Part shown: positions 1 to 64,000 of the stretch, one piece after another
Layout of the letters: each line of letters begins with the position of its first letter
Position numbering within the stretch: position 1 is the first letter of the stretch
NCBI GenBank assembly: GCA_951406725.2
Contig: OX597833.1
Location: forward strand, 32,798,001 to 32,862,000
Length of the DNA stretch: 64,000 nucleotides
DNA from: Octopus vulgaris
Taxonomy: Eukaryota
Direction of reading: 5' to 3'
Notes under the pieces: generated by a model
Told to the model about the DNA's origin: nothing
The model's input: the letters and a program-made list of their open reading frames with translations, nothing else
Database searches by the model: none
Made by a program: the position numbers and the translations under genes

Positions 1-2120
1 TTGTCATTTGCAGCGTATAGTTTTAGGTCATCCATATATAAAAGGTGGCTGATCGTTTTGCCGTAACATTTATATCCGCATCCAGTTCTATTTAGCATAT
101 CAGATAGAGGTGACAGTGCCAAGCAGAAAAGGAGTGGAGAGAGCGTGTCTCCCTGGAATATTCCTCTTCTGATGGGGATGTCTTTGGTTTTCATGAGTCC
201 CTCTTTTGTTTGGAGATGTAGGACTGTTTGCAATTTATTCATAGAGTGCTCTATGAATTTTATGATTGTTGGTGCTACTTTGTTAATGGCTAGTGTTTCG
301 AGGATCCATGTGTGGGGGATGCTATCAAACGCCTTTTTGTAGTCAATCCAGGCCATACTGAGGCCTTTCTTCTTTCTGTGGCTGTCTTCAGTTACGGCTT
401 TATTAATCATTAGTTGATCTTTACAGCCATATGAGCCTTTGCGGCATCCTTTCTGCTCTTCTGGGAACAGTTTGTTTTCGTCCAGGTGCTTGTTCAGCCT
501 TTGCGATATCACTGCAGTAAATGCCTTGAACATAGTAGGGAGGCAGGTTATTGGTCTGTAGTTTTCTGGTTTTGCTGTTTCATTTGATTTGGGAATTAAG
601 ATGGTTTTCCCCTTCGTGAGCCATTCAGGCATTGTCTCTGGCTCTGCTAGTATGCTGTTAAAGTTTTCAGCCAGCTTTTTGTGCATTCCTGTTAGATATT
701 TCAACCAGAAGTTGGGGATCTTGTCATGCCCAGGTGCCTTCCAGTTGCTTAGTTTTTGCAGTGCCTGGGTGACCTCTTCAGTTGTTACGGGGGTCTAAAG
801 TTGTTCAGATGCCGAGTTTGTTATTTTGATACTCCTTTTTTTTGGCTGTTCGTTCGCCGACCATATTTCCCTCCAGAATTCATCCAATTCTTCTGCCGTT
901 GGTGCTGCAGTGACTTCTATTTTATTTTTTCCCAGATCTTGGTACAACTTTTTGGGGTTGGTGTTGAACTTTTTGTTCTGTTCAAAGAAGCGTTGGCGTT
1001 TCTCGTACCGGCGGATCCTTTGAGCTTTGGCAAGGATATCTTGCTTCAGCTTTTCTTTTATCTCCGGCAAATCTTTTTCTGTGATGTTATATTTGCGGAG
1101 CATTTTTGTTCTCTTTTTGTTGCTCAGTAGCGTTGATTCTTTGCTGATTTCATTAAGAATCGACAGGTCTTTTCTAATTTTTTAAATTTTGTTTTGGATG
1201 TTATTTATCCACAGGGTTTGTTTGGGTGGTGGTACTCCTGTTTGGGCGGGTTTGGGTGAGTATCCAGCTTCTTTTGTGGCTGCAGTGGCTGCTGCGTATA
1301 TCAAGTCATTTAGTTCAGTGATATCACTTTTTTTTGTTTCAGTGGCTAGTTCAGTGACGGCTAGGTTTATGCTGTTTATAATTGGTGTTGTTATTTCGTT
1401 TATTTTTATTCTTGGGAGGTATGGTCGGTGGTCCATTTTGGGCTCTGTGGTTTTCAGTTCTAAGATTATTTTATTTTTTATATTATCATAATCATTAGGC
1501 TCCCCTTCGTTGTTTACATCGTGTTTGTTGGGAATGTTGCGTTTGTCTTCGTGTTTTACAGTTTCAGTGTTTATATTATTGGGCATTGTTGTGTGGCTTC
1601 TATCTACATTTTCCTGGTGTATTTTTTCTTTTAAATGTTCTATTTCTATTTCTGATATTTTTTTGGCTTTGAGAATGTATCTTCGTACGTTAGCTAATTT
1701 ATTAGGGTTCATTGCTGTATCCAAGTCTATATCTCTATTATTTTCCTTCCATATTTTATATGTATGTGTTGTTGTATTTTCATTTTTGGGGTAGAGTACT
1801 GCTGTGTAGTATGCGTGTAAGATAGAAATGTATTCCTCACGTGTCCATTTACGTCTTTTGGGTTTTATTTGCGGGACATGAGGTACAACGTCCGGCCCAT
1901 TATTTTGACGGTCGTCATTTTCGTAGGGTACCGGTCCGTTTATTTCTGTTGTCACATTATTTCGCACGTGTAGTTTTTCGTACATTTTTTGTTGTAGGTT
2001 TAATGTACGTACCGCTCGATTGTTATTCTTGGGTTGAATAGTATCGGTGGCATTTAATTTCTTCGTAGTTCCTTTGTACATGGTGTTTGAGGTCGGGGAT
2101 GATCGTGATGTTCCACGCAT
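1..2120 (-). mobile_element. Decayed R4/Dong-clade (RLE-type) non-LTR retrotransposon, N-terminus plus RT, running off the left edge
   Basis: One minus-strand frame from ATG 2120 with two in-frame stops (1182-1184, 795-797). It has an N-terminal KRRKWTREE...NKLANVRRYIL motif, then RT motifs KAPGHD, PENYRPITCLPT, EQKGCRKGSYGCKDQL, WIDYKKAFDSIPH, RGIFQGDTLSPLLF and HLLYMDDLKL (YMDD at 27-38). The 5' end abuts a (TAA)n tract. Confidence 0.88.
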
Positions 2121-2121
2121 G

Positions 2122-2175
<54 letters not shown>

Positions 2176-2186
2176 CATCATTATTA

Positions 2187-2335
2187 TTCAGGCCATTTCC
2201 TGAAATCGAACTCGGGATCTTGGTGTTAGTAGCCTGCGCTCTTAACCACTACGCCATATGCCCGTTTGCGTAGTGGTTCAGAGCGCAGGCTACTAACCTC
2301 AAGATTCCGATTTCGATTCCAGGAAATGGCCTGAA
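2187..2335. mobile_element. Head-to-head palindrome of two tRNA-derived SINE-like heads flanked by (TTA)n/(TAA)n
   Basis: Arms 2187-2254 and 2268-2335 are imperfect reverse complements. Each has an A-box-like TAGTGGTT and a B-box-like (G/T)TTCGATT(C/T)C and runs outward into a TAA tail. Confidence 0.7.
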
Positions 2336-2346
2336 TAATAATGATG

Positions 2347-2415
<69 letters not shown>

Positions 2416-2419
2416 CTCA

Positions 2420-2562
2420 TATATGTTTAAATGATAAACTTTTGGAAACTTGAACGGATTTTTACAGTTCCAGTGATGGATTAGATCTGTAGTCTTCGAA
2501 TTAGCTTTCTCCTTTCTGGTTTTGAGAAGCCCAATTTCTCTAGATTGCTATTTAGGCAGTGT
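2420..2562 (-). mobile_element. C-terminal fragment of an RLE-type LINE
   Basis: Minus strand reads HCLNSNLEKLGFSKPERRKLIRRLQI*SITGTVKIRSSFQKFII*, which resembles the end of restriction-like-endonuclease LINE ORFs. Confidence 0.5.
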
Positions 2563-2654
2563 GTGTGTGCGTGTCTATGTATGTATGTATGTATGTATGT
2601 ATGTATGTATGTATGTATGGATAGTTTGTTTTATATATATATATATATATATAT

Positions 2655-2867
2655 GTCGTGAAGTATATTTGCCACTTAAATGTGGCTAACCCCTAAGGGT
2701 GGATGCTACTGTAGCTTGTAGCCCCATGAGGACACCTACTCCAGCTGGCTATTGACACACTTTCTGTGCCCTATCAGAATTTGCAAAGGGAAGCCATCCT
2801 TCCCATCTTCAGCCTGTATGATACACATGGACTCGAGTTTCTGAGTATTGACCCGTCATCAGCGTGT
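2655..2867 (-). repeat. PLE pseudo-LTR-like repeat (hammerhead plus structured module), between (TA)n tracts
   Basis: Closely similar to 38133-38340 and partly to 38930-39085. Contains a hammerhead motif. Confidence 0.75.
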
Positions 2868-2868
2868 A
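2821..2868 (-). ncRNA. Minimal type I hammerhead ribozyme motif
   Basis: Minus strand: ATACACG CTGATGA CGGGTCAATACTCA GAAA CTCGAG TC CATGTGTAT. Core intact, palindromic stem III, GUC site, one mismatch each in stems I and II. Confidence 0.75.
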
Positions 2869-2948
2869 TATATATATATATATATATAATATTAATTAGA
2901 GACAAAACCACTATTTTGCAAATCTGTAAATTTGGATTTATTCCCTAA

Positions 2949-2996
<48 letters not shown>

Positions 2997-3099
2997 CATA
3001 CATAGATTCAAATGAATATGGTACTTAAGTTGAGGCACCAGAATTTAGTACGGTATTATCCATACAATTTCAAAATAAGGTGATTAAAGTCAAAATGAG

Positions 3100-3390
3100 C
3101 AACAAGGATATCCAGAGCTAATGCAGTACGATCGATTCACGCAACTCCATTTAATTGAATAATGCAACCATTACTTCTAAGCTGAAGTGAAGGCAGCATG
3201 TTCTTTGTCTATCTCTTTAACTTCTTGGAGATTTTAAGTAAAATTATACTAATGTGTCCATCTGTTTTAATTTAATCAAATTCTATGACTTTGTGTAGTT
3301 GAGGCTCGCTCTGCATTTAAATTGATGTAATGGTTGCATTGTTCAATTAAATGTATTTGCCTTAAACGATCGTGCTGGGTATCCTTGTTT
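3100..3390. repeat. Old imperfect inverted repeat with hammerhead-like remnants
   Basis: caaggatatccag...catttaattgaataatgcaaccattac pairs with gtaatggttgcattgttcaattaaatg...ctgggtatccttg. A remnant AAACGATCGT (GAAA plus palindrome) is present. Confidence 0.55.
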
Positions 3391-3397
3391 CTTATTT

Positions 3398-3432
<35 letters not shown>

Positions 3433-3501
3433 ATAGAAAGAAAATAGATAGATAGATAGATAGACAGAGAGACAGACGGACAGGCTGGTAGATAGATAGA
3501 C

Positions 3502-3547
<46 letters not shown>

Positions 3548-3548
3548 G

Positions 3549-3593
<45 letters not shown>

Positions 3594-3844
3594 GCTTTTG
3601 TTACCAATCATATGAATACGTTGTGTCACGATTACATGAACTTAATTTAAACACACAGGTACCAACACACATGTCCTATATAAATATATATTATGAAGAT
3701 TAGTCCTTAATACAAAACTAATTTTTATTGCTTTCGACTGGGGTAAAGTGTTATGCGCTTAATCTTCCCAGGTACTCCAAATCCAGTAAAATTGGTACGT
3801 TTAACATTCCTCTCGAACAATTACAGGAAAACTATTCTGTAATC

Positions 3845-4006
3845 AGAAATATTAAATTTCTAAATATCTCATAGAGATAAGTACGGTGGTGGGGCGATAG
3901 AGTGGTTGTATACTGTCAACTTAACGTGACAGTAAGGGAATTACACCACCGCTGTTTAGCCCTAGGAAGCATCGACGCTTCCTGTTGGCCTCGACACATT
4001 TCCTGT
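3845..4006 (+). repeat. Dispersed repeat related to the 56864-57137 palindrome
   Basis: Shares gtacggtggtggggcgatag, gtatactgtcaa, cgtgacagta, tacaccaccg, tagccctagga and tcgacacattt with the 56.9-kb element. Confidence 0.75.
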
Positions 4007-4950
4007 AATGCAGGTGATATAACCAATCATAACCCTCGAAAACGATACTTCGATTGGCCAGTCCAATGACTGTTACTATTTAGAGAAGAGAAGAAATTAT
4101 TTTGATTTCGAAATATATTTCCGTGTAAAAAATAAGGTTATTTTTCTTATGAATTTTTTTTTTCTGTTTTCTTTCCCTTCACTTCAATCGTTCAAGTATG
4201 CATATCAGATCAAATTTCTGGTGTTAAATAACAAATTGAAAATAGATACATATCAAGCAACAGCATTTATTTAGTTGTGTAATTCAATAACCATCTAGAT
4301 TTAATCGTGTATGACATTCTCTTTTCAATCTATTTTCATCAAGTGAAACGTAATTAGATATCTTTAAAACCACTCGCCTGAATTAAACACACCTATATCA
4401 AATTGATTATCAGCTATCTTATTTATAGATCGACTTGCTAAACAACTTCGTTTGTTCTTATAACAGACTGACACGCGCAAAATATCTTATGGTATTATCA
4501 GGTGGTCAGTATTTGTTGGTTGGTATAGATATCGTAACATTTCTTAGGTGAAGTGAAACGGAAAATATTTGTTGACAATAGAACAGAATTGGTTTCTTTC
4601 TTTGCAATTGGCGTGTTTAATAAACAAGAGACCCATACATAGAGCATTTGTTTGTGTTTTCTTAAAGGATATTGTTTTCCTCCCTCATAGAGACAGGTGC
4701 CGTGAAACAGGAAACCACTTTGTTCAGTGACATCTACATAAACAAATGTAACAACTATGACATAGCGTTTGTTGGTGCCTTCAGTATGGAAACATTTAAT
4801 GACTTGAATCACCCGAGTTGCCCCATTGAACCGCTGAAACAACAGATGACAATTATTAGTGATCTCTATCCCCTTGTGGGCAATAAAGAAATATATATGA
4901 GGAAATGCTGTAAAGGTGACAAGACATAGGTTGGTGTTTTCTATTTCGAC

Positions 4951-5057
4951 ATACTGACTTCGGTAGTATAGATTCTAAAATTGAAACGATACACAGAAGA
5001 GTAACAGGGCCCTTGTGCAAGGATGACCCGCAAATTCGCGAAGCTTTCCATATTTTT
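4951..5057 (+). pseudogene. U6: U6 snRNA pseudogene (full length, 107 nt)
   Basis: Colinear with U6 from the 5' hairpin (CTTCGG) to TTCCATATTTTT. The ACAGAGA box reads ACACAGA and the catalytic AGC triad reads AAC. Confidence 0.9.
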
Positions 5058-5060
5058 AAA

Positions 5061-6563
5061 GGCGCAGGCGTGACTGTGTAGTAAGAAGCTTCCTTCCAAA
5101 CCAGATGGTTCCAGGTTCAGTCCCTCTGCGTAGCATCTTGAGCAAGTGTCTTCTACTATAGCCTTGGACTGACCAAAGCTTTGTGAACTGATTTGGCAGA
5201 CGGAAAGTGAAAGAAGCCTGTCGTGTACATGTATATACGAGGGACGTTCAATAAGTAATGCCTCTGACCCACTGGCAGTTGTTTGATCTAGCTGAAATTT
5301 TGCATGTAAAATCATTTCTATCTCTATAGAGTAAGTGGCAAATTACAGCTCTGAATTAATTGTGGTTTCTGAGTTACAGGTGTTTGAACCGAGTCAAGTG
5401 TGAAATGGAGCCTGTTGAGTGTCGAGCAGTGATCCGGTTTTTGTATTTGAAAGGACGCACACCACGGGAGACTTTTGATGAAATGAAAGTAACTTATGGT
5501 GATGATACCCCATCATATGACCTTGTAAAACGCTGGCATCGTGAATTCAAACATGGTCGGAACTCTGTGGAAACAGCTCCCAGATCTGGTCGCCCCTTCT
5601 GCCATTGATGAGGCATCTGTCCGTCAAGTTGAGGCTGCCATTTTGGAAGATCGACGCATAATTATTCGCCAAATAGGCCATGAGGTCAAGATTAGTACCG
5701 GGTCTGTGGAAACTATCATTCATGACCATTTGCATATGCAAAAGGTGTCTGCCAGATGGATTCCCAGGTTGCTCACGCCTTTCCAGAAGCAAGAACGCGT
5801 CGAGTGCTCGAGGGTGAATTTGGAGATGTGCCAAGAAGATGAGTAAAAATTTTTCAAAAGACTGATTACACAGGATGAAACCTGGGTCCATCACGATGAT
5901 CCAGAGACCAAAGCCCAGTCAATGCAGTGGAAGCACCGTGACTCACCCCTCCAAAGAAGGCAAGGGTGCAGCCCTCCGCTGGCAAGGTCATGCTCACAGT
6001 CTTCTGGAACCAGGACGGAGTAGTGATGACAGATTTCTTGGCAAAGGGTACCACAATTGCAGGAGCCTATTATGCTTCACTTTTGAGGAAATTAAGAGAA
6101 GTTATCAAAATCAAGAGGCGGGGCAAGATCAGCAAAGGCATCCTCCTCCTGCAGGACAACGCTCCTGTCCACAATTCGCTTGTCGCCAGATCAGAAGCAC
6201 AGGCGTATGGCTATGAACTCCTCCCCCATCCCCCTACTTTCCTGACCTTGCACCCTCCGATTTTCACCTCTTCCCAGTCATGAAGTTGTTTTTGAAAGAA
6301 AAGCGTTTCCCAGATGATGCAGCCTTGATTTCTGAAGTCACGTTCAGGTTGGAGGACCAAGCTGGGGGTCTTCTACAAAAACGGTCTCCAGAGCTGCATC
6401 AAACAATGGGAGAAATGCGTAACTCTGTGTGGTTCCTATGTAGAAAAAGACTAATAACTGTGCCAAGTTTCGTTGCTCTACTGCTATGGGAAGTGGGTCA
6501 GGGGCATTACTTATTGAACGCCCCTCGTATATATATATATATACGAGGGGCGTTCAATAAGTA

Positions 6564-6622
<59 letters not shown>

Positions 6623-6833
6623 TGTGTGTTTGCTTGTTCCACTGCCATCAATAGCTGATGTTGGTGTGTTTATGTCGCCGTAACTTTGCAGTTCAACAAA
6701 AGACAATGATAGAGTAAGTACTAGGCTTACAAAGAATAAGTCCTGGGGTCGATTTCTTCGACTAAAACCGTTTAAGTTGGTGCTATAGCATGGCCGCAGT
6801 CAAATGACTGAAACAAGTAAAAGAATAAAAGAA
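5061..6833 (+). mobile_element. tRNA-derived SINE (family A), split by a mariner inserted in its internal microsatellite
   Basis: The 5' half 5061-5224 (GGCGCAGG...GGTTCAGTCCC) and the 3' half ~6622-6833 (ending gaaacaagtaaaaga) match intact copies at 38385 and 61451. Confidence 0.85.
5238..6527 (+). mobile_element. Full-length mariner (DD34D) transposon with frameshifted transposase
   Basis: TIRs CGAGGG(A/G)CGTTCAATAAGTAATGCC(T/C)CTGACCC and a TA TSD. Motifs MEPVECRAVIRFLYLKG, WIPRLL, TQDETWVHH, LLQDNAPVH and HPPY.PDLAPSDFHLF are split over several frames with stops. Confidence 0.95.
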
Positions 6834-7111
6834 TATATAATGAGAGCAAGCGTAGAAGTGGTCGGACTATTGTATAAGAGCAACTGTAAGGACACGGGAA
6901 AAACATTATTTGGTGGGCCTTATATATGGACAGATGTAACGACAGAGGACACAACGTTGATTGTTATTCACAACATGGACTCGAAACAGAGTTCCTTATA
7001 TGAACAAATGGAACGCAGCATTGATTGACTTCTTTATGTCTGTTGTAATGGTTAGTCACAACGCATAGGTTGATTTTTCCTGTATTGTTAGATATAAGAT
7101 TGAAGGTTATT

Positions 7112-7312
7112 CTTTTCTACTCTAGACACAAGGCCCGAAATTTTGGGGAGTGCGCAACAGTACGCAACTGTTGATACTTAATTTATCGAAAGGATGAAAG
7201 GCAAAGTCGACCTCGACGGAATTTGAACTCAGACCGTAAAGACAGACGAAACACCGCTAAACATTTCGCCCGGCGTGCTAACGTTTCTACCAGCTCGCCG
7301 CCTTAAGGGTTA
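7112..7312 (-). mobile_element. tRNA-derived SINE family C (Nin/Deu-like domain)
   Basis: Reverse complement of ggcgagctgg...gagttcaaattcc...ggtcgactttgcctttcatcc. Approximate TSD aaggttatt. Confidence 0.8.
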
Positions 7313-7650
7313 AAGGTTATTATATAAGTTATGATCATTAGAGACAAAGAATGTCTTAACTTTCTATGCGGGATAAATACAGTATACCTTAAAGAGTTGC
7401 GAATTGTTTTTTTGGAAGTCGAATACTTGATCAGTGTTCTCATTCTATGTCGTGCATATTACACGTTCGCAATTAGGGGCAAGGATGCGGTGTCTGAACG
7501 ACCTGTTTGCATTCTCTTAATAGCATCCAAGGTTTTCTGCTAATTCAGAAAGTCATCTTTACATGGGGTCAAAAGGTGGGAATCTGTAGCACAGCAGCGT
7601 TAGGCCACAGTCTTACAGCGCAGATATAGAATAATCGACTAGAGTAAAGA

Positions 7651-7979
7651 GTGTGAGGGCGCGTGGCTTAGAGGTTAGGGCATTCGGCTCATGATCGTAA
7701 GGTTGTGAGTTCGATTCCCGGCGACGCGTTGTGTCCTTGAGCAAGACACTTTATTTCACGTAGCTCCAGTCCACTCAGCTGGCAAAAATGAGTTGTACTT
7801 GTATTTCAAAGGGTCAACCTTGTCACTCTCTGTGTCACGCTGATTATCCCCGAGAACTACGTTAAGGGTACACGTGTCTGTGGAATGCTCAGCCATTTGC
7901 ACGTTAATTTCACGAGCAAGCTGTTCCGTTGATCGTATCAGCTGGGACCCTCGTCGTCGTAACCGGCGGAGTCTTTTTA
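7651..7979 (+). mobile_element. tRNA-derived SINE family B with 10-bp TSD
   Basis: A box GTGGCTTAGAGG, B box GAGTTCGATTCCC, central gtgtccttgagcaagacactt. TSD agagtaaaga at 7641-7650 and 7980-7989. Confidence 0.85.
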
Positions 7980-8921
7980 AGAGTAAAGAACAGTTTGGCG
8001 TTTGATATTCCGTAATATGTGAGGCGACTAGCAAGAAATGTCACCGCACCAGACAAAATGCTTAGGGACATTCCTCAAAACGTTCTGAGTTCAATTTCCT
8101 TCAGGGTCGATTTTGCCTTAATCCTTTCGGCGTCGATAAATAAATACTTGACAAACACTGTGGTTGACTTGCTCCCTTCTGGCCAAATTCCAGCCCTTGC
8201 GCTAAATGAAGAAAAGATATTCCATAATATGTTTGTGAATTAGTAATATATAAGTAAAGATCTTATAAGTAGGAGTTGTGTATCATGGTGACTACTGCTA
8301 TAGATGGTATAGTTATAGTAGACATACCAAAGGGCCACTAATTAGGTATTCTTGTTATAGTTTAGCTCCAAACGCTCTATGGCCGAGTAGACCTGTAATC
8401 AATAACGCTTTCATATTGGTCATCATGTGTTTGTTTTATTTTTTATATTGTTCAGTCATGTCGCATCTAGCTCTCTATTACTCCGTATATTCACCCTTTC
8501 TATGTTAGGGTCTCAAAAATTTGAATATATACTTGTGATATTCTTTTCGCCAAGAATTCGAAATAATATTAATGTGTTAAAAAAAGGGGGTGAATTCCCC
8601 TATTTATCCGGGTATTCTCTACACGTCTCACACCTTTTCAGTCTCTCTCACTTTCGACAAATCCTAACGATACTACGTATAGAATTATATATGAAATCTG
8701 GCACAATTGCATGTTGGGCAAAAATGCATTCTGGTTGTGAACAGCTCGCCTTATATTCATATATGTGTGTCTGTGTGTGCGTGTGTGTATAAAGTGATAT
8801 GACCCATCTGGCATCAACACTTAACAACTGCTCCACGACCATTCGGTGGTACAGATGTGTTTCATAGGCTGATATATAGATATAACTCATTAAAATAACA
8901 TTTACGCAATGTGGTGACCGG

Positions 8922-9015
8922 ACAATTTGCCGTAAACAAATTCGCCGTAGGACTATTCGCCGTAAGACAATTAGCCGTACGGATATTTCGCTGCAAGGAA
9001 AAAAAAATTGCCGTA
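8922..9015 (+). repeat. About six degenerate ~15-bp tandem repeats (aattcgccgta), like DNA-transposon subterminal repeats
   Basis: caatttgccgta / caaattcgccgta / ctattcgccgta / caattagccgta / atttcgctgca / aattgccgta. Confidence 0.6.
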
Positions 9016-10175
9016 AAGCTTGGAAACTTGAAATTGCGTCGTTAATTAAATAATAGCCTATCGAGCGGCCTTTTACCTAGCTTCTGTGGAGGGCTCTTCA
9101 TTGGGCTGTGAGCCCAATAATGATACTTCATGCATTGAGTACATATTAAATTTTATTAAACTTGACCAATATTTTTCAAGCAATGGAAATTATTGCAAAG
9201 CTTCATGATAAACAAAATTTTTGTCTTTCTATTCGGGGGTCAGTATAATTCTTTTTCTGTATAACTTCTTTCTCTCTCTCTTTCTGTTGAGTGTTTTCAG
9301 CCATCACCATCACCAGTGCCACAACCATCGCCACCACAACTGCCATACATACACCATTCAGACTTCTCACGCCACTAGCATCAACACCTTTGACTTCGCC
9401 GACTTCCCCTCCACCACCATCACCACTGTCTTTCACATCCCTTACTATCACCGTCCTGCTTGACCGCCTCAACTACTACCACCACCGACAACATCAACAT
9501 CGTCGCCTCCGCCTCTGTCACAACTACAGCTCATACTATTACTATCACCCCATTACCATCTCAACTGTCAATCTACTACCGCCCTCACCTTCTCTATGCC
9601 TTGTATTACTCTCACCCCAGCAAAGGAGCAGAAGAGTCATTGAATAGGGAGAGAGGGGGTCAAAGTGCGACACACTGACACAAAAATTCGTTTTGGCATT
9701 TATATCTGTGTGCGCGCGCGCGTGTGTATGTACATATATACATGTATGTATGTGAATATATATATGGATCTATTCCATCTCAATCACAGATTTTTAAATT
9801 GATTTTTTAAAAACTAAACAATTCCATAGGAATGCGCGCGCGCGTGTGTGTGTTTGTTTGCAACAATGCCGGTGCTCACTGTCACCCTCCGTCATTTTAA
9901 TGACGAGTACATTTGCTGCGTTGGTGTTGTAAATTGCGAATAGCCACTTAAACAAGTTAGGTATGTATGTATGTATGTATGTATGTATGTATGTATGTAT
10001 ATATATATGAAGCCCAGTTACAACTACAGCCGGCTATTACTGGTAAAGGTTTCAGTTGCCAATTCTGTACAAGACATTGTAGATCTTTAGCTGGGCTAAA
10101 AAGTCACATTCGATCACAGCACCAGTAACAGTTAAGCTTCGTGCAATGGGCATACTCGATAACGAGGGGGCAGCC

Positions 10176-10243
<68 letters not shown>

Positions 10244-10532
10244 TATATATTCCAACAATTGAGGGTAAAATTAATTAATTAATCAATTTCACCAAGTATT
10301 CAGTATGCAAAGGGACCATTTAAGGCGAATTCAAATTATTACATTATATAAAAGGGCTTAGTAAAATAAATTACTTTGCCGCATACTGAACTCATTAGAA
10401 ATAGCAGCTAAAAAAACTTTTTTAAAACTATTTCCAATACTTAAAGAAAATCTCTCTCGTATAGTGTTTGCTCAATTCAACTCACGAAAGTATGAGGGTA
10501 GAAACATTAAAAAATCAAATGCAAAGGTTATT

Positions 10533-10585
10533 TGAGAACGTACGTTTCAAGATTAGTCAAAAACGACACTTCTATCATCAGCTCA
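10533..10585 (-). ncRNA. Hammerhead ribozyme motif, unit 1 (core intact)
   Basis: TGAG CTGATGA TAGAAGTGTCGTTTTTGACTAATCTT GAAA CGTACG TT CTCA. Palindromic stem III and GUU site. Confidence 0.75.
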
Positions 10586-11092
10586 GAACTCCCTGGTTTG
10601 GATTTGAAAACACTGAAAGTAGGAGCATACCTTTTCGGCTTCCCATCGCCTCCGAAGATCTACTCGAAACTAACAGTGCCAGCAAAATCAAACATGCAAG
10701 CGAAGAATTTCTGCTCTCCCCCTTCCACCAGCGTGGGTTAAAATCAGCAAACAACATGCTTTTTTTCGGTAAAATCCGAGGCATTAAATAGAGAGAGATG
10801 AATTATAATTTCAACAATTGAGGGTAAAATTAATTAATTAATCAATTTCACCAAGTATTCAGTATGCAAAGGGACCATTTAAGGCGAATTCAAATTATTA
10901 CATTATATAAAAGGGCTTAGTAAAATAAATTACTTTGCCGCATACTGAACTCATTAGAAATAGCAGCTAAAAAAAACTTTTTTAAAACTATTTCCAATAC
11001 TTAAAGAAAATCTCTCTCGTATAGTGTTTGCTCAATTCAATTCACGAAAGTATGAGGGTAGAAACATTAAAAAATCAAATGCAAAGGTTATT

Positions 11093-11145
11093 TGAGAACG
11101 TACGTTTCAAGATTAGTCAAAAACGACACTTCTATCAACAGCTCA
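11093..11145 (-). ncRNA. Hammerhead motif, unit 2 (core mutated to CTGTTGA)
   Basis: Same as unit 1 except one substitution at 11138 in the conserved CUGA. Confidence 0.65.
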
Positions 11146-11781
11146 GAACTCCCTGGTTTGGATTTGAAAACACTGAAAGTAGGAGCATACCTTTTCGGCT
11201 TCCCATCGCCTCCGAAGATCTACTCGAAACTAACAGTGCCAGCAAATTCAAACATGCAAGCGAAGAATTTCTGCTCTCCCCCTTCCACCAGCGTGGGTTA
11301 AAATCAGCAAACAACATGCTTTTTTTCGGTAAAATCCGAGGCATTAAATAGAGAGAGATGAATTATAATTTCAACAATTGAGGGTAAAATTAATTAATTA
11401 ATCAATTTCACCAAGTATTCAGTATGCAAAGGGACCATTTAAGGCGAATTCAAATTATTACATTATATAAAAGGGCTTAGTAAAATAAATTACTTTGCTG
11501 CATACTGAATACTTGGTGAAATTGATTAATTAATTAATTTTACCCTCAATTGTTGAAATTATAATTCATCTCTCTCTATTTAATGCCTCGGATTTTACCG
11601 AAAAAAAGCATGTTGTTTGCTGATTTTAACCCACGCTGGTGGAAGGGGGAGAGCAGAAATTCTTCGCTTGCATGTTTGAATTTGCTGGCACTGTTAGTTT
11701 CGAGTAGATCTTCGGAGGCGATGGGAAGCCGAAAAGGTATGCTCCTACTTTCAGTGTTTTCAAATCCAAACCAGGGAGTTC

Positions 11782-11834
11782 TGAGCTGATGATAGAAGTG
11801 TCGTTTTTGACTAATCTTGAAACGTACGTTCTCA
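11782..11834 (+). ncRNA. Hammerhead ribozyme motif in the inverted copy (core intact)
   Basis: TGAG CTGATGA (11786-11792) ... GAAA (11819-11822) CGTACG TT CTCA. Confidence 0.75.
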
Positions 11835-12057
11835 AATAACCTTTGCATTTGATTTTTTAATGTTTCTACCCTCATACTTTCGTGAGTTGAATTGAGCAAA
11901 CACTATACGAGAGAGATTTTCTTTAAGTATTGGAAATAGTTTTAAAAAAGTTTTTTTAGCTGCTATTTCTAATGAGTTCAGTATGCGGCAAAGTAATTTA
12001 TTTTACTAAGCCCTTTTATATAATATAAATATATATATATATTATGGACATATATAT

Positions 12058-12152
<95 letters not shown>

Positions 12153-12299
12153 TGTATGTATGTGTATATGCGTGTATGTGCGTGTGTATATATATATATA
12201 TATATATATACATATATAAACCCAGTGGAATATGAACTTTATCTGCATATTCAAAACGTTTCTCGTACGCAAATTAAAAAAATTATTAATACATATATA

Positions 12300-12603
12300 G
12301 GATCTTTTCTTTTTGCTGGACGGAATTTTCTAGTTAACTAAAAAATTTGAAACTTCGTATACTGGTAGAATGTGTCAAAAGAAAACATTATTGTAAACAA
12401 AATTGAAAACAAAATTGTAATTTCTAAGTTTAACGTAGTTTAATTCTTCGAATTTTAACCAATGAAATCCCAGCATTTGAGCTGAAATCATTTGCTGCGT
12501 TATCGATATTGATAAAGAAACATAGCAGACGCACACACACATATATATTCAGATACATACACACGTACACTTGCACACACACACACACGCTCTCTCCCTG
12601 TCA

Positions 12604-12643
<40 letters not shown>

Positions 12644-13426
12644 CACATGCATATACATTTGCACAAGCACATAGTAATTAATATATAAGCGTACACACAC
12701 ATACAAACGGCGATATACATACACACACATACGCACACAAGCATACATACACGTTCGTGAGTTCGCGTCCCCTCTGTGTTTTGCCCCTTGCCGCAACAAA
12801 TTTACACAAAAGGTAAATAAACCAGAATGTTTCATCGTTTCGGGGTCGATAAATTAAGTATCAATTACGCACTGGTGTCGAGGATTTTTTTCCCAATTTA
12901 TATCACAGCCTCCGACAAGCTGGGGCATCCTTTTATGAAAAAATATTTCGCAAATTTTTACAATACGACCCACACTCCACGCGCACCCTCATATCCCACT
13001 CTAGACCGATTTAGGCATATTATTGTTTTGTTTTTGTTGTTTCTGGCCCTTCAAAACCATGGGAGAAGCCTTTTCGGTAAAAAAAAGAAAATATTAAAAA
13101 AATATCGTTAATATTTTTATTGGGCGACGAAATTCATCGATTTAAGAGATATAGCTGTTATTTCTAGCACATGCAGAAGACAGAAGAGAGAAGGATGAAT
13201 AAGACGTGTGTGTGTGAGTTTTTAAACGCAGCAAATGATTTCAGCACAAATGCTGGGATTTCATTGGTTAAAATTCGAAGAATTAAACTACGTTAAACTT
13301 ACAAATTACAATTTTGTTTTCAATTTTGTTTGCAATAATGTTTTCTTTTGACACATTCTACCAGTATACGAAGTTTCAAATTATTTAGTTAACTAGAAAA
13401 TTCCGTCCATCAAAAAGAAAAGATCC
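12300..13426. mobile_element. Non-autonomous DNA transposon with ~200-bp TIRs (GGATCTTTTC ends) and 8-bp TSD
   Basis: Arms 12300-12501 and ~13225-13426 are near-perfect reverse complements. CATATATA flanks both ends. No coding interior. Confidence 0.85.
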
Positions 13427-14196
13427 CATATATATCTATATACTAAGAATAAATATATATATATATATATATGTACAAACTTACTTTATATACATACATA
13501 TATACTCACACATACACATTCACCCAAACACGCACACACATATACACACATACGCACACACACACAAACACACAGACACACACTCATTCATGCTTTATAG
13601 ATATTATCAAAGTTCAAATGTTTGTACAGAGCGGAGCTTGTATGGCATAAGAAGAAGTTATAAACAGATAATACAAAAGAGAACTGCTGTTCAGTGAAGA
13701 CATAGAAAACCTTTGTTGATATGTCATTCATATTTGATTTTTTTCTTCTTTGCTTTACCAACCATTGAAATCTTTAAACTCAACTTTCATTAGCGCACGT
13801 CACACGCAACACATCACATGTTAACCCATACCAATAGACATAATCAACTCCTCTATGAAACACTTAAGATATTCTTAGTGAACATTTTTATCTAGTCAAT
13901 TTACATGAATTCAAGATGCAGACGTTTAACCACATATTCGTTATTGATGATGCATATACATAAGTGATACACAGGGTCAGATTGAATGCCATCTACCCCA
14001 TTCTGCAAATGAACTCAATGTCTAAATTATAAATCCACCGAATATATTTTAAAGTAAATAATGTTTGTCACGATATGTACAAATAAACACACACATACGT
14101 ATATATGCATACTCAACCTCATCCTCGCATAGATATATACCTACATTTATATATAGACATAAAAATGGAAATATATACACAAGCATAAAAGGTGTG

Positions 14197-14804
14197 TACA
14201 CTCGTACAGGTATATATTCACACTCGCCGCAAACATGAATATACATATATATACATATGTATAGAGGTGCATATATATATATATATAAACCTTCCTGCCT
14301 ATCAACACACTTACAACTGCAGATATATACAAGCGTATATACATACATATATGTTGTTGTTGTTTTTGTGTGTTGTGTGCAATTATATATTTAAAATTTG
14401 TAGTTGAACTAAAGCTAATTTTTAGGCTATGCGTTTTAAAGTGCGGTCTTTACGATATGGAAAGATGGCTCATCTGGAAAAGTTCTTTAGACTCCACTAC
14501 ATGTCTAAATTCAAGAACTGAACTTTTGAATCATGTCCACATATGACAAAATACTTGTTACGTTTTTGTCCCCACCCCCCGACAAAAGATAGGACCTGCT
14601 TTTTTAATTATGTATCCGTTGCATAAGAGTGACTGTCATGCACATGTCTCCTTCCTTTATACATATATGTATGTATATACGTTTGTATATCTGAAGTTGT
14701 AGGTGTGTTAATAGATAGGAGGGTGCATATGTATTTAGATGCACCTCTATACATGTATATATTCATGTTTGCGGCGAGTGTGAATATATACCTGTACGAG
14801 TGTA
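14197..14804. repeat. Inverted repeat (~150-bp arms, ~300-bp spacer)
   Basis: tacactcgtacaggtatatattcacactcgccgcaaacatgaat (14197) is mirrored at ~14761-14804. Arms 14197-14354 and 14661-14804. Confidence 0.8.
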
Positions 14805-14821
14805 AAAAAACATTTTAGGAG

Positions 14822-15975
14822 TTAGACCCAGACCCGAGACTGAAACAGGATGCACATGTAGGGGTAACACAACTTGTCCACTAAACGGCCAATGCTATAC
14901 GGAAACAGTTGTTTACGAGCAGAATAGCAACAGGACTCAGTGGACAACCGAGCGTGCGGTAATATGTGGGGGCAACTAAATGACCCTTCAGAACCCGCTT
15001 TAATAATCACAAGTCATCATTCAACATCCCAGAGTGATGTAACGCTACAACTCTAGCCAAGCAAGTCTGGGCTTTGAAAGAAAGCGCTACGAAGTACAGC
15101 ATAAAGTGGAATGTCAGAGAAAGATGCAAACCGTACGTCAATAGTAGCAGGGAAAGCAGTTTATGCCTGGCTGAGAAGAGAGCGATTTTAAAAGGTATCC
15201 ACTCAATAGCAGGAGTGAGATATTTAATCCTTGTCTGCATGAAAGTACATTCTATCATACCTGCACGACCCACCATGACTGCAACTACATGTCCCCTGCC
15301 TCGACCTGCCGCAAACGCCAGTCCATAAATGCTCTTGGCCCCCGCAGAAAGAGTTTAACCAAGACACACACCAATGCACCCATGTACACATATGTACACC
15401 CCTATAAGGCGGATATCCCGCATGTAACTATCCCCACCACACCCAGCACATACCCATCTCACGCAAATTATGCTCCTACCTAAACACAGATCCCACCACA
15501 CACACACATTAAATATTACACACAGCACGCTAATATAAAACCCCACGACTTTATCCTTTACAGAAACAAAACAAACCAACGAACACAGGGCTATATATAC
15601 CTACACCCACAGAAGAAATTATACATATGACACTGCTACACGTACCACACACCTCATTCCACACACTCCATCCCCGCAGGGATACCATATTATTAATACA
15701 CACTTTACCCACTTCAAGATAACTCTTGCCGGCTTCTCAACACACCTAACGAAGGGACATAACTCTTAGTCAAATCCCCTGGTCCATTTATCATTACACC
15801 AATCTTTTCTCATCAGCCGCTAACCGGTTGTGCTAATCCACCTCCGACAGTCGCCATATTATCTTCCATATCGGCTACCTCTGATGAGCGGAATAATATT
15901 ATTGGGTTTTTACATACCATTCCATTGTATTTTTGCGTAAAACCGATTGGTAAGACCAGCCGTGATGGGTACTTC
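14822..15975 (+). mobile_element. Decayed PLE 3' end: GIY-YIG endonuclease plus pLTR with degenerate hammerhead
   Basis: Broken frames give CPLNGQC...VVY, YVGATK*PFRTRFNNHKSSF, NATTLAKQVWALK, YSIKWNV and SLCLAEKRAIL. Downstream is cggctacct CTGATGA gcgg...tgc GTAAAA ccgattgg TA agaccagccg at ~15872-15962. Confidence 0.8.
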
Positions 15976-15991
15976 ATACTATAAAATTCGG

Positions 15992-16046
<55 letters not shown>

Positions 16047-16700
16047 GTATATACACACTCACAAATTCGTTTGTGTGTGTGTGTATTTTGGGGAGGGTGG
16101 CTTTGAGCATGAGCGCGGTTTATTTCTGTACTGATTGAAAGAAAATGGTGAAGATCGTGAACGTCTAGAATGTACTATGCTCGACATAATCTATTTCCTC
16201 CTACCAGAGGGTTGACCTGCTCAGAGCTCGACATTTTCTAGCGCTGAGCTAGATAAAATCGTCGAAACAGTTGCATTTATAAATATTTCTGGACCCCGGC
16301 TTGTAGCTGTGTATTTTTTCGCAAAGAGTTGTTGTTTAACTAACTCAAAGCCGAATCTAAACGCACAAACATGTTATCAAATGCATTTCAACCGTAACTT
16401 CACCGTTTTCCCTTTCAAGAATAATGTATCCCAATATCGATAATAGCTGATTTGTGTAGGATTTTATAGTGACTTTTTCAGCAGTGACGGATTTATCGTT
16501 AGTGCATCTGTGTACAAACTAAACTGTAAATATTAGAGTCTTTTATACAGTACTCATCAACTCTGATTTTTATCTTTTTTCTTTTTTCTTTTACAGATTG
16601 GATTTGACTGCAACTAATTGTGATAACACGAAAAGAATAAAAACTATAGAAGAAAAAAGAAGAAAAAATTCGTTCGTTTTTTTAAGCAACTAGGACAACT

Positions 16701-51821
<35,121 letters not shown>

Positions 51822-52154
51822 CATGCTGTCATGGAACGAATTGGATTACATGGCCATTTACAAGGAAAATCGTTTGCTCGGCCTATTGGCACATAAATAG
51901 GATACAATATTGTACACACATGCACATACACATATGTGTGTGAGTGTATGTGCAAGTGCACATACGTATGTACATTGTGCATATGTGCATATTTATCTAT
52001 ACATACATAAATACATACACACTCACACATATTAAATTAAATCCAATACAAGGAAAATAAGGATGAAAACATTCAATCTTTAGTTGGCTCCACTGTTTAA
52101 TACCCAATCTTATACAGAAAAACTTTACAATTCACATGGGTATATATTAAATTC

Positions 52155-52557
52155 ATAAAAATGAATAAAAAAAATGAATATATACAATTGACAATTCAGA
52201 AATTAAAATTTATTAACATAATATTATACTATTATTATAATATAATATAATAAATAATTAATATTAAATACAAATTACATACAATTGTTTCGATTCTTAC
52301 ACAAAATAAAATTAGAAAAATCCATTGTTAGTGAGTAAGAATCTCTTCGGATGTATGAATCCTCATATGTCAAAAATTACACTGAAGAGATTCTTATTCA
52401 CAAACAATGGATTTTTTTAATTAATTTACAATTGTATGTAATTTGTTTTTAATATTTATCATTTATTATATCATAAGAATATAATATAATATTATGTTAA
52501 TAAATTTTAATTTTTGAATTGACAATTGTATATCTCCATTTTCTATTCATTTATATA
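52155..52557. repeat. Imperfect AT-rich palindrome containing two differently damaged hammerheads
   Basis: Left arm (minus, 52276-52355): TACAT CCGAAGA GATTCTTAC...GTAAGAATC GAAA CAATTG TA TGTA. The right arm keeps CTGAAGA (~52382) but has lost GAAA. Confidence 0.8.
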
Positions 52558-52560
52558 TAT

Positions 52561-52880
52561 TATTTATTTATTTAAAGGACACAATACATGTCTTTAAGTG
52601 CTACTAATAGTTTCATATGTTGAGAAATATCTCAGACATATTCAACATATTCATCAGGCACAAACCACATATCATAAGGTATAAGCCTAATGAAGAACTC
52701 ACATATATGCATAAAAAGTCTTGTCACCCTCCTGTGATATCTAAAAATATGATTGTTAATTATTAGTAACAGCGTGTTTAACCTCTCTTCCTCTAAATAA
52801 ATTTTCGAGAAAGCAGCCTCCTACTATTACAATGCTCTAGCCAATAGTGGCTTCAAAGATAAATTGATATATAATACCTC

Positions 52881-52954
<74 letters not shown>

Positions 52955-53868
52955 GTAGTAGTAGATCTAGTAACATCAAAGACAAAGTAATAGATAATTC
53001 CTCTAATATTATTCAAATGATAATAAGAGACCAAAAAATTGGCCAAGGAAAACTACTTAATAGGCGTTATGTGAAATTATCATACAGCTATTGCCTGAAT
53101 AGGAAGAGTATCATTACTCGTGGTCAATACCAAGAGTCTAGAACCAGCTGTAACAGTCGCGACCCAGGATCTTGTCCACTTGACCAACGATGTATGATTA
53201 AATCTAACATATATGAGGCAGAAGTTACTGAAACCCTAAACAATAATACAACAGATAAGAAGGCCTATATAGGATTATGTGAAGAGGAATTTAAAACTCG
53301 CTATACCAAACACATAGCCTCCTTCCGGCATAAAGACAAAAACAAAGTTAATAATTTGGCTAACGAGACACCACATATGATTATGTGGAAAATAATTGAG
53401 AAATCCATACCTAATTTTAATGGATCGAATAAATGTAGGCTTTGTTTAAGTGAAAGAGCGCAGATCCTGTTCAGATCTAAGATCTCCCGATCTGAAATTT
53501 TCACCGGTAGCAAGCATATGTATAAATATATTTTGAAGAATTGAAAAATCCCGCCTATTCCTGATTAAGTTGTTGATATCTTTCAAGCCTTAGAATTTAA
53601 GGTCTAAGGCGAATAACTCTTTTACCATTATTACTTTTTACTTTTTACATTTAATTTTTTGCTTTCTTTTTCCGTTTTTTCAACCATCCGCATTTATTAT
53701 ATGCTGCGTTCTCAGATTTTTCGCGTTTCTTCTCTTATTCGATACGTTTTCTTTTAGTTCGTTATGATATGTGGTTTGTACTCAATATATATGTTTGGGA
53801 TATTTCTGAACATATGAAATTATTAGTTGCACTTAAAGACATGTATTGTGTCCTTTAAATAAATAATA
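52561..53868 (+). mobile_element. 5'-truncated PLE: GIY-YIG fragment flanked by inverted pLTR segments
   Basis: ORF with CPLDQRCMIKSNIYEA, AYIGLCEEEFKTRY, WKII and KCRLCLSE. Segment 52561-52677 is the reverse complement of ~53762-53868. Confidence 0.88.
52598..52661 (-). ncRNA. Hammerhead ribozyme motif (intact, best-formed in the window)
   Basis: GTGC CTGATGA ATATGTTGA...TCAACATAT GAAA CTATTAG TA GCAC. 9-bp stem II, GUA site. Confidence 0.88.
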
Positions 53869-54016
53869 TTTATCTCTCACCACATGGAGTACTTTTTTAC
53901 GAATTTTCTATCACAGAAGCATACAGTATGTCTATATAGACATGAATGCATATTTGCATGTGCATGTCAATACATGATTATGAAAATATTTTATTGCGTG
54001 TGTATATCTCTCTCTC

Positions 54017-54077
<61 letters not shown>

Positions 54078-54151
54078 GTTTTTATATATAAAGAACGTGA
54101 AATACAGGAAGGGACGAACACGGAACACAGACAAATCATTCGCTAGGAAAC

Positions 54152-54197
<46 letters not shown>

Positions 54198-54224
54198 ATA
54201 TATATGTATATGTATGTATGTATG

Positions 54225-54321
<97 letters not shown>

Positions 54322-54326
54322 GTATG

Positions 54327-54405
<79 letters not shown>

Positions 54406-54558
54406 CAGAATTGAACAAGAAAGAAAAACATCCAGACAGTTAGGTGATACAAAAATGGGACAACAAAACATCCAGATAGACGATACAAAGAAAACAAGGA
54501 TGGGTCATTCAAAGTTTTCGTTTCTCAGTCAAGTACCAGATTATCTTCGCAATTTCGG

Positions 54559-54611
<53 letters not shown>

Positions 54612-54935
54612 ATGCATATATATGTGTATGTCTGTATGAATGTACTATATCCTTGAAGTCTTGGATTATTAGAACGTCTACTTCAGTATACCTCATACAC
54701 AGTAAAACCAGAAAGACTCCACTATATCTGACCCCTACTATGTACTCTTTTTACTTATAGTGTCTATGTTATTCCATTCGTCACGTGGGAGGGGTGTACC
54801 ACTATTACTAATTCCCTACAACAGAAAGTGGCCCCTTTCAAGTTAAATATTATCGTAGGAGCCTGATAGCAAATAAAATACCAGATATCAAAATGTATCA
54901 TGTATTCACGTATGTATGCGCATATCTATCTATCA

Positions 54936-55005
<70 letters not shown>

Positions 55006-55031
55006 TTAAAATATTGTATATTATATATTTG

Positions 55032-55063
<32 letters not shown>

Positions 55064-55297
55064 AATTATATATGCATGTATATATGTAATATATATGTGT
55101 GTGTGTATGTTCATGTAGCAATATATGTTCTAATGTATACTGTTCAGGTATTTTTGTTTTAAACTGAAAAAAGCAAGGAATGTCATGGACAAAATAGAAC
55201 TGAAAATTCAACAGACGCCTGTTTGCTTGTCTTGCCCTCTTGCATTGTAATTGTTCCTGTATAGCATGAAAGAATTTGTTGTATGATATATATAAGA

Positions 55298-56624
55298 AAA
55301 TTACAATGAATACGGAGAATAATACATCAGCTCATTTTACAGTCAATTGTACTGGGTATTTATTTTAAATAGGTCCGACATACGTTTCTGCAGCATAGAC
55401 AACTCGCAACTGTATTTGCACCCAGTTTCATTCACCTGGTTAAGAGTCTATGCAATCGGTCATGGTTTGAAGCGAAATAAGAGTACGTTGGTAGGGGACT
55501 AAAGATTGAGTGAAATGAATTGCAGAACAACATTTGGAAGCTTCTTATATCGCTATAAAAACGCTTATCAAGTTGACACTAGTATGACTGAAAATTTGCC
55601 TTCTTAAAGTACATTGTCTGAGAAAAAAATAGTGTACTGTAGTAGGATTCCATCAGGTGGAATTTCGCACTTTTTATTGGAGCAAACTCGACGAAAATGC
55701 ATAGCAGGAACTTGCGTAGGTTTATTTGGCTCCTGAAGGATAAAAACACTGACATTAATATAGCAAGCGAAATAGTAGACCTAACGTAATCGGATGAAAA
55801 ATTACAATTTATGCCGGGAAGAACTATTCCATATTTTAACTTCTAAACACCAGTTACTAAATAGGAAGCAGGAACTAGCTCTAAGAAGAGCAAAAATTTA
55901 CAGAAAGGTATTGAAATATTTCCATAGAAAAGATTGAGTAAGCACCACGTACTTAGGACCTGCTAGAATTTACGTGGTAAATATCAACGTAATATCTAAT
56001 TTTGCCTATATCCTGGTATTAATTAATATTTTTCTTATGTAAAGCTCCAAATATGAAATAACTATATGTCTAGGAGGACTACATCTTCATGCAGATTAAT
56101 CTTGAGTTACATAGATAAAGATTCGGATTGGCTTTACAAGTAGGTTTTACATATATCTCAAAATTATATCTGATTTGGAGACCCATAATTATACTCATAT
56201 ATCTCTAAAACCCATTAATTTGTAATTCATTTGTAAGGCCAGTGTTTGAAATATACCCTGACCTAATTTAGGATCTAGTTTTCATGATTCGGAATTAAAG
56301 CTTTTAGTTATACTAGAGCCAACCTGAAAAGCGTTTTTATAGCGATATATGAAGTTTCCAAATGTTGCTCTCCCATTCATTGCACTCAAAAGCTTTAGTC
56401 CCCAACCGCATATAACGCTTGCTAAACCAACATACTCTTTAGTTTGTGTCAAGCCACGGCGCTTTGTATAAAGCTGCATAGACTCTTAATGGAACTGGGT
56501 GCAAATGCAGTTGCGAGATATTTATGTAGCAGAAACGTACCGTGGACAGATTTAAATTAATCATCCTGTACAATTGACTAAAAAAAAATGTGCTGATGTA
56601 TTAATCACCGTATTCATTGTAATT
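55298..56624 (+). mobile_element. Old PLE remnant with ~290-bp diverged inverted repeats
   Basis: aattacaatgaatacgg...actagtatgact (~55298-55590) mirrors ~56305-56624. The interior reads LRRFIWLLKDKN...NLCREELFHIL...LLNRKQEL, like a PLE C-terminus. Confidence 0.7.
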
Positions 56625-56789
56625 GCGTTAGATGTACACTTTCAGAACTATTTAAAATCTAATGAAACGATTCCAGGATTTACCCACCGGATAAAATACG
56701 TTGGGACTCCATACTTAAAATAATTGTCAACGTTCCTTGCCACTCAATGTCGTTAGCCATACTTGACTCATGAATGGTACCCGCCCAGT

Positions 56790-56863
<74 letters not shown>

Positions 56864-56869
<6 letters not shown>

Positions 56870-57137
56870 GCCGTATACTGTCAATCTAACAAGAACGTGA
56901 CAGTAGGGGGTACACCACCGTTGTATAGCCCTAGGAGGCATCGAATGCCTCCTGACAGCTTCGACACATTTTTTCCCTGTGTCGAAGCTGTCAGAAGGCG
57001 TTCGATGCCTCCTAGGGCTATACAACGGTGGTGTACCCCCTACTGTCACGTTCTTGTTAGATTGACAGTATACGGCCATTCTATCGCCCCACCACCGTAC
57101 AGGTCTCTACGAGAGATTTAGAAATTCAATATTTCTT
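56864..57137. repeat. Palindrome (~105-bp arms) of the structured-module repeat
   Basis: agaatggccgtatactg...cttcgacaca is mirrored by tgtgtcgaag...cagtatacggccattct. The right arm extends with homology to 3845-3900. Confidence 0.9.
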
Positions 57138-57411
57138 ATATATATATATATATACACACATATACAAACGCACACATACACACACAATGTATGTGAATGG
57201 AAGGGTGCGTCTATTTATGTATGTATCAATGTTTTACTGTCTCCAAAAGCAACAGTTAAACATGTTCTGACTATTAATATGATTATTGTTACCTAACATG
57301 TGCCAGTCGTGAAAAGTTGTAATTATCATCCGTAATCCCTTCCTTTCATTTGTTTGGCAGTGCATCTACTTTAGAAACCATCATTATTTTTTGTGCCAAT
57401 AATAAACATAG

Positions 57412-57499
<88 letters not shown>

Positions 57500-58053
57500 G
57501 AGTGAGCGAGCAGAGCATGCCATCAAAGTGACACTGGGGTAAAATATACGAAGCCCAATATACCCATCATGACTACCCGTCTGATAAGGGTACACCAGGC
57601 ACATGCATCACAACCATATGTGCGCGACATGGTGATCTCATATCAAGATAAACAGCACATGATCTTGCAGGTGGAGCCCAGTTAGAATTTTCTTCAGATC
57701 GAGTAACCCATCCCGCTCAAAAGGTCCTTGAATAAGGGTTGTTTAAGGACGTTGAACGAAACACCCATGTTTCCAGAGGTGAATTATTCAAACCCCAAAG
57801 AATCCTTCTCAACACATGGCTATGATGCTCCCCCACTACTTCTGCTCGTGATCAGAGATGCACATATCGTCAGCCACTAAGAGACATGCTCAACTGGTTA
57901 TGGTCAAACAACTGACAAGCAAATCTGTGGTATTGAGCAGAATATTTGCTGTAGCCCATCTTTTGTACCAAGACAAAACTATGTACATGATATCACCTCC
58001 AATCAGTTAAGATAAGAAGCCACGAGAGCCACTGCTTAGCACTGCATCAGGGC

Positions 58054-58056
<3 letters not shown>
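57500..58056 (-). mobile_element. Family D repeat embedded in (TTA)n on both sides
   Basis: Reverse complement of 43789-44344. Confidence 0.85.
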
Positions 58057-58122
<66 letters not shown>

Positions 58123-58125
58123 TAC

Positions 58126-58210
<85 letters not shown>

Positions 58211-58256
58211 TTGTCATGCTCGTATTCATCGTCATCAACATTAGTATTTGTATCGG

Positions 58257-58460
58257 ACGGCAAGCTGGCAGAATCGTTGGTTTGCTAGGCAAAATGCTTA
58301 GCAGAATTTCGAATGTTTTTACGTTCTGGGTTCGAATTCTGCGGAGGTCGATTTTGCCTTTCATCATTTAGGCGGTCAATAAAGTAAGTACCACTTGTGC
58401 ACTGGGGTCGATGTCATCGACTTACTCCCCTCCCTCGAAATTGCTGGATTTGAAACCAAT
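58257..58460 (+). mobile_element. SINE family C copy
   Basis: ggcaagctggcagaatcgtt...gggttcgaattctgcggaggtcgattttgcctttcatc. Confidence 0.8.
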
Positions 58461-60316
58461 ATTAATGTTTGTATGAGCAGTAGTAGTTATAGACACGTTA
58501 AAAATTTATTTCCTTTGTTTTTTCTTTTTTGAGTTAAATCTATAAAAACCCTTCATCACATTTTTTGAACAATAAGCTTCTTGCATATGTAGAGCTTCAA
58601 ACAAAAAGTTTGCATATAATATATTTTCTATGTTTACCAACCGAATCAGGTTTTAATTTCTTAATTTCCTTAGTTTGTGTTTTCTGAACTGGAATTTATT
58701 CACAACGATTTCGATTCTGTTACTATATAATTTCAAACAAAGTTACTACTTGAAATATCAACTCATGTTTTGGGCTTGTTGAAGCTTCATTTATTCTTGT
58801 TCTTCAATTCGATCTTTCTTCCTCTCAATGCTTGGTCTTTCGCAAACAAATAATTACAGTATAATATATTGGAGAGAGTAAGTCGATTACATCTACCCCA
58901 CTAGTCAGTTGGCATTTATCTTATCGATCCCGAAAGAATGAAAGGCAAAGTCGATCTCGGTGGAATTTGAACTCAGAACGTAAAGATAGACGAAGTGCAA
59001 GATACCGGAATTTCCAAGGAAACCTGAGTTAAAAAAGAATAATGATGATGACGATGATGATGATGATAATGAAACATTTTTCGTCTCTAAAAAGGGAGGA
59101 ACGCGCTCAACAAATTGTAACACATGTCAGACATTTGAATATTTTATCATATTTCTCCACAGGTACAACTGATTATGTAAATTGCAAAAAAATGGTAGTT
59201 GCTTTACAAGCAAGTATAAATTCAGACATGATTAAAAAAAAAGAAAGAAATGGAAACAATAAAAAAAAATTTGTCCAAGATAGAGACAGCCATCTTGGGC
59301 ATATCAAAGAATTTCGTACAAATATTCAGAGTGCCGCGACAACAGAATTCAAATGCCGCTCCAAAAGCTTCGACTATCACCAGAACTACATATCTAGAGA
59401 AGAATATTTCAGACACTATCATCCATCGTTAAGCAAATATACTGCTCCCTACTACCTACCCTTATCTTCATTTTGAAAAGATACTAAAAATGTTGATAAG
59501 ATCTTAGCCGAAGAGATATATAAAAGCTTTGCTTCTGCCTCCTGTATACCCCACTACCTCTTTTACCATAGACACCAGAGAAAAACTCTCTACCCTTGTA
59601 GACCGAATGAAGGTGGCGGGAGGCGTTCACGATGGATTTGTCTAACAACCAGATCTGTCCGATACATAGGTATGGCTGGGTAACATAATCCTACAAGTCA
59701 GTAATATTCAGACATGGAAACTGGATATTGCTGACTTGAACAGTTATATCAAGAATAGAAACGATCTCTTGATCAATCAGATCCGCTTGACGATCTCTAA
59801 AATAATTAGACAAACTAGCAAAGTATAAAGAACTGAAAGTAAAAACAGGGAAAGAAAATGGTACTTGTAATATATGAGATAACTTCACCATTATATCATG
59901 TAAAGTTGTTCGAACAGTCACAACCAAATCATCAGTACTCGCGCATACACATAATATGAAGGGACATTAGAAGGACAGTTTACAATTTGTGTGAGGTTAA
60001 CATAAAACGATGAGGGGAGGAAAAGAAAGGAAGGAAACGGGATTAAAAGAATGCGTAGCCAACAAAATTTGTGAACACGTGAATGATGCAGTCATATTTA
60101 CAGATAAGGATCCCCAGAAATAAAGGATACTTTGATCTCCTAAAACACCAGCCTTCGCCCAGCTGTTGTTCCCGACATACAGTGGAATACTTAAAGTAAT
60201 TCCATTCGCCTTAACCATTTTTGTCACAATCAACCAACTTTTGACAAATTTACTAGCACTTTCCTTACCAAGATAATAATAATAATAATAATCATAATGA
60301 TAATACTCAACTACCA

Positions 60317-60500
60317 ATATGGCTGAAAAACATCGGTACAGGTGTGAAGGTAGAACACCTACGAAAATTAACATTGCTTGGAACTTCAAGAATTCTTCGC
60401 AGAGTTCTTGAAGCATGACCAGTAAAATAAGTGTCACCTTAGTCTGCTGGCTGTGGACAGCTGACACTTTTCATAACATCCAGCAATATAAGCTTTGAGT
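60317..60500 (+). mobile_element. 3' end fragment of an R4/Dong-like LINE
   Basis: WLKNIGTGVKVEHLRKLTLLGTSRILRRVLEA* followed by a short 3' UTR, next to a degenerate TAA run. Confidence 0.65.
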
Positions 60501-60794
60501 TTTAATACATCAGCACCAATCACTCATAAAATAGAAGGTAACGTCTAAGACGGCAGACCTATGTAAATTAGCTAGTAAACTTTCTTTCAGTACCGTACAC
60601 GCATATATGTATACAAACGTTTACACACAAACATACATACCTATATGTTCGCATACATGCACACAAACACACACATATGAACATTAATACACACACACAT
60701 GAAATCCATAAACAGTGCTTGAAGGATTGCTTTAAGATATATAGCGTATGCTGTTCAACATAAAACAGTTAGTAGCTTTTTCGAGTGTGTATTT

Positions 60795-60851
<57 letters not shown>

Positions 60852-61309
60852 GGTGCCCCAGCATGGCCGCGGCCTTCAGGCTATAACATTTTTTAGGATT
60901 TAAGGATTTATATATATAAGGCAGGATGTGTGTGTGTGTATGTACGTGATTGTAGTTTATGCACATCCACAAATTAGCACGCATGTCGCTCAAATTTTAG
61001 GAGGACATTCGTCACAATCCTAGCTGTATTTTCGTCAAATTATTTTCCCCCGAGGCATCCGCGATTAGCAGTAAATACTTTTGAGCCATAACTTCAATTT
61101 TCATGGTGGAGAAATCCACTGTAGTGGCGTCATTATTATTTACAAAACATGAGTTAAGTCCCCTTCTAGCGACGGTGTTAAGAGAGGGAGGGAGAGGGAG
61201 AGAGAGAGAGATAACAGATTTAAAAAATTTCTTTTTAGTGAGTGATTGACAGACAAAAACAGACAGACAGGTGTTGTTATGTATGTATGTATGTGTGAAT
61301 GGCTTCAGT

Positions 61310-61340
<31 letters not shown>

Positions 61341-61387
61341 GAGCATTTATGCGTACAAAACAGATGCATGCAATGTGCGTGTTGACC

Positions 61388-61437
<50 letters not shown>

Positions 61438-61450
61438 TCTTTTTTTTTTT

Positions 61451-61852
61451 TACTCTTTTTACTTGTTTCAGTCATTTGACTGCGGCCATGCTGGAGCACC
61501 GCCTTTAGTCGAGCAAATCGACCCCGGGACTTATTCTTTGTAAGCCCAGTACTTATTCTATCGGTCTCTTTTGCCGAACCGCTAAGTGACGGGGACGTAA
61601 ACACACCAGCATCGGTTGTCAAGCAATGCTAGGGGAACAAACATAGACACACAAACATATTCACACACACTTATATATATATACATATATGCGACAGGCT
61701 TCTTTCAGTTTCCGTCTACCAAATCCACTCACAAGGCATTGGTCGGCCCGGGGCTATAGCAGAAGACACTTGCCCAAGATGCCACGCAGTGGGACTGAAC
61801 CCGGAACCATGTGGTTGGTTAGCAAGCTACTTACCAAACAGCCACTCCTGCG

Positions 61853-61854
<2 letters not shown>
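61451..61854 (-). mobile_element. SINE family A, young full copy
   Basis: Reverse complement of ggcgcaggagtggctg...gaaacaagtaaaaagagta, inserted in (TA)n. Confidence 0.9.
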
Positions 61855-61899
<45 letters not shown>

Positions 61900-61911
<12 letters not shown>

Positions 61912-62285
61912 CTGAAGTTGTTTGTGTATGGCAGGTTTGGTAGCCTTCAACTAACGAGACCCTGCGGCGCAAGTTGACCAAACTTGAGAGTATGATAGAA
62001 GAAGGCTTGCTCTTTTTTTCGTAGAAGGCAAAATGTAAATCGGACCATGTTAACACCAAAAATTATTTACATCAAAAAGGTGATTTTTTTCTATGAAAAT
62101 CCATATTTTTTACAATCTTTTGACTGCTGTTTCGCCATTTTTCGGTGTATTTCAACCAGAAAAATGTTCACTTAAAGAGAATAACAAGCTACATAATGCT
62201 TTTTACTTTTCAAAATTTTTACTCTCCAAAAATTCCAATTCTAAAGGGTCGAAACAAACCCGAGCAACGCCGGTGATACTGCTAG
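61900..62285 (+). mobile_element. Non-autonomous Helitron-like element
   Basis: Ends acaaacccgagcaacgccggtgatactgCTAG|T, the same 3' hairpin and terminus as 21512-21849. Confidence 0.75.
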
Positions 62286-62493
62286 TTCACTATCAATACA
62301 CAACGTGTATTTATAGTGAATGTATAATGAAATGTGGAAATTGACGATTTAAAGTCTGTTCTCAGCATATTGGCATATAAATAATTTTTCTTTTGCCCTT
62401 ATTTATAAGTTGTTTATAATTTTAACATTTAAAGATATTTTAATATGCTGCCAGTTTTGATGAAGTTTTTTCTGAAAAAAATTTATCCTAAAT

Positions 62494-62543
<50 letters not shown>

Positions 62544-62922
62544 TATATATATATATATATCATTTGTAGAAATACATAAATCCAGAGGAGAAGCACACTC
62601 TAAGATATAAAGGCCGGTTTATGGGGTCATCCAATGTTTCTCGCTCATAAGGGGTTTAGCCTTATAGTTCAGGTCAGCAGTGTTTCAGGTCTGAAGATAC
62701 ACCGTAAAGCTAAACCCCTTACGAGTGAGAAACCGGCCTACCCTACTATGATATATATATATTTATATTTATATATATATATGTGTGTATTCCTTGGTAG
62801 ACACCATCCCTTCATGAGGCTAACATAGCCTCTATCTGAATTCTCTCTCTCTCTCTCTTTCTTCTCCATTTTCTTTTATAGACTTTTCATTATATATATA
62901 TATATCTTTATATATATATATA

Positions 62923-63180
62923 TCTTTATATATATAAAACTGAGAATGTGTGTCTGTCTGTGTGTTTCCCTAAAACTTGAGAACTACACAATCAATTTCA
63001 TTCAAATTTTACACATGCCTTACTTAGGGTCCATGTAGTTTTATGGGGGAAAAAATGTTCAACTTCTTGCCGAGAGCGAGCCCATAGCAATATCATATCT
63101 TCTCCACTATTTCAGTATTACGTGATAAAAGTGAAACAAAAATATTTCTCTATTTTATGTCAGATGCTTTCACTTTAACA
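62923..63180 (+). mobile_element. Helitron-like 5' portion
   Basis: A|TCTTTATATATATAAAACTGAGAATGTGTGTCTGTCTG, similar to the 5' end of the 21849 element. No 3' end is seen. Confidence 0.5.
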
Positions 63181-63589
63181 ATAAAAATAATAATAACAAT
63201 TGAATTATATGTAGTAAGTAATAATTAAAATCAAACTAAAGTATAATATAATCGTAACATAACAAAAGTAGAAATAACAATTGGTATAAAATCGCATCAA
63301 TGATTTGAACTTGAATAAGTGGTTTCACATGAATGGGAATAAATAAAATATAAAATTAGCGTACAGAAATGGAATAGTCCAGATGGATAATAAAAAATTA
63401 AATTAAAGAAAAGACTATTGTCTATAAAGTATACAATGTAGAGAAAAAAGAAGAGCTAACATTCCAGTCTTCATCGCGTGTGTTAAGTAATTGTTAGTTT
63501 TGCATATAGAAATTGAAATTTGAATCGCGCGAGGCATTTGCCGCTGCGCGTTAGAAACTTTTTGTAGAAAGTGCGCCGACCCTCAAGTC

Positions 63590-64000
63590 ATGGAGACTTA
63601 CGCGGGGGTCGCCGCAATGAAAAGCGATACGCCGCTGACAGTAAGAGAGGTGTTCTTTAAAAAAGAACAGCTAGAGGAATTTGAGAAATTCATTGAAAGG
63701 GAGGGTGACAGAGTGAAGCTGGTCCCCCCTGTTGAAGCAAAGGCGGAAAAAGAGGACAAAACTAGAATCTATAGGACACAGGACACGACCACAAGAAAGC
63801 TATCGAGAATAGCGATAGAAGACATAGAAACATGCCTGGACGGCGTTATAAAAAAGGCTACCTTTGTATGCAGAGGCAGGAAATATGGTACGGTGGAGGT
63901 GAGGTACGCAACAAAAGAAGTTGTGGCCTCACTAGCTACCACCGTACTCAGAGGCGAAAACTTCGTCATGTGGCCTACCTACAAGGGGAAAAGAGGGGTG
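63590..64000 (+). mobile_element. Start of a probable LINE ORF1 (L1/Tx1-like), open to the window end
   Basis: ATG 63590 METYAGVAAMKSD...RGRKYGTVEVRY...MWPTYKGKRGV; 137 codons with no stop, and an abrupt rise in GC and purine content from ~63530. Confidence 0.55.

Follow-up and report, generated by a model that had tools for sequence, protein, structure and literature searches.

A covarying RNA domain 3′ of the hammerhead in octopus retrozymes and its candidate role in Penelope-like reverse transcription

A structured RNA module that recurs in the window analysed here, a 64,000-nt stretch of Octopus vulgaris DNA, is, judging from its covariation, a real RNA domain within a known class of mobile element, the non-LTR retrozymes, and one that has apparently not been described so far. 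The module resides on the hammerhead strand (the minus strand of the window at 2668) of nine diverged families of short repeats, 51–62 nt 3′ of the cleavage site of a type I hammerhead; a first-pass annotation of the window had noted such a site about 60 nt away in two copies. It reaches a further ~60–75 nt into a tail by which a long-range helix, P5, is closed, and the complete covariation-supported fold spans ~170 nt. The domain seems, on balance, to be an RT-binding or initiation element for the reverse transcriptase (RT) of a Penelope-like element (PLE) supplied in trans.

Three of the families occur in the window, namely A (at 2668, 38146, and 38970), B (at 30352), and C (at 3935 and 56900), each with at least 40 matches in its own genome; six more (D, E, F, G, J, and K) were found by covariance-model and profile searches. 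The flanks of A, B, and C reveal units of ~350–360 nt in partial tandems and head-to-head inversions, and in the tandem families that were measured, the period is 360 in B and G and ~350 in A. Of the 262 copies with 150 nt of flanking sequence, 121 have a type I hammerhead fold upstream, and all nine families are represented among them; many of the misses that were viewed are 5′-truncated, inverted, or decayed. In every family, the type I hammerhead is borne on a long rod and is followed by the module and then by the tail; because all nine share this architecture, the comparison indicates that the module was inherited within one retrozyme lineage and is not a cassette shuffled between unrelated repeats. 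The earlier description of a module shared by different repeat families overstated their independence, as these are sister families of a single lineage. Further diverged copies at L264:7423-7574, L011:3055-3209, L077:5429-5571, L362, and L363 probably represent additional families or subfamilies.

With the covariance model at E<0.01, nine matches were obtained in the window, six in 200 kb of neighbouring DNA, and two in 400 kb of dispersed samples, the window being enriched in module copies relative to the dispersed samples; a profile HMM gave 18 matches in 664 kb (window, neighbours, and samples) and none in a reversed copy. On a rough estimate, the genome may hold module copies on the order of ten thousand, and the module model is usable for annotating this class of repeat; the accessible text of an octopus repeat annotation mentions neither "ribozyme" nor "hammerhead" (PMC13282606).

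All seven stretches listed in the first-pass annotation were found at the positions given there, and the features of the window are collected in the table below. The stretch at 21589, listed as a partial copy, does hold a fragment of the P7 region but is not a module copy in its own right, as it sits inside a Helitron-like element, close to a retrozyme end known at L077; it is a passenger and not evidence of reuse of the fold. A reading of the 30352 copy as a MITE with AAGGG...CCCTT ends was dropped, as sister copies continue into hammerhead monomers.

Table. Retrozyme-derived and associated features of the window
Feature	Position	Strand	Remarks
Family A type I hammerhead	2830..2867	-	Predicted cleavage just 3′ of 2830; one stem I mismatch; missed by strict descriptor
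P1, family A copy	2754..2770	-	
P2 with internal loop and P3, family A copy	2720..2750	-	
P5 5′ strand, family A copy	2705..2711	-	Partner strand absent because the copy ends at site 1
P6 and P7, family A copy	2671..2700	-	
Site-1 insertion end	2655..2662	-	16 nt 3′ of P7, into (TA)n
Family A copy	38132..38340	-	Site-1 end in (TA)n; intact hammerhead 38303-38340; module 38146-38245
Family A arm	38969..39137	+	Complete domain P1–P7; P5 3′ strand 39095-39101; P8 39109-39119; site-2 end; right arm of an inverted insertion whose left arm (~38873-38972, minus) continues past site 2
Family B copy	30337..30468	-	Young (99% identity to other copies); site-1 end in (TA)n; 5′-truncated 44 nt after the cleavage site
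Family C copy with tail	3842..4006	-	P5 strands 3945-3951 and 3884-3890; site-2 end; fold z = -4.5
Inverted two-arm insertion, C subfamily	56864..57136	both arms	Minus arm ends at site 1 (~56864); plus arm with tail ends at site 2 (~57136)
Non-autonomous Helitron-like element	21512..21849	-	5′ TC, 3′ hairpin and CTAG; carries retrozyme 3′ fragment ~21576-21652 without hammerhead or P1–P3; young family (at least 40 copies scored, 96–100% identity, TC and hairpin-CTAG ends)

Read 5′ to 3′ in the sense of the hammerhead, the layout comprises the hammerhead, at the tip of the long rod upstream of P1, then P1, P2 with P3, an A-rich linker, the P5 5′ strand, P6, P7, the P5 3′ strand, and P8. P1, the first helix of the module, is a hairpin with a G–U wobble in families A and B and an A–U pair in families C to G and J. 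P2 is a stem with an internal loop on which the hairpin P3 is placed, corresponding to the AGG hairpin with TAGCC/GGCT arms described earlier. P5 is a long-range stem of 7–8 bp that bridges the module and the 3′ tail over 60–70 nt and encloses the variable hairpin P6 and the GCCAY hairpin P7; a mostly unpaired stretch separates P7 from the P5 3′ strand, after which the tail hairpin P8 follows. P1, P2/P3, and P7 had been recognized in the first-pass annotation, but P5 and the tail were missed because four of the listed copies end before the tail. Single-sequence folds of complete copies yield this layout in families A and C; P2 and P5 were not obtained in the single-sequence fold of family B, of which the whole monomer folds strongly (z = -3.9). 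By eye, the families have in common a rod of ~55–60 bp (folded in B only) that is capped by the hammerhead and immediately preceded by a small hairpin, as at L021:1140-1720, L034:1490-2000, and L065:1215-1660, and the whole monomer layout appears to be conserved across families. A TAACCC stretch that could be taken for a telomere template is only the variable P6 of family A, and that reading was dropped.

The helices are supported by covariation. From a sequence-only MAFFT alignment of 22 natural copies, RNAalifold recovered P2, P3, P5, and P7 unprompted, with double changes in 13 of 21 pairs. In the named structure, 86.3% of cells are paired versus 78.9% in shuffles, and double-change cells number 57 versus 21.9, a count reached in 0 of 500 shuffles; with slid partners, only 33–49% of cells are paired, against 86%. 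The shuffle control ignores the relatedness of the copies, and changes were therefore counted at the level of families. Across 28 pairs, 22 distinct departures from the commonest pair were found, consisting of 16 double Watson–Crick compensations (15 of them transition pairs), 4 wobbles, and 2 breaks, whereas a neutral simulation, biased in favour of coincidental compensations, gave a mean of 1.9 compensations with a maximum of 8 in 20,000 runs, and a mean of 16.7 breaks. The best-supported helix is P5, with 61 of 63 family-level cells paired (the family K row resting on one copy), a level equalled by 12 of 362,880 permutations of the 3′ strands among families. A covariance model trained with one K copy recovered K copies in all 15 K loci, and 82.7% of their cells are paired in the model-fitted alignment, which leans to the structure. 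Unpaired positions differ by 46% on average between families while the six helices are still paired, and 19 alignment columns, several of them unpaired, are invariant over the nine families. The registers of P1, P3, and P6 were set by hand, and one stem-end pair per helix is often broken. The pair swaps quoted in the first-pass annotation (GCCAC/GTGGC versus GCCAT/ATGGC, CACA/TGTG versus CACC/GGTG, and the three AGG hairpins) are all present in the sequence; the claim that pairing is kept in the GCCAY hairpin applies to P7 as a helix but not to its weak fifth pair, unpaired in 11 of 22 rows.

The functional strand is most likely that of the hammerhead, as far as sequence can tell, and the module order given earlier is the reverse complement of the RNA. 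The strand check proposed with it, by G–U versus A–C bias, agrees weakly with the hammerhead strand, the bias being modest in size (5 G–U versus 1 A–C at the family level). When single sequences were folded, 7 of 10 copies favoured P5 on the hammerhead strand and 2 favoured it on the opposite strand, with 1 tie.

The proposal of a conserved structured RNA outside the Rfam families was borne out by Rfam scans as well as by covariation. A scan of the window at gathering thresholds returned U6 only and nothing on the module, and at E<=5, the loci of the nine families gave 113 matches, nearly all to microsatellite-driven miRNA models and none to a ribozyme. The sole match over a module, ST7-OT4_3, scored 24.8 bits against a cut-off of 50 and was taken as chance. 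In the literature searched, with subscription papers, Repbase, and Dfam outside the scope, nothing was found that describes a conserved, covarying domain downstream of the hammerhead in retrozymes or PLEs.

Non-LTR retrozymes are type I hammerhead repeats of 170–400 nt that are expressed as circles, with a size of 350–390 bp in mussels (Cervera & de la Pena 2020, PMC7229834). The octopus elements resemble those of other metazoans in their tandem monomers of ~350–360 nt, their single type I hammerhead per unit, their non-coding nature, and their low GC content, and in sharing a genome with autonomous PLEs; no similarity to RT or GIY-YIG was found inside the monomers. Self-cleavage and accumulation as circular RNA are marks of the published class; for the octopus elements, assembled contigs of four presumed RNA runs cover the family B repeat, and two of these runs contain a 390-nt contig (monomer plus 30) that fits a circle or a tandem equally and was given no weight. 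In the available text of the published descriptions, retrozymes are presented through whole-circle MFE folds and homology to PLE pLTRs, and neither a covarying domain conserved beyond the hammerhead nor a connection with insertion ends is mentioned (PMC7229834; 10.64898/2026.07.22.740005). Non-LTR retrozymes have been proposed to be non-autonomous PLEs, and vertebrate ones have been tied to PLE pLTRs (Li, Clavereau & Pollet 2026, 10.64898/2026.07.22.740005). The hammerheads of families E and G carry a U3–A8 core variant already reported in PLE hammerheads (PMC4209133).

The ends of the copies point in the same direction. Among 225 copies of six families (F and J were left out), 86 end 10–23 nt after P7 (site 1) and 86 end at +51 to +80 (site 2), while 4 end at +24 to +50, 46 read through, and 3 end earlier; thus, 172 of the 179 copies without read-through end at one of the two sites. 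Site 1 falls within the loop that P5 closes, a few nucleotides upstream of the P5 3′ strand and at a modal distance of 15–18 nt from P7, and site 2 lies just beyond P8. Most copy ends run into (TA)n. The 5′ ends, by contrast, have no fixed position (among the family B arms, one starts at the cleavage site and the rest elsewhere), and the template is therefore likely an uncleaved multimer or a circle. In inverted two-arm insertions, site 1 is paired with site 2 in 69 of 74 classifiable cases (86 found) under first classes in which site 2 included read-throughs, and in 60 of 62 (78 found) under stricter classes in which family C is under-sampled, versus 31 expected (p ~4e-16). In some families, the queries fixed the end of one arm, and the free arm showed the opposite kind of end both where site 1 was fixed (A and B) and where site 2 was (F and G).

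This paired-end rule, counted here, is a known hallmark of PLEs, in which EN+ elements carry a tail of 30–40 bp on one end of inverted insertions (Craig 2021, PMC8557442; PMC3846280). The retrozymes share with PLEs heterogeneous 5′ truncation, partial tandems, AT-rich or (TA)n microsatellite targets, and two 3′ ends set apart by a tail that is found on one end of inverted insertions, and the relevant region lies just 3′ of the hammerhead in both. They differ from the PLE pLTR and tail in that their tails measure ~40–59 nt and that the region is non-coding, with a six-helix covarying fold for which no autonomous carrier was found. That the module belongs to PLE-mobilised retrozymes is well supported by these sequence signatures, and the ends provide evidence, independent of sequence homology, that PLE machinery moves invertebrate retrozymes.

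The role of the module as an RT platform is suggested by its position and by one biochemical precedent. In the anole element Poseidon, RT initiates internally, at two positions that coincide with the genomic ends, the tail being the stretch between them (Frangieh 2024, PMC11167929). The Poseidon protein, a predicted dimer, cuts both strands of AT-rich DNA, and the RNA needed spans +20 to +172, the hammerhead cleaving at +26, which places the protein-binding region just 3′ of the hammerhead; this sole in vitro study of a PLE narrowed binding to ~150 nt, and its accessible text contains no comparative structure (PMC11167929). By analogy, tandem or circular retrozyme RNA would fold into the domain, and a PLE RT/GIY-YIG protein would bind it and nick both strands of AT-rich DNA. 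One nick would prime cDNA internally at site 1 and the other at site 2, copying would proceed 5′-ward through the hammerhead into further monomers and stop at random points, and the two arms would be joined head to head. Among the three functions offered in the first-pass annotation, an RT-recognition element fits best because the copy ends map to two fixed sites in or just after the fold.

A folded cis element beside the RT start is familiar from the 3′ recognition structures of LINE/SINE pairs and from the RT-binding domains of telomerase RNA, and if the RT-platform reading holds, the module would likewise recruit an RT in trans. Unlike LINE/SINE pairs, it would serve two internal start sites and not one 3′-terminal site, and it has no sequence or Rfam match; no obvious tRNA-derived head was seen by eye in the monomers viewed, which are circularly permuted tandem units.

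Other readings of the fold have to be weighed against the RT platform. It is unlikely, though worth serious attention, that the fold serves the RNA circle, through rod folding, ligation, or shielding from nucleases and dsRNA sensing, with the ends set by local sequence and spacing. Retrozyme RNAs do build up as highly self-paired circles in coral and mussel (PMC7229834), the family B monomer folds strongly as a whole, and the autonomous PLEs of this genome obey the two-end rule without the module. However, generic stability needs no 19 invariant columns over nine families, and accounts neither for the fixed distance of 15–18 nt between P7 and site 1 nor for the bracketing of exactly one end by P5. 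A second ribozyme, self-cleaving or ligating, is very hard to credit. Although the multi-helix architecture, the invariant unpaired nucleotides, and the presence of a ribozyme in the element would suit it, and the first-pass annotation had raised it, the scan at E<=5, of low sensitivity in that it also missed the hammerheads, returned no ribozyme, and the core motifs of HDV, twister, pistol, hatchet, and twister-sister were found in 0 of 22 copies on either strand. Moreover, 46 of the 225 copies read through the module into further monomers, and the hammerhead already supplies one cleavage per monomer.

It also appears quite improbable that the pairing acts in DNA or in the antisense strand, through cDNA or ssDNA hairpins in strand joining or quasi-palindrome correction. 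Most pairs are Watson–Crick and hence the same on either strand, almost every compensation is a transition pair, and quasi-palindrome repair in DNA is able to perfect short hairpins; an antisense template has also been argued for the head-to-head inversions of PLEs (Arkhipova 2013, PMC3846280). The last three points count against the RT platform as well, as do the hand-set registers of P1, P3, and P6, the modest strand evidence, and the family B fold that lacks P2 and P5. On the other side, wobbles exceed A–C pairs on the hammerhead strand, P5, with its few base pairs over 60–70 nt, makes a poor substrate for palindrome repair, and the ends keep to fixed positions toward the 3′ side of the RNA but vary toward its 5′ side, as a sense template predicts.

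The RT-platform reading is rated no higher mainly because its partner PLE is missing. The genome contains many autonomous PLEs, whose cysteine linker and C-terminal endonuclease we take as marks of the Neptune type; open frames of 781 codons recur among them and encode RT and GIY-YIG, and the protein consists of a 765-aa RT plus GIY-YIG. The two ends of these elements lie +72 and +112 from the hammerhead that they carry and run into (TA)n, and their hammerheads use the U3–A8 core, as do families E and G; the two-end rule, the (TA)n ends, and the core variant were counted in favour of the RT platform, and the partner of the retrozymes is most likely, as a prediction, a Neptune-type PLE. With the covariance model, no module was detected in the pLTR of autonomous PLEs among 50 GIY-YIG loci (the best 150 of 6136 candidates were scored), where six strong matches are separate retrozyme insertions, and in 30 further loci with Neptune ends, the module again matched only as separate insertions, giving 0 of 80 PLE loci overall. 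An autonomous partner with the module was found neither by the GIY-YIG search nor in 20 long PLE regions, by tblastn of module loci, or from a second Neptune 3′ end, in which family 0 of 30 loci read through into ORF1. No Neptune relative was found in metagenomes, and 46 pattern matches there were all rejected by the covariance model. The lack of the module in PLE pLTRs counts against the RT platform because an RT that recognises the whole fold should carry it on its own RNA, and all that the Neptune PLEs share with the module is a short motif similar to the P5 5′ strand. In several Neptune families, this motif is able to pair with the start of ORF1, in a pairing, predicted and noted post hoc, that encloses both copy ends, as opposed to one end for P5. 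At the pLTR/ORF1 junction of L122 (minus), a 13-bp helix with one bulge is predicted to link the ORF1 start codon with the motif downstream of the hammerhead, and if formed, it could couple RT binding to translation.

PLE RTs are the closest relatives of telomerase. It is conceivable, though somewhat unlikely, that a dimeric Penelope RT uses the domain as a scaffold in the manner of telomerase RNA, in which P5 and P7/P8 of the domain would hold the two active sites at sites 1 and 2, so that one RNA would launch twin priming from both nicked strands. If true, such a scaffold would be the structural cause of the rule of a tail on one end only that all PLEs follow, with its fullest form kept by parasitic retrozymes. 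How PLE RTs pick their RNA and two internal start sites would become directly testable, as the nine diverged natural families provide a fold with both start sites placed, a substrate for binding, initiation, and structural work.

Several other elements were noted. The window holds at 35322-37845 a truncated, partly inverted Neptune-type PLE (RT and GIY-YIG) with ~95% protein identity to L127, with its own hammerhead at 35531 (minus) and a family A retrozyme ~300 nt off; similar PLE–retrozyme neighbours occur at L127, L128, L140, and L212. A separate family of abundant type I hammerheads, which have a long stem II and lack a downstream module, is seen at 46452 (minus) of the window and at L077:8408, L077:4755, and L080:2908. 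A diverged U6 snRNA copy at 4951-5057 of the window (84.8 bits) is probably a pseudogene.
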